Assembly (NCBI GenBank): GCA_947488295.1
Contig: CANKYU010000001.1
Span: forward strand, 854,183-918,182
DNA length: 64,000 nt
Direction: 5' to 3'
From: an uncultured Anderseniella sp.
GTDB taxonomy: Bacteria > Pseudomonadota > Alphaproteobacteria > Rhizobiales > Aestuariivirgaceae
The position numbers and the translations under genes were made by a program. Numbering within the stretch: position 1 is the first letter of the stretch; every line of letters starts with the position of its first letter. Of this stretch, positions 1-64,000 are shown piece after piece. The notes under the pieces are model-generated. The model saw only the letters and a program-made list of their open reading frames with translations. It was not told where the DNA came from and ran no database searches.

Positions 1-1
1 T

Positions 2-1252
2 ACGGTTCCAATAGACGCTTATCGCGGCGCGGGCAGGCCGGAGTCTGCCTACCTGATCGAGCGCCTGGTTGATCTGGCGGCTTTTGAGACCGGGCGTGAC
101 CCGGTTGCGCTGCGCCGGAAGAACTTCATCAACCAGTACCCATACAAGATGGCGCTGGGCATGGTCATTGACTGTGCTGATTTCGAAGGCACGCTGGACA
201 AGGCGCTCACGGTGCATGACGCAGACGGCTTTGCAAAGCGGCGCAAGGCGTCCGAGCGCAGGGGCAAGCTGCGTGGGCTTGGCGTGTCGAGCTACCTGGA
301 AGTCACTCTGGGCATGCCGGCGGACTTTGCCGAACTGCGGTTTGAAGATGACGGTACAGTGTCGCTGATGACCGGCGGTCAGGCGACGGGGCAGGGTCAT
401 GAGACAACCTACAAACAGATTATCAGCTCTGAGCTGGGCATTGATCCTGACAAGGTGCGTTATGTCACCGGCGATACCGATGTGATCAAGGCCGGCGGCG
501 GGCACGGCGGCTCGCGTTCCTTGATGGTCATCGGGTCTGCCCTGCTCACCACGTCGCATGAGGTTGTGAACAAGGGCAGGCTTGCAGCAGCGCATGTTCT
601 TGAAGCCGGCGTACAGGATATTGAGTTCAAGGCCGGCAAGTTTGTCGTCATAGGCACTGACCGCGGCATTGGCATCCTTGAACTTGCAGCCCGGTTGCGC
701 GCGATCGCCGACAGCCTGCCGGACGGAGTTCCGGAAACACTGTCGTCCTCGAAAACCTGGGAGCGTAAGCAGTTTTCCTATCCAAACGGCGTCCATGTCT
801 GTGAGGTTGAGGTGGACCCGGATACAGGCATGACCGACATCACCGGCTATACGGTGGTTGATGATTTCGGCCGGATCATCAATCCGCTTATTGCAGGCGG
901 ACAGGTAATGGGCGGTGCGGTGCAGGGCATCGGACAGGCATTGCTGGAAGGTGTGACATATGATGAAACCGGCCAGCTGCTGACCGGTTCGTTTATGGAC
1001 TACTGCATGCCGCGGGCAAGTGACCTGCCGTCCATTGGACTGGAGTTCAACCAGGACGCGCCGACACAATCCAATCCGCTCGGGGTCAAGGGGGCAGGTG
1101 AGGCGGGGGCCACCGGAGCGCCGCCTGCGGTTGTCAATGCAGTGGTTGATGCTCTCAAGCCAATGGGGATCGCTCATATCGACATGCCGCTGACGCCGGT
1201 GAAAGTCTGGGATGCAATACGGGCTGCCGGGGGCAGGCAGGCTGCTCAGTGA
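2..1252 (+). CDS. Xanthine dehydrogenase/aldehyde oxidase-family molybdopterin-binding subunit, C-terminal fragment (gene starts upstream of window)
   Basis: Open frame runs from window edge ([34 protein letters not shown]...); C-terminal motifs typical of CoxL/XdhB Mo-binding subunits ([11 protein letters not shown], GxxGxGEAG near C-terminus). Confidence 0.7.
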
Positions 1253-1388
1253 GCCGGATACCGGGCCGATATTGCGTAAACATGCATCAAGCCTGTTGTC
1301 ATGGCGCCATGTCACATGTTTTAAGATGGCCAGGCAGGTCAGGGGCATGACGTCTGCGTGGAGCAAAATTTAGGGTCGGATTCGGGCG

Positions 1389-2096
1389 ATGTCATTTCAG
1401 TCAATTGCGGATACTGTACTCGAGCATGCAGCGGATGAAGACGATTCCGCTGACCTGTCTTTCGTGGTGTCCGGGCGGTTGATGCAGCAGTTGGCCGTGA
1501 CGCTGAAACCCGGTCGCCGGATGGTTGGCTGGGCAAAGTCGGTTATCGCCCACGACAATGGCGTTGTTCTGGAAGATGCCGGCAATGAAGCGCTGGTCAT
1601 GGCGTGTAATGTGGGGGATGCCGATTGCCGGGTTATCCTGTCGCCGGGCGGATCGGTCGGTGCCTTTGATCTGAAAAAGCTGGCCGGCCGCATTCTGCTG
1701 CCGCAGGAAAATTTTCTGGCTGTTGGTCCCGGTGTGCAACTCAGGCCATACAGTCATATCAAATCTCTGAAATCCGCCAACCGGCCTGACGGGCTGGTGT
1801 TGTTGCAGGCCGATGGCGAGGGCTGGGTGTTTACCGCCGCAACAGGCGAGATATCCCATCTCAAACTCGGGGCTGGAGAGATTCTGGCTGCGCGGGGCAG
1901 TGCCATAGCCGCGCTTGGCGCAACCGTGGTGATCGAAAAGGCTACTGAAGCGCACGGTGTTGCGGCTGACAACAAATTGAACGTGGCCATATTGCGCGGG
2001 CCCGGAAATGTGTGGTTGCAATCAATGCCCGCCGCGGCAAGCGCCACTGAACCTGATGCGAAGCCGGGATCACCGATTGTTATCAGTTTCAACTGA
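1389..2096 (+). CDS. AIM24-family protein (TIGR00266-like), tentative
   Basis: 235 aa ORF, high GC3, glycine-rich repeated beta-strand-like segments resembling AIM24/DUF124 family; recognition by eye only. Confidence 0.45.
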   Translation: MSFQSIADTVLEHAADEDDSADLSFVVSGRLMQQLAVTLKPGRRMVGWAKSVIAHDNGVVLEDAGNEALVMACNVGDADCRVILSPGGSVGAFDLKKLAGRILLPQENFLAVGPGVQLRPYSHIKSLKSANRPDGLVLLQADGEGWVFTAATGEISHLKLGAGEILAARGSAIAALGATVVIEKATEAHGVAADNKLNVAILRGPGNVWLQSMPAAASATEPDAKPGSPIVISFN

Positions 2097-2202
2097 TGTC
2101 AATCCGGGCGCCCGGCAATCTCGTTTCAAGGTGCTGGGCTGGCTCTGCGTCGGCATGATCGCCACCTGTCCTTGATGATGGCTGCTTGGGAACAATCGAC
2201 AA

Positions 2203-2970
2203 ATGAATAAGAAGATGACGGGAACAGTCCTGATAACCGGTGCAGCGCGGCGCATCGGCCGGCACATGGCGCTGCATCTTGCGGAAAAAGGCTGGGCAGT
2301 GGCCGTGCACTACAACTCATCGGCCGACGATGCCAGCGATGTGGTCGCGGAAATCGAGGCCGGTGGAGGACAAGCTGTCGCGGTGCACGGTGATCTCTCC
2401 GCCAGTGGTGTGCCGCAACAGATTGTCGCCAGGTCCGTACAGGCTCTGGGGCCTTTGACATGCCTGATCAACAATGCATCCCGGTTTGAACCGGACGAGG
2501 CCGAAACCATGACACAGGATGGCTGGGATCTGCATCTGAACACCAACCTGCGCGCACCTGTGTTTCTGGCCCAGGCCTTCGTTGAGCAGTTTCCTGACGG
2601 CGAACACGGCAATATCGTCAACCTCATAGACCAGTGCGTCCTGAAACTGAATCCGACGTACTTCTCGTACACCGCATCCAAAGCTGCGCTGTGGACGGTC
2701 ACCCGCACACTGGCTCAGTCGCTGGCTCCGCGCATCAGGGTCAATGCCATCGGCCCGGGACCCGCCTTGCCGCACGTGCGGATGAAGGAAGGTGATTTTG
2801 CCGAACGCACCGAGCAGACACTTTTGCAGCGCGGTACCTCGCCCGAAGAGATTTCGTCAGCATTGTCGTTCATTTTGTCGGCTCCGGCCTTGACCGGACA
2901 GATGATCGTGCTTGATGGTGGTCAGCATCTTGTCTGGCAAACGCCGGATGTCACGGACGAAATCGAGTAG
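2203..2970 (+). CDS. Short-chain dehydrogenase/reductase, FolM/pteridine-reductase-like
   Basis: N-terminal ITGAARRIG Rossmann motif characteristic of FolM/PTR1-type SDRs, YxxSKAAL catalytic motif, C-terminal LDGGQHL; located immediately upstream of folB. Confidence 0.6.
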   Translation: MNKKMTGTVLITGAARRIGRHMALHLAEKGWAVAVHYNSSADDASDVVAEIEAGGGQAVAVHGDLSASGVPQQIVARSVQALGPLTCLINNASRFEPDEAETMTQDGWDLHLNTNLRAPVFLAQAFVEQFPDGEHGNIVNLIDQCVLKLNPTYFSYTASKAALWTVTRTLAQSLAPRIRVNAIGPGPALPHVRMKEGDFAERTEQTLLQRGTSPEEISSALSFILSAPALTGQMIVLDGGQHLVWQTPDVTDEIE

Positions 2971-2975
2971 GTGAT

Positions 2976-3386
2976 ATGGACAACAATCCGCGCCCGTTAA
3001 GTACGGAATACGCAGATGCCGCGCATGGGTTGCGGCATGTCTTTGTGCGTGATCTGGCGTTGATTGCCATGGTGGGCATTTACGAGCACGAAAAGCGCCA
3101 CCCACAACGTATTCTGGTGAATATCGATTGTGCCGTGCAAGAGCGCGGCGGCGCGCTTGAGGACGATATCAAGAATGTCGTCAGCTATGAGAAAATAGTG
3201 AAAAACGTGAAGGCCATAGTGCAGGATGGACATGTCAATCTGGTCGAGACGCTTGCCGAAAAGATTGCCGACAAGGTTCTGAAGAACAGGTCTATCAAGC
3301 GTGTCCGGATCCGGGTTGAGAAGCTCGACATCATTCCCGAGGCTTCAAGCGTGGGGATCGAGATCGAGCGCACGCGAGGCCGATGA
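2976..3386 (+). CDS. folB: Dihydroneopterin aldolase
   Basis: 136 aa; typical FolB size and sequence blocks ([10 protein letters not shown]..., [34 protein letters not shown]). Confidence 0.8.
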
Positions 3387-5332
3387 GCGAGCCCCTTACT
3401 ACGCAGGACGGTGAAGTTGCCGACGGCGCTGTTGAAAGCGGACCGGAGGTCATCAAGCGGTTCGCCAAGACGCTGCCGGGCAGGCCGGGCGTGTACAGGA
3501 TGTATAACCACAAGGGCGACGTGCTTTATGTGGGCAAGGCGCGCAACCTGAAAAACCGTGTGTCGAACTATACCAGGCTGGGCGGACATACCAATCGCAT
3601 AGCGGCGATGATCGCCAACACCAGCTCGATGGAATTTGTCACCACCAAGACAGAGCCGGAAGCCCTGTTGCTGGAAGCAAACCTGATCAAGCGGCTGAAA
3701 CCGCGTTACAATGTTATCCTGCGCGACGACAAGTCGTTTCCCTATATTCTGATCGCCAAGGACCACGACGTTGCCCAGATCACAAAGCATCGCGGCGCGC
3801 GCAATCGCAAGGGCAGCTATTATGGTCCGTTTGCATCAGCGGGATCGGTAAACACCACCATCAACCTGCTGCAGAAGGCGTTTTTGCTGCGTTCGTGTTC
3901 CGACAGTTACTATGAAAACCGGACACGGCCCTGCCTGCTGTTTCAGATCAAGCGCTGTGCCGCGCCGTGCACAGGAGAGATTTCCAGCGATGGCTATGAC
4001 GAACTGGTCAGGCAGGCGGAAGCGTTTCTGTCCGGCAAGTCCAATGCGGTGAAAACAGCCCTTGCCAGCCAGATGGAGGCGGCATCCGAGGAGCTGGACT
4101 TTGAGCGTGCGGCTGTGTGCCGTGACCGGATTTCCGCGCTCAGCCATGTTACCGCGTCACAGGGCATCAACCCGCAAGGTGTCGCCGAAGCGGACATTTT
4201 CGGCCTCGCACAGGAGGGGGGTCAAACGTGCATCCAGGTATTTTTCATCAGGGCCGGCCAGAACTGGGGCACGCGCGCCTATTTTCCGCGTGCCGACAAG
4301 TCCGTTGAACCGGCCGATGTGCTGGCTGCCTTCATCGCCCAGTTTTACGATGACAAACCGGTGCCACGCCAGATCATGCTGTCCGGCGACGTCAGTGAAC
4401 TTGACCTGCTGGCCGACGCGCTTTCAACCAAGGCCGGCCGCAAGGTGGAAGTGCTGGTGCCGCAGCGCGGAGAAAAACGCGAACTGGTTCAACACGCCAT
4501 GACCAATGCGCGAGAGGCGCTGGGCCGCAAACTGGCTGACACCTCGTCGCAGAAGAAATTGCTTGAAGGTGTGAAAACCGTCTTTGGACTTGAGCGCATG
4601 CCGCGGCGCATAGAAGTTTATGATAACTCCCACATCCAGGGCACGAATGCAGTTGGCGGCATGATCGTGGCCGGACCCGAAGGGTTGGCGAAAGCGCATT
4701 ACCGCAAGTTCAACATCAAGACCGAACAGGATACCGGCGGAGATGATTTCGGCATGATGAAGGAAGTGCTGACCCGGCGATTCTCGCGGCTCCTGAAAGA
4801 GCAGGGCGAGCGGGCGAACGAAGCCGGCGACCAAGCGGAGAAAGTCGATGTGGAGATTGACGACACCAGCGTCGGCACATGGCCCGACCTGTTGTTGATT
4901 GACGGTGGCAAAGGCCAGCTTTCAGCCGTGCAGGATGTGTTGAAGGAACTGGGCATTGAGGATGTGCCGGTTGCCGGTATCTCAAAGGGGCCGGACCGCA
5001 ATGCGGGTCGCGAGCAGTTTCATGTGTCCGGCAAGGCGCCTTTCATGCTCGAACAACGTGACCCGGTGTTGTATTATGTGCAAAGGTTGCGCGATGAAGC
5101 GCACAGATTTGCTATCGGGACACACCGGGCCAAGCGGGCCAAGGCGGCGCTTGCCAATCCTCTGGACGAGATTGGCGGCATCGGACCGGGGCGCAAGAAG
5201 GCGCTTTTGCGGGCCTTCGGTTCGGCACGGGCCGTCTCGGGCGCATCAGTTGCAGACCTCGAGCAGGTTGAAGGAATCAGCAAAAGTCTTGCAACTGCCA
5301 TATACGGTTATTTCCACGAGGGTGAAACTTGA
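3383..5332 (+). CDS. uvrC: Excinuclease ABC subunit C
   Basis: GIY-YIG N-terminus ([28 protein letters not shown]), UvrBC-interaction region, C-terminal RNaseH-like/HhH region ([16 protein letters not shown]); 649 aa. Confidence 0.95.
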
Positions 5333-5943
5333 GCGCTGGCGCTGACAAAATCAGGCATCCGAACCGGCGCGGCAACGTCGCCACCTGGCTGCCCAACATC
5401 CTGACCTACCTGCGCATTGCCGCCGTGCCGGTAGTTGTGGGGCTGTTGATCTATGGCGGAGACACCAACCACTGGATCGCCGTGGCGATATTCATCATTG
5501 CCGCGATCACCGACTTTCTTGACGGATACCTGGCCCGCATCTGGCAGCAACAGTCATCGCTCGGCAAAATGCTGGACCCGATCGCCGACAAGCTGCTGAT
5601 AGCGTCGGTCCTGCTGGCGGTTACCTATACCGGGGAGATAAAGGGTGTGCACATCTGGGCGGCGATCATCATATTGTGCCGCGAAATCCTGGTGTCGGGC
5701 TTGCGCGAGTTTCTGGCTGAAGTCAGGGTGTCTGTTCCGGTGACGCAACTGGCCAAGTGGAAAACCACCTTTCAGATGGTCGCCATCGGGTTTCTGATTG
5801 TCGGGCCTGCCGGTGACAAGGTATTTCACCATACCTCCACGATCGGACTGACGTTTTTGTGGATCGCTGCCGTTGCAACCCTGTATACCGGGTATGACTA
5901 TTTCCGTGCCGGTGTGAAGCATGTCATGGAAGAAGACGAATGA
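5329..5943 (+). CDS. pgsA: CDP-diacylglycerol--glycerol-3-phosphate 3-phosphatidyltransferase
   Basis: CDP-alcohol phosphatidyltransferase motif (DFLDGYLAR...[12 protein letters not shown]), multiple TM segments; overlaps uvrC stop (coupled). Confidence 0.85.
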
Positions 5944-6191
5944 AAGTGATGTATTTTGCCTGGGTGCGGCAACGCACAGGTACAGGCGAGGAAATGATTG
6001 AAGTGCCGGCGGATGTGACCACCGTGGCTGATCTCGCGGCCCATCTGGCGACCCGCGATGAAGGGTATGCCGCCGCATTCGCTGATATGCGCGTTATCCG
6101 TGCAGCGCTTGACCAGGAACACGTAGCGCTTGATCATCCGCTGGGCGAAGCACGTGAAATTGCGTTTTTTCCTCCTGTAACCGGTGGATGA
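5940..6191 (+). CDS. moaD: Molybdopterin synthase sulfur-carrier subunit
   Basis: 83 aa, ThiS/MoaD fold length, terminates in the obligatory C-terminal GG (…FFPPVTGG*); start overlaps pgsA stop. Confidence 0.8.
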   Translation: MKVMYFAWVRQRTGTGEEMIEVPADVTTVADLAAHLATRDEGYAAAFADMRVIRAALDQEHVALDHPLGEAREIAFFPPVTGG

Positions 6192-6300
6192 CGCAACATT
6201 ATCCGTGTACAATTCTTGCCACGGTTTAGAGTTAGTCCTTAATGATGACGTCGGTGCCCACTATTGGGGACCGGCATCTGCTCGTTACAAAAAAGGGGAA

Positions 6301-6909
6301 ATGCTCGTGGCAAATCGCATGGCAAGGAATGTTGCCAGTCGTTTCGACGAGGAAATCCGGTTCTTTAAGACCTGGATAGACAAGCCCAAGGCCATGGGCG
6401 CTGTGCTGCCGACAAGCAGCATAACCGCCAGACGCATGGCAAGCCTGATCACCCCGGACTGCGATGATCCGGTGCTGGAACTTGGCCCCGGCACAGGGGT
6501 CATCACCAAGGCAATCCTTGCACGTGGGGTGAAACCGGCGAACCTGTTTTCCGTCGAGTATACCGAAGCGTTCATTCCACAGCTTACGTCCGACTTTCCG
6601 GAGGTGAACATTATCCACGGCAACGCCTTTCAACTGGATGACGTCCTGCCTGACATGGGTGACGGTCGCTTCGACACCATCATATCCGCCATCCCGATGT
6701 TGAATTTTCCCGTGGAGAAAAGGGTCGAATTGCTGAACGAGTTGTTTGACCGGCTCAGACCTGGCCGCCCGATCGTGCAGATTTCCTACGGGCCGGTTTC
6801 GCCGATACCGCCGGACTGGCAGACATATTCCGTCGAACCGTTTGACTGGATGGTGCGAAACATACCGCCGGCACGGCTATGGGTTTACCGCCGCATACTC
6901 GCAGCATAG
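6301..6909 (+). CDS. Class I SAM-dependent methyltransferase (rRNA adenine dimethylase-like / phospholipid N-methyltransferase-like)
   Basis: Motif I VLELGPGTGVITKAIL; start placed at ATG 6301 preceded by aaaagggga RBS (the longer ORF from 6184 overlaps moaD and is rejected). Confidence 0.6.
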   Translation: MLVANRMARNVASRFDEEIRFFKTWIDKPKAMGAVLPTSSITARRMASLITPDCDDPVLELGPGTGVITKAILARGVKPANLFSVEYTEAFIPQLTSDFPEVNIIHGNAFQLDDVLPDMGDGRFDTIISAIPMLNFPVEKRVELLNELFDRLRPGRPIVQISYGPVSPIPPDWQTYSVEPFDWMVRNIPPARLWVYRRILAA

Positions 6910-6935
6910 GCAAGACCCTGAACGGCACTGCGGAC

Positions 6936-8588
6936 TTAATGGTTGTCGGCTTCGGCAAACCTGCCACCGGTCAGCAGATGTTCCGCGAGTGTCTCATCGC
7001 GTCCATAGATGTCACGCCGGAAGTTGGCGGAACCGTCCTTGTTCACCCAGGCGGTGATATAGGTGACATAGACCGGCACTTTCTGTTTCAGTTTGACGAT
7101 GCGCCGTTTGCCGGAGGCGATCTGGTTGTTGATCTTGTTCAGGTTCCAGTTCTGCCTGCCCAGAATGACCTCGGCCAGCCTGGTCGGATCCTGAACCCGC
7201 ATGCAGCCGTGGGAAAACACCCGCAAATCCTTTTTGAACAGGCTCTTTGACGGTGTGTCGTGAATGTAGACATTGTATTTGTTGGGGAACATGAACTTGA
7301 TGCGGCCGAGTGCGTTCTTGTCGCCGGTGTCCTGGCGCAATCTGTACGGCATCCGCCGCATGCCGGCCCAGTTGACCGAATAGGGGTTTACGACCTTGCC
7401 TGACTTGTTGAGCACCCGAATGCCCTGACGCTGCAGATAGCCTGCGTCCTTTTTCAGCTTTGGCAGATATTCCCTGTTGGCGATGGATGACGGAACGTTC
7501 CAGTAAGGATTGATGACCAGGTAGGTCATCTCTTCGGTGAATACCGGCGTCTTGTGGTAGGTCTTGCCGACGACAATCCGGGCTGTGTGAACCGTCTTGC
7601 CGTTATCCACCACTTTCAATTCCTGGTCCGCCAGATTGGCAAACACATAAAATCCGCCGGGCTCGCGATCAAGCCAGCGCCTGCGCTCCAGGTTGACCTC
7701 CAGCTGCCTGATCCGCTTTGTCGTCGGTATGTTCATCTGTTTCAGTGTTGTCGGGCCGATGACGCCATCGTCAGTCAGGCCATGGCGGCGCTGGAACTTT
7801 TTGACTGCGGCAACTGTCACGTCATCATAGACGTCATCGACCGGGCGGGTTTCAGGGTCCATATCACCTGTTGTGGTGAGGAATTCCCGCAACACCGGCA
7901 GGCGGACATCGGGTTTTCCCGGTTTCAGGGCTTTGCCCGCGGGGATTGCCGTCCAGCCGCCGGCAGCGGCGATGGCACGGTACTCCTTAAGCTTTGCGAC
8001 CAGCCGGTGATAGCGCTTGTCCTCGGGCATCAGTGTCTGGATATAGGGTAACAGATCCTCTGCCTTCTCCGCGCCGTCCAGCAGATACGCCGCGCCCAGC
8101 TCGCGGACCTTTATGTTGTTGTCGCGGGTGACGTCCTTCGGCGCCACACGCCCGCGCGTCAGGTCGCGGGCCATGTCGATGAAGGCACTGGTCAGCAGCA
8201 TTTCAAGTTCGGCCAGAGCGCGTGGATGCGGATCACCGACCAGGGCGCGGATGTCCGCCAGCCGGTATTTGAACTCGCGAAGCCCGTGGTTTTCAATATT
8301 GCCGAGGAACTCCAGCAGCATGCGGCCCTTGGTTTTCATGCCGTTGTCACGCACCCAGATGGGTTTGAAAGACCGGTCGGAATAATAGGTGAATACCTGG
8401 ATCAGCCGGTCATCGTCGTCCAGAGAGCCGATATTGCTCTCACCATTGATGATGATTGATTCAATCGTCTTGCCGACAATTTCATTGCCGGCGGCGTGAG
8501 CGGGCAACTTCGCCAGCGTGATGCCGGCAACCAGGGTCAGAGCTAAAAGCAGGAAGTGGGCGTACGACCGCATATTGGAAATCTCCAT
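6936..8588 (-). CDS. L,D-transpeptidase with peptidoglycan-binding domain (YcbB/LdtD-like)
   Basis: Signal peptide, PG_binding_1 block (VKKFQRRHGLTDDGVIGPTTL), YkuD catalytic motif ...HDTPSKSLFKKDLRVFSHGCMRV. Confidence 0.85.
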   Translation of the reverse strand: MEISNMRSYAHFLLLALTLVAGITLAKLPAHAAGNEIVGKTIESIIINGESNIGSLDDDDRLIQVFTYYSDRSFKPIWVRDNGMKTKGRMLLEFLGNIENHGLREFKYRLADIRALVGDPHPRALAELEMLLTSAFIDMARDLTRGRVAPKDVTRDNNIKVRELGAAYLLDGAEKAEDLLPYIQTLMPEDKRYHRLVAKLKEYRAIAAAGGWTAIPAGKALKPGKPDVRLPVLREFLTTTGDMDPETRPVDDVYDDVTVAAVKKFQRRHGLTDDGVIGPTTLKQMNIPTTKRIRQLEVNLERRRWLDREPGGFYVFANLADQELKVVDNGKTVHTARIVVGKTYHKTPVFTEEMTYLVINPYWNVPSSIANREYLPKLKKDAGYLQRQGIRVLNKSGKVVNPYSVNWAGMRRMPYRLRQDTGDKNALGRIKFMFPNKYNVYIHDTPSKSLFKKDLRVFSHGCMRVQDPTRLAEVILGRQNWNLNKINNQIASGKRRIVKLKQKVPVYVTYITAWVNKDGSANFRRDIYGRDETLAEHLLTGGRFAEADNH

Positions 8589-8817
8589 CTTTGCCCCCGA
8601 TGTGGTCCAGTATAGCGCCGATAAACCAAATTAAAACGGTGAAAAATTCAATTTGGTTCACGCATATTTTTGTGACCGGCCAATGCAGATCTGAACAGCT
8701 TTGACATCAGTAAACATGGGCACGATCAGCCACCGCAATAACGCAGGCAGGCTGTTCCTGCCTGTACGCCGTATGGTCGGCCCAGGCCAACTCGACTAGA
8801 AGTGGGAGAAAAATACA

Positions 8818-9303
8818 ATGCGCAAGACAACTCTTGGTATCGCCGTAGCCCTTGGGCTGATGACCGGCTCGGCTCAGGCTGCAAATATTGTTGAGGTCGC
8901 TCAGGGCGCCGGTACGTTCAACACCCTGATCGCTGCAGCAAAGGCCGCCGGGCTTGATGGTGCGCTTGCGACCGGCGAAAACCTGACCGTTTTTGCGCCG
9001 ACAGACGAGGCGTTTGCAGCGCTGCCGGCTGGTACGGTGGAAGATCTGCTGAAGCCTGAAAACAAGGACAAGCTGGCAGCCGTTCTGTCCTACCACGTGT
9101 TGCCGCGCAAGCTGATGTCCAATCAGTTGCCGGGGCGCACAATTCACGTTCGTACGATCAAGGCTTCCGGTGACCGTTTGCTGGCAGTCAGCAAGTCCAG
9201 TTCCGGTGTGACTGTGGATCAGGCAAATGTCGTTACCGCGGATATTGCGGCATCAAACGGCGTTGTGCATGTGATCGACAAGGTGATGCTGCCTGACAGC
9301 TAG
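8818..9303 (+). CDS. Fasciclin (FAS1) domain secreted protein
   Basis: Signal peptide + FAS1 hallmark blocks (TVFAPTDEAFAALP, LSYHVLP, VVHVIDKVMLP); RBS ggagaaaaa upstream. Confidence 0.85.
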   Translation: MRKTTLGIAVALGLMTGSAQAANIVEVAQGAGTFNTLIAAAKAAGLDGALATGENLTVFAPTDEAFAALPAGTVEDLLKPENKDKLAAVLSYHVLPRKLMSNQLPGRTIHVRTIKASGDRLLAVSKSSSGVTVDQANVVTADIAASNGVVHVIDKVMLPDS

Positions 9304-9392
9304 GCGGCTGCCCTGATCCGATGATCAGGTAAACAGTCCAGACAGCGGCGTGGCCGGACTTCCGGCTGCGCCGTTTGCTATTCGGGAGTTTG

Positions 9393-10286
9393 TTATTCGG
9401 CTGCGGCCACTGCCGGCTGCACAGTGTTGGTGTAGTCGTTCATCAGCGTTGTCGTTATGTCGCCAACGGTGAAGCTGTAGGGTCCGATCTCGGACACCGG
9501 TGTGACCTCGGCTGCTGTGCCGACGATGAAGCATTGTTCAAAGTCCGCCATTTCTTCCGGCATGATGACCCGCTCATTGATCTTGATCTGGCGGGTGCGC
9601 GCCAGGTCCATGACGGTCTGGCGGGTGATGCCGTTCAGAAAACAGTCCGGTGTCGGCGTGTGCAGTTCGCCATCCTTCACAAAAAATATGTTCGCACCGG
9701 TGGCTTCGGCAACCTGGCCGCGATAGTCGAGCATGAGGGCATCGGCATAGCCTTTGCGCTCGGCAGCATGCTTGGACAAGGTGCAGATCATGTAGAGACC
9801 GGCGGCTTTCGCCTCGCAAGGGATGGTTGCAGGGTCAGGACGCCGCCACTTGGCCATGTCGAGCCGGATGCCCTTGAGGCGTTCTTCGGCATCGAAGTAG
9901 CTCGGCCATTCCCAGATCGCGATGGCCACATTGATCTTGGTGGTCTGTGCAGACACCCCCATCATCTCTGACCCACGCCAGGCAACCGGGCGCACATACG
10001 CGTCCTGCAGGCCCTGACGGGCCAGCAATGCCTTGCAGGCATCGTCGATTTCGGCAACCGTGTAGGGGATTTCCATGTCGAGAAACTCGGCCGAACGGAA
10101 CAGCCGTTCAGTGTGTTCGGTCAGCTTGAAAATCTCGCCGCCATAGGCGCGTTCACCTTCAAATACCGAAGACGCATAATGCAGGGCATGAGACAAGACA
10201 TGCAGCTGCGCGGAAGACCACGGTACAAATTCACCGTTCAACCAGATATCACCATCACGTTGATCAAAAGGCAGTGACGCGGCCAT
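9393..10286 (-). CDS. ilvE: Branched-chain-amino-acid aminotransferase (class IV PLP fold)
   Basis: 297 aa, class IV aminotransferase blocks (FEGERAY, TAAEVTPV, GANIFFV). Confidence 0.8.
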   Translation of the reverse strand: MAASLPFDQRDGDIWLNGEFVPWSSAQLHVLSHALHYASSVFEGERAYGGEIFKLTEHTERLFRSAEFLDMEIPYTVAEIDDACKALLARQGLQDAYVRPVAWRGSEMMGVSAQTTKINVAIAIWEWPSYFDAEERLKGIRLDMAKWRRPDPATIPCEAKAAGLYMICTLSKHAAERKGYADALMLDYRGQVAEATGANIFFVKDGELHTPTPDCFLNGITRQTVMDLARTRQIKINERVIMPEEMADFEQCFIVGTAAEVTPVSEIGPYSFTVGDITTTLMNDYTNTVQPAVAAAE

Positions 10287-10423
10287 GGCAGGCGCTCCTC
10301 ATGTGGCCGGCGTCGGATACTGGGTCTCGCACCGGGATTGTCTTTACTAACGCAGATAATCAAAAAAATCGCCTATGGCACTAACAACAGCCGTAATTTA
10401 TGTCAATATAGCTGACATAAATC

Positions 10424-10954
10424 GTGATAGCCAATACGGATACGGAAATGACTTTTGCCATGGACGCACAGGCAGACAAGACCGCCGTGGAGCGGAAAGT
10501 TTCGCGCGACGCTGTCATCGAACTGATCGAGCTGTTGTATTTCGGATACCGTGACTTTACCTCGGATCCGGATGTGCTGCTGCTGGATTTCGGTTTCGGC
10601 CGCGCGCATCACCGCGTGGTGCATTTCGTAGGCCGCAATCCCGGTATCAGCGTCGCTGAACTGCTTGATATCCTGCGCATCACAAAGCAGAGCCTGGCCC
10701 GGGTGTTGAAGGAGCTGGTTGAGCGCGGAATAGTCGAGCAGCGGTCCGGAAGCTCTGACCGGCGCCGGCGGTTGCTGCACCTGACTGAAGACGGGGTTTC
10801 CCTGCACGACCGGTTGATGCAACCGCAAATTGAACGGGTGCAGGCCGCGATCAGGCACGCCGGTGGCGACGCGGCGCCGGTTTTCCAGCAGGTGCTGTAC
10901 GGCCTGATCAATGAACAAGAACGCGACCGGGTTGAAAAGGTGGTTGGCCGATGA
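10424..10954 (+). CDS. MarR-family transcriptional regulator
   Basis: Winged-helix block LRITKQSLARVLKELVERGIVEQRSGSSDRRRRLLHLTEDG; start could be 10460. Confidence 0.8.
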   Translation: MIANTDTEMTFAMDAQADKTAVERKVSRDAVIELIELLYFGYRDFTSDPDVLLLDFGFGRAHHRVVHFVGRNPGISVAELLDILRITKQSLARVLKELVERGIVEQRSGSSDRRRRLLHLTEDGVSLHDRLMQPQIERVQAAIRHAGGDAAPVFQQVLYGLINEQERDRVEKVVGR

Positions 10955-11652
10955 ACGGCTCGCTCGATGATCTGCCGCATGTGCTGATTGTTGACGATGA
11001 CAAGCGGCTGCGCGAACTGCTCGGATCGTTTCTGTCAACAAACGGGTGCAGGGTATCAGCGGTGAGCGCTGCGGCGGATGCGCGCCTGCGCATGCAGGGC
11101 ATGTCGTTTGACCTGCTGGTCCTGGACGTGATGATGCCGGGTGAAACCGGGCTGGAATTTGCAGCGTCCCTGCGCGCGACCGGCAATGATGTGCCGATTT
11201 TGATGTTGTCGGCGCGCGCCGAAATTGAACACAGGATTGAAGGCCTCAGCGCAGGTGTGGATGACTATCTCACCAAGCCGTTTGAACCGCGTGAGTTGCT
11301 GTTGCGGGTGCATGCCATCCTGAAGCGCCATGCCCTGACACAGCCGGCCAGTGCCGAAGTGGCTGAAGTGAAGTTCGGCGCGTTTTCGTTCAATTTGTTG
11401 CGTGGCGAATTGCGCCGGGATGGCCAGCTTGTCCACCTGACGACGCGCGAGCGCGACATACTTCGAATACTGGCGCAAAATGCCGGTGAACCTGTGGCCC
11501 GCGCAGACATCATTGAACCGGCCCAGGAAGACACAAACCGTGCTGTGGATGTGCAGATCAACCGGCTGAGACGCAAGATTGAGGATCAGCCTGCCATGCC
11601 GGTTTATCTGCAAACCGTGCGCGGACATGGTTATACTTTGCACGTGGACTAG
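10951..11652 (+). CDS. OmpR-family two-component response regulator
   Basis: Receiver domain (ILIVDDD...LLVLDVMMPGETG...), C-terminal winged helix (RLRRKIE...VRGHGYTL); overlaps marR stop. Confidence 0.9.
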   Translation: MNGSLDDLPHVLIVDDDKRLRELLGSFLSTNGCRVSAVSAAADARLRMQGMSFDLLVLDVMMPGETGLEFAASLRATGNDVPILMLSARAEIEHRIEGLSAGVDDYLTKPFEPRELLLRVHAILKRHALTQPASAEVAEVKFGAFSFNLLRGELRRDGQLVHLTTRERDILRILAQNAGEPVARADIIEPAQEDTNRAVDVQINRLRRKIEDQPAMPVYLQTVRGHGYTLHVD

Positions 11653-11708
11653 GGTCCCGGTCCTAGATGTATCTGCACACTTCAGTGTGGTTTCGAAAGG
11701 GTTTTCAC

Positions 11709-13091
11709 ATGTCGGCCATCGCCAGCCGTGACGATACTCCGCTTGAAAAGCGCAACCTGTACTGGCATTTCAACCGGTTTCTTGAACGCTACATGCCGGA
11801 GCGGCTGTATCAGCGCTCGCTGATCATCGTGATCGCCCCGGTGGTGCTGTTGCAGGGCCTGATGGCATGGGTGTTCCTGGACCGGCATTACGAAACCGTG
11901 ACCAAATCGCTGTCACAGTCATTTGCCCGTGACGTGGCGCTGGTTATCAAGACCTGGGACAACAGCCCGCGCACCGAAACCGATCTGGCCAAGGTTCTGG
12001 CCATGGCCAATGAAGATCTCGCGCTCGGCCTGACGGTTGAGAAGAAGTCCGAACTTCCGCCTGCGACCAACAAACCGTTCCTGTCGTCGGTGCACCCGAA
12101 GCTGGTGCGCTATCTGGAGGGCGGCGTGTCGCTGCCCCTGTGGGTCGATACGGTTGGCAAAAGCGGATATGTCGATGTGCGGATACTGACGCAGGACGGG
12201 TTCGTATTTCGGTTCCTCACCGATCTGGACAGGGCGCATGCATCCACGACCCCGATTTTCATTGCCTGGATGATCGGCGGGTCGCTGTTCCTGTTGCTGA
12301 TCGCGGTGGTGTTTCTGCGAAATCAGATCAAACCGATCGTCAAGCTTGCAAACGCCGCGCAGAGTTTCGGCATGGGACGGGACGTGCCGGATTTCCGGCC
12401 TGACGGGGCAGCCGAAGTGCAGTCGGCCGCGCGGGCCTTCCTGGAGATGAAATCCCGCATTGAGCGGCACGTCGAGCAGCGCACCGCCATGCTGGCCGGC
12501 GTCAGCCACGACCTGCGCACCATACTGACCCGCTTCAAGCTGGAACTTGCATTGCTGGAGAAATCGCCAACTGTGCATGCTCTTTCAGAAGATGTCGGCG
12601 AAATGCAGCGCATGCTGGAGGGCTATCTGGCGTTCGTGCGCGGCGATGGCGGTGAGCCGACATCGGCAACCGAGATCGTCGACCTGCTCGGTGACGTGGC
12701 TGATGACATGAGCCGATCAGGCCATCCGATTGTGCTCAATACTCCGCGCAAGCTGATTGTTGCGTTGAAACCGGATGCTTTCAAACGCTGCGTCGGCAAT
12801 CTGGTGCAGAATGCATCACGGTTTGCCGACCATGTGGAAATCACCGCGGTGCATGATGGTGACTATTTGCGGGTGGTGGTGGATGACGATGGTCCGGGAG
12901 TTCCCCCGGAACAGTATGATGAGGTTTTCAAACCCTTCGTCCGTCTCGATGTTGCCCGCAACCAGGATTCCGGCGGCACCGGGCTCGGCATGGCGATTGC
13001 GCGCGATATCGCCCAAAGCCATGGCGGTGATATTGCGCTGTCACCGTCCATGCTGGGTGGTTTGCGGGCCGAGGTTCGGATCCCAATCTGA
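11709..13091 (+). CDS. Sensor histidine kinase (two TM segments, periplasmic loop, HAMP, HisKA, HATPase)
   Basis: H-box MLAGVSHDLRT, N/G1/G2 boxes (NLVQNASRF, DDDGPGVP, GGTGLGMAIA); start chosen at MSAIASRDD (ORF track begins 11667). Confidence 0.85.
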   Translation: MSAIASRDDTPLEKRNLYWHFNRFLERYMPERLYQRSLIIVIAPVVLLQGLMAWVFLDRHYETVTKSLSQSFARDVALVIKTWDNSPRTETDLAKVLAMANEDLALGLTVEKKSELPPATNKPFLSSVHPKLVRYLEGGVSLPLWVDTVGKSGYVDVRILTQDGFVFRFLTDLDRAHASTTPIFIAWMIGGSLFLLLIAVVFLRNQIKPIVKLANAAQSFGMGRDVPDFRPDGAAEVQSAARAFLEMKSRIERHVEQRTAMLAGVSHDLRTILTRFKLELALLEKSPTVHALSEDVGEMQRMLEGYLAFVRGDGGEPTSATEIVDLLGDVADDMSRSGHPIVLNTPRKLIVALKPDAFKRCVGNLVQNASRFADHVEITAVHDGDYLRVVVDDDGPGVPPEQYDEVFKPFVRLDVARNQDSGGTGLGMAIARDIAQSHGGDIALSPSMLGGLRAEVRIPI

Positions 13092-13133
13092 TGATGATGT
13101 TCTGCAAATACTGCAATTGTTCAGGAGGTCCGG

Positions 13134-14081
13134 GTGCCCGTTCCTAAGTATAGTTTTTTACTGTTCATCATTTCATTGCTGTTGCTCATGTCACCACCGG
13201 GCCGCTCATCGGCCGGCGCGCAGACGGCACCGCCACTGGATTTCAAATTGATTTACAGGGCGGCTCAGCTATCCAAGCATGCCTATGACAGCAAGGCGCA
13301 GATACAAGCCAGATATGGTGCAAACATTACCCGGGTCGCCACGCCGGGCAAGACCAACGTACAGTACATCCTGCTGCACGATCACCAGAACCGGAGGCAG
13401 ATCATTGCAGTTCGCGGAACGGTGGATGACACCAACTGGAAACTCGACCGGGACAGAAGGGTCGTGCGCGACGGCCGGTCCGGTGTTCTGCTGCATCGCG
13501 GGTTCAGGCGCGCCGCCGACACGATTTTCAGGGATGTCAGACCCAGGCTAAAACCGGAATACACCACTTACCTGACGGGTCATTCACTGGGCGGTGCGGT
13601 CGCTGCAATCCTGGGGATTTATCTGTGGGATGACGCCTTCAGGCTTGGCGGCATCTATACTTTCGGGCAACCGAAATTCACCAATCTGGAAGGCGCTGAG
13701 ATTTACAGAGATCTGCCGCTGCTGCGAGTCGTCTACCAGAACGATACCGTACCGCTATTGCCGGACCAGACCCGCGGAGACAAGCAGCAGTTTGTCCATA
13801 TCGGCCCGGTTCTCAATCTTCTGACCGGGCCATATTATCTGTACGGCACGGCAAAGCAGGCGACGCAGTTTTCCAAGCGATCGTTCCGGAGAATGCTGTT
13901 CCAGATCAGTCTGCCCGATCACAAGATGAAGTGGTACCTGCAGAGCCTTCGCGACAAGCAGGCCGGTGTAAAGCGCGTCCGGTTCAGGGATCGCAACAGA
14001 CATATCACGCGACACAAGTATGGGTCGGGCGTGGATACGACACCGCCCAAGCGCCAGTTCAATTTCAACCATCACAACTGA
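13134..14081 (+). CDS. Secreted lipase class 3 (alpha/beta-hydrolase) family protein
   Basis: Signal peptide, nucleophile elbow LTGHSLGGAVAA, lipase_3-like layout. Confidence 0.7.
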   Translation: MPVPKYSFLLFIISLLLLMSPPGRSSAGAQTAPPLDFKLIYRAAQLSKHAYDSKAQIQARYGANITRVATPGKTNVQYILLHDHQNRRQIIAVRGTVDDTNWKLDRDRRVVRDGRSGVLLHRGFRRAADTIFRDVRPRLKPEYTTYLTGHSLGGAVAAILGIYLWDDAFRLGGIYTFGQPKFTNLEGAEIYRDLPLLRVVYQNDTVPLLPDQTRGDKQQFVHIGPVLNLLTGPYYLYGTAKQATQFSKRSFRRMLFQISLPDHKMKWYLQSLRDKQAGVKRVRFRDRNRHITRHKYGSGVDTTPPKRQFNFNHHN

Positions 14082-14122
14082 CATCCCGGCTGCGCAGGCT
14101 CGCCGTGTCCGATGGCTCCCGC

Positions 14123-14461
14123 TCAGTGCAGGCGTGAGCCGTTCGGGGTGTCCCTGTCGACACTGACCAGAACCACATCGCCATTGTCGTCAGAAAACCC
14201 AAGTGTCAGCACTTCCGACATGAACGGGCCGATCTGGCGGGGCGGGAAGTTGACAACTGCGGCCACCTTGCGTCCGGCCAGGTCCTGCAATGAGTAATGG
14301 ACTGTTATCTGGGCGGATGACTTCTTCACGCCGATCTCGTCACCAAAATCGATCTTCAGCTTGTAGGCAGGCTTGCGGGCTTCGGGAAAATCCGTCACTT
14401 CGACGACCGTGCCGATGCGGATGTCGACCTTCATGAAGTCGTCGAAGGTAATTGTACTCAT
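14123..14461 (-). CDS. csaA: tRNA-binding protein CsaA/EMAP-domain
   Basis: 112 aa OB-fold tRNA-binding domain blocks (MKVDIRIGTV...KLKIDFGDEIG...SEVLTLG). Confidence 0.8.
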   Translation of the reverse strand: MSTITFDDFMKVDIRIGTVVEVTDFPEARKPAYKLKIDFGDEIGVKKSSAQITVHYSLQDLAGRKVAAVVNFPPRQIGPFMSEVLTLGFSDDNGDVVLVSVDRDTPNGSRLH

Positions 14462-15171
14462 GGGGTCGTGGTCTCCGAGGCTGGTGTCTCCGGTCGCGAA
14501 GGCGGCGGTGTGGCAGAGCCGGGTTGACCGCTTTCGTGTGATGGCGGGCCGCGTCGGGCTTTCATGAAACCGCGCGCCAGGCTGGACAGGGCGGTTGCCA
14601 GCGTCATCGGTGTTTCAAGCCGCTTGATCCAGTCCGCGCCGTCGCGCAGGGAGCGGTCCAGCTGCGCCATGGTGCGCGCGAGCCCGGCATCATCATCACT
14701 GGCCCACACCTTCAGCGTGCGCACATAGACCAGTGCCAGGCCGGTGGTTTTCATGGCACCGCGCAGGCCGGTGTCTTCAATGCCGGCAGCCGACATCACC
14801 CAGTCCTGCGACTGCATCATTGAACCGGCCAGACGCGCATAGTCGGGCAGGGAGGATGCGGGGGTTGCAACGATGGAACGGATGGCGGCCTTGTCGCCGT
14901 CCATCAGCTCCAGCCGGCGCATGAGAATGTCGAACACCCGGTCATGGGCAGACCCGGACACCGGGTCGGTTTCAAGGGAAGTCAGCATTTTCGCATCAAG
15001 CTGCCGACCATAGAGCTGCAGGATATCCGCTTTGCCGCCAATGACACCGGCGAGGTCTGCCAGTGACAATCCGGCTTCTGCGGCAACATCCGCCAGTTTT
15101 ACTTCGCTCCACGGCCGGGTGGCGGCCAGTCGAAATGCAGCACTTACAATCGCGTTTTCGCGCTCTTCCAT
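14458..15171 (-). CDS. Hypothetical protein, possibly COQ9-family/TetR-fold, with Pro/Ser/Thr-rich C-terminal tail
   Basis: 237 aa high-GC3 ORF coupled (ATGA overlap) to csaA; helical N-terminus; neighbours ubiK-like and YbjN genes. Confidence 0.4.
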   Translation of the reverse strand: MEERENAIVSAAFRLAATRPWSEVKLADVAAEAGLSLADLAGVIGGKADILQLYGRQLDAKMLTSLETDPVSGSAHDRVFDILMRRLELMDGDKAAIRSIVATPASSLPDYARLAGSMMQSQDWVMSAAGIEDTGLRGAMKTTGLALVYVRTLKVWASDDDAGLARTMAQLDRSLRDGADWIKRLETPMTLATALSSLARGFMKARRGPPSHESGQPGSATPPPSRPETPASETTTP

Positions 15172-15259
15172 GACAAGGTTCCTGTTGCTTGGTCTGCCTG
15201 TTTTGCAGATTGCAATGTGGTAACGGCGAAAACAAGCTGACGGATTGGCGCGTGCCGGT

Positions 15260-16090
15260 TTAACCGGCCAGTTCGCGGGACCGCTTTTCAGCTTCTTCCG
15301 TGGCCCTGATCATCAGTTGCTTCATGCCGTCTTCCTCCGCCATCAGGACCTGAAGCGCTGCATAGGTCGTGCCCTTGGGCGACGTGACGTTTTCACGCAA
15401 GGTGCCGGCCGGTGTACCGGTCGCGCGCATCAATTCACCGGCACCTGCAACAGTGGCGCGCGCCAGCTGTTCTGCAATGTCGGCAGGCAGGCCCAGTTTC
15501 ATTGCGGCTGCCGTCATGCATTCGGTCATGTAGAAGATGTAGGCCGGTCCGGAACCTGAAATGGCGGTGCAGGCATCGATCAGGGTCTCATCGGTTACCG
15601 TGACCACTTCGCCCAGCGATGCCAGCAGCGCCGTTGCCAGTTCAGACTGTTCTGCCGAGACGCCGTCACTTGCCGCCATTGCGGTAATACCGCGGCCAAC
15701 GGCGGCAGGCGTATTGGGGATGGTGCGGATCACCGGGGTGGTGTCACCGAAATACTGCCGGAAAGCGGCAATCGTCTTGCCGGCGACAACAGATACAACC
15801 AGCGGATTGTCCTTGGCGAGATCTGCCATGGCCGGCAGCACTTCGTCCACCATCTGGGGTTTTACAGCGACCAGAATGGCCTCGACATCGTTCACGCTGC
15901 TGAGAGGAGGGTTGTGGCTGATCGTGTGCTGGGCAATCACCGCCATGGTTTCGGGCGGCGGGGCAGGGTCGAAAATGATCACCTGATCACCGGTGATACC
16001 GGCTTCCAGCCAGCCCTGAAGCATGGCCGTGCCCATTTTGCCGGCACCTATCAGAACGAGGCGTCCCGAAAGATTGGCTGCAGCAGACAT
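15260..16090 (-). CDS. proC: Pyrroline-5-carboxylate reductase
   Basis: NAD(P) Rossmann LVLIGAGKMGTAMLQGW, ProC C-terminal dimerisation blocks (SPKGTTYAALQ). Confidence 0.9.
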   Translation of the reverse strand: MSAAANLSGRLVLIGAGKMGTAMLQGWLEAGITGDQVIIFDPAPPPETMAVIAQHTISHNPPLSSVNDVEAILVAVKPQMVDEVLPAMADLAKDNPLVVSVVAGKTIAAFRQYFGDTTPVIRTIPNTPAAVGRGITAMAASDGVSAEQSELATALLASLGEVVTVTDETLIDACTAISGSGPAYIFYMTECMTAAAMKLGLPADIAEQLARATVAGAGELMRATGTPAGTLRENVTSPKGTTYAALQVLMAEEDGMKQLMIRATEEAEKRSRELAG

Positions 16091-16093
16091 GGC

Positions 16094-16594
16094 TCAGGCC
16101 TCTCCGACGGTTTCCAGCAGGCTGGAACGGATGGCATCTTCTGCGGATTTTCCCGCCCAGATGGCATACTGGAATGCCGGGAAATATCGCTCGCAGGCAT
16201 CAAGCGCGGTATGCACCAGTGCTTCGCACTGGGCTTCGTTGAGATCGGCCTGGCCGGTCAGCAGCAGCGAATTGCGGAACATCAGTGATCCTTCATTGCG
16301 CCAAACGTCAAAATGGCCGAAGAACAGCTGCTCATTGATCAGCGCCACCAGCCGCACGATTTCATCGCGGCGGCCTTCGGGGACCTTCAGGTCGAACGAA
16401 CACGCCAGGTGCAGGCCTTCAAGCTGGGCATTCCAGTTGAGTGACAAATGCAGATCCGTCCACGAACCGGCCACGATCATGTTGATCTCGTCATCGGCTG
16501 AACGGTCGACGAACCATTCGTTGCGCGATGCCAGCAGTTCCACTGTCTCCAGTGGATGCATCAACTCATTCTTAATTGCCAGTGCTGCCGCCAT
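16094..16594 (-). CDS. YbjN domain-containing protein
   Basis: 166 aa starting MAAALAIKNEL; the 334 aa ORF in the track is an unsupported N-terminal extension; classic proC-adjacent YbjN arrangement. Confidence 0.65.
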   Translation of the reverse strand: MAAALAIKNELMHPLETVELLASRNEWFVDRSADDEINMIVAGSWTDLHLSLNWNAQLEGLHLACSFDLKVPEGRRDEIVRLVALINEQLFFGHFDVWRNEGSLMFRNSLLLTGQADLNEAQCEALVHTALDACERYFPAFQYAIWAGKSAEDAIRSSLLETVGEA

Positions 16595-16841
16595 GTTCGT
16601 CGCTCCTGAAGCAATCTTGTGTTTGCAGGAACACAGAGTTGCTCGATCATCTGGTAACCGGGCATCTTGTCTGCAATCAGATGATTTCAAGATGCTTCGG
16701 TGTTGAATCGCTGCGAAGAGCACCGAATCAAGTCGTGTACAGAAATTGACGAATGTTCGACTGCGCCGCAAGAGTCGGCGGCGATAAGGCGTGATTCCTC
16801 CACACTGCAATGGGGATAAACCACTTTTCAGCGCACAGAAT

Positions 16842-17159
16842 TCACTTCTTGGCTGTGGAAGACTTTGCTGCTGCTCTCTTTTTTGCAGCCGCTGCCGGTT
16901 TTGACGCCACTGCATCAAGCTTTGCTTCCAGCTCGGCGATGCGCGCGCGCAAGGCTTCGTTTTCGGTGCGCGCCATGCTGGCCATGTCGCGTACCACGTC
17001 GAACTCTTCACGCTGCACAATCTGTATGTCGGCCAGAACGCGCTCGATCTGAGCCTTGACGAGATTGTCCACCTCACGCCGCGCGCCCTGCGCAGCACCG
17101 GCGGCGTTGGTCATGACCTTGGCTAGTTCGTCAAAGAAACGTGAGGACGGGCTTGTCAT
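16842..17159 (-). CDS. UbiK/BMFP (YqiC)-family accessory factor
   Basis: 105 aa, coiled-coil, blocks FFDELAKVMTNA...REEFDVVRDMA..., Lys/Ala-rich C-terminus typical of family. Confidence 0.65.
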   Translation of the reverse strand: MTSPSSRFFDELAKVMTNAAGAAQGARREVDNLVKAQIERVLADIQIVQREEFDVVRDMASMARTENEALRARIAELEAKLDAVASKPAAAAKKRAAAKSSTAKK

Positions 17160-17277
17160 ATTTCAGGTGTCTCGGCTGTTGGAAACCAGTGTTGTATCCT
17201 TTAGGTAGGGTGCAGCGAAGGCTTTCGCAAGCCTCTTGCGCCTGAACCGATGACGCAACCTATCCGGCGGTCCCTTC

Positions 17278-18114
17278 ATGCCCACTTTGTTTGCCATTCC
17301 CTTTCCGGTGATAGATCCGGTGGCGCTGTCGCTCGGCCCGCTGGAAATCCGCTGGTATGCACTGGCCTATGTGGTCGGGCTTATGGGGGCGATCTGGTAT
17401 GCCAAGCGGCTGGTCAGCAACGATGCCTTGTGGCCCGGATCGACACCGCACACGTCGCCTGCCCAGCTTGATGATCTGCTGTTGTGGTCGACGCTGGGCG
17501 TGCTGCTCGGCGGCAGGCTGGGTTATGTGCTGTTCTACAATCCGGTGTATTTCCTGCACAATCCATCTGAAATTCTGCAGATGTGGAATGGCGGCATGTC
17601 GTTCCATGGCGGCTTTCTGGGTGTTGTGGTTGCGTGCTACTTCTATGGCCGCCGCCATGGCATCGGCATGTGGCAATTGCTGGATCTGGGCGCCGCCAGT
17701 GTCCCGATCGGGTTGTTTCTCGGACGGATTGCCAACTTCATCAATGCAGAATTGTACGGCAAGGTGACCGACGTTCCGTGGGCCATGGTGTTTCCCGGCG
17801 GCGGCCCCGACCCGCGTCACCCAAGCCAGCTCTACGAGGCCGCGCTGGAAGGCATTGTCCTGTTCATTGCGGTTCGGGTGGCCACGCACACATACAAGTG
17901 CCTGCCGCGTACAGGCGTGGCGTCCGGCGTGTTTGCCACTGGATATGCGCTGTCGCGGATCATTGTTGAATTTGCGCGTGAGCCCGACGCCCATATCGGC
18001 TATCTGACGGGAGGCTGGCTGACAATGGGCATGGTACTGTCATTACCGCTGCTGGGCGTCGGCGTCTGGTTGTTGATGAGGGCAAGAACGCAGAGCCCCG
18101 GGAGCATTGCATGA
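17278..18114 (+). CDS. lgt: Prolipoprotein diacylglyceryl transferase
   Basis: Lgt signature regions (GPLxIRWYALAYVxG, HGGFLG, multiple TM). Confidence 0.9.
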   Translation: MPTLFAIPFPVIDPVALSLGPLEIRWYALAYVVGLMGAIWYAKRLVSNDALWPGSTPHTSPAQLDDLLLWSTLGVLLGGRLGYVLFYNPVYFLHNPSEILQMWNGGMSFHGGFLGVVVACYFYGRRHGIGMWQLLDLGAASVPIGLFLGRIANFINAELYGKVTDVPWAMVFPGGGPDPRHPSQLYEAALEGIVLFIAVRVATHTYKCLPRTGVASGVFATGYALSRIIVEFAREPDAHIGYLTGGWLTMGMVLSLPLLGVGVWLLMRARTQSPGSIA

Positions 18115-19238
18115 GCAAACCGAAATCCGATGCAGCTGAGCGCCAGTCCGCGCTTGGCACTGTCATTGCCGACATGATCTCAGCAGACGGCCCCATGCCG
18201 GTGGACCGTTACATGGCGCTGGCACTGGGTCATGAGCGCCACGGCTATTACATGGGCCGTGATCCGTTCGGCCGGGCCGGCGATTTCATCACCGCACCTG
18301 AAGTCTCGCAGATGTTCGGCGAACTGGTCGGCATCTGGTGTGCCGCAGGTTGGCAGATGATGGACGCGCCGGCTGAGTGGAACCTGATCGAACTTGGCCC
18401 GGGCAGGGGCACCTTGCTGGCAGATCTGGTTCGCGCCTGTTCGGTCATGCCCGGATTGCGTGACGGCATGCAGGTTCATCTGGTTGAAATGTCGCCGGTG
18501 CTGAAGACCATGCAGGCGGAGACCCTCAAGCGCGCCGGTATCGAAGCCACATGGCATGACCGGCTGGAAGATGTGCCGGAGGGGCAGTCACTGATCATTG
18601 CCAACGAGTTTTTTGATGCCCTGCCGGTCAGCCAGTTGCAGAAACAGGCAGGCCACTGGCATGAGCGGGTCGTCGGACTGGCTGACGACGGCAAGCTTGC
18701 GTTCGGCCTGGCCAGCGACCGGGTCGCACCTGCGCTGGTGCCGACATGGGCTGCAAATGCCGCAGATGGCGATATTGCAGAGTTTTCACCGGTACGCGAT
18801 GCCGTCGCGCGTGAAATCGGCCGGCGTATCGCCAAAGACATGGGCGCAGCGCTGATCATTGACTACGGTCATATGCGCTCCGCAGCGGGCGATACCCTGC
18901 AGGCCATTCGCAAGCATCAGTTTGCAGATGTACTGAGCCGGCCGGGTGACGCCGACATCACTTCCCATGTGGATTTTGAGGCGCTGACAACTGCAGTGAC
19001 CGCTGATGGTGCGAAACCCTATGGCCCGGTCATGCAGGGAGATTTCCTGATCAAAATGGGCCTGAAAGAGCGTGAAGAGATGTTGCGTGCGCGCGCCGAT
19101 GCCCGGCAGCGCATTCGGTTGTCGAAAGGCGCGCAAAAGCTGGTGTCCGGCAACCAGATGGGACAATTGTTCAAGGTGCTTGCGGTTACCCATCCCGACA
19201 TGCCCAAGCCTGCCCCGTTCAACGTGGAGCCAGCATGA
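18111..19238 (+). CDS. SAM-dependent methyltransferase, MidA/NDUFAF7 (DUF185) family
   Basis: 375 aa; LIELGPGRGTL motif I; conserved lgt–DUF185–pgeF order; overlaps lgt stop. Confidence 0.7.
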   Translation: MSKPKSDAAERQSALGTVIADMISADGPMPVDRYMALALGHERHGYYMGRDPFGRAGDFITAPEVSQMFGELVGIWCAAGWQMMDAPAEWNLIELGPGRGTLLADLVRACSVMPGLRDGMQVHLVEMSPVLKTMQAETLKRAGIEATWHDRLEDVPEGQSLIIANEFFDALPVSQLQKQAGHWHERVVGLADDGKLAFGLASDRVAPALVPTWAANAADGDIAEFSPVRDAVAREIGRRIAKDMGAALIIDYGHMRSAAGDTLQAIRKHQFADVLSRPGDADITSHVDFEALTTAVTADGAKPYGPVMQGDFLIKMGLKEREEMLRARADARQRIRLSKGAQKLVSGNQMGQLFKVLAVTHPDMPKPAPFNVEPA

Positions 19239-19996
19239 TTGCAGCATCAGGTCTTTCTTCCATAAAAGGCATAAAGCACGGGTTTTTTACCCGTGAGGGC
19301 GGCGTTTCAGACGGCATTTACGGCTCGCTGAATGCCGGTTTCGGGTCTGCCGATGATGGTGTCAGGGTGGCTGAGAACCGGCGCCGGATTGCAACCCAAC
19401 TGGGCGTGGACAGCGACAGGCTGTTGACCATCCATCAATGGCACAGTGCAGATACCGTGCTTGCCGAAGAGCCCTGGGACGTGCGCCGGCCACCGGAAGG
19501 TGATGCAGTAGTGACGGACAAGCCGGGAATTGCGGTCGCGGTCCTGACGGCGGATTGCACGCCGGTGCTGTTCAGTTCGGGTGACGGCCGGATCGTCGGG
19601 GCGGCACACGCCGGCTGGAAAGGCGCAATCGGCGGTATTCTGGATGCAACCGTTGCCAGAATGAAAAAACTGGGAGCAAGGGATGTGCATGCCGCGATCG
19701 GGCCGACCATCAGTCAGTTGAACTATGAAGTCGGCCCGGAGTATCGGACGCAGTTTGTCGAACGCGATCCAGCGTCGGACCGGTTTTTCATCCCGTCGGA
19801 AAAACCGGGGCACTTCATGTTTGACCTGCCGGGCTTCGTTCGCGCCCGGCTGGACGACCTCGAATTGGCTTCAATCGAAGATACCGCGCTGTGCACCTAT
19901 GCCGACGAGCAGCGGTTCTTCTCGTACCGGCGGACGGTTCATCGCGGCGAGGGCGACTACGGCCGCCAGCTTTCAGCAATTTGCATCAGGGGATAG
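19235..19996 (+). CDS. pgeF: Peptidoglycan editing factor PgeF (YfiH/laccase-domain, purine nucleoside phosphorylase-like)
   Basis: DUF152 blocks (LTADCTPVLF, HAGWKG), 253 aa; coupled to upstream gene. Confidence 0.85.
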   Translation: MIAASGLSSIKGIKHGFFTREGGVSDGIYGSLNAGFGSADDGVRVAENRRRIATQLGVDSDRLLTIHQWHSADTVLAEEPWDVRRPPEGDAVVTDKPGIAVAVLTADCTPVLFSSGDGRIVGAAHAGWKGAIGGILDATVARMKKLGARDVHAAIGPTISQLNYEVGPEYRTQFVERDPASDRFFIPSEKPGHFMFDLPGFVRARLDDLELASIEDTALCTYADEQRFFSYRRTVHRGEGDYGRQLSAICIRG

Positions 19997-20005
19997 GCAG
20001 CATTT

Positions 20006-21157
20006 ATGGCACTGCATTTTGAAAACAAGGAATACAAGGCCCGGCAGAAAAAGGTCATCAGGGAACTGGAGGCGCGCGGACTGGACGGACTGCTGATGTT
20101 TCAGCAGGAATCCATGTATTACCTCACCGGCTATGACACGTTCGGGTTCTGCTTTTTTCAGTGTCTGTACCTCGGCGCCGACGGCAACATAGCGCTGTTG
20201 ACCCGGTCTGCGGACCTGCGCCAGGCCCAGCACACGTCGACCATTGAAGACATTCGCATCTGGACGGACGAGGCTGGTGCGCAGCCGGCCGTGCAACTGC
20301 GCGACATGCTGGCCAGCCTTGGTGCGAAAGGCAGGAAACTCGGCATCGAGAACGAATCCTATGGTCTGGTGCATTCAAACGGGCTGGCGGTCGATGCAGC
20401 GCTTGGCACCTGGTGCAAGCTTTCCGACGCGTCCCGGCTGGTGGACGCCATTCGCAGCGTTAAGTCTGAAGCCGAGCTGAAATATGTGCGCAAGGCAGGC
20501 AAGCTTGGCGATGCCGCGCTCAAGGCCGCCATTGAAGCGACCCATGCCGGGGCTGACGAAGGTGATATCCTGGCAGCGCAGCATGCGGCCATTTTTGCCG
20601 GTGGCGGCGATTATCCGGCCAACGAGTTTATCATCGGGTCCGGCCGTGATGCACTGTTGTGCCGGTACAAGTCCGGGCGGCGCAAGTTGTCGAAACGCGA
20701 TCAGCTGACGCTTGAGTTTGCCGGGGTCTACCGGCACTACCACGCGGCATACATGCGCACATTCATTGTCGGCGAGCCAAAAAAGCAGCACATCTCGATG
20801 CATGGTGCAGCGCTTGAGGCGCTCAAGGCAGTCGAAGAAGTGATGAAGCCCGGCAAGACCGCCGGTGACGTGTTCGATGCTCATGCCCGTGTTATGGATG
20901 AGCACGGTCTTGCGCATGCCAGGCTCAATGCCTGCGGCTATTCGCTGGGCGCCAAGTTCACGCCGAGCTGGATGGACACGCCGATGTTCTTCCACGGCAA
21001 CGAGTTCCAGATCAAGGCCAACATGACTTTTTTTGCGCACATGATCCTGGTAGATTCGAAGACCAATACGGCGATGACACTGGCTCGTACCTACATCACC
21101 GGGCGCGGTGCGCCGGAACCGGTCTCCAGATACCCCCTGAAGATGATCGTTAAATAG
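20006..21157 (+). CDS. M24-family metallopeptidase (creatinase/prolidase-like, Xaa-Pro aminopeptidase)
   Basis: Creatinase_N region then M24 pita-bread domain (metal ligands in HG...H, E...E blocks). Confidence 0.8.
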   Translation: MALHFENKEYKARQKKVIRELEARGLDGLLMFQQESMYYLTGYDTFGFCFFQCLYLGADGNIALLTRSADLRQAQHTSTIEDIRIWTDEAGAQPAVQLRDMLASLGAKGRKLGIENESYGLVHSNGLAVDAALGTWCKLSDASRLVDAIRSVKSEAELKYVRKAGKLGDAALKAAIEATHAGADEGDILAAQHAAIFAGGGDYPANEFIIGSGRDALLCRYKSGRRKLSKRDQLTLEFAGVYRHYHAAYMRTFIVGEPKKQHISMHGAALEALKAVEEVMKPGKTAGDVFDAHARVMDEHGLAHARLNACGYSLGAKFTPSWMDTPMFFHGNEFQIKANMTFFAHMILVDSKTNTAMTLARTYITGRGAPEPVSRYPLKMIVK

Positions 21158-21165
21158 GAGCACAC

Positions 21166-21615
21166 ATGGCCTACTCAGTCCGGGTATTGCAGGCAGATGA
21201 CCAGCCGCGCTGGCGCGAACTGTTCGATGGCTATTTACGGTTTTACGAAGCTTCGGTACCGGAAAAGACCATTGAACTGACGTTTGAACGCCTGCTTGGC
21301 GATGGCGAATGGGATCCGTCCGGCCTGGTGGCAGTCAATGATGAAGGCCGCATCGATGGCATCACCCATTACGTGTTTCACCGCTCGACCTGGTCACCAA
21401 CGGTCTACTGCTACCTGGAAGACCTGTTCGTGGACCCGGCAGTGCGCGGTGGTGGTGCAGGGCGCGCATTGATCAATGCTGTCTATGATGCTGCGGACGC
21501 AAAAGGCGCAACGCGCACCTATTGGGCCACCCAGGAATTCAACTACAAGGGCCGTATGCTGTACGACAAGGTCGGAACCAAATCGCCGTTCATTCAATAC
21601 CGGCGACCGGTTTGA
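21166..21615 (+). CDS. GNAT-family N-acetyltransferase
   Basis: 149 aa; acetyl-CoA-binding block VRGGGAGRALINAV. Confidence 0.75.
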   Translation: MAYSVRVLQADDQPRWRELFDGYLRFYEASVPEKTIELTFERLLGDGEWDPSGLVAVNDEGRIDGITHYVFHRSTWSPTVYCYLEDLFVDPAVRGGGAGRALINAVYDAADAKGATRTYWATQEFNYKGRMLYDKVGTKSPFIQYRRPV

Positions 21616-21695
21616 GACATGCCGTGTGCCTTGCATTGCAGGGTATGAGTAAGGCACATTGGACCAGTGAAGTCGGACGTTATGCAGGCTGGGAA

Positions 21696-22982
21696 ATGAT
21701 ACGGGTTGCAGACAGGCACGGATGGGCGCGAAAAGTGGCGGGAATCGCTGCGCTGCTGGCGACGATTGTGTTGCTTGCGGCCTGTTCAGCCAGCCCCAAC
21801 CAGCCGTTCTCGAAATCGTCTCTGGGTGACGGAGGGTCCGGGCGCATCCCGCCTACCATCGCCATCATCGCGATGAGCGGTGTACCGCCTGACCGGGCCG
21901 GTGTGCTGGCCGATGCACTGGCCGAAGAGGCAGGTCTTCGCGACATTGCCATCGTGCAGGGCAATTTTTCTGACGGGTACCAACTGGCGGGAAACTTTCA
22001 GGCGGTGTTTGAAGGTGGCGGTGTCCGGGTTGTCTACAAATGGATATTGACCGGCAATACCGGGGGTGAACTGCACAGGATCAACGGGCAGGAACTGGTG
22101 GCGGCACCCAATGCTGATCCCTGGGCAGGCGTGTCCGACATCATTATCAAACGCATGGCCTCGGTCACCGCCGAAAGCCTGTCCACCCGCCTGGCGCAAC
22201 TGGGTTTCAGGGTCAGGCAGGCAGGGGTACTGCCGCCGACCCACACATTCGCACAAGCCGGTCCGGGCGCTGAAAAAGAGGTTGATCTGGAGACCTATTA
22301 CGGGTCCGGATCGCCGCTCGCATCAGCAGAGATTACGCCGGACGAGCTGTATTCGATGACGCCGGAAGAGCTGGATGAGCGGCTCACCGTTGTGGCCCAG
22401 AAGCAGGCGCAGGAGCGGTTGCGCGCTGCCGGCGTAGGGTCGCTTGACGAACTGATGGGGGAAGAAGATGAGGCTGGCACATCAGGCAAAGCGTCCAGGC
22501 AGGCGGATCGGTCAAGGCGCGCAGCTGGTCGTGAGCAACTTGCAACGGCGCAACCGGCGCCGGACGCGAAAACCGATGTGGACGACACGCAGAGACTTGC
22601 TGATACGTCTGCCCGGGGCGGCATAGACAAGGTGGCCCTGGTCGGCGTGACGGGATCCCCCGGGCGTGGCAACGACGAGCTTTACCGGGCCATGCGCAAG
22701 GTGTTGCGCGATGCAGGCTGGCCGGTGGTCGAAAAGCCGGGCAAGACAACCCTTTCGATTTCCGGCCGGGTTGCACTCGCAGCACCGAAATCCGGCGTGC
22801 AACAGGTGAAGCTTGCCTGGGCCGTCACCCTGCCGACAGGCAAGGTACTGGGGACCGTGCGCCAGGCCAATGACGTTCCTGCGGGCTCGCTCAACAAGGG
22901 CTGGGGCCAGACAGCGGGCTATGCGGCAGAAGCCGCTGCTGAAGGTATTTTCAACCTTGTTGAGCAAGTGCGCAGCAAATAA
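21696..22982 (+). CDS. Hypothetical lipoprotein with internally duplicated ~100 aa domain separated by an acidic/disordered linker
   Basis: Lipobox LLAAC|S after a positively charged N-terminus; start chosen at MIRVADRH (track ORF from 21522 overlaps GNAT gene). Confidence 0.5.
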   Translation: MIRVADRHGWARKVAGIAALLATIVLLAACSASPNQPFSKSSLGDGGSGRIPPTIAIIAMSGVPPDRAGVLADALAEEAGLRDIAIVQGNFSDGYQLAGNFQAVFEGGGVRVVYKWILTGNTGGELHRINGQELVAAPNADPWAGVSDIIIKRMASVTAESLSTRLAQLGFRVRQAGVLPPTHTFAQAGPGAEKEVDLETYYGSGSPLASAEITPDELYSMTPEELDERLTVVAQKQAQERLRAAGVGSLDELMGEEDEAGTSGKASRQADRSRRAAGREQLATAQPAPDAKTDVDDTQRLADTSARGGIDKVALVGVTGSPGRGNDELYRAMRKVLRDAGWPVVEKPGKTTLSISGRVALAAPKSGVQQVKLAWAVTLPTGKVLGTVRQANDVPAGSLNKGWGQTAGYAAEAAAEGIFNLVEQVRSK

Positions 22983-23144
22983 GCGGTATTTGCGGGTCAA
23001 AACTGTCATCTTCATGTGGAATTGCGGAAATCTGTGGTTGGCAGAACGCTATCCAAGGTTGTAAGAAGCTTGTGATAAGGGCTGGATCAGCTGGAATTCC
23101 CGCACCAAGCAACCGGGAACCGGCGTCACAGGGCGAACGTCGTA

Positions 23145-24089
23145 ATGAAACTCGTTTCGGGTAATTCCAACCGGCCATTGGCGGAAGCCATTGCCGCCTA
23201 TCTCAACCTTCCTTTGACCAAGTGCTCGGTGCGGCGATTTGCCGACATGGAAGTGTTTGTCGAGATACAGGAAAATGTCCGCGGTGAGGATGTCTTTGTG
23301 GTGCAATCCACATCGTTCCCGACCAACGACCATCTGATGGAACTGCTGATCATCACAGATGCCCTGCGCCGGGCGTCGGCCAAACGGGTGACGGCGGTGG
23401 TGCCGTATTTCGGCTATGCCAGGCAGGACCGGAAACCCGGCCCCCGGACGCCGATTTCGGCGAAACTGGTCGCCAACATGATCGAGCGCGCCGGGGCGGA
23501 CCGGGTGCTGACCATCGATCTGCATGCCGGCCAGATTCAGGGGTTCTTCGATATCCCGACCGACAATCTTTATGCAGCCCCGGTGATGGTGCGCGACATC
23601 AAGGACAACAAGGACAAGTTTTCAGGCACCGAAGTGTGCGTTGTGTCGCCTGACGTGGGTGGCGTGGTGCGTGCGCGTGCTCTTGCCAAGCGTATCGGAG
23701 CGCCGCTGGCCATCGTCGATAAACGCCGCGAACGCGCCGGTGTTTCGGAAGTCATGAACATCATCGGCGAGGTGTCGGGCATGTCCTGTATCCTGGTGGA
23801 TGATATCGTCGATTCAGGTGGTACCTTGTGCAATGCGGCCGAAGCGCTGCTGGATGCAGGCGCGACCGATGTGTCGGCCTATATCACCCATGGTGTGTTG
23901 TCCGGCGGTGCCGTGGCGCGCATTACCGCCTCCAAACTCAAGCAACTGGTGCTGACTGACAGTATCCAGGCAACGGAAGCAGTGCGTGTGTCGCGCAATA
24001 TCCGCGTCATCACCATGGCAAGCCTGATCGGGGAAGCCATCAAGCGTACCGCACTGGAAGAATCAGTGTCCAGCCTGTTTGACGACTGA
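23145..24089 (+). CDS. prs: Ribose-phosphate pyrophosphokinase (PRPP synthetase)
   Basis: Full-length match to Prs layout ([20 protein letters not shown]..., PRPP-binding loop DDIVDSGGT). Confidence 0.95.
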
Positions 24090-24113
24090 TGCATCGACTG
24101 CCAGTCTGGTGGA

Positions 24114-24722
24114 ATGAGTGCTTCCATCATCTACAGCGAGACAATTTCTGCCGGTGCGCCATGGTCACGGGTGATCAGGAAGGCTGACCGGTTGCGTATT
24201 GTTGATACGCACGGGGCACAAGCCGTTGATTTCCTGTGCTATTGTGCCGAGGATCCGGCAGAGCGCTATCATGCGCCCAATACCATCAAGAAGGCAGGCA
24301 GCATTGTGCTGACTGCCGGCCATGCGCTGTATTCCGACAGGGCGCGCAAACTGTTCTCGATCGAGGAAGACAGTTTCGGCGGCCACGACACCATTGGCGG
24401 TTGCTGCTCGAAGCCGTCCAATGAAATGCTCTATGGCGAGGGCAATGATGGCTGCCGGGAAAACTTTCTTACAGCACTTGCCTCGCATGATTTGGGCTGG
24501 AAGGACATTGTGCCGAACATCAACTGGTTCATGAGCGTGCCGGTGAATACGGCAGGCGCGGCGCACGTGGCGCCGGGGGCATCACAGGCGGGAGACTTTG
24601 TGACATTGCGCGCGGAGATGGATGTGCTGGCAGTGATCTCCAACTGTCCACAGGTGCTGAACCCGTGCAACAATTTCAATCCGACAGACATTGCAATCCA
24701 GGTGCTGGCGCCTGAGAACTGA
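24114..24722 (+). CDS. DUF1989-like (urea-carboxylase-associated family) protein, tentative
   Basis: 202 aa, Cys-rich blocks (FLCYCAEDP, GGHDTIGGCCSKP); assignment by recollection only. Confidence 0.35.
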   Translation: MSASIIYSETISAGAPWSRVIRKADRLRIVDTHGAQAVDFLCYCAEDPAERYHAPNTIKKAGSIVLTAGHALYSDRARKLFSIEEDSFGGHDTIGGCCSKPSNEMLYGEGNDGCRENFLTALASHDLGWKDIVPNINWFMSVPVNTAGAAHVAPGASQAGDFVTLRAEMDVLAVISNCPQVLNPCNNFNPTDIAIQVLAPEN

Positions 24723-24837
24723 AAATCCCCGGACGCCTGTTCAGGCACCCGGGGCAGTTTCAGGGAGGTTTACTCACTCACGGTTGTTCAGATGTCCTTA
24801 CTTTCAGGACAAAACCAGTGAAGGGCCAACATGTCTC

Positions 24838-25731
24838 TTAGTTTATGACACCTGTGTCGTTGACGCATCCAATTGCAAAGTCTGGTGTATCAAGGGTTGC
24901 GCCCTGACGATCAACCGTCAGGCGGTCGCCGGAGAATGAATAGGATGTTCCGACCATGATGGTGTGATCATCCAGATCCTCTGTAAATGCGCAATTGTCG
25001 CGGAATGTACCCCGATAGCCGAGGTAAATCGGAGTGTCGCCGATGACCGGCATGCCTGCCAGCACAAAGTCATAGCGCGCCTTCACCGAAAACGCTTCCA
25101 TGTCACCAAAAGCACCGATGTTGTAGTCCATGTTGATGTAGGTACCTTCCAACTGGATACGGCTGTCGTTGGTCAGGAAGTAGCGCACGACGCCACGGGC
25201 AAAAAATCCATCGTCAAGACCGAAGAAGTCGTTGGATGTTTCGACATAACCGCCTTGGCCATACAGGGTGAAATTGTCGATATAAAACTGGGCTTCAGCG
25301 CCGACAAAGCGATGGTCCTGACGGAAACTGCTGCCGAACCCGATGCTGGAATCAACAGATCCCATGCCGCCAAACGCGCCAAACAGGCCACGGGAAGGGT
25401 CACGCCAGCTGGCGTGAGTGGCGAACTGGTAGGAGAAACGCGGTCCAAATACATCAATGTCAGCCGGAGACTCCGTAGCATTGGTGTTGTATTCGTATTT
25501 GACGTCCGTCTGGATTGACAGGTTGTCGCCAAGCGGCAAGCTAAGCAGGCCTTCGCCGCCATTGGTGAAGACGGTATCGTCTTCGACGCCATCGTCGATG
25601 AACTGGACGCCGGCCCAGCTGTCCACAACGCCTGATACGATCAGCCCCATTTCACGCTCGTAATCGGCGGCATTGACCGGACCGGCAAACGCAAAAAGCG
25701 CGACAGATGTCGTCAAAAGCAACTTTTTCAT
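24838..25731 (-). CDS. Outer-membrane beta-barrel/porin-like protein
   Basis: Signal peptide MKKLLLTTSVALFAFAGPVNA, alternating amphipathic beta-strands rich in Y/F/G/D; start at MKKLL rather than track start. Confidence 0.55.
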   Translation of the reverse strand: MKKLLLTTSVALFAFAGPVNAADYEREMGLIVSGVVDSWAGVQFIDDGVEDDTVFTNGGEGLLSLPLGDNLSIQTDVKYEYNTNATESPADIDVFGPRFSYQFATHASWRDPSRGLFGAFGGMGSVDSSIGFGSSFRQDHRFVGAEAQFYIDNFTLYGQGGYVETSNDFFGLDDGFFARGVVRYFLTNDSRIQLEGTYINMDYNIGAFGDMEAFSVKARYDFVLAGMPVIGDTPIYLGYRGTFRDNCAFTEDLDDHTIMVGTSYSFSGDRLTVDRQGATLDTPDFAIGCVNDTGVIN

Positions 25732-26068
25732 CGAAATAACCCCTGCAATAAAACAACTGACTTTATAATAAGCAGATTCCATCGTTGCCGCACAGTCACG
25801 TTTGAGCGGTATACGCGTTTTTTTGAAAAGTGTGACATTTGAGCCACAGTGCGTTCACGGATAGCCTGTGCTGGCAGTGTCAGCCATGATGCTTGATATT
25901 TGGTGATACGGTACATGTTGCGCACCGGCGCTGCTTTATGTATAAGCCCGCCATCCGTTGCCGGGCTCGTTCACCCCTGGAGGAGATCCCTGGCCGGATA
26001 CAGGTTGGCGCATCAATGGTTGATGCGCCGTGTATTTTTACCACTTGCACGACAGCAGGAGACAGACG

Positions 26069-26749
26069 ATGGCACAGACAGCCACACTGAACGCTTCGGT
26101 GCGCGAACGGGCCGGCAAGGGGGCCGCCCGTGCAGTCCGCCGTGAAGGCCGCGTACCCGCCGTAATCTATGGCGACAAGAAAGAACCCCAGACAATATCC
26201 ATGGACTACCGTGAATTGATGAAACAGGTGCAGACGGGTCGTTTCCTGTCAACACTGGTCGATATCGATGTTGACGGTACCAAGGTCCGCACGATCCCGC
26301 GCGATGTGCAGTTTGATCCGGTTCGCGATTTCGTCGTGCACGTTGACTTTCTGCGGCTCGGAAAGGGCGCGCGTATCGCGGTTGAAGTTGCGATCAACTT
26401 CCTCGGCGACGAAGACAGCCCCGGCCTCAAGCGCGGCGGCGTGCTGAACGTGGTCCGCCATGCCGTTGAAATCATGTGTCCGGCTGATGCAATCCCGGAA
26501 AGCTTCGACATGGATATTTCCGAGCTGGATATCGGCGATGGTTTGCACTCGACCGACCTGACATTGCCCGAAGGCATGGCCTTTACCATCACTGATCGCG
26601 ATTTCACCATTGCGACCATCTCCGCACCGTCCGGTGGTGCCGATGAAGATGAAGAAGACGATGCAGTTGAAGGCGAAGAAGGTGCTGAAGGCGAAGAAGG
26701 TGAAGGCGGCGAAGCCGCTGCCGGCGAAGGTGAAGGCGGCGAAGAGTAA
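26069..26749 (+). CDS. rplY: 50S ribosomal protein L25 / general stress protein Ctc, with Glu/Gly-rich acidic C-terminal tail
   Basis: RBS aggaga; L25 N-terminal block (RERAGKGAARAVRREGRVPAVIYG); start at MAQTATL. Confidence 0.9.
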   Translation: MAQTATLNASVRERAGKGAARAVRREGRVPAVIYGDKKEPQTISMDYRELMKQVQTGRFLSTLVDIDVDGTKVRTIPRDVQFDPVRDFVVHVDFLRLGKGARIAVEVAINFLGDEDSPGLKRGGVLNVVRHAVEIMCPADAIPESFDMDISELDIGDGLHSTDLTLPEGMAFTITDRDFTIATISAPSGGADEDEEDDAVEGEEGAEGEEGEGGEAAAGEGEGGEE

Positions 26750-26803
26750 TCTCTTTGCCGAAACTTTGCTGTTCGGTTCGGCTGGTTGCGAAATGAGGCA
26801 CTC

Positions 26804-27523
26804 ATGCTGATTATCGCGGGACTTGGAAATCCAGGCACCAAATATGCCGGTCACCGACACAATATCGGTTTCATGGCGGTGGACGAAATCGTCCGCCGCC
26901 ATGGCTTTTCTGCATGGCGCAAGAAGTTTCAGGCAGAAGTATCCGAAGGCCTGCTCGAAGGCGAGTCAGTGCTGGTCATGAAACCGCAGACCTATATGAA
27001 CGAGTCCGGCCGAGCTGTTGGCGAAGCCATGCGTTTCTACAATCTCGGCGCGGAAGACCTGGTGGTGCTTTACGACGAACTTGATCTGGTTGCAGGCAAG
27101 GTGCGGGTGAAAACCGGTGGCGGCGCCGGAGGCCACAACGGCATTCGCTCGATCGATGCCCATTGCGGCAAGGATTATCGCCGGGTGCGCCTCGGTATCG
27201 GCCATCCGGGATCAAAGGACAGGGTTACCGGGCATGTGCTGGGCGATTTCGCCAAGGCCGATCGTGACTGGCTGGAGCCATTGCTGGACGAGGTTGCACG
27301 CAGTGCCGGACTGCTGGTCAAGGGCGACGACGCAGGGTTCATGAACAAGGTGGCGCTCAGTGTTCGTCCGGACGGAAAAGACAAGCCGGCACCCAAGGCG
27401 TCGGGCAAACAACAAAGTCACATACATCAGGCACGGGCAGCAGCGCGCAAGCCTGCATTGTCGAAAACCGGCCCCATGGCCGACATGCTGAACAGGCTGC
27501 TGGGCAAGAAGGACACGGAATAA
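26804..27523 (+). CDS. pth: Peptidyl-tRNA hydrolase with ~50 aa basic C-terminal extension
   Basis: [11 protein letters not shown]...HNIGF catalytic His block; start at in-frame ATG 26804. Confidence 0.9.
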
Positions 27524-28621
27524 ATGGGTTTCAAGTGCGGTATCGTCGGGTTGCCCAATGTCGGCAAGTCGACCCTGTTCAATGCGCTGACGCAGACTGC
27601 AGCGGCGCAGGCGGCGAATTATCCGTTTTGCACCATTGAACCGAATGTCGGGGATGTGGCGGTGCCGGATGAGCGTCTTGTGCAACTGGCGGCAATTGCG
27701 AAGTCCGCCCAGACGATCCCGACCCGGCTGACATTTGTTGATATTGCGGGCCTGGTGAAGGGGGCATCGCAAGGTGAGGGTCTCGGCAATCAGTTCCTGG
27801 CCAATATCCGCGAGGTCGATGCCATTGCCCATGTGGTGCGCTGTTTCGAAGACGGCGACATCACCCATGTGGAAGGCCGCATTGATCCGATCGCCGACAT
27901 TGAAACCATCGAGACCGAGCTGATGTTGTCGGACATGGAGAGCCTGGAAAAGCGAATAGCCGGGGTTGAGAAGAAAGCGAAATCCGGAGAGAAGGCCGCA
28001 AAGGCCGAGTATGATTTCATGATGCGGCCGCTCGAGCTGCTGCGTGAGGGCAAACCGGCACGTGAGCTTGACATCGCGGATGACGAACAAAAAGCGTTCC
28101 GCATGCTGGGTCTGCTGACATCCAAGCCGGTGCTGTATGTCTGCAATGTCGAAGAAGAAGCGGCGGATGAGGGCAATGGCTTTTCCGAAAAGGTAAAAAC
28201 CTTTGCCGCGGCACAAGGCGCGCAGGCGGTTGTGGTGTCCGCCAAGATCGAAAGCGAAATCGCCGTGCTGGACCCTGATGAGCAGCGCGAGTATCTCGAT
28301 GCCATCGGACTGGCCGAACCGGGCCTGAACCGGGTTATTCGAGCCGGATACAAACTGCTGAAGCTGCTGACCTATTTCACGGTCGGGCCAAAGGAAGCTC
28401 GAGCCTGGACGGTGACCAACGGTACCAAGGCACCGGCTGCAGCAGGTGTCATTCACACCGACTTCGAAAAAGGTTTCATCCGCGCTGAAACCATTGCCTA
28501 TGATGACTTCGTCACATTGTCAGGCGAAGCAGGCGCACGCGATGCCGGCAAGATGCGGCTTGAGGGCAAGGAATACGTTGTCCTGGACGGTGACGTGCTG
28601 CACTTCCGGTTCAACAACTAG
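27524..28621 (+). CDS. ychF: Redox-regulated ribosome-binding ATPase YchF
   Basis: G1 GLPNVGKST, TGS domain C-terminus; 365 aa; follows pth as in many bacteria. Confidence 0.95.
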   Translation: MGFKCGIVGLPNVGKSTLFNALTQTAAAQAANYPFCTIEPNVGDVAVPDERLVQLAAIAKSAQTIPTRLTFVDIAGLVKGASQGEGLGNQFLANIREVDAIAHVVRCFEDGDITHVEGRIDPIADIETIETELMLSDMESLEKRIAGVEKKAKSGEKAAKAEYDFMMRPLELLREGKPARELDIADDEQKAFRMLGLLTSKPVLYVCNVEEEAADEGNGFSEKVKTFAAAQGAQAVVVSAKIESEIAVLDPDEQREYLDAIGLAEPGLNRVIRAGYKLLKLLTYFTVGPKEARAWTVTNGTKAPAAAGVIHTDFEKGFIRAETIAYDDFVTLSGEAGARDAGKMRLEGKEYVVLDGDVLHFRFNN

Positions 28622-28688
28622 ATCAGCCCGGCATGGGGCGAATTGAACCGGCAATCCGGATCTGGACGTCTCATCCGACATTGGCCCT

Positions 28689-29378
28689 TCACTGTGGCGT
28701 ACTTGGTTTGAATACAGCCAGCCCGCGGCCGCTTATGACAACAGTGTCCTCTGCTTCCGCTGATCTGCGATTTACCAGCGCTTCAAACTCGAAACGGTGC
28801 ATGTCGCCCAGTTGAGTGTTGCGCAGTTCAGCTTCGCTGACGGCTTCGCGCCGGATTTTCGCCAACGCCTTGTTGCGAAGAACACCTTTTGCCTTTTCCA
28901 GACCATCCTTCGACAACGAGTACTGCAGTTCACCAACACTGCGAGCCGGCAATTTGTTCAGCCTGGCCGCCACGGCAAGCGGATCCGTAAAGCCGGTCAC
29001 GGTCAGCAGAACCGTGACATCGCCAAAATACCCGAAGTTGTCGGAATCAGAACGGCGCTGGCGCAATTCCATGGCTGTGATGGTGACTTCGGCCACGCCC
29101 ATGCCGGCGGCCTGCGCCTCACGCGTGATATCGGTTTTCCTGCGCTGCAATGTGGTGATCAGGCCATCGAACGTCTCGTGCACCGAGCTGAACTTGAGGG
29201 AGACGGTAATCTGGTCGGTTCTGAACTCACCCTGCACGCTTGCAGCGGCTCGAATGGGCTGATCGCGGACCTGAGCCTGCCAGTTTTTGGTCGAGCGATC
29301 ATCGTTGTCTTTTGCAACTGCGGTATGCGGCAGGGCTGCCAGGATGGCAACGACCGCGGCTGCGGTGAGGGCTCTCAT
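28689..29378 (-). CDS. Hypothetical periplasmic protein
   Basis: Signal peptide MRALTAAAVVAILAALPHTAVA; no confident family assignment. Confidence 0.45.
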   Translation of the reverse strand: MRALTAAAVVAILAALPHTAVAKDNDDRSTKNWQAQVRDQPIRAAASVQGEFRTDQITVSLKFSSVHETFDGLITTLQRRKTDITREAQAAGMGVAEVTITAMELRQRRSDSDNFGYFGDVTVLLTVTGFTDPLAVAARLNKLPARSVGELQYSLSKDGLEKAKGVLRNKALAKIRREAVSEAELRNTQLGDMHRFEFEALVNRRSAEAEDTVVISGRGLAVFKPSTPQ

Positions 29379-29492
29379 TGTTGTCGGCCTCCTGTTGTTG
29401 ACCCACTGGTCATGCATGCTTGTCGCACGTAACCGCAGTATCGTTCAAATCAATCAAAGGCGGGTTTCCCGCCAGATGAACTATCCTGCCCC

Positions 29493-29999
29493 TTGACCGC
29501 AGCTCACGCAGGCCTGAAAACAACGTCCATGTCTGGGGATTTACTGCACTACGAAGACTTCAAGGTTGGTGATACGCGCACCTGTGGCGGGTTCGCCATG
29601 TCGGCCGACCTGATCCGTGAATATGCAGGTGAGTGGGACCCGCAGCCGTTTCACCTCGACGAAGACCTGGCCAACGCGTCGGTGCTTGGCGGTTTGTGCG
29701 CATCGGGCTGGCAGGTCTGTTCGATCATGAACCGGTTGATGGTGCTGGGCTATGCCAACCAGGCAGCCGGCATGGGCTCCTTCGGCGTCGAGCAGGTAAA
29801 ATGGATGAAGCCGGTCTATGCTGATGACGTCCTGTCACTGCGCTATACGGTGCTGGACAAACGGGTGTCATCCAAACGACCTGAAATGGGCATTGTGCGC
29901 ATGCGCTGGGAAGCCCTGGATCAGACCGGCAAACCCAAGACGGAGATGACCGGCACCAACCTGTTTCGGGTTCGCGCAGCGGGTGAGGGCAGGGTATGA
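29493..29999 (+). CDS. MaoC-like (hot-dog) dehydratase, N-terminal-half type
   Basis: 168 aa hot-dog fold blocks; first of two coupled MaoC genes. Confidence 0.7.
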   Translation: MTAAHAGLKTTSMSGDLLHYEDFKVGDTRTCGGFAMSADLIREYAGEWDPQPFHLDEDLANASVLGGLCASGWQVCSIMNRLMVLGYANQAAGMGSFGVEQVKWMKPVYADDVLSLRYTVLDKRVSSKRPEMGIVRMRWEALDQTGKPKTEMTGTNLFRVRAAGEGRV

Positions 30000-30496
30000 G
30001 CGGATACACCTCGATCTGGCTGGAAGACTTCGAGGCCGGCCAGCACGCGATCTATGGCGATTATCATTTTACCCGCGAGGCGGTAATTGACTATGCGCAG
30101 AAGTATGACCCGCAGGCCTTCCACCTGGATGACGAGGCGGCGGCCAGGACGTATTTTGGCAGGCTGGCCGCTTCCGGGTGGCATACGGCGTCTGCCTGCA
30201 TGAAGCTTCTGGCGCAGTATCACTTTTCGTTGCGTGATGCTGCGGCTGTGCGCGGTGACCCGCTGCCGGCGCTCGGCCCGTCTCCAGGCTTTGAGAACCT
30301 GCAATGGAACAGGCCGGTCTATCCCGGAGACACCGTGACTTTCGGCGGCACCATTACGGGCGCGCGCAAGATGAAATCGCGACCCGGATGGGGGCTTGTC
30401 ACACTGACGCCACACGGCCACAACCAGGATGGCGACAAGGTGTTTTCATACGATTCAACGGTAATGTTCGCGTGTCGCGGCAATACCGGAACATAA
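29996..30496 (+). CDS. MaoC-family (R)-specific enoyl-CoA hydratase-like dehydratase
   Basis: 166 aa, overlaps upstream stop (ATGA); hydratase motif region. Confidence 0.7.
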   Translation: MSGYTSIWLEDFEAGQHAIYGDYHFTREAVIDYAQKYDPQAFHLDDEAAARTYFGRLAASGWHTASACMKLLAQYHFSLRDAAAVRGDPLPALGPSPGFENLQWNRPVYPGDTVTFGGTITGARKMKSRPGWGLVTLTPHGHNQDGDKVFSYDSTVMFACRGNTGT

Positions 30497-30508
30497 AGGA
30501 ACCGACAG

Positions 30509-31261
30509 ATGAGCAAGGGTATCGCACTGGTAACGGGCGCAGGGTCGGGCATCGGCAGGGCATGTGCCATTGCGCTGGCAACCGATGGCTGGACTGTGGT
30601 CCTGACAGGCAGGCGTGAAAGCGCCTTGCAGGACACCATCTCCGAAGCCGGTGAGGGCGGTGCGCAGATGCAGGCCATAGCGTGTGACGTCACCGATCCT
30701 GCCTCCGTTGATGCGCTGTATGCGGGCATCGAAAGGGCAAACGGCCGGATTGATGTCGTATTCAACAATGCCGGCACCAATGTGCCGCCGCTCAACCTGG
30801 CTGACCTGACCTACGACCAGTGGCGTCAGGTTATCGGCGTCAATCTGGATGGTGCCTTCCTGATCGCCAAAGGGGCTTTCGCCATGATGCGTGACCAGAA
30901 CCCGCAGGGCGGCCGTATCATCAACAACGGCTCGATCTCAGCCCATGTCCCAAGGCCGGGATCGGCTCCTTATACGGCGTCCAAGCACGCCATAACCGGG
31001 CTGACACGATGCATTTCGCTGGACGGGAGAGAGTTCAATATCGCCTGTTCGCAGATCGATATCGGCAACGCGGCGTCAGCCATGACCGACGCCATGAAGA
31101 AAGGCGTACCGCAGGCAGACGGCAGTATGAAACCGGAACCGGTGATGGATGTCTCGAACGTGGCCTCGTCCGTGGTCTACATGGCCGGTCTGCCGCTGGA
31201 GGCGAATGTCCAGTTCATGACGGTGATGGCCACCAACATGCCGTTCATCGGGCGCGGCTAG
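30509..31261 (+). CDS. SDR-family oxidoreductase
   Basis: [10 protein letters not shown] Rossmann motif, NNAG, YxASKHA catalytic tetrad. Confidence 0.85.
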
Positions 31262-31400
31262 ATCAGGATGATATTTGGTTGAATCAGCCAAATATCATAA
31301 ACCTGATCGCTTTTAGGGTGTTAGAGCAACTTTATGGGTTCAGTTGAACCCATGTTGCTCTAGGGCGCCCTTCCGGTTTCCGGAAAGACGCCCTTGATTG
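31262..31400. repeat. Intergenic mosaic repeat (RIME-like), copy A: palindrome 1 (gatcag..ctgatc enclosing atgatatttgg/ccaaatatcat), palindrome 2 (ctagagcaac-ttt-atgggttca / tgaacccatgttgctctag), plus a GC hairpin gggcgcc..ggcgccc
   Basis: ~85% identical to 43020-43137 outside hairpin 1; lies between convergent genes. Confidence 0.6.
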
Positions 31401-31406
31401 TGAGTG

Positions 31407-32609
31407 TCAGGCGCGCTTGCGCGCCGTCTTTGGTGCCTTGCCGGTGTCATCGCCACGCAGGTTGACGAGATCATCCAGCAGCCCCTGGGTGCCGTTGTGG
31501 ACAGCCAGGTACTGCACCTTGCCGGCTACCTTTTCCAGAGCTTCGAGCTCCTTCAGGCGCAGCATGACAGGGTTTTCCGCCATGACCTTCGCCGTGTTCA
31601 GCAGCGAACGCGTGGCGTTGGTTTCCTCACGGCGGCGGATGACATTGGCCTCTGCCTCCTTCTCCGCGGCAACCACCTGGTTCAGGATTTCGCGGACCTC
31701 ACCGGGCAGGATTACATCCTTCACGGCAATGTCGCCGACCTTGATCCCGACGGCGGCCATCTGCTCACGCACTGTGCGCGCAGCTTCGCTATCAACCGAC
31801 ACCTTGTCCGCCAGAATCTGGTCCAGCGTCTTGGTGCCGAAAGACTGGCGGAAGCCATGCTGCAGCGCCCGATACAGGGCCTCGTTGAAATCCTTCACCT
31901 TCGACGCAGCCTTTACCGGGTCTGCAACCCGGTAGGCGGCGGTGATGTTGACCCGGACCGAAACCCGGTCGCGGGTCAGGATTTCCTGGCCTGTCACCTC
32001 GATGGCGTGCTCGCGCACGTCAACCACCTTGACGTTCACCGGTCGCCCGATGTTCCAGAAGGCGTAAGCGCCTGGCTTCAGGGTCTGCTCAAATGCGTTG
32101 TCCACATAGAGTAGGCCTGCCTGACCTTCCTCGACATTGAAACGCTTCACCGCGTCAACCGGCTTGTGGCCGGCCAGCCGCTTGGCAAGCTTCTGGTCGA
32201 TGGCCAGTGAACCGGATACGTCGACGTGTTCAACGCTCCATGGTCCGGCATCGGTCCAGTAGACCTCGCGCGCATCAGGCCGCACCACGGTGTGAAGCCT
32301 GCCATCACGGGTCACTATCGCAACCTGGTTGTCAGATGTGCGCACTTCGGTGAAGTGGGCATCTGCCAACACCCGGCTGCCGGTAAACAATGCCGTTTCG
32401 TAAGTTGAACGAAACTCAGCCTGGTTGATATCATGCACCTCAACATCGATGCGCGACCTGAAGCTGGTCAGGACATGGCGTCCTGGACGGAGAATGTCCT
32501 TGAACTTGCCGTTTTGCAGTACGAGCGCGCGCTGGTTTTCCGGCACTGTTACAATGGTTCGAAACAGGTAATTTCTTGTCGTAGTCATAATCATTCTCTT
32601 TCCAGTCAT
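31407..32609 (-). CDS. SPFH/band-7 (slipin-like) domain protein with ~150 aa N-terminal extra domain
   Basis: SPFH core blocks followed by coiled-coil (VVAAEKEAEANVIRRRE...). Confidence 0.75.
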   Translation of the reverse strand: MTGKRMIMTTTRNYLFRTIVTVPENQRALVLQNGKFKDILRPGRHVLTSFRSRIDVEVHDINQAEFRSTYETALFTGSRVLADAHFTEVRTSDNQVAIVTRDGRLHTVVRPDAREVYWTDAGPWSVEHVDVSGSLAIDQKLAKRLAGHKPVDAVKRFNVEEGQAGLLYVDNAFEQTLKPGAYAFWNIGRPVNVKVVDVREHAIEVTGQEILTRDRVSVRVNITAAYRVADPVKAASKVKDFNEALYRALQHGFRQSFGTKTLDQILADKVSVDSEAARTVREQMAAVGIKVGDIAVKDVILPGEVREILNQVVAAEKEAEANVIRRREETNATRSLLNTAKVMAENPVMLRLKELEALEKVAGKVQYLAVHNGTQGLLDDLVNLRGDDTGKAPKTARKRA

Positions 32610-33030
32610 ACGTCATGTCATCTCAAGGCATGCTCGCTAACTTCCTTTTGTTGTCCGCCATATCGGCGGGGTGGTTTCCGGCAATTTGCTGTTTCAGGCA
32701 TGGGCCCCGTCTGCCGGATCGGCAGGGCACATGAAGCCAAAATTCTCAGGACCCCCTGGAGCGGGACATAACGGGTAACGAACGGAACCCGGATTTGCCG
32801 TCTGGGCATGGCGTGCGGGGCATCAGGGCGCTTGCGGAGCAGAACAGGGCGTTCGAGAACTTCCTGCCTGGTGCCGCAAGTGCACAAAATGCCTGGCAAA
32901 CAGGCGCATCCGGCAAAGTACCCGGTATTCGGGTTCGCATGCCGCGGCTCAATTTGCACCACCGACTGCCATCCGGCCGAAGCCTTCCGGCATAGAGCAG
33001 TGCTCGTCTTGCCTGGCCCACTCCAGAGGG

Positions 33031-33055
33031 CCTTTTTTGGTACCCGGCTTTCGCC
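33031..33055 (+). terminator. Rho-independent terminator on plus strand (ggcccactccagagggcc + tttttt)
   Basis: Perfect 5-bp GC stem with 8-nt loop followed by T6 run; no annotated plus-strand gene upstream. Confidence 0.5.
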
Positions 33056-33064
33056 GGAGAAGGG

Positions 33065-33138
33065 TTTAGAAAGAGGGAATTGAACCCTCGACCGACAGAT
33101 TTAAAGTCTGTTGCTCTCACCAACTGAGCTATTTCTAA
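33065..33138 (-). tRNA. tRNA-like gene with anticodon UUA (ochre-suppressor-like; tRNA-Lys-like body)
   Basis: Reverse complement folds as a perfect cloverleaf: acceptor TTAGAAA/TTTCTAA, D arm GCTC-AGTTGGTGA-GAGC, anticodon stem ACAGA/TCTGT with loop CTTTAAA (U33, anticodon T34T35A36, A37), T arm GAGGG-TTCAATT-CCCTC, discriminator A. Confidence 0.55.
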
Positions 33139-33139
33139 T

Positions 33140-33211
33140 GGAGGATAAGGGGAATCGAACCCGCTTCCGCCAGCTTTAAGGGCTGGTGCTCTACCGATGA
33201 GCTATATCCGT
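33140..33211 (-). tRNA. Degenerate tRNA-like sequence (possible pseudo-tRNA), anticodon loop CCTTAAA (also reads TTA)
   Basis: D arm GCTC-ATCGGTA-GAGC, anticodon stem CCAGC/GCTGG, T arm GCGGG-TTCGATT-CCCCT with one mismatch, acceptor with two terminal mismatches; separated from next tRNA by 1 nt. Confidence 0.35.
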
Positions 33212-33438
33212 CTAACCCGCAATTCACGCACCCGGCGGTCGCACATAGCAACGCCAATGGGCCTATGCCGGCGGAGTCTGCAGAACTCCCGGCCGCTGAA
33301 CGCTCGGACGATCACAAGCGGGAGCGGGGAGATACGCGGGTTTTTACAAGGATGCAATAGCCAAACCCGGATTTTTTTTGCATGTCGCAAAAATAAATCA
33401 GTACTGTGACATTTTTGCCACACACGACTAAGGCCTGC

Positions 33439-34086
33439 TTAAGCCTGTTTGCCGTAACTTTTGAACTTCGCTATCACCCGGTCCATTTCAGCGTCGTCCA
33501 GGATATGACCTCCGCCAAGGCTGAGTACGTCAATGTACTGCCGGGCCAGCGTTTCAACCTCGCCGGCCAGTTCCAGCGCCTTGCCCAGATTGCCGGCAAA
33601 GGCGATCTGGCCGTGATTGGCCAGCAGGCAGGCCTTGTAGCCGCCCGACAGCGCAGTGACAGCACTGGTTGCCAGTTCATCGGTGCCGAAGGTCGCGTAT
33701 TCTGCCAGCGGTATCTTCTTGCCGCCGGCAACTGCCACCATGTAGTGGAACGCCGGAATTTCCATACGCGCGCATGCCAGGGCGGTGGCGGCCATCGAAT
33801 GGCAGTGCACGATAGCCTTCGCGCCGGGAAAGGCATTGTAGATCGCAAGATGGAAGGGCGCTTCTGACGACGGTTTTTTCTGGTCCGGCGCGATCGTGCC
33901 GTCCATTGACATTTTCACCATGTCGGCGGGCTGGTAGTCGGCGTAGGGCAGGCCGGTCGGGGTAACCAGAATACTGTCTGCGATACGCACGGACACATTG
34001 CCGGAGCGTTGCGGCGACAGGCCCTTTGCGCTCATTGCCTGGGCAGTTTCGACCACCTCGCGGCGAAGGGATGTTTCATTACTCAT
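33439..34086 (-). CDS. Class II aldolase/adducin-family protein: methylthioribulose-1-phosphate dehydratase (MtnB) or MTRu-1-P aldolase (Ald2)
   Basis: 215 aa class II aldolase fold (Zn ligands in HxH block … HCHSMAATAL); coupled to mtnA. Confidence 0.75.
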   Translation of the reverse strand: MSNETSLRREVVETAQAMSAKGLSPQRSGNVSVRIADSILVTPTGLPYADYQPADMVKMSMDGTIAPDQKKPSSEAPFHLAIYNAFPGAKAIVHCHSMAATALACARMEIPAFHYMVAVAGGKKIPLAEYATFGTDELATSAVTALSGGYKACLLANHGQIAFAGNLGKALELAGEVETLARQYIDVLSLGGGHILDDAEMDRVIAKFKSYGKQA

Positions 34087-35219
34087 GTCTTGCGCTCCGG
34101 ATACAACGATAACAGGCCTTCAGCAGATGCCTCGCAAACACCGCGTTCGGTAATCAGGCCGGTGACAAGGCGGGCAGGTGTGACATCAAAGGCCGGATTG
34201 CCGGCACCCGATCCGGGTGCCGACACCTGGACCCTGACGATGGACCCGTCTTCAGCCAGTCCGCTCAAATGGGTAACCTCTTCGCCGTCACGCTCCTCGA
34301 TGGGGATGCCGGCCACGCCGTCAGCCACGGACCAGTCGATGGTAGAGTGCGGCAGGGCGACATAAAACGGGATGCCGTTGTCCTTTGCCGCAAGGGCCTT
34401 CAGATAGGTGCCGATCTTGTTGCAGACATCGCCATTGGCTGCGGTGCGGTCGGTGCCGGTGATCACCAGGTCCACCTGGCCGTTCTGCATCAGGTGGCCG
34501 CCGGCATTGTCGACCACGATGGTATGCGGCACGCCGTGACTGCCAAGCTCCCATGCGGTCAGGGCTGCGCCCTGGTTGCGCGGCCGGGTTTCGTCCGCCC
34601 ACACATGCACCGGAATGCCCTTGTCATGCGCCATGTAGATCGGCGAAAGCGCCGTACCCCAGTCGACGGTTGCAATCCAGCCGGCATTGCAGTGGGTCAG
34701 GATGTTGACGGTTTCGCCTGGCTTTTCAGCGGCAATGTCCTCGATCAGCCCGAGCCCGTTGCGGCCAATGGCGGCGTTGGTTTCCACATCAGCGTCACAA
34801 AGGTCCGCGGCCCGTTTGTAAGCCGCAGCGAGCCGGTCACTGCGCGGCAGGTTGCGCACCGCGGCCAGCATTTCATCGAGCGCCCACATCAGGTTGATGG
34901 CAGTGGGCCGGGTGCGGCGCAGTCTGGCATCGGCTGCTTCAAGGGCTTCATCGGACGGGTCGTGGCGCAGTGCCAGGCAGATGCCATAGGCGGCTGTCGC
35001 GCCGATCAGCGGGGCACCACGCACCTGCATGATCTCGATGGCGCGGGCAGCATCCTCGACTGTTGCCAGCGTCACGATTTCGAATTCGTGCGGAAGCCGT
35101 GTCTGGTCGATGATATCGACCCGCCAGCCATCGTCATTGAGCCAGATCGAGCGGTGGGATTTGCCTGCAACTTTCATGTGCTCACCTTCCACCGCCTTCC
35201 AGACCGAGCCGTATGCCAA
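34083..35219 (-). CDS. mtnA: S-methyl-5-thioribose-1-phosphate isomerase
   Basis: eIF-2B-like fold, 378 aa, blocks RGAPLIGATAAYG, GTDRTAANGDVCNKIGTY. Confidence 0.9.
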   Translation of the reverse strand: MAYGSVWKAVEGEHMKVAGKSHRSIWLNDDGWRVDIIDQTRLPHEFEIVTLATVEDAARAIEIMQVRGAPLIGATAAYGICLALRHDPSDEALEAADARLRRTRPTAINLMWALDEMLAAVRNLPRSDRLAAAYKRAADLCDADVETNAAIGRNGLGLIEDIAAEKPGETVNILTHCNAGWIATVDWGTALSPIYMAHDKGIPVHVWADETRPRNQGAALTAWELGSHGVPHTIVVDNAGGHLMQNGQVDLVITGTDRTAANGDVCNKIGTYLKALAAKDNGIPFYVALPHSTIDWSVADGVAGIPIEERDGEEVTHLSGLAEDGSIVRVQVSAPGSGAGNPAFDVTPARLVTGLITERGVCEASAEGLLSLYPERKT

Positions 35220-35814
35220 GCCCGGTCAGTATTGAACCACCGATCCAGCGGGCCAGGCGTTGACCCCGCAGGCTCTGCTTGATCCGGCCCACAATGCGAT
35301 GGGCAAGGGCGACGGCGACCAGATCCGCGGATGAGAAGACCACGTTCACGATGGTGCCGAGGATCAGGAACTGCAGCCATGCCGGCAGCGCTGCTGCCGG
35401 ATCCACGAACTGTGGCAGGAACGCGATGAAGAAAACCGCAGTTTTGGGATTCAGGATTTCCACCAGCATGCTCTGCGCGAAGGTCCGGCGCGGGTTCGAG
35501 GCAGCAGGTTGCGGGCTGTCGGTTTCGATGCGCTGGGTGATCATTCGAAACCCCAGCCACACCAGGTAGGCAGCGCCGGCAAGCTTGACGATCATGTAGG
35601 CGGTGGGAACCTGAGACAGCAGAAAACCCAGGCCAGCCGCAGCGGCGATGACGTGCACATAACCACCCAGATGAATACCGAATGCCGCCATCAGTCCGCC
35701 CTTGCGACCCCGCGCGATGGTCTGCGCGGTGGCGTAGAGCAGAGCCGGGCCGGGCATGTAGGCGAAAATCATGGTGGCAACAAAGAACGCAGCGAGGGTG
35801 TCGAGATCAGCCAT
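35182..35814 (-). CDS. LysE/RhtB-family amino-acid exporter
   Basis: 210 aa, 6 TM, LysE family N-terminal block (…PGPALLY…). Confidence 0.8.
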   Translation of the reverse strand: MADLDTLAAFFVATMIFAYMPGPALLYATAQTIARGRKGGLMAAFGIHLGGYVHVIAAAAGLGFLLSQVPTAYMIVKLAGAAYLVWLGFRMITQRIETDSPQPAASNPRRTFAQSMLVEILNPKTAVFFIAFLPQFVDPAAALPAWLQFLILGTIVNVVFSSADLVAVALAHRIVGRIKQSLRGQRLARWIGGSILTGLGIRLGLEGGGR

Positions 35815-35816
35815 GT

Positions 35817-36362
35817 CTAATCCCCTTCATAGTCTACGAGGCGATGTACCTTGATGTCCTTGTCGATGAGTTTTTGCGCGCCGCCCAGGTCGGGCAGATT
35901 GACAACGAACGCTGCGGCAACAACATCGCCACCAGACCCCTGGATCAGGTCAATGGCGGCTTCTGCAGTGCCGCCGGTTGCGATCAGATCATCGATCAGC
36001 AGGATTTTGTCACCCGCCGAAATGGCATCTGCGTGGATCTCGATTGTGTCGACGCCGTATTCCAGCTGGTAATCCCTGCCAATCACCTTGCCGGGCAGTT
36101 TGCCCTTTTTGCGGATCGGCAGGAAACCGAGGCCGAGCTCGTGGGCGATTGCGCCGCCCAGAATGAATCCACGTGCCTCGATGCCAACCACATAATCCAC
36201 GCCGGCAGACAGGAACGGCCACATCAACTCATCGACAGCGGCGCGAAAGGCATGCTTGTTGGCCAGCAGGGTCGTGATGTCGCGAAACTGGACACCCGGT
36301 TTAGGGTAGTCGGGAATGGTGCGGATATGGCGGCGAATGTCAAAGCCGTTGCGAAGGTCCAT
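35817..36362 (-). CDS. apt: Adenine phosphoribosyltransferase
   Basis: PRPP-binding motif ILLIDDLIATGGTAEAA; 181 aa. Confidence 0.9.
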   Translation of the reverse strand: MDLRNGFDIRRHIRTIPDYPKPGVQFRDITTLLANKHAFRAAVDELMWPFLSAGVDYVVGIEARGFILGGAIAHELGLGFLPIRKKGKLPGKVIGRDYQLEYGVDTIEIHADAISAGDKILLIDDLIATGGTAEAAIDLIQGSGGDVVAAAFVVNLPDLGGAQKLIDKDIKVHRLVDYEGD

Positions 36363-36395
36363 CAGGCAGATCCTTGTTGTATTGGATAAAACGAT

Positions 36396-37409
36396 CTAAC
36401 GGGCTTTATCGACGAATTCATCGAAGTGGGCAACAGCGGCGCGCTTGTCGGCCTCGTTCATGAACGATCCGATGAAACTGTTGCGTCCCAGCTGCACAAT
36501 CTCCGGGTGCGTGAGGTCCAGCGCCTCGGCAATAGCGAGGTAGTTGTCGTTCACATAGCCACCGAAATAGGACGGGTCATCAGAATTGACGGTGGCGCAG
36601 ATACCGGCCTGCAACATGCGTCGCAAAGGGTGGTTTTCAAGGTCAGGCACCACCTGGAGCCGCTTGTTGGACAGGGGGCACACGGTCATGGCCATGCCGC
36701 TGTCGGCAATGCGTTTGACCAGTGACGGGTCTTCCAGCGCCCGGTTGCCGTGATCGATGCGTTCTATGTGCAGATCATCGAGCGCTTCGGTCACATAGGC
36801 CGGCGGGCCTTCTTCGCCGGCATGGGCCACCGGGGTGAAACCGTGCTGACGGGCTTCGGCAAAAACACGTTTGAACTTTGACGGCGGATGGCCGGTTTCG
36901 GAGCTGTCCAGGCCAACCCCGTGGATGTGGCTCTTGCACGAGCAGGCCTGTTCAAGGGCATCGAATGCCTCATCTTCACTGAGGTGACGCAGAAAACACA
37001 TGATCAGTTTCGAGGTTATGCCGAAGTCGCGTTTGGCCTTGTCAAAAGCATCAGTGAGACCGGACAGGACGGTATCAAAGCTGATGCCGCGGGCGGTATG
37101 GCCCTGAGGGTCGAAGAAGACTTCGACGTGAGTAACGTTCTGTGCCGACATCTTCTCCAGATAGGCCCAGGCCAGATCAAAAAAATCCTGCCGCTGCACC
37201 AGGACCGACATGCCCAGATAGTACACGTCGAGGAAATCCTGCAGGCAGTTGAATTCATAGGCCTGGCGGATATCCTCCACGGTGGCATAGGGCAGGGTGA
37301 TCCGGTTGCGCCTGGCGAGAGCCATCATCAGCTCCGGTTCGAGCGTTCCTTCTATATGCAGATGCAGCTCTGCCTTGGGCATGTCGGCGATAAAGCGGGC
37401 AAGGTTCAT
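36396..37409 (-). CDS. add: Adenosine/adenine deaminase (amidohydrolase family)
   Basis: PKAELHLHIEGT metal-binding start, SDDP and HAGE motifs; 337 aa. Confidence 0.85.
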   Translation of the reverse strand: MNLARFIADMPKAELHLHIEGTLEPELMMALARRNRITLPYATVEDIRQAYEFNCLQDFLDVYYLGMSVLVQRQDFFDLAWAYLEKMSAQNVTHVEVFFDPQGHTARGISFDTVLSGLTDAFDKAKRDFGITSKLIMCFLRHLSEDEAFDALEQACSCKSHIHGVGLDSSETGHPPSKFKRVFAEARQHGFTPVAHAGEEGPPAYVTEALDDLHIERIDHGNRALEDPSLVKRIADSGMAMTVCPLSNKRLQVVPDLENHPLRRMLQAGICATVNSDDPSYFGGYVNDNYLAIAEALDLTHPEIVQLGRNSFIGSFMNEADKRAAVAHFDEFVDKAR

Positions 37410-37437
37410 TTTTCACCAGGATCATGAAGGGGCGAGG

Positions 37438-38310
37438 CTATCGGTTCAGTACCCGTCCGGCAACGGCATCGAGCTTGGCCAGCAGATTTGCATCGCGCTT
37501 GTCAGGTGCTGTCATTACGGCAAATTCCAGTGCCGTATCCGAATGAATGGGGCAAGGCTGATGCTCGGCGGGCAGGTCGTTTGCCAGCCGTGTGACCAGC
37601 CTGATGGCATTGGAGACGTTGGCGCGCATGACTTCAAGGATGGAGGTGATGTCGACCGCGCCGTGATCGGGATGCCAGGAGTCAAAGTCGGTGACCATGG
37701 CGGCTGTGGCGTAACAGATCTCGGCTTCACGGGCCAGTTTGGCTTCCGGCATGTTGGTCATGCCGATGACATCACAGCCCCACTGACGGTAGAGCTTGCT
37801 TTCCGCGACGCTTGAGAACTGCGGTCCTTCCATGCACAAGTATGTGCCGTTGCGGGCATGGGGTATGCCTTCAGCTTTCGCGGCGGCTTCCAGAGCGTCG
37901 GCGAGCAGCGGAGAGATCGGGTCTGCAACCGAGACATGCGCGACACAGCCCTCGCCAAAGAAACTCTTTTCGCGGGCGAACGTGCGGTCGATGAACTGAT
38001 CGATGATCACAAACGTGCCGGGCGGCAGCTCTTCCCTGAAAGACCCGCAGGCGGATACCGAGACAAGATCGGTGACGCCGGCGCGCTTCAGGACGTCGAT
38101 ATTGGCCCGGTAGTTGATGTCGCCGGGCGGAATTCTGTGGCCACGCCCGTGACGGGGCAGGAACACCACCGGAAGGCCGCCAATCTCGCCACGGCGTACC
38201 TCGTCGGACGGTTCACCCCAGGGACTGTCAATCTTCTCCCAGCGGGCATTGTCCATTTCGATGTCGTAGACGCCTGATCCGCCGACAATTCCTAGAACTG
38301 ATCTGGTCAT
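37438..38310 (-). CDS. mtnP: S-methyl-5'-thioadenosine phosphorylase
   Basis: PNP/MTAP family blocks (LGIVGGSG, TNMPEAKLAREAEICYA). Confidence 0.9.
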   Translation of the reverse strand: MTRSVLGIVGGSGVYDIEMDNARWEKIDSPWGEPSDEVRRGEIGGLPVVFLPRHGRGHRIPPGDINYRANIDVLKRAGVTDLVSVSACGSFREELPPGTFVIIDQFIDRTFAREKSFFGEGCVAHVSVADPISPLLADALEAAAKAEGIPHARNGTYLCMEGPQFSSVAESKLYRQWGCDVIGMTNMPEAKLAREAEICYATAAMVTDFDSWHPDHGAVDITSILEVMRANVSNAIRLVTRLANDLPAEHQPCPIHSDTALEFAVMTAPDKRDANLLAKLDAVAGRVLNR

Positions 38311-38341
38311 TGTTTAGTGCTCCGGATTGAAAAAGCCCGGA

Positions 38342-38366
38342 CGTTTCCATCCGGGCTCATTGTTCA
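38342..38366 (-). terminator. Rho-independent terminator for petC operon (agcccgg-loop-ccgggct then TTTTT on minus strand)
   Basis: 7-bp GC stem followed by U-run in minus-strand orientation, 25 nt after petC stop. Confidence 0.55.
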
Positions 38367-38390
38367 AAGGCATCCCAATCTTTGCCGGGA

Positions 38391-39239
38391 TCAGTGCGGT
38401 TCGCGGCCCCAGACGCGTTTCTTGGTCAGGAACAACAACACCGACAGCAGTATCAGGTAAAGCACGACCTGAAAGCCCATCGACTTGCGCTGCTCCATTT
38501 TCGGTTCGCCGGCCCAGGTCAGGAAAGCGGCGACATCGGTTGCCATTTGCTCGACGCTGGCCTTGGTGCCGTCGGCATATTCAACCGAATCTTCCGACAG
38601 CGGTGCGGCCATCGATATCCAGGGGCCAGCCGAGAAGTATGGGTTGTAGGATTTGCCTTCCGGCGCGTCCTTGGCGACTTCTGCCGGTGGCTCCTGGTAT
38701 CCCATCAGAACGGAGCGAACGTATTCCGGTCCGCCATTACCTTTCACCAGCTTAATGAACGGTGACACGTACCAGGGAAAATGGAAGCCTTCGCGCTTTT
38801 TGGTGATCAGCGACAAGTCAGCCGGATAGGCACCGCCATTGGCAGACATTGCCGCTTCCCGGTTGGGGAAAGGGCTGGCAAACTTGTCCGCCGGCAAGCC
38901 AGGGCGTTCAAACATTTCGCCTTCGTCATTGGGACCGTCCTCGATGGTTGCCTCGGCAGCGACAGCCTTTACCTCGGCTTCCGACAGCTCCGGTCCGCCG
39001 GGTTGCGAAAGATTGCGGTAGGCCAACTGATTCAGCGAGTGACACGCGGCGCAGACTTCTTTGTACACCAGATAACCGCGCTGCAGTTGCGCCCGGTCGA
39101 AATGCCCGAAGACGCCTTCGAACGAGAAACTGATATCTTCGGCGTTTTTCTGCTTACCCGCCGCAATCGCAGTCGTGCCGCTCAGAACCAGGGAGGTTCC
39201 AAGGGCAATGGCAGCGAGGAGTGATTTTGTCGTCTTCAT
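38391..39239 (-). CDS. petC: Cytochrome c1
   Basis: Signal peptide, heme motif CAACHS, C-terminal TM anchor. Confidence 0.9.
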   Translation of the reverse strand: MKTTKSLLAAIALGTSLVLSGTTAIAAGKQKNAEDISFSFEGVFGHFDRAQLQRGYLVYKEVCAACHSLNQLAYRNLSQPGGPELSEAEVKAVAAEATIEDGPNDEGEMFERPGLPADKFASPFPNREAAMSANGGAYPADLSLITKKREGFHFPWYVSPFIKLVKGNGGPEYVRSVLMGYQEPPAEVAKDAPEGKSYNPYFSAGPWISMAAPLSEDSVEYADGTKASVEQMATDVAAFLTWAGEPKMEQRKSMGFQVVLYLILLSVLLFLTKKRVWGREPH

Positions 39240-39263
39240 TGAAATGTCTCCTGAGTGCTGCTG

Positions 39264-40520
39264 TTACTCAGCCGGTTGGGCTGCGGGCTGTTTGTCGGCG
39301 TTCTTCGCCAATACCGAATCCGATATGGATGATGGTAACGGTTTGGGCGTTTCCAGCAATCCGACAAGCGGCAGCAGAATGAGGAAATGGGCAAAGTAGT
39401 ACACGGTAGCGATCTGGCCAACGGTGATCCACCAGCCTTCCGGCGGGTTGGCACCCACGACGCCCAGGATGAAGAAGTCGATCATCAACAGCCAGAACAG
39501 CTGCTTGAAGATTGGCCGGTACGTTGCTGAACGGACCTTTGAGGTATCCAGCCAGGGCAGGATGAACCACACCAGGATCGAACCGAACATGGCGACAACA
39601 CCCAGAAGCTTGTCCGGCACGGCGCGCAGGATCGCGTAGAACGGCAGGTAGTACCATTCAGGAACGATGTGCTCAGGGGTGACCAGCGGATTGGCTTCTT
39701 CGTAGTTGATCGAATGCCCCAGATAATCAGGCGCGAAGAACACGAAGGCCGTGAACACGATGAAGAACACCGACAGCGCGAACGCGTCCTTGACAGTTGC
39801 AAACGGTGTGAACGCCAGCGTGTCCTGACCGGACTTCACCTCAACACCGGTCGGATTGTTCTGGCCGGTCACATGCAGTGCCCAAACGTGCAGGATGACA
39901 ACACCGACGAGCACGAACGGCAGCAGGTAATGCAGCGAGAAGAAGCGCTGCAAAGTGGCATTGTCCACCGAGAAACCGCCCCAGAGCCAGGTCACGATTG
40001 TCTCGCCAAAGAACGGCACGGCGGAAAACAGGTTGGTGATAACCTTGGCGCCCCAGAAGCTCATCTGGCCCCAGGGAAGCACATAGCCCATGAAACCGGT
40101 GGCCATCATGATCAGGAAGATGGCGACACCGAGCATCCACAGAATTTCTCGTGGTGCTTTATATGAGCCGTAATACATGCCGCGGGCAATGTGGATATAG
40201 ACCGCGATGAAGAAGAACGACGCGCCAACGGCATGCCATTTCTGCAGAATGTTGCCAAAATTCACGTCACGGCGGATGTGTTCGACAGAATCGAATGCCA
40301 TGTCCACGTGCGGCGTGTAGTGCATGACCAGCACAATGCCGGTGATGATCTGCGAGACCATCATGATCATCAGGATTCCGCCGAACGTGTACCAGTAGTT
40401 CAGGTTGCGCGGCACCGGATAGCTGACAAAGCTGTCATACATCAGCCGCGGCAGTGGCAAACGGTCGTCGACCCATTTCATGACTGGGTTGGTCGGATTA
40501 TATGTGGAATGTCCGCTCAT
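39264..40520 (-). CDS. petB: Cytochrome b
   Basis: 8-TM cytochrome b with heme-ligating His pairs, PEWY motif ([15 protein letters not shown]). Confidence 0.95.
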
Positions 40521-40531
40521 GATGTGTTCCC

Positions 40532-50157: not shown

Positions 50158-52134
50158 ATGAAAACCTGTTCGACAGCAGCTTTGGCTTTTGGCCTGGCGG
50201 CGGCACTGTGCCTGCCCGCGCAGGCCCAGGATGCACCCTTGGGCAAGATCGTCTGGCAGGTGCAGGACCGGTTCCGGTTCTTCTCCGACGAGGCGTTTTT
50301 CAAACCCCATTTGCGGGCAAGTGAAGCATTCAGCGCACTTGAAGCGCCGCGTGACGAATTTGGCCGCAAGAAGATCGGCAGCGAATGGGTTGGACCGATA
50401 CAGTTTGCGGAACGCAAGCTGGCCGGCAGCGCCATCAAGAACGGCCATGATGGCTGGGCAGCGCAAGCCTACACTGCGAGCAAGGAGGCCTTCACCTGCT
50501 GGGACTCCGGCAGGCGGCGGGTGCGCGGCGATTGCCTGAAAACCGATAAAGCGGAAGGCTCGCGCCTGTTTCCGGCGCAGGTCACCATCTCGGCCTCGCT
50601 CGACAGCACCGCTGCTGAGGTATTTGCCGGCAAGCAGTGCGAATGGTTCATTCATACCGGTACCGACAAGGACTGGCGCACTGTCACACAGGTTGACTGC
50701 GCCGGCCCCGCGCAACTGACGGTGCCGGTCAATGCCCAGTTTTCAATGCTGGCGCGCGTTCTGGATCCCGCCAGTGCAAACGGCATGCTGACCCAGGTCA
50801 CCGGTGTATATCAGCAGGTTGACGGCCGCCTGGTCGTCGGGTTCGGCGACAGCTACGGATCCGGTGAGGGCAATCCCGATTACCCGGCAAACTATTCCAA
50901 GTCGGTGACGCTGGCGGATACGGCGCGTCCGCAACCCAGCACCCTGCCGCGCTGGCTTGATCCGGCATGTCACCGTTCAGTGTATTCGCACCAGCAGCGT
51001 ATCGCCATGCAGCTTGCTGCCGAAAACCGTCAGTCGGTGATCAGCTATGTCGGCTATGCCTGTTCCGGCGCTTCGGTTTTCAATGTGATGAAGTCGGTCG
51101 ATACGCACGATGACCATATGGAACCGGTCACTGAAAAATCCCTGCGCGACAATCGCGTCAAAAAGGGAGTTGCCACAACGGCTGCGCAGGCGGACTGGTC
51201 CCAGCTTGACCATGCCGTCCGCGACCTGTGTGCAGATGAAGGGTCGGCAAATTCCAAAAAGCCGATCAAGGGGTGCAGTGCATGGCACGGCAAACCGGAC
51301 CTGGTTCTGCTCAGCGTCGGCGGCAACGATATCGGATTTGCCAATGTGGTGAAGTGGGCAGTTGCGGGAACGGCAGTCGGCCAGGTCCGGTTTCTGTCCG
51401 GCGGCGAGAAACCCGGCACGATGCTGAAGCGCGCTGCCGGCAAGGAAGACCTGGCTGGTTGTTCAGGCGACGAGGCTGGCCTGCAATGCCGCCTGGCAGA
51501 ACGCTATGCGTCGCTTGCCGTCGCCATAGAAAACCGGCTCGGTCTGACCGACCGCAACAAGGTTGTGACCGGACCCTATCCAGGGCCGATGGGCGATGAG
51601 GCCGGTCGCGTGTGCTCGGCTGAGGCGGTCAATGAAGGCGCTGATTCAGAACACTTCATCGCCACTTCCGATGAGCGGTTGCGCAAGCTGCACGACAGGC
51701 TGTTTGCGCAAAAGCAGTTGACCAATGCGATGAAAAAGGCGGTCTCCAAAACCGGTTGGACCTGGGTCGATGCGCTGGCCTGGTCCGGTGCGTTCGACCG
51801 TCACGGTGTGTGCGCGCGAGGTGAAAGAAAGTCCGATGCGTTCAAGTCATTGCAGCTGATCAGCGGCGGATGGGAACCGGTCAGCCCGGCTGAGATGCGG
51901 GCTTATGCGCCGCGGCAGCGCTGGTTCAGAACCTTCAATGACAGCGTGCTGATGCAGTTCTATGTCAGCCGGATTGAACAATTGGCGCGCAATCCCCGCC
52001 AGCCCATCGATTACCATTACCAGGCCGGTGTGTCGGGTTTCTTCCACCCCACTGCCGAAGGCCAGGCGGTGATGGCGGACATGCTGCTCAATGCTTCGCG
52101 CTGCAGGTTGTTCGGCACCGGACCCGGGTGCTGA
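50158..52134 (+). CDS. Large secreted SGNH/GDSL-family hydrolase with ~250 aa N-terminal domain
   Basis: Signal peptide MKTCSTAALAFGLAAALCLPAQA; block I GFGDSYGSGEGN, block III SVGGNDIGF, block V FHPTAEGQ. Confidence 0.6.
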   Translation: MKTCSTAALAFGLAAALCLPAQAQDAPLGKIVWQVQDRFRFFSDEAFFKPHLRASEAFSALEAPRDEFGRKKIGSEWVGPIQFAERKLAGSAIKNGHDGWAAQAYTASKEAFTCWDSGRRRVRGDCLKTDKAEGSRLFPAQVTISASLDSTAAEVFAGKQCEWFIHTGTDKDWRTVTQVDCAGPAQLTVPVNAQFSMLARVLDPASANGMLTQVTGVYQQVDGRLVVGFGDSYGSGEGNPDYPANYSKSVTLADTARPQPSTLPRWLDPACHRSVYSHQQRIAMQLAAENRQSVISYVGYACSGASVFNVMKSVDTHDDHMEPVTEKSLRDNRVKKGVATTAAQADWSQLDHAVRDLCADEGSANSKKPIKGCSAWHGKPDLVLLSVGGNDIGFANVVKWAVAGTAVGQVRFLSGGEKPGTMLKRAAGKEDLAGCSGDEAGLQCRLAERYASLAVAIENRLGLTDRNKVVTGPYPGPMGDEAGRVCSAEAVNEGADSEHFIATSDERLRKLHDRLFAQKQLTNAMKKAVSKTGWTWVDALAWSGAFDRHGVCARGERKSDAFKSLQLISGGWEPVSPAEMRAYAPRQRWFRTFNDSVLMQFYVSRIEQLARNPRQPIDYHYQAGVSGFFHPTAEGQAVMADMLLNASRCRLFGTGPGC

Positions 52135-52220
52135 ATTTGCATTTGACCTGTCCGGCATGTGACGTGCTGCACATGCCGTTACAGCGTTGATCGCTACACG
52201 GACTGCTACCAATTGTTTAG

Positions 52221-52853
52221 ATGGAGCACTTCGTCATGGGCTTTTACAACCGGCATATAATGCCGAGTCTTATCAACTGTTTGTGCGGGATGTCGGAGGT
52301 AACCGATCAACGCCGCAAGGTGGTGCCGCAGGCCGAAGGCCTGGTGGTGGAGATCGGTATCGGTTCCGGGCACAACCTGCCGCACTATGATGCGGGAAAA
52401 GTCACCAAGGTGATCGGCATCGATCCGGATGAACACATGTGGAAGGCCGGCCGCGACAGGGTCAGACAGTCGCCCGTTCCGGTGGAACGGGTGGGGCTTT
52501 CCGGTGAACAGATACCCCTGGACAGACATATGGCTGACACGGTGCTGGTCACTTATTCGCTATGCACGATCCCGGATGCAGTGGCAGCGCTGCAGGAGAT
52601 GCGCCGCATCCTGAAACCGGGTGGACGGCTGCTGTTTCTCGAACATGGTGCCGCGCCGGAAGCGAGTGTGCGCAAATGGCAGGACCGGATCGATCCGGTC
52701 TGGAAACGGATTGCCGGCGGCTGTCATTCGGGCCGCCCGATTCCGGAACTGCTCGAGCAGGCCGGATGGAAAATCGAAGAGATGTCGCAAGGCTACATAA
52801 GTGGCCCGAAACCGCTGACCTATAATTACCTCGGGTCGGCGATCGCGGGTTGA
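52221..52853 (+). CDS. Class I SAM-dependent methyltransferase (methyltransf_11-like)
   Basis: Motif I VVEIGIGSGHN, motif II/III LKPGGRLLFLEH. Confidence 0.75.
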   Translation: MEHFVMGFYNRHIMPSLINCLCGMSEVTDQRRKVVPQAEGLVVEIGIGSGHNLPHYDAGKVTKVIGIDPDEHMWKAGRDRVRQSPVPVERVGLSGEQIPLDRHMADTVLVTYSLCTIPDAVAALQEMRRILKPGGRLLFLEHGAAPEASVRKWQDRIDPVWKRIAGGCHSGRPIPELLEQAGWKIEEMSQGYISGPKPLTYNYLGSAIAG

Positions 52854-52864
52854 GGCGCCGTTCC

Positions 52865-53563
52865 CTACCAGCCCTGCGCCGTCATGAAGTTGTTGAACAG
52901 ACTTTGGGTCAGCGACGTGAGTTGCGGTTGGGCGTCTTCGACATGGCCGACAAAGTTTGCATAGGCGTCTTCGGATTTGACGGCCTTGTTCATCTCTGTC
53001 CGCCACGACGGGGCCCAGCCGCGCACGGTGCTTACGTCCCATTCGTGATGGAACTGGGTCGAGTAGGCATGCGTGCCGACCGTCATCATCTGATTGGCGC
53101 ACAGCTGCGACGACCCGTGGACGCTGGCAACGTCAGGTGCCCGCTTCACTTCTGCCGAATGCCACTGGGTAACTGTCTGCGGTCCCTTGACCGGTGCAGT
53201 GTCATCGAAGGCCACGGTGCACACACCGACCTCGGTCGTATCGCTTTGTCCGACCTCGCCGCCAAGTGATGTGGCCAGCAACTGGTGTCCCAGGCACAGG
53301 CCGATATAGGGCTTGGCGCGGGTCTCCACCCAGTCTCGGATCACGGTCTTCTCAGCGGCAAGCCAGGGGTTTTCATCTTCCTCCCAGACCTGCTGGGCAC
53401 CGCCGAGGACGACGACCAGGTCGACACCGGACATGTCGTCAGGGGTTTCGCCTTTGTGCCAGTCCAGGAACGAGACATCGAAACCGCGCTGGCGCAGCAG
53501 GTGAGGGAAACAGCCGCCGGTATCGTCACTCATATGACGGAAGACAAGTGCGGTACGGGTCAT
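52865..53563 (-). CDS. Type 1 glutamine amidotransferase-like protein
   Basis: GATase1 fold with catalytic Cys in GLCLGHQLL and His/Glu near C-term. Confidence 0.75.
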   Translation of the reverse strand: MTRTALVFRHMSDDTGGCFPHLLRQRGFDVSFLDWHKGETPDDMSGVDLVVVLGGAQQVWEEDENPWLAAEKTVIRDWVETRAKPYIGLCLGHQLLATSLGGEVGQSDTTEVGVCTVAFDDTAPVKGPQTVTQWHSAEVKRAPDVASVHGSSQLCANQMMTVGTHAYSTQFHHEWDVSTVRGWAPSWRTEMNKAVKSEDAYANFVGHVEDAQPQLTSLTQSLFNNFMTAQGW

Positions 53564-53829
53564 TCAGAAGAAATCTTGGCCAGCTGTTTGTGAGGTGTTG
53601 ACTGCGGCAGCGGCTGCAGGCCGGCCTGCGGGCAGAAATCCGCAATCTGCTTCCATGACGTGTTGTTCAGGTTCATTTCACATCGGCGCAGGTTGCCGCG
53701 AATGCACAATGTGGTGCCGAGTTCGTAATACTCGCCATACAGACGGCAGCGGCAATTGGGATCGGCACTGGCGGCAGGAGCTGCCAGTAGGAAAACGCTT
53801 GAAATGAGCAAATACGCCATCGATTTCAT
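53560..53829 (-). CDS. Small secreted Cys-rich hypothetical protein
   Basis: Signal peptide MKSMAYLLISSVFLLAAPAASA then 6 Cys in ~45 aa; stop overlaps GATase start (ATGA). Confidence 0.35.
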   Translation of the reverse strand: MKSMAYLLISSVFLLAAPAASADPNCRCRLYGEYYELGTTLCIRGNLRRCEMNLNNTSWKQIADFCPQAGLQPLPQSTPHKQLAKISSE

Positions 53830-53971
53830 GGCGTAATGATAGCGTAATTGCGTTTTTCACGCTAGAGCAACAAATATTCATTACAGGGAGCATTGCGGCG
53901 GCTTGTGCCATCGGAAGTGATCATATGTTTGAAATCAAACAGTTAAAGTGCCGCAAGAATTGACAGTGAAC

Positions 53972-54184
53972 TCATAGAAGCTGCAGTTCCGTGGCCTGCT
54001 GACCGCGTCCGCGCTTGTCGTCCTGCAACTCGTAAGACAGCTTCGCGCCGTCACTCAGGTCCGGAATACCGGCGGCCTGAACGGCGGTGATGTGAACGAA
54101 AACATCCTTTGAACCATCTTCCGGTGTGATGAACCCGTACCCCTTGGTTGTGTTGAAGAACTTCACCGTACCGTTGTGCCGCAT
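53972..54184 (-). CDS. Cold-shock protein (CspA family)
   Basis: RNP1/RNP2 motifs (KGYGFI, VFVHI). Confidence 0.9.
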   Translation of the reverse strand: MRHNGTVKFFNTTKGYGFITPEDGSKDVFVHITAVQAAGIPDLSDGAKLSYELQDDKRGRGQQATELQLL

Positions 54185-54329
54185 GATCCAGACCCTGTCT
54201 CAGTTCCGTTTGGGAGGTGACGTGCGCCGAACCTGCAAACGGCAGATGGCGAATTGTTGACATCCCGTGAGCAACCATAGCTGCATTTTCGTATTGTCCA
54301 ATACACAATCCCCGGTTAGCTTTCATGTC

Positions 54330-54932
54330 ATGAATACACGCTTTTACACCGGATTCGCGGCCATCTGCATCGGCCTTGCCTTTCTGATCACCGGTCCTGC
54401 TGCAGATGCGCGACCCAAGGTGAAAACCAAAACCCAGCATTACCGCGTGGACGGCTCGGATGCAGCAGCCATCGTCTCGTCGATGATGAAGCAGCACCGG
54501 CTGCTGGGCGGGCAGGGCCGCGTGGGCCGCACCAAGATGAAACGCCGCATTGAATGGGAATTTTCCGAGACCAAGAAATCCTGCCGCGTCAAAAGCCACA
54601 CCATCCGGCTCGACTTCACTACACAGTTGCCACGGCACCGCTCTGAAAAGCGCCTGCGCCGCAGCCTGCGCAAGGACTGGCGGGCGTTTGCCAAGCACGT
54701 GAAATGGCATGAGGCCCAGCATCGCAAGATCTGGCTGAGCTGTGCGCGCCGCACCGAGAAGAAGGTCAACCGGGCCCGCGCCAGAACCTGCGGGCAACTG
54801 ATGAAGAAGCTGGAACGCATCTATGAGAGGTCCAATGCGGCCTGTGACAAGCGCCATGCCAGCTTCGACGCCAAGGAAACCCGCAGGCTCGGCAGGCACC
54901 CGCTGATCCGCCGTGCGAACCGTGGACAATGA
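54330..54932 (+). CDS. DUF922-like predicted secreted Zn-dependent protease, tentative
   Basis: N-terminal TM/signal (FYTGFAAICIGLAFLITGPAADA), HExxH motif (WHEAQH), highly basic. Confidence 0.45.
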   Translation: MNTRFYTGFAAICIGLAFLITGPAADARPKVKTKTQHYRVDGSDAAAIVSSMMKQHRLLGGQGRVGRTKMKRRIEWEFSETKKSCRVKSHTIRLDFTTQLPRHRSEKRLRRSLRKDWRAFAKHVKWHEAQHRKIWLSCARRTEKKVNRARARTCGQLMKKLERIYERSNAACDKRHASFDAKETRRLGRHPLIRRANRGQ

Positions 54933-54943
54933 GAGAGTTTACC

Positions 54944-55393
54944 ATGAAACGGCTCGCCATACTTGCCGTGCCGATGCTGTTGAGCATCCCGGCGCAGGCT
55001 GAGCAGCAATCGCGGGTCATGCCGCTGGAGCAGGTGAAAAGCATCCTGGAGGCGACCAAGGACAGTTGGGTGGCCTATCGCATCTATAATGGCCGACAGT
55101 ATTACTACGTTACACACCTGCTGTCGTGGCGCTGTGGCATCAAGCAGGTGCGCTATTCGGAAAACTCCGACACGCTCGACAAAACCTGGCCGCTGCCTGA
55201 ATGCAACAAGCTGATACCCAACACCATTCCCAATGACGCGAAAATTCACAACACGCCTGGGAAGATCGGCAGTATCAGGACACTGGCGATCCAGCTGGAA
55301 TTCGATGACGGCAGTACGTCGCCGGTGCGCATCTACGAACCGTGCGAAGGCGTCGGCGAAGCGACCTGCGGGTACCTGAAAGAAGAGCGGTAG
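54944..55393 (+). CDS. Hypothetical secreted protein
   Basis: Signal peptide MKRLAILAVPMLLSIPAQA; 4 Cys; no family recognised. Confidence 0.4.
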   Translation: MKRLAILAVPMLLSIPAQAEQQSRVMPLEQVKSILEATKDSWVAYRIYNGRQYYYVTHLLSWRCGIKQVRYSENSDTLDKTWPLPECNKLIPNTIPNDAKIHNTPGKIGSIRTLAIQLEFDDGSTSPVRIYEPCEGVGEATCGYLKEER

Positions 55394-55403
55394 ACATTTC
55401 TCC

Positions 55404-56054
55404 ATGACAGACACACCCGACATGCCGCTGCGCGCAGCGATACTTCCCGTCACGCCCTTGCAACAGAACTGCACCATCTTGTGGTGCACGAAGACCATGG
55501 ACGGTGTCGTGATCGACCCCGGCGGCGACGTGGAGAACATCCTGCGCGGCGTCAAGGAAACCGGCATCACGCCCGCAGGCATCTGGCTGACCCACGGCCA
55601 TTTCGACCATGCCGCCGGCGCGGCCGAGTTGAAAGAGGCACTCGACGTGCCGATCACGGGGCCTCATATCGACGACAGGTTCCTGCTCGATGAACTGGCA
55701 ACATCAGGCGAGCAGTATGGCGTGCCGGGCCGGGCGGTGACGCCGGACACCTGGCTCGACGAGGGCGACACGGTAACGGTCGGCAAGGTTTCATTTGCAG
55801 TGCGTCATTGCCCGGGCCATTCGCCGGGCCACGTGGTCATGCTCAACGAGGCGATCAAATTCGGCCATGTGGGCGATGTGCTGTTCCAGGGCTCGATCGG
55901 GCGCACCGACTTTCCATACGGCGACCATGACGCGCTGATCGCAGCCATCAAGGAAAAGCTGTTGCCGCTGCCGGACGATTTCACCTTCATCTGCGGCCAT
56001 GGGCCGGCCAGCAATATCGGCAATGAGCGGGTGAACAATCCGTTTTTAAAGTAG
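55404..56054 (+). CDS. MBL-fold metallo-hydrolase (glyoxalase II-like)
   Basis: HxHxDH motif (THGHFDHAAG), downstream His/Asp ligands. Confidence 0.8.
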   Translation: MTDTPDMPLRAAILPVTPLQQNCTILWCTKTMDGVVIDPGGDVENILRGVKETGITPAGIWLTHGHFDHAAGAAELKEALDVPITGPHIDDRFLLDELATSGEQYGVPGRAVTPDTWLDEGDTVTVGKVSFAVRHCPGHSPGHVVMLNEAIKFGHVGDVLFQGSIGRTDFPYGDHDALIAAIKEKLLPLPDDFTFICGHGPASNIGNERVNNPFLK

Positions 56055-56080
56055 GTTCTTCTGGTCGAATCTCCAGCGCT

Positions 56081-56164
56081 GTCATTCCCGTGAAAACGGG
56101 AATCCAATCCACGCCGGATACAATTGCCGATCTGGCATTGGATCCCCGTTTTCACGGGGATGAC
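56081..56164. repeat. Palindromic repeat element: two inverted copies of GTCATyCCCGTGAAAACGGGrATsm hairpin
   Basis: gtcattcccgtgaaaacgggaatcc ... ggatccccgttttcacggggatgac; same hairpin recurs at 57566-57591. Confidence 0.5.
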
Positions 56165-56222
56165 GCAGGTGCGGTAATGGTTTTAGTGTCCGTAAACTTC
56201 AAAATTGCCGGAGGACTATCTC

Positions 56223-57425
56223 ATGCGTATTGAAGCGGTTGAAACCCTGCGTCTTGGCGATCATCCCAACCTGTTGTGGGTGCGCGTGCACACCGACGCC
56301 GGGCTGACCGGGCTTGGAGAAACCTACTTCGGTGCAGGGCCCAGCGAAGCGGACATTCACGACCGCATCGCGCCGGTCATTCTGGGCCAGGACGCCAGCC
56401 GCATCGAATTCCTCAACATGAAGATGCAGCCCTATACCGGCTTCACCGGCAGCGGTGCGGAAGTGCGCGCCTTGTCTGCAGTAGACGTGGCGCTGTGGGA
56501 CATTGCCGGCAAGGCGGCCAACATGCCGCTGTGCGATGTGCTGGGCGGTCGCACGCGCGAGGCCATACAGGTCTACAATACCTGTGCCGGTCCCAACTAC
56601 GTCTCGAAAACATCTGCTGTTCGACCGGACAATTTCGGGGCTGCTTCAGACGGCAAAGCCGGTACCACGTACGAAGACCTGGATGCGTTCCTGCATCATC
56701 CGGAAGACCTCGCGGCGTCGCTGATGGAGATGGGGATTTTCTCCATGAAAATCTGGCCGTTCGACCTGGCTGATGGGGCGGTCGACGGTGTAGATATTTC
56801 TGCCGCCGATTTGAACATGGCGCTTGAGCAATTTGAGAAAATCCGCGCTGCCCATGGTGACAGGATGCGCCTGAAGGCCGAACTGCACGGGTTGTGGAGC
56901 CTGAACGCCGCACAGAAGATCGCCGCTGCGCTGGAACCCATCGGAATGGACTGGATCGAGGACCCGTTATGGATGGACCGTACGGAGGAACTGGCTGAAC
57001 TTGCCAGCACTACCAGCGCGCCGCTGGCCGGCGGCGAGACGCTGGCCGGTCTGGGGCAGTTCAAGGCGCTGATAGACGAGGGCAATATCGCCACGCCGAT
57101 TATGGACGTCACCTGGGCAGGCGGCATCACCGCAGCGCGCAAGGTTGCCGCACTGGCCGAAGCGCGCGCCAGGCCGATTGCCTTCCACGACTGCTCCGGC
57201 CCGGTCACGCTGGCCGCGTCCACACATCTCGCACTGGCCCTGCGCAATGTGCGTGAACAGGAAATCGCACGCGGGTTCTACTATGGCTGGTACCAGGACT
57301 TCGTCGACAATCTGCCGCCGGTCGAAAACGGCATGATCACCATCCCCGGCGGTCCTGGCCTGGGGATGGACCTGCTGCCGGGGCTGGTAAAGCGCGAAGA
57401 TGCCGTGCACCGGATTTCGCGGTAG
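56223..57425 (+). CDS. Enolase-superfamily enzyme (mandelate racemase/muconate lactonizing enzyme, D-galactonate dehydratase-like)
   Basis: MR/MLE N-terminal capping domain then TIM-barrel with metal-ligand Asp/Glu blocks (DxxxxxWIEDP). Confidence 0.85.
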   Translation: MRIEAVETLRLGDHPNLLWVRVHTDAGLTGLGETYFGAGPSEADIHDRIAPVILGQDASRIEFLNMKMQPYTGFTGSGAEVRALSAVDVALWDIAGKAANMPLCDVLGGRTREAIQVYNTCAGPNYVSKTSAVRPDNFGAASDGKAGTTYEDLDAFLHHPEDLAASLMEMGIFSMKIWPFDLADGAVDGVDISAADLNMALEQFEKIRAAHGDRMRLKAELHGLWSLNAAQKIAAALEPIGMDWIEDPLWMDRTEELAELASTTSAPLAGGETLAGLGQFKALIDEGNIATPIMDVTWAGGITAARKVAALAEARARPIAFHDCSGPVTLAASTHLALALRNVREQEIARGFYYGWYQDFVDNLPPVENGMITIPGGPGLGMDLLPGLVKREDAVHRISR

Positions 57426-57565
57426 GCGTAGAACCCGAGCGAGACGCATTTTATGCCGCTCACGCAAGCAGGCTTCGCCTGCGCTCCGCTGGGGCGCACT
57501 TCGTGCGGCGGCCAGTCGGCCTTGCCTCGGCACTTACGTGCCTCGGAGGGGAACTCATCACCTTC

Positions 57566-57660
57566 GTCATCCCCGTGAAAACGGGGATGACAAATGGGGC
57601 GGTGGTTCAGGTAACCATGTCATCCTCGGGCCTGTCCCGAGGATCCACTTTTGCGATAGC
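57566..57660. repeat. Palindromic repeat unit R1 (hairpin gtcatccccgtgaaaacggggatgac + conserved spacer + hairpin atcctcgggcctgtcccgaggat), immediately 3' of the GIY-YIG gene
   Basis: ~85% identical direct repeat of 57975-58068. Confidence 0.6.
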
Positions 57661-57664
57661 CGCG

Positions 57665-57952
57665 TTACGCAGTGAAATCGGCGAAAAGGTCTGCCCAGTC
57701 GGAATTTTGCTGCTCGATCAGGTTGATCTTCCAGGCCCGCCGGTAGCGCTTGATCGACTTCTCGCGCTGAATGGCATCACGCACATCGTCGTACTGCTCA
57801 TAGTAGACGAGCCGGTGAACATTGTAGCGCCGGGTAAAGGCACTGCCGGTTCCCGCGCGGTGCTGCAGTACCCGGTTGGGCAGATCACCGGTGACACCCA
57901 CATAGAGCGTTCCGTGCCTGCCTGACGCCAAAATGTAAGTGCAATACGCCAT
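57665..57952 (-). CDS. GIY-YIG nuclease superfamily protein (UPF0213/Slx1-like small ORF)
   Basis: 95 aa; CTYILASGRHGTLYVGVTGDLPNRVLQHR... GIY-YIG core and conserved Arg/Glu. Confidence 0.85.
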   Translation of the reverse strand: MAYCTYILASGRHGTLYVGVTGDLPNRVLQHRAGTGSAFTRRYNVHRLVYYEQYDDVRDAIQREKSIKRYRRAWKINLIEQQNSDWADLFADFTA

Positions 57953-57974
57953 GGCAGCACCAACCTAGCAAGAT

Positions 57975-58068
57975 GGATCCCCGGGACAAGCCCGGGGATG
58001 ACAAGTGGGGAGTGCGGTTCAGGTAACCATGTCATCCTCGGGCTTGTCCCGAGGATCCAGGTTTGCGT
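57975..58068. repeat. Palindromic repeat unit R2 (hairpin atccccgggacaagcccggggat + conserved spacer + hairpin atcctcgggcttgtcccgaggat), immediately 5' of the GIY-YIG gene
   Basis: Direct repeat of R1; the first hairpin again differs in sequence but stays palindromic. Confidence 0.6.
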
Positions 58069-58102
58069 AACCTAACTGGCGTGAATGGTGTAACTTTCCC
58101 AC

Positions 58103-58306
58103 CTAGTCCTTCAGGATAAACGTCACTTTCAGAACGACGCGGTACTCGGTGATCTTGCCGTCCTCCACGATAACACGCTGGTCCTTGACCCAGGCGCCGG
58201 TGACATTTTTCAGCGTTTTGGACGCGCGCTTTACGCCCTTGCGCGTGGCGTCTTCAAAACTGTCCTGCGATGACGCGATGATTTCCGTTACGCGAGCTAC
58301 TGACAT
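58103..58306 (-). CDS. Dodecin-family flavin-binding protein
   Basis: 67 aa MSVARVTEIIASSQDSFEDA...VLKVTFILKD, typical dodecin length and blocks; track ORF N-extension rejected. Confidence 0.65.
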   Translation of the reverse strand: MSVARVTEIIASSQDSFEDATRKGVKRASKTLKNVTGAWVKDQRVIVEDGKITEYRVVLKVTFILKD

Positions 58307-58432
58307 GGCGATTTCCTTTCCCTGTCGGGGTTCTAGTATCGCTCCCCAGCGCATCGAAACATGGTTGCATACGTCAACTGGCCGGGGAAGGGCTGGTTGA
58401 ATCATCAGCCCCGATAGAGTTAGCCGGCTGGC

Positions 58433-61096
<2,664 letters not shown>

Positions 61097-61274
61097 GTTT
61101 TTGCTCGATCAGCCTGTCCACCTGCACTTCGTTTCGGTGGGCCGATCTCGATGCCTCGAACTGTTGTTGTCGTTATCTCGAACCGCTGTTCTCGTTATTG
61201 TGAGAACATAGTGCATTGGTTGCGCCGGTTAAAGGCAGCATAGTGGCTCTGCTGACAGTTTATGCGCAAGGAGA

Positions 61275-61859
61275 GTGGCAATGAAAATAGTTCGAATGGC
61301 GGGCACGGCAGTCCTGATTGCAGTGATGGCCTCAGGCGCGCTGGCGCAAAGCCAGACACCGCCGCCTGCCGCTCCCAAACCGAAAGCCGCGGTTGAAGGC
61401 ACCATGACGACGAAGCGCATGGCCGAGATCATCAAGCGGCTTGATCCCAAGGCGAAAGCCGCGACCAATGCCAGTGCCTGGCAGTTCCACATCGAGGAAG
61501 TGCCGGTGGTGGTGGTCACCGATGCCGGCAACAACCGCATGCGCATCATGATCGCGCTGAAAAAGGCCGACACCATGTCGCCGCAGGAATTGCTGCGGCT
61601 GTCGCAGGCCAATTTCGACACCGCGCTCGATGCCCGCTATGCCATCGCCAAGGGATTGTTGTGGGCGACATTCATTCACCCGCTGAGCGAACTGCACGAC
61701 AAGCAATTCATCGAAGGAATCGGCCAGACGGTAAATGCCGCGAAATCCTACGGCACCACCTATTCATCCGGTCTTTTGAGCTTTGGCGGCGGCGACAGCC
61801 GCGGCATCATCCAGCGCGACCTGATCGACAAGCTGATCAAGAAGGGCCAGGAGATCTAG
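61275..61859 (+). CDS. Hypothetical periplasmic protein
   Basis: Signal peptide MAMKIVRMAGTAVLIAVMASGALA; no confident family. Confidence 0.4.
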   Translation: MAMKIVRMAGTAVLIAVMASGALAQSQTPPPAAPKPKAAVEGTMTTKRMAEIIKRLDPKAKAATNASAWQFHIEEVPVVVVTDAGNNRMRIMIALKKADTMSPQELLRLSQANFDTALDARYAIAKGLLWATFIHPLSELHDKQFIEGIGQTVNAAKSYGTTYSSGLLSFGGGDSRGIIQRDLIDKLIKKGQEI

Positions 61860-61947
61860 CGGATCGGGTGCAACCCAAAAAATACACCCGCCGACATCAA
61901 AGTCGACGGGTGCATCAGTTCGATGTCTGATCGAATGCCTGGCTGAA

Positions 61948-62379
61948 TCAGCAGCCCGCGCCGAAGGTAAAGATACAGCCTGTACCCTTGACGGCGCCGT
62001 GGCCGACGGCAGCGACGCCGCGCACGGCGCCTTCACCGATGCGGCCAACACCCTTGAAGGTGCCGGACACCAGGCCGGGAGGACCATGGGCGACCGCGTC
62101 ATCGGCAACCTTGCCGCCGCTTTCGCCGATGCCGTCGCCGACTTCCAGCGCGCCTTGAGCCAGGCCCTTGCCGGCGAAATAGAACCCTTCAGCGACGCCT
62201 TCAACCGGGTCGGGGCCGGGGATGAACTTGTCTTCCGCCGGCGCAGAGTTGTTGTAATTGCCAAACACCGTGACTTCGAGCGGCTTCTTGCCTGCCGCGA
62301 ATACCGGTGATCCGGCAACCGCGAATGCAGCCATGACGCCCAGCACGGCGACAGTGGAGATGATGCGTTTGAACAGCAT
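61948..62379 (-). CDS. Hypothetical secreted Gly/Ala-rich protein ending in C-terminal Cys pair
   Basis: Signal peptide; low-complexity G/A/V repeats; could also be a GC-bias artefact. Confidence 0.35.
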   Translation of the reverse strand: MLFKRIISTVAVLGVMAAFAVAGSPVFAAGKKPLEVTVFGNYNNSAPAEDKFIPGPDPVEGVAEGFYFAGKGLAQGALEVGDGIGESGGKVADDAVAHGPPGLVSGTFKGVGRIGEGAVRGVAAVGHGAVKGTGCIFTFGAGC

Positions 62380-62568
62380 GTCTTATTCCTCCTTATTGAA
62401 CAGTTAGAACAATTTAGACACACATCAGGTGGCGCGGGTTCGGCGGAACTGCGGCGAATGTGTGGGCTCACGTTAAATTCATTTAATCTGTTTCGTTGCA
62501 GTTCCGCCCAAACTGGTGAACAAGACCCTACCGTCCTGTTTCATCCGCGACTGCACAGCTTGCAAACC

Positions 62569-63435
62569 ATGAATTATCGCCATGCATACCACGCCGGGAA
62601 CCATGCTGACGTGCTCAAGCACGTGGTGCTGGCGCGTGCCATCGGGCACCTGGCGCGCAAGGACAAGCCGTTTCGGGTCATCGACGCGCATGCCGGCGTC
62701 GGCCTGTACAGCCTTGCCAGCGATGAGGCAGGCAAGACACTGGAATGGCGCGACGGGCTGGGGCGGCTGTATGATGAAGCAGGCGGGCGGCTGGTGCTGG
62801 ACGATGAAGCGGCGGAAATCCTGTTGTCGCCGTGGCGCGACATGGTCGAGGCGGTGAACTCGCGCGGGCAGGGGCTTTCGTGGTATCCCGGCTCGCCGGA
62901 ACTCTCCGTGCTGCTGACCCGGCCTGACGACAGGCTGGTGTTCAACGAACTGCATCCGGAAGATCAAGCAACGCTGGCCGGACTGTATACCCGTGAAAAG
63001 CGGGTGCGGGTGACGCAGGTAGAAGCAACCATCGCAGTAAAGGCCAACCTGCCGCCGCCAGAACGGCGCGGCATCGTGCTGATCGACCCGCCGTTTGAAA
63101 AGCGCGATGACGATGCGCGCGCACTGGCCATGCTGCAGCAGGGCTACAAGCGCTTTGCCACCGGCTGCTTCATGCTGTGGTATCCGGTGACCGGCGACGG
63201 CCTGTCACGGCGGCTGGTCGAGGCGGCCCGGCAATCCGGGATCAAGCGCATGCTGCAGGTTGAACTGATGGTGCGGCCGGCTCAGATGAGCGGCGGACTG
63301 GCAGGTTCCGGCCTGATCATCGTCAACCCGCCCTGGCCGCTTGCCGAAGAGCTGCCCGGTCTTATGCCGGCTTTGTCGGAGCGCCTGCGCCAGGGCGAGG
63401 CGTCATGGACGGTCGACTGGCTGGCTGGGGAATGA
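62569..63435 (+). CDS. rlmJ: 23S rRNA (adenine2030-N6)-methyltransferase
   Basis: MNYRHAYHAGNHADVLKH N-terminus and DPPFE motif diagnostic of RlmJ. Confidence 0.85.
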   Translation: MNYRHAYHAGNHADVLKHVVLARAIGHLARKDKPFRVIDAHAGVGLYSLASDEAGKTLEWRDGLGRLYDEAGGRLVLDDEAAEILLSPWRDMVEAVNSRGQGLSWYPGSPELSVLLTRPDDRLVFNELHPEDQATLAGLYTREKRVRVTQVEATIAVKANLPPPERRGIVLIDPPFEKRDDDARALAMLQQGYKRFATGCFMLWYPVTGDGLSRRLVEAARQSGIKRMLQVELMVRPAQMSGGLAGSGLIIVNPPWPLAEELPGLMPALSERLRQGEASWTVDWLAGE

Positions 63436-63457
63436 TCTGGGTTGTCTGGACCCTGGA

Positions 63458-63913
63458 CTACTGCTTTTCCTCGTAGTGAGACCAGACCTCGCTGGTGCCA
63501 TCCAGCTTCACCAGCACGACATCGTATGCCTCACGGTATGTGCCCATTTCCATGCCGGGCGAGCCGGCGGGCATGCCCGGGGCCGACAGGCCAATGGCCT
63601 TGGGCCGCTGTTTCAGCAGGCGCTCGATGTCTGCAACCGGAACGTGGCCTTCGATGACATAGCCGTCCACGGTGGCCGTGTGACAGGAGGCATGCTGCGG
63701 CTGGATGCCGAGCTTTATTTTGTGCTGGGCGAGGGAGCCCATGTCCATGTCGGAGGTTTCGACCTTGTGGCCGGCGGCGCGAATGTGCTCGACCCAGGCC
63801 TTGCAGCAGCCACATGACGCCGTCTTCGCCACGTCGAAACTGAGCGTGCCGGCCCATGCCGGTGATGCTGTCATTGCCAAGGTTGCAAGAGCGATGAGGA
63901 AGCTGCGTTTCAT
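63458..63913 (-). CDS. DUF411/CopG-like periplasmic metal-binding protein
   Basis: Signal peptide, CxCC motif (SCGCCKAW), MPxGSPGM-type Met-rich motif (MPAGSPGMEMG). Confidence 0.6.
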   Translation of the reverse strand: MKRSFLIALATLAMTASPAWAGTLSFDVAKTASCGCCKAWVEHIRAAGHKVETSDMDMGSLAQHKIKLGIQPQHASCHTATVDGYVIEGHVPVADIERLLKQRPKAIGLSAPGMPAGSPGMEMGTYREAYDVVLVKLDGTSEVWSHYEEKQ

Positions 63914-64000
63914 GACCAGGTACTTTCAATTGCACAGGTGAATTGGTCCTGCAAAGATGCGCCCACAATTGTGGCAATTCAAGTGTGCAGGAGCAATGCG

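Follow-up and report, generated by a model that had tools for sequence, protein, structure and literature searches.

Two intergenic structures in the 64-kb window (the whole stretch of 64,000 nucleotides analysed here), which we call copies A and B, are in all likelihood insertions of one small non-autonomous mobile element of the RIME type, a MITE- or BIME-like intergenic palindromic mosaic. A preliminary description of this DNA had called the structure RIME-like or a MITE, and this reading is now supported by homology to repeats of Rhizobium and Sinorhizobium, found by both HMM and BLAST searches, and by empty sites in related genomes. The element is a selfish repeat and not a purpose-built or dedicated bidirectional terminator.

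The longest repeat in the window is a direct repeat of 108 nt (31256–31363 and 43020–43127) that is 85% identical between its two occurrences, in agreement with the recurring two-hairpin repeat that had been noticed at the outset. The extent first given had to be corrected: the true element is 106 nt long, begins and ends with CTAG, and occupies 31258–31363 (copy A) and 43022–43127 (copy B). Within it, the order is CTAG, hairpin 1, a 12-nt linker, hairpin 2, and CTAG. In hairpin 1, the outer stem GATCAGK/MCTGATC encloses an inner palindrome with an AAA bulge of 3 nt; in hairpin 2, the outer stem YTAGAGCAAC/GTTGCTCTAG encloses the palindrome ATGGGTTCA-n-TTGAACCCAT with a TTT bulge. The two copies and their neighbouring genes are as follows.

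30509–31261, + strand: SDR-family oxidoreductase gene, whose TAG stop (31259–31261) lies within the left CTAG of copy A
31258–31363, + strand: copy A, full element, 'G' subfamily (nhmmer E = 2e-30 against the family model; alignment A7)
31261–31308, unstranded: hairpin 1 of copy A, GATCAGG-ATGATATTTGG-loop-CCAAATATCAT-AAA-CCTGATC
31309–31320, unstranded: linker of copy A, GCTTTTAGGGTG (family consensus GCTTTCAAAGTG)
31321–31363, unstranded: hairpin 2 of copy A, outer stem TTAGAGCAAC/GTTGCTCTAG, TTT bulge, inner palindrome ATGGGTTCA-g-TTGAACCCAT
31364–31393, unstranded: GC-rich imperfect hairpin adjoining copy A, outside the repeat, GGGCGCCCTTCCGG/CCGGAAAGACGCCC
31407–32609, - strand: SPFH/Band-7 domain gene, convergent with the SDR gene
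42519–42974, + strand: TrmL-like SpoU methyltransferase gene, upstream of copy B
43022–43127, + strand: copy B, full element, 'T' subfamily (nhmmer E = 4.5e-31)
43025–43072, unstranded: hairpin 1 of copy B, GATCAGT-ATGGTTTTTGACTGA-G-TCAGTCAAAAACCAT-AAA-ACTGATC, with apex GAGTC (a GANTC site)
43085–43127, unstranded: hairpin 2 of copy B, CTAGAGCAAC ttt ATGGGTTCA a TTGAACCCAT GTTGCTCTAG
43138–44031, + strand: hemF, oxygen-dependent coproporphyrinogen oxidase (381 bits, cut-off 297), directly downstream of copy B

The likeness of the two copies is confined to the sequence between the two CTAGs. The preliminary description had both the architecture and its flanks recurring at the second locus; the architecture does recur, but the flanks are unrelated beyond the CTAGs. 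It had also stated that hairpin 1 differs in sequence between the copies and is palindromic in each, and both versions are indeed palindromes. Its layouts were partly right: for hairpin 1 it gave the palindrome but omitted the 3-nt AAA bulge, and for hairpin 2 it placed the TTT bulge correctly but began the stem of copy A with CTAGAG, where the sequence has TTAGAG. The apex of hairpin 1 in copy A is TTGAATCAG, which includes GAATC, an instance of the CcrM-type site GANTC. The termini of the element are weakly inverted (CTAGATCAG / CTAGAGCAA, matching at 7 of 9 positions). The 42-nt pattern of hairpin 2 has two matches in the window, copies A and B, against a chance expectation of 0. The stability of the hairpins, which had been left to be checked by folding, was confirmed for both copies on both strands (z = -7.8 to -10.9, with 0 of 200 shuffles as good).

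A third, GC-rich hairpin had at first been counted as a component of the element. This structure (31364–31393) is imperfect, with two C·A mismatches on the + strand, and by folding pairs better on the - strand. Since neither copy B nor the family consensus has it, it lies outside the repeat and probably represents a local 3'-end structure of the SPFH transcript, the SDR transcript, or both.

Gene coordinates place copy A between the convergent SDR and SPFH genes, as had been claimed. The SPFH/Band-7 gene lies in a 2.2-kb island that is missing from syntenic relatives, and an exact-protein look-up found no identical protein on record for the SDR product. Copy B lies between two genes of the same direction, the TrmL-like gene and hemF, and ends 10 nt short of the hemF ATG (43138). 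Three contigs (L115, L116, and L118) are syntenic with the window at ~80–98% nucleotide identity and one contig of an Anderseniella MAG (L005) at ~80–84%. The adenosine deaminase encoded elsewhere in the window is at most 93% identical to any recorded protein, the nearest being metagenome proteins. From this evidence the host of the window is placed in the Hyphomicrobiales, as an Anderseniella-like bacterium, with Anderseniella itself assigned to the Parvibaculaceae.

To survey the element outside the window, one genome per species was scanned with the inner stem of hairpin 2 as the query, and this yielded at least 113 loci. Among the matches listed, nearly all loci come from MAGs of Anderseniella (Parvibaculaceae) and from related uncultured Alphaproteobacteria, which are, among those matches, the hosts of the family. 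Most of the fetched stretches carry the entire composite of hairpin 1, linker, and hairpin 2, in either orientation. The consensus of 70 oriented copies is CTAGATCAGGATGATTTTTGGTTGAATCAACCAAAAATCATAAACCTGATCGCTTTCAAAGTGCTAGAGCAACTTTATGGGTTCAATTGAACCCATGTTGCTCTAG, and conservation is at background level immediately outside CTAG...CTAG. A family HMM (nhmmer) run on the fetched DNA found at least 151 non-overlapping members, comprising 96 full-length copies, 23 that have just hairpin 2, 9 that have just hairpin 1, and 23 that are partial or chimeric; on the window, the same model found only copies A and B. The count beyond the window, which had been proposed as a check, thus came to at least 151 members in the fetched DNA of the at least 113 loci. 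The sample was anchored on the exact core of hairpin 2, and the invariance of the inner part of hairpin 2 is thus by construction. Rfam, also named as a check, was searched with the whole window at gathering thresholds and with copy A at E <= 10; it returned only noise, with no matching family above it.

The family is modular. At about 10 loci or more we found 43-nt 'mini' forms, in which the left terminus CTAGATCAGG, a single palindrome, and the right terminus GTTGCTCTAG follow one another; these retain exactly the termini of the full element. Other mosaic variants have a different inner palindrome in hairpin 2, or a different left module before the same linker and hairpin 2, and whole inner palindromes have been exchanged between members of the family.

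Comparison with relatives revealed sites without the element, and from these empty sites it follows that the element is mobile. The site of copy B is empty in L115 (a contig encoding an identical HemF), L116, and L118. At the hemF locus, L115 reads GATGCCGG-ATTAA-TGTCTCGCCCATG, compared with GATGCCGG-GCTAG[element]CTAG-TGTCCCGCCCATG in the window. L116 and L118 also lack copy A; the SDR gene there ends in GTAG, followed by GGC as to the right of copy A. All-against-all flank searches gave 10 further pairs of filled and empty sites among the MAGs, and three positions in the window are empty sites for copies present in the Anderseniella contig L005. Mini forms have empty sites as well (L044/L084 against L047, which is clean, and L066 against L080, which is less so). 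The element spreads to new intergenic sites. Since copies A and B belong to different subfamilies, each is an arrival of its own, and the two arrived independently and recently.

The junctions are unusual. In cleanly aligned pairs, the filled site consists of 4 nt, the core, and 4 nt, and the empty site has 4 nt. The 4-mers seen at empty sites were TTAA, TTAT, CTAT, GTAG, GCAG, TTGA, CCAG, CTGA, and CTAG, or roughly N-Y-R-R. Filled sites mostly have CTAG on both sides, even where the empty site is GCAG, TTGA, or TTAA. Flanks of CTAG at filled sites whose empty counterpart is not CTAG are not explained by a simple target-site duplication and suggest that CTAG may travel with the element. Two pairs retain the target 4-mer on one side: a copy in L089 has CCAG...CTAC where the empty site has CCAG, and the L044 mini form has CTAG...CTGA where the empty site has CTGA. 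Three junction models were compared with the data, namely duplication of TA as in IS630 or IS427, a 4-bp duplication as in IS5, and insertion 3' of a tetranucleotide as in IS200/IS605, and none of them fits all informative pairs.

We then considered where copies sit relative to genes, using gene calls from a GC3-based ORF heuristic that reproduces the layout of the ORF list and the called genes of the syntenic contigs. By this heuristic, none of the 96 full copies is intragenic. Relative to the element, the adjacent genes both run forward in 26 cases and both in reverse in 21; they converge in 22 and diverge in 14, and the remaining 13 copies are at a contig edge. Half of the adjacent gene 3' ends (46 of 91) are within 30 nt of the copy, and for 32 of the 91, at 31 of 83 copies including copy A, the stop codon is the terminal TAG of the element itself. 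In a relative of the element from R. leguminosarum, the left TAG is likewise the stop codon of the upstream gene. Since insertion so commonly targets a TAG stop codon, the gene concerned does not lose its stop. The tetranucleotide CTAG is depleted 8-fold in this DNA (444 observed against 3435 expected in 906 kb), and by our estimate most of the CTAGs that remain lie within elements, with up to three in a full copy.

Alignment of 88 full copies revealed how the stems are maintained. Standard pairs occupy 94.9% of the stem cells. Cells changed on both sides numbered 132, compared with 39.9 +/- 5 in shuffles, and none of 500 shuffles reached 132; this signal was lost when stem partners were slid against each other. 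Changes on both sides were found in 20 of the 39 pairs, and 12 of the 14 inner pairs of hairpin 1 covary. Two subfamilies co-exist, distinguished by compensatory changes in hairpin 1, and three column pairs of alignment A7 separate the 'G' type of copy A from the 'T' type of copy B: columns 10–45 are G-C in the former and T-A in the latter, columns 14–38 are A-T and G-C, and columns 21–31 are G-C and A-T. Rare, nearly private double changes are also present, A-T at columns 16–36 in copy A and C-G at columns 22–30 in copy B. Much of the covariation reflects the split into two subfamily alleles, which many copies have inherited. Mismatches of the G·U type on the + strand number 80 and those of the A·C type, which are G·U on the - strand, number 72; the two types are equally common. 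This balance, with the unbiased orientation of copies relative to genes, argues that what is constrained is the palindromy of the DNA, or either strand, and not one RNA. Paired substitutions thus uphold the palindromy of both arms and favour neither strand.

The preliminary description had offered a choice between a structure that is preserved and a variable insert within a constant frame. Both apply, at different scales: the stems covary, and whole inner palindromes are swapped. The apex of hairpin 1 holds a GANTC site in 59 of 88 full copies (67%), among them both window copies, which differ in its central base.

An insertion sequence of the IS5/IS427 type (DUF4096 + DDE_Tnp_1) was found in two different copies within one MAG, in each case inside the right-terminal CTAG and with duplication of TA. 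Its inverted repeats, GGTTSAATCGACATTC, differ from the ends of the element, which is here the target of the IS. A search of ~906 kb of loci and of the window, through repeats of at least 400 bp shared between loci and through tblastn with the transposase of this IS, brought to light no transposase whose ends match those of the element. At the tips of its inverted repeats the IS carries GGTTCAAT and GGTTGAATC, which are identical to the apexes of hairpins 2 and 1, possibly by chance (~0.6% by a hand estimate).

We propose that the palindromes act at the DNA level and not as RNA signals of one strand. They could be recognised by a putative transposase acting in trans or by a host protein; alternatively, template switching between the arms may keep them perfect. 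Effects on transcripts would then be by-products of the landing site, with copy A presumably forming a stable stem-loop in a 3' UTR and copy B a structured leader before hemF.

This proposal has to be weighed against other accounts of the same structures. The position of copy A had suggested a bidirectional terminator, and it is conceivable that selection keeps the element primarily as a terminator, bidirectional or not, or as a stabiliser of mRNA 3' ends. The high stability of the hairpins on either strand and the 46 of 91 adjacent 3' ends within 30 nt would suit such a role, and REP/RIME-type repeats of S. meliloti give rise to stable small RNA fragments, for which termination has been speculated (PMC2873474). 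The closeness to 3' ends, however, follows from the use of TAG stop codons as targets. Terminator and promoter scans of both copies returned nothing inside the elements and no stem followed by a T-run, and the sole terminator-like candidate at copy A is the GC hairpin outside the repeat. Copy B sits between co-directional genes immediately ahead of a start codon, only 22 of 83 copies lie between convergent genes against 14 of 83 between divergent ones, and both orientations are used equally. Close relatives lack the element at the corresponding loci, and the even split of G·U-type and A·C-type mismatches favours neither RNA strand. The bidirectional terminator proposed earlier is therefore not upheld, and selection for termination or stabilisation in the wider sense is improbable, although a passive effect on RNA, such as that of REP-like stem-loops in 3' UTRs, may accompany an insertion. 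The binding of host factors is a further candidate for the force that preserves the palindromes, which would then be protein-binding or methylation sites (for example, CcrM sites at GANTC as in CIR) kept for chromosome or cell-cycle functions. Symmetric palindromy suits a dimeric binder of double-stranded DNA, the apex GANTC is present in about two thirds of full copies and in both window copies despite the differing central base, and CIR elements provide a precedent (PMC10969869). One third of the copies lack GANTC, however, no protein partner is known, and presence/absence polymorphism among close relatives speaks against a need at specific loci. We regard this account as very doubtful.

Other accounts concern how the copies came to be where they are. 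The element may derive from a hairpin-dependent single-strand transposon (a REP/BIME with RAYT, or a 'PATE' of the IS200/IS605 type) and not be a DDE-type MITE, in which case it would insert beside a CTAG-like tetranucleotide and leave no duplication. Consistent with this are the subterminal hairpin at each end, the conservation of structure above sequence, the BIME-like shuffling of modules, and the L089 and L044 mini pairs, in which only one junction 4-mer equals that of the empty site. Against it, one of these pairs retains the target 4-mer on the left and the other on the right, so that the polarity is inconsistent, and several empty sites deviate from CTAG at 2–3 positions. The two orientations relative to genes are equally frequent, and the IS427-type IS was the only transposase in the repeated DNA of the fetched loci, in a search that went by shared repeats and not by Y1/HUH or RAYT domains. 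A single-strand origin is unlikely on this evidence, though of the alternatives it is the one we would take most seriously. The simplest account, that flanking DNA was duplicated locally to give copies A and B or that their hairpins are alike by chance, would fit the presence of just two copies within 64 kb, and the preliminary description had named this outcome as fatal to a dispersed repeat. It is vanishingly improbable given unrelated flanks, more than 150 copies in other genomes, membership in different subfamilies, and a hairpin 2 pattern expected 0 times by chance.

Insertion of a RIME-type selfish element thus remains our preferred reading, and it explains the two odd intergenic structures of the window. 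Copy B, as a recent insertion this close to hemF, could alter the translation of that gene. In most respects this is a selfish-repeat case of a known type; its wider interest is in the targeting of stop codons and CTAG, the odd junctions, and the symmetric palindromy. To our knowledge, the mobility mechanism of RIME-type repeats has never been worked out. Many clean pairs of filled and empty sites are now available for this class, and the terminal TAG that doubles as a stop codon, together with the CTAG found at non-CTAG targets, could make that mechanism testable.

The closest known relatives are in the Rhizobiaceae. BLAST with the family consensus matched, over consensus positions 1–71, 65 plasmid or chromid records of Rhizobium, Sinorhizobium, and Ensifer, with E down to 1e-6, and the family HMM matched the chvI-chvG spacer of S. 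meliloti (L122, 364–423; model positions 2–61; E = 6e-5). RIMEs were reportedly defined by Osteras, Stanley and Finan in 1995 (J Bacteriol 177:5485), in a paper with the chvI-exoS/chvG locus in its title. Judging by that title, the repeat in the spacer is probably the published RIME1, and the second two-palindrome unit that follows it is presumably RIME2. BLAST searches of plasmids with copy A, with hairpin 2 alone, and with hairpin 1 of copy B returned only one copy, from R. sullae, consisting of hairpin 1; hairpin 2 was absent from all plasmids by BLAST, and the Rhizobiaceae relatives were reached by the family consensus only.

Like RIME1-type repeats, taken here as the S. meliloti spacer repeat and its Rhizobium and Sinorhizobium relatives, the Anderseniella family is intergenic, ~105–120 nt in size, composed of two large palindromes joined by a short linker, and dispersed in many copies as a mosaic of large palindromic modules. 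Hairpin 1 is homologous (~72–79% identical), with the inner stem ATGAT...ATCAT in common and an outer stem that covaries, being GATCAGG/CCTGATC here and GATCACG/CGTGATC in Sinorhizobium. The linkers are similar (GATTCTAAAG here, GCTTTCAAAG there), and the outer stem TAGAGC...GCTCTAG of hairpin 2 and the CTAG/CTGG ends are shared. The inner palindrome of hairpin 2 differs, with no homology between ATGGGTTCAnTTGAACCCAT here and GGGATGCGGGCGGAAAACCG..CACACTTTTCC..CATCCC in Rhizobiaceae. The hosts also differ, being Anderseniella-like Parvibaculaceae and not Rhizobiaceae, so the label 'Rhizobium-specific' does not hold. The RIME architecture thus reaches marine Parvibaculaceae-like bacteria, with the second palindrome swapped.

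Comparisons with other repeats are looser. With the BIMEs and REPs of E. coli and with MITEs such as Correia, ERIC, and RUP, the family shares a short, non-coding, intergenic, hairpin-forming, and dispersed nature, palindromic units combined in a modular way, insertion polymorphism between strains, and a usual place in 3' UTRs, where such repeats are co-transcribed. It differs from BIMEs, REPs, Correia, ERIC, and RUP in having no sequence similarity to them and in carrying CTAG on both sides at 4-nt spacing, with no clean duplication of TA or of the target. As expected of a MITE, it is small (106 nt), non-coding, and polymorphic in presence or absence; no parent IS with the same ends was found in the ~0.9 Mb searched. 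Bru-RS1 and Bru-RS2 of Brucella (Halling & Bricker 1994) are palindromic intergenic repeats of 103 and ~105–106 bp and are favoured insertion sites of IS711, a member of the IS427 group, with TA duplicated at YTAR (PMC3163539, PMC2266754, PMC10800456). Compared by description, the element reported here resembles them in its size of 106 nt, its bacterial order, and the IS427-type IS in its terminal CTAG with TA duplication; BLAST with the family consensus found no match in plasmids of Brucella or Ochrobactrum.

A GANTC at the centre of one CIR repeat of Caulobacter is said to have been described by Chen and Shapiro in 2003. CIR elements, again compared by description, are likewise long intergenic inverted-repeat elements of alphaproteobacteria, although GANTC is not universal in the family here. 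A review presents them as CcrM-associated and strictly intergenic (PMC10969869). A tempting, if rather unlikely, idea is that RIME1 and the Anderseniella family, perhaps joined by Bru-RS and CIR, belong to a single superfamily spanning the order and made up of modular palindromic transposons that home to CTAG and TAG stop codons, bring their own CTAG to both junctions, and have their arms kept palindromic in situ by template switching. We know of no mechanism with 4-nt overhang carry-over or a circle junction described for bacterial MITEs; such a superfamily would imply one, analogous to that of piggyBac at TTAA.

Copy A of the 106-nt element lies at the left border of a variable island:

31364-33438, variable island of 2.2 kb, flanked by the SDR gene and a class II aldolase gene, which are convergent

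Two tRNA(UUA) genes lie in the island, along with an SPFH/Band-7 gene, a spacer of 450 nt, and the GC hairpin next to copy A. At the same site in the syntenic relative L118, the SDR and class II aldolase stop codons are separated by 3 nt. Another relative (L116) has different genes there, an ATP-grasp gene and a 166-aa ORF. A comparison of the SPFH protein with PADLOC returned no match.

The tRNA genes, found with both ARAGORN and Rfam, stand in tandem on the minus strand:

33063-33138, minus strand, tRNA gene, anticodon UUA
33139-33212, minus strand, tRNA gene, anticodon UUA, in tandem with the first

ARAGORN labels both as 'tRNA-Stop'. In Rfam, the first scores 76.2 bits as a tRNA (anticodon loop CUUUAAA) and the second 45.6 bits (CCUUAAA). 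The UUA anticodon of both tRNAs would read UAA, a stop codon, and the pair is ochre-suppressor-like. None of the syntenic relatives L115, L116, and L118 was found to have tRNA genes, and no TAA-interrupted ORF was seen adjoining the pair.

The element itself has been a target of insertion. In two different copies, on loci L008 and L010 of one MAG, the terminal CTAG carries an IS427-type insertion sequence with a TA duplication:

L008 5649-6515, IS5-family, IS427-type IS of ~867 bp with two ORFs (DUF4096 and DDE)
L010 2177-3043, IS5-family, IS427-type IS of ~867 bp with two ORFs (DUF4096 and DDE)

The inverted repeats of this IS have the tips GGTTCAAT and GGTTGAATC, which also form the apexes of hairpin 2 and hairpin 1; a hand calculation puts the probability of such identity by chance at ~0.6%. 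CTAG is depleted about 8-fold across all fetched loci (906 kb), with 444 occurrences against 3435 expected from base composition. The terminal CTAGs of the element decay mainly to CCAG or CTGG, a pattern reminiscent of very-short-patch-repair-type conversion.

Other repeats in the window include repeat D2, which links two tandem MFS transporter paralogues (77% identity) downstream of hemF:

44022-45224, MFS transporter gene
45243-46457, MFS transporter gene, tandem paralogue

A second family of small intergenic palindromic repeats is unrelated to the 106-nt element:

56081-56103, palindromic repeat
57566-57588, palindromic repeat
57604-57655, palindromic repeat
58016-58067, palindromic repeat

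This family includes hairpins GTCATYCCCGTGAAAACGGGRAT and a 52-nt unit with CATCCTCGGGCYTGTCCCGAGGATC, whose copies are 94% identical to each other; family copies at 57566-57655 and 58016-58067 bracket the stretch 57656-58015.

The S. meliloti chvI-chvG spacer (L122) has a further two-palindrome unit directly after its RIME1-like unit:

L122 200-330, minus strand, second two-palindrome unit

Its layout runs from TGCATGTTTCCTTTAATCG...CGATTAAAGGGCAAAAACATGCA through the linker GATCAAAGTG to CTACAG...CTGTAG. This second unit is presumably RIME2, and its linker is similar to that of the window element.

Follow-up and report, generated by a model that had tools for sequence, protein, structure and literature searches.

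An Ssn-family GIY-YIG nuclease gene bracketed by SRM hairpins forms an insertion-polymorphic cassette in an alphaproteobacterial lineage

Introduction

The closest described counterpart of the locus reported here is the Ssn/SRM system (Chenal et al., 2025, Nat Commun 16:2388; PMC11893778), in which a 94-aa GIY-YIG enzyme binds the NTS/SRM hairpin solely in single-stranded DNA (ssDNA) and makes its cut on the 5' side, at a distance of a few nucleotides. Site- and strand-specific cleavage of ssDNA beside the hairpin was shown biochemically for four homologs, from Neisseria meningitidis, N. elongata, N. wadsworthii and Wolbachia pipientis, and the 3' C of the hairpin was the position most critical for binding of the Neisseria enzyme. 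Ssn genes are typically flanked by NTS/SRM repeats, described by the pattern HGTCWYN(0-2)YYVSBRHN(0-5)WNVSBRGN(0-2)RNCYNB, and Ssn (cd10448) is treated as a family separate from UPF0213. The comparison with REP/RAYT elements and insertion sequences was already drawn in that study, in which mobility of NTS-ssnA-NTS was only hypothesised (Chenal et al., 2025).

Other systems resemble the present locus, found in a 64-kb window (the whole stretch of DNA that was analysed) of an uncultured Anderseniella sp., in part. As in REP/REPIN elements with their RAYT proteins, a dispersed hairpin repeat borders a single nuclease-type gene in opposite orientations on its two sides; copies of the repeat also pair up as inverted doublets, which are able to fold into a long hairpin, and recognition is expected to take place on ssDNA. 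A resemblance to the REP/RAYT layout had been pointed out in the original prediction, and it holds for the inverted repeats around the gene and for the doublets. It does not extend to the enzyme, which by its sole Pfam match is a GIY-YIG protein and not a Y1/HUH (TnpA-REP, IS200/IS605-like) transposase; we know of no joining activity for a GIY-YIG nuclease. Of the hallmarks of a classical insertion sequence, inverted ends are present, a target-site duplication was not seen at either polymorphic site, and a transposase domain is, by Pfam, absent. GIY-YIG homing endonucleases of the I-TevI/Seg type have a C-terminal DNA-binding domain and a long double-stranded target, and the 95-aa protein of the window lacks such a domain. 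The dRS3 repeats and NIMEs of Neisseria are alike in that short hairpin repeats bracket variable spacers and join other families in mosaic intergenic regions, and the rhizobial RIME and enterobacterial BIME mosaics are probably similar; all these names, however, cover repeats only. Finally, the UPF0213/YhbQ proteins (PDB 1zg2, 1ywl) share the size and the GIY-YIG fold, with a distant match in sequence.

Results

The features of the locus are listed here with the evidence on which each was assigned.

57665..57952, minus strand: ssn gene, encoding an Ssn-family nuclease of 95 aa whose single domain is GIY-YIG (Pfam and homology to Neisseria SsnA)
57566..57660, plus strand: R1, direct repeat downstream of the gene, ending 4 nt from the stop codon (sequence comparison)
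57975..58068, plus strand: R2, direct repeat upstream of the gene, starting 22 nt before the ATG (sequence comparison)
57973..58003, minus (coding) strand: inner upstream SRM hairpin, TGTCATCCCCGGGCTTGTCCCGGGGATCCAT (match to the published SRM pattern)
57618..57648, plus (non-coding) strand: inner downstream SRM hairpin, TGTCATCCTCGGGCCTGTCCCGAGGATCCAC (match to the published SRM pattern)
58030..58060, plus strand: outer upstream SRM hairpin (match to the published SRM pattern)
57565..57592, no strand assigned: outer hairpin of R1, CGTCATCCCCGTGAAAACGGGGATGACA (sequence reading and fold)
56080..56165, no strand assigned: third SRM doublet, gene-less, with hairpins at 56080-56107 (plus) and 56138-56165 (minus) (NTS consensus and fold)
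57449..57563, plus strand: left half of a separate MITE of about 300 bp (alignment with the related contigs L129 and L133, the latter from GCA_028289645.1)

The 95-aa protein matches a single Pfam family, GIY-YIG (PF01541; residues 3-77, E = 4.5e-14), and zero NCBIfam models. Comparison with Neisseria was made using the N. gonorrhoeae ortholog, not N. meningitidis SsnA itself: pairwise BLASTP gave 47/93 identical residues (51%) with zero gaps and E = 7e-34, and tblastn against the N. gonorrhoeae chromosome gave E = 3e-23 across residues 1-93 of our protein. The gonococcal ortholog is a 94-aa ORF with 10 NTS copies inside 3.3 kb. Residues Y6, Y17 and E64 of the window protein correspond to those mutated in N. 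meningitidis SsnA, and occupy the same positions in the gonococcal ortholog. Measured against this ortholog, the window protein lies within the homology threshold of Chenal et al. (2025) (E < 1e-10, >75% of length), and its 51% identity falls below their stricter cut-off of 60%. The match to solved UPF0213 proteins was far weaker (1zg2, E = 1.5e-5; 1ywl, E = 7.7e-4), although the superfamily is shared; the label "Slx1/UPF0213-type", under which the gene had first been described, is imprecise. Phage GIY-YIG proteins match at no more than 37-41% identity, with at least 80% query coverage in one of 15 matches. The nearest named homologs come from Anderseniella, Parvibaculaceae and Roseibium, one database entry (P0001) is 100% identical, and a second copy of ssn was not found within the 64-kb window. 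The dN/dS ratio was 0.04-0.08 (0.06-0.07 against the four closest homologs), with synonymous sites close to saturation. The ssn gene is thus functional and under purifying selection.

The repeats R1 and R2 are each about 95 nt long and contain two hairpins. They are 94% identical over 52 nt (57604-57655 vs 58016-58067) and 92.5% identical over 67 nt (57582-57647 vs 57993-58059), and a weaker likeness runs on to about 57676 and 58085. A 28-nt core is present in the window in two exact copies and no more, and dinucleotide-preserving shuffles contained zero matches to it. As ssDNA both repeats fold at -29 to -37 kcal/mol on either strand, with z = -5.1 to -8.7 relative to shuffles. The first hairpin differs between the two (CCCCGTGAAAACGGGG in R1 vs CCCCGGGACAAGCCCGGGG in R2). 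The original prediction had described a GIY-YIG gene between two such direct repeats of two hairpins each, with a first hairpin whose interior differs, and on all of these points the sequence agrees with it. It had also suggested that the repeat-nuclease association would be a distinct one if the nuclease acts on these hairpins; the pairing of this nuclease with these repeats is already known, having been published as Ssn/SRM in 2025 (Chenal et al., 2025).

The conserved core unit is delimited by the two inner SRMs: on the left by the upstream one, whose end lies about 21 nt ahead of the ATG, and on the right by the downstream one, 17 nt beyond the stop codon. Positions 57618-57647 and 57974-58003 are inverted and 90% complementary across 30 nt; because the inner hairpins are mutually inverted, the gene is also bracketed by ends that resemble terminal inverted repeats. 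On the upstream side, the outer SRM, a 26-nt spacer and the inner SRM together make up the inverted doublet R2, whose arms are 93% complementary and which folds into one long hairpin (-37 kcal/mol, z = -8.6). In R1 the outer hairpin forms an NTS-like stem-loop that reads GTCAT on either strand and is without the CC tail at the 3' end of SRMs; it does not match the SRM pattern, and its stem and loop are identical to those of the hairpin at 56138-56165. Since it lacks the 3' C that is most critical for binding of the Neisseria enzyme, some hairpins of this locus may not be substrates. The gene-less doublet at 56080-56165 sits between the genes for an MBL-fold hydrolase and an enolase-superfamily protein, folds at -33 kcal/mol (z = -7.8) and has an ortholog in a relative (L129, 5858-5943). 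Its first hairpin agrees with the N. meningitidis NTS consensus at 24/28 positions, two of the four mismatches constituting one compensatory stem pair, and fits the SRM pattern only after removal of the last two pattern positions. R2 and this doublet are inverted doublets of one hairpin unit, each foldable as a single long REPIN-like hairpin. Rfam models at gathering thresholds detected two tRNAs in the window and nothing over the repeats or the MITE. A promoter and terminator consensus scan of 57300-58450 gave no match, and because T-runs are missing from the hairpins no terminator-like site was found; a simple terminator reading of them was rejected on this ground.

In the 64-kb window the published SRM pattern has only three matches (57618-57648, plus; 57973-58003, minus; 58030-58060, plus), all of them flanking ssn and with both sides represented, against an average of 0.54 matches in shuffled sequences. 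Across 83 homolog-centred loci the density of SRMs was 1.87/kb within 200 nt of the gene vs 0.067/kb beyond 1 kb, a 28-fold difference that bears out the suggested co-occurrence of hairpins and GIY-YIG genes. An SRM was present within 200 nt of the gene in 36 of the 83 loci, and on both sides in 14. Upstream SRMs of the family are usually located 14-29 nt before the start codon, and 27 of them are on the coding strand vs 7 on the other. In the reverse direction, a homolog was found within 300 nt in 5 of the 120 hairpin-containing genome blocks listed. Very distant taxa are represented among the matches listed for the exact SRM pattern (at least 120 stretches). Gene-less doublets of the hairpin are scattered through the intergenic DNA of the lineage.

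We next consider covariation in 23 distinct 31-nt SRMs, which were gathered by the SRM pattern, itself a restriction on base classes. In this set 96.6% of stem cells were paired, and changes on both sides were seen in 6 of the 9 pairs. The covariation score was reached by none of 500 shuffles, and pairing dropped to 17-59% when the partners were shifted by 1-3 columns. The hairpin structure of the SRM is under selection.

The ssn gene is missing at the syntenic site in three related contig sets whose neighbouring proteins are 90-96% identical (the site is empty in L129-L132 and in L133), and one of these three sets has ssn two genes away. Homologs that are 84-88% identical are located in unrelated contexts (LysR/rhomboid, a phage head-tail connector region, X/MBL hydrolase), and the similarity stops at the inner hairpins: it is limited to 58006 through 57618 for the homologous locus L001, starting near the inner upstream SRM, and to 58059 through 57618 for L006. 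In the clade whose proteins share 83% identity or more, the cassette occupies four different sites. Absence at the site in relatives together with the differing contexts of the homologs means that the cassette is insertion-polymorphic, and the SRM-ssn-SRM core (57618-58006) behaves as such. A fixed locus with no hairpin enrichment near GIY-YIG genes, which would have spoken against the original prediction, is therefore not what we observe.

In the relatives the intergenic region is filled by the MITE, a multi-copy element of about 300 bp with terminal inverted repeats of about 50 nt, whose right half is replaced in the window by R1-ssn-R2. SRM doublets are here embedded in this MITE or adjoin it. 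Neither of the two polymorphic sites provides a clean pair of empty and filled states: at the present site half of the MITE is replaced, and at the other the window has a deletion. A target-site duplication was not seen at either. The dS between differently placed ssn copies was 0.9-2.3, at least that of the host MBL gene (0.35-0.99), and recent transposition of these copies was rejected. As the copies are old, movement is deduced from their differing positions and not from recent copies. The presumption that the gene belongs to a mobile unit is thus upheld only as far as insertion polymorphism goes.

Discussion

Taken as a whole, the locus is very probably an Ssn/SRM module. It shares with the described system a GIY-YIG protein that has one domain, a length of about 94 aa and the residues Y6, Y17 and E64, SRMs on both sides of the gene, a hairpin flanked by GTCAT at its 5' side and by CC at its 3' side, and gene-less copies dispersed in intergenic DNA. 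It is unlike that system in its host, a marine-type alphaproteobacterium outside the species studied, and in its flanking hairpins, which are of a 31-nt class (9-bp stem, CTTGT loop) vs the 28-nt Neisseria NTS and are arranged in inverted doublets of about 95 nt with a conserved spacer. Only 5-6 hairpins are present in the 64 kb analysed here, vs the hundreds of copies reported for Neisseria.

The window enzyme is a minimal GIY-YIG nuclease that lacks a separate DNA-binding domain. By homology to the four characterised members, it would bind its cognate SRM, with the layout 5'-GTCAT, 9-bp stem, 5-nt loop, return stem and CC-3', only as ssDNA and only on the strand reading GTCAT...GGATCC. Judging from homology, it would then cleave a few nucleotides 5' of the hairpin. 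Given that the GTCAT ends of the two inner hairpins face outward, the predicted cuts fall just outside the gene and on opposite strands. Since the hairpin family is scattered as gene-less doublets in the lineage and is also found in many further bacteria, the enzyme would be a trans-acting one, with numerous sites open to it whenever they turn single-stranded, for instance in replication, in transformation or conjugation, or when phage DNA enters. The core would most likely move via horizontal transfer and recombination at pre-existing SRM repeats, and not by a transposase-type reaction.

How far the cassette contributes to its own spread can be read in several ways. It is conceivable, and we propose it tentatively, that SRM-ssn-SRM propagates itself and stands for a mechanistically new class of element. 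Its minimal, ssDNA-specific GIY-YIG nuclease would introduce nicks at the element's hairpin ends and at dispersed gene-less doublets, and the cassette would be copied into other SRM sites by replication and repair of the host. Its footprints would be the polymorphism at two sites in one syntenic neighbourhood, the boundaries at the inner hairpins and the hybrid R1.

Rather unlikely in our estimate is a selfish cassette of the homing type, whose enzyme nicks SRMs on ssDNA, for example at replication forks, after which an SRM-ssn-SRM donor would serve as repair template and the gene would be copied into an SRM-only site. On this view R1 and R2, as direct repeats, would be the footprint of SRM doublet recombination. 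A doublet on either side of the insert would be the expected trace of homologous recombination at a doublet, and R1 combines two hairpin sub-types, the hybrid structure to be expected if different doublets had recombined. L133 has a gene-less SRM doublet at the identical junction (directly after ...TTCATCAC), and homologs of 84-85% identity lie in a phage morphogenesis region, where homing endonuclease genes of the free-standing kind are typically met. However, both MITE copies of L133 carry the doublet at one internal position, so the shared junction may be the mark of a sub-family of the MITE instead of a target site; for the same reason an independent insertion of SRM doublets at one MITE target in L133 and in the window was down-weighted. 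Known GIY-YIG homing enzymes have long recognition sites and additional DNA-binding domains, neither of which the Ssn enzymes possess, and gene conversion is without direct evidence.

We consider it improbable that the locus is an autonomous IS-like transposon, in which the GIY-YIG protein would be the transposase and move both SRM-ssn-SRM and the gene-less doublets, as RAYT or the TnpA of IS200/IS605 does with REP hairpins. The idea was also raised by Chenal et al. (2025), and it agrees with the inverted inner SRMs at which similarity between contexts stops, with the polymorphic presence of the cassette at four sites in one clade, with the dispersal of gene-less doublets and, among the matches listed, with the exact SRM pattern in very distant taxa. 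Against it stand the predicted end cuts, which are on opposite strands and contrast with the single-strand excision of IS200/IS605, and the lack of either a target-site duplication or a clean empty site. Among the matches listed, moreover, most genomic SRM copies are distant from any ssn, and the ssn copies, with dS of about 1 or more, are anciently diverged and give no sign of recent bursts. GIY-YIG nucleases cleave hydrolytically, and to our knowledge neither a covalent intermediate nor a strand-transfer activity is known for the superfamily. This chemistry argues against a transposase, and cleavage alone is reported for the Ssn enzymes (Chenal et al., 2025).

That a housekeeping UPF0213-type nuclease gene lies by coincidence amid unrelated generic REP elements or terminator hairpins is scarcely credible: the hairpins are indeed intergenic and dispersed, also distant from any GIY-YIG gene, and their position between convergent or adjacent genes is one in which a terminator would be expected, but this reading is already contradicted by the SRM matches in the window, the 28-fold enrichment beside homologs with its orientation bias and the stem covariation. 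The lack of a terminator-like site, the absence of ssn at the syntenic site in relatives and the distant match to solved UPF0213 proteins also speak against it.

Recognition of the locus as an Ssn/SRM module adds something modest but real. An association published in 2025 was re-derived independently from raw sequence, which indicates that its layout can be recognised by eye. What is new is direct presence/absence evidence for an Ssn cassette, the mobility of which is only a hypothesis in the original description (Chenal et al., 2025). The locus also adds a candidate pair, an enzyme and a 31-nt hairpin with a 9-bp stem, to the possible sequence-specific cutters of ssDNA, which are of biotechnological interest. 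With the cassette at differing intergenic sites or missing, its ends known to a few bases, and the MITE and gene-less doublets close by, the lineage offers a natural setting in which to ask whether NTS-ssnA-NTS is mobile or once was. If the tentative reading of a self-propagating element is true, this nuclease would spread itself and would seed or maintain a REP-like repeat family.

A small nuclease gene enclosed by directional hairpins

The 95-aa product of ssn is the sole carrier of a GIY-YIG domain among the proteins of the window (Pfam PF01541, residues 3-77, E = 4.5e-14). As the original prediction stated, its gene lies between direct repeats of about 95 nt, R1 downstream and R2 upstream, with two hairpins each. 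The features are:

57665-57952, minus strand: ssn open reading frame, ATG start, 95 aa
57566-57660: R1, ending 4 nt from the ssn stop codon
57618-57648, plus strand: R1 inner hairpin, same unit as the R2 hairpins
57565-57592: R1 outer hairpin, a distinct stem-loop CCCCGTGAAAACGGGG; both strands carry GTCAT
57975-58068: R2, starting 22 nt before the ssn ATG
57973-58003 (minus) and 58030-58060 (plus): inverted doublet of R2, 26-nt spacer
56080-56165: third doublet, without a gene, between MBL-fold hydrolase and enolase-superfamily genes

Identity between R1 and R2 is 94% across 52 nt and 92.5% across 67 nt; the 64 kb contain exactly two copies of their 28-nt core, and shuffles contain none. The folding energies of both as ssDNA are -29 to -37 kcal/mol (z-scores -5.1 to -8.7), and R2 can alternatively form a single long hairpin. 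The common hairpin unit, 5'-TGTCATCC(Y)CGGG-loop-CCCG(R)GGATCCA-3', is directional by its sequence; R1 is hybrid, combining two hairpin sub-types. The two gene-proximal hairpins are mutually inverted (90% complementary over 30 nt), and the GTCAT ends of both point outward. No copies beyond R1, R2 and the doublet at 56080-56165 were found in the 64-kb window.

The locus and the Ssn/SRM system

A literature search on GIY-YIG proteins and repetitive extragenic palindromes led us to Chenal et al. (2025; PMC11893778). SsnA of N. meningitidis is a 94-aa single-domain GIY-YIG protein (CDD cd10448) that binds the NTS hairpin (CGTCATTCCCGCGMAVGCGGGAATCYRG) as ssDNA only and on one strand only, and cuts a few nucleotides upstream of it; mutating Y6, Y17 and E64 abolishes cleavage, and three more homologs likewise act on their own repeats (PMC11893778). 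A degenerate hairpin motif, the SRM, was reported at least once near 71% of homolog genes and on both sides of 42%, and the authors likened NTS-ssnA-NTS to an insertion sequence and drew a comparison with REP and IS200/IS605-type transposases (PMC11893778). In Neisseria, Ssn activity restricts incoming transforming ssDNA that bears the repeat.

The window locus shares with this system a GIY-YIG-only protein, the catalytic positions Y6, Y17 and E64, all present, and SRMs on both gene flanks. As a stand-in for N. meningitidis SsnA we used the N. gonorrhoeae ortholog, a 94-aa ORF with Y6, Y17 and E64 and ten NTS copies within 3.3 kb around it, taken from NZ_CP119140.1 and NZ_CP119142.1 (L217), 2.17-Mb chromosomes filed as plasmids in a plasmid collection. 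The window protein is 51% identical to it over 93 residues, gap-free (pairwise E = 7e-34; database-search E = 3e-23), which places it within the homology criterion of Chenal et al. and below the stricter criterion of 60% identity (PMC11893778). Solved UPF0213 structures resemble it only distantly (E = 1.5e-5), so the label "Slx1/UPF0213-type" used originally is imprecise. The window contains three matches to the published SRM motif: 57618-57648 (+), 57973-58003 (-) and 58030-58060 (+). All of them flank ssn, and 50 dinucleotide-preserving shuffles gave a mean of 0.54 matches. The hairpins at 56080-56107 and 56138-56165 miss the motif solely at the final base; the former shares 24 of 28 positions with the NTS consensus of Neisseria, and a compensatory stem pair accounts for two of its four mismatches. 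Best supported is a reading of the protein as an Ssn-type enzyme. Judged by these sequence comparisons, the locus belongs to the Ssn/SRM system, an association that the original prediction held to be "distinct" if the nuclease acts on these hairpins, and that was already published in 2025.

SRMs are dispersed repeats enriched at ssn

The predicted co-occurrence of hairpins and GIY-YIG genes was borne out by a scan with the published motif of 83 loci encoding homologs of 50-88% identity, 80 of them on metagenomic and 3 on viral contigs. An SRM lies within 200 nt of the gene in 36 of the 83 loci and on both sides in 14; the density is 1.87 per kb inside 200 nt and 28-fold lower, 0.067 per kb, past 1 kb. 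Upstream SRMs favour the coding over the opposite strand (27 vs 7), mostly ending 14-29 nt ahead of the start codon, and downstream ones the opposite over the coding strand (15 vs 10). The window locus fits this family architecture exactly. The nearest upstream and downstream NTS in N. gonorrhoeae are oriented opposite to the prevailing arrangement. Among 23 distinct 31-nt SRMs, stem positions pair in 96.6% of cases and six of nine stem pairs show compensatory double changes, a covariation score reached by 0 of 500 shuffles; a shift of the 3' partners by 1-3 columns lowers pairing to 17-59%.

In the reverse direction, representative genomes scanned for the exact hairpin pattern gave at least 120 stretches. 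The matches listed include Rhizobium, Agrobacterium, Shinella, Brevundimonas, Mesorhizobium and Phenylobacterium, as well as Patescibacteria, Burkholderiaceae, Epsilonproteobacteria and Prosthecochloris; 8 of the 120 blocks listed encode an Ssn homolog, in 5 of them within 300 nt of the hairpin. SRMs thus make up a REP-like repeat family with dispersed copies, mostly distant from any ssn gene yet strongly enriched at it. The exact 28-nt pattern of the locus recurs in assemblies of the last four groups (e.g. loci L011, L020, L039, L055 and L074). Such a range of taxa is very wide for DNA that encodes no protein, and may point to horizontal spread or to strong convergent constraint imposed by the enzyme.

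Presence and absence of the cassette in relatives

Homologs 84-88% identical to the window protein have unrelated gene surroundings. In contigs L001-L005, ssn lies between LysR regulator and rhomboid protease genes; in L006, L007 and L138 (84-85% identical; L006 5885-7084) it lies in a phage-like morphogenesis region between genes for a 519-aa protein and a head-tail connector. DNA similarity to the window is limited in L001 to 58006-57618, that is inner hairpin, gene and inner hairpin, and in L006 runs from 58059 to 57618. A DDE_3 transposase gene (L001 4854-5801) stands between the LysR gene and the cassette; L002, otherwise collinear and with an identical Ssn protein, is without it. L138 has lost the downstream hairpin, and its upstream hairpin loop is enlarged.

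A further element of the intergenic DNA, distinct from the SRMs, is a multi-copy MITE some 300 bp long; it has terminal inverted repeats of about 50 nt (TTTATNCCGCTCRCGCRAG...) and contains short hairpins whose loops are TTCG and TTAC (window 57449-57563 and 60949-60992; L129 7225-7530; L006 6590-6860). The window holds its left half and a single fragment upstream of uvrB; several full copies occur in relatives. Rfam gave no match for the MITE; elsewhere in the window it matched two neighbouring tRNA genes (33065-33211, minus strand, 76 and 46 bits). Both MITE copies of L133 (4349-4662, 7225-7590) contain an SRM doublet at an identical internal point, following ...CATCAC, and constitute a composite MITE sub-family. 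R1 of the window starts at the equivalent point of the half-MITE.

Relatives of the insertion locus, site A, were found through orthologs of the enolase-superfamily neighbour (91-94% identity). In L129-L132 and L133 (GCA_028289645.1) the MBL hydrolase, enolase-family, dodecin and uvrB genes follow one another in that order and ssn is absent from site A, where the 330-390 bp intergenic region contains the MITE. In the window the left MITE half (57449-57563) is kept and the right half is replaced by R1-ssn-R2. L139, whose MBL, dodecin and UvrB proteins are each 91% identical to those of the window, has SRM-ssn-SRM at a site B two genes away, directly upstream of the MBL hydrolase gene (1255-1640). 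Site B is occupied by a MITE in L129, and in the window comprises 10 nt (55394-55403) from the upstream gene's stop codon to the hydrolase ATG. Three relatives share a conserved leader at site B; the window has none, and the short gap and missing leader look like a deletion. Taken together, the two comparisons make cassette presence polymorphic at two sites of one syntenic neighbourhood. The possible "mobile or selfish unit" of the original prediction is thereby upheld only as an insertion polymorphism; neither a target-site duplication nor a clean empty site is visible at the cassette junctions. Gene-less doublets remain in relatives without ssn at sites A and B, three of them in 13 kb of L129.

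Strong purifying selection acts on ssn (dN/dS 0.04-0.08). dS is 0.9-2.3 between ssn copies and 0.35-0.99 for the host MBL gene, so that of ssn is at least as high. Recent jumps of ssn were rejected on this high dS, which indicates old lineages.

Possible mechanism and movement

By homology, an Ssn-type enzyme in this locus would recognise SRM hairpins where single strands are exposed, nicking immediately 5' of GTCAT. Dispersed copies would be acted on in trans. Its own gene sits between two outward-facing SRM copies. The protein may restrict incoming ssDNA as in Neisseria, or may have a role in replication, conjugation or phage defence. We favour movement of the cassette by horizontal transfer and recombination at pre-existing SRM repeats, because GIY-YIG nucleases cleave by hydrolysis and are not known to have a joining chemistry. 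Three further points argue for such transfer and recombination: the predicted cuts at either end fall on opposite strands, the insertion replaced sequence and duplicated no target, and R1 is hybrid. SRM-ssn-SRM may instead be a true transposon or a homing-type element. The SRM enrichment and orientation bias at the gene, the stem covariation and the lack of T-runs in the hairpins contradict a chance grouping of generic terminators.

The original interpretation is thus supported in substance, and was anticipated by Chenal et al. (2025). Mobility of NTS-ssnA-NTS was only hypothesised in the published work (PMC11893778); what is new here is direct evidence, from related genomes, of SRM-ssn-SRM as an insertion-polymorphic cassette with defined ends.
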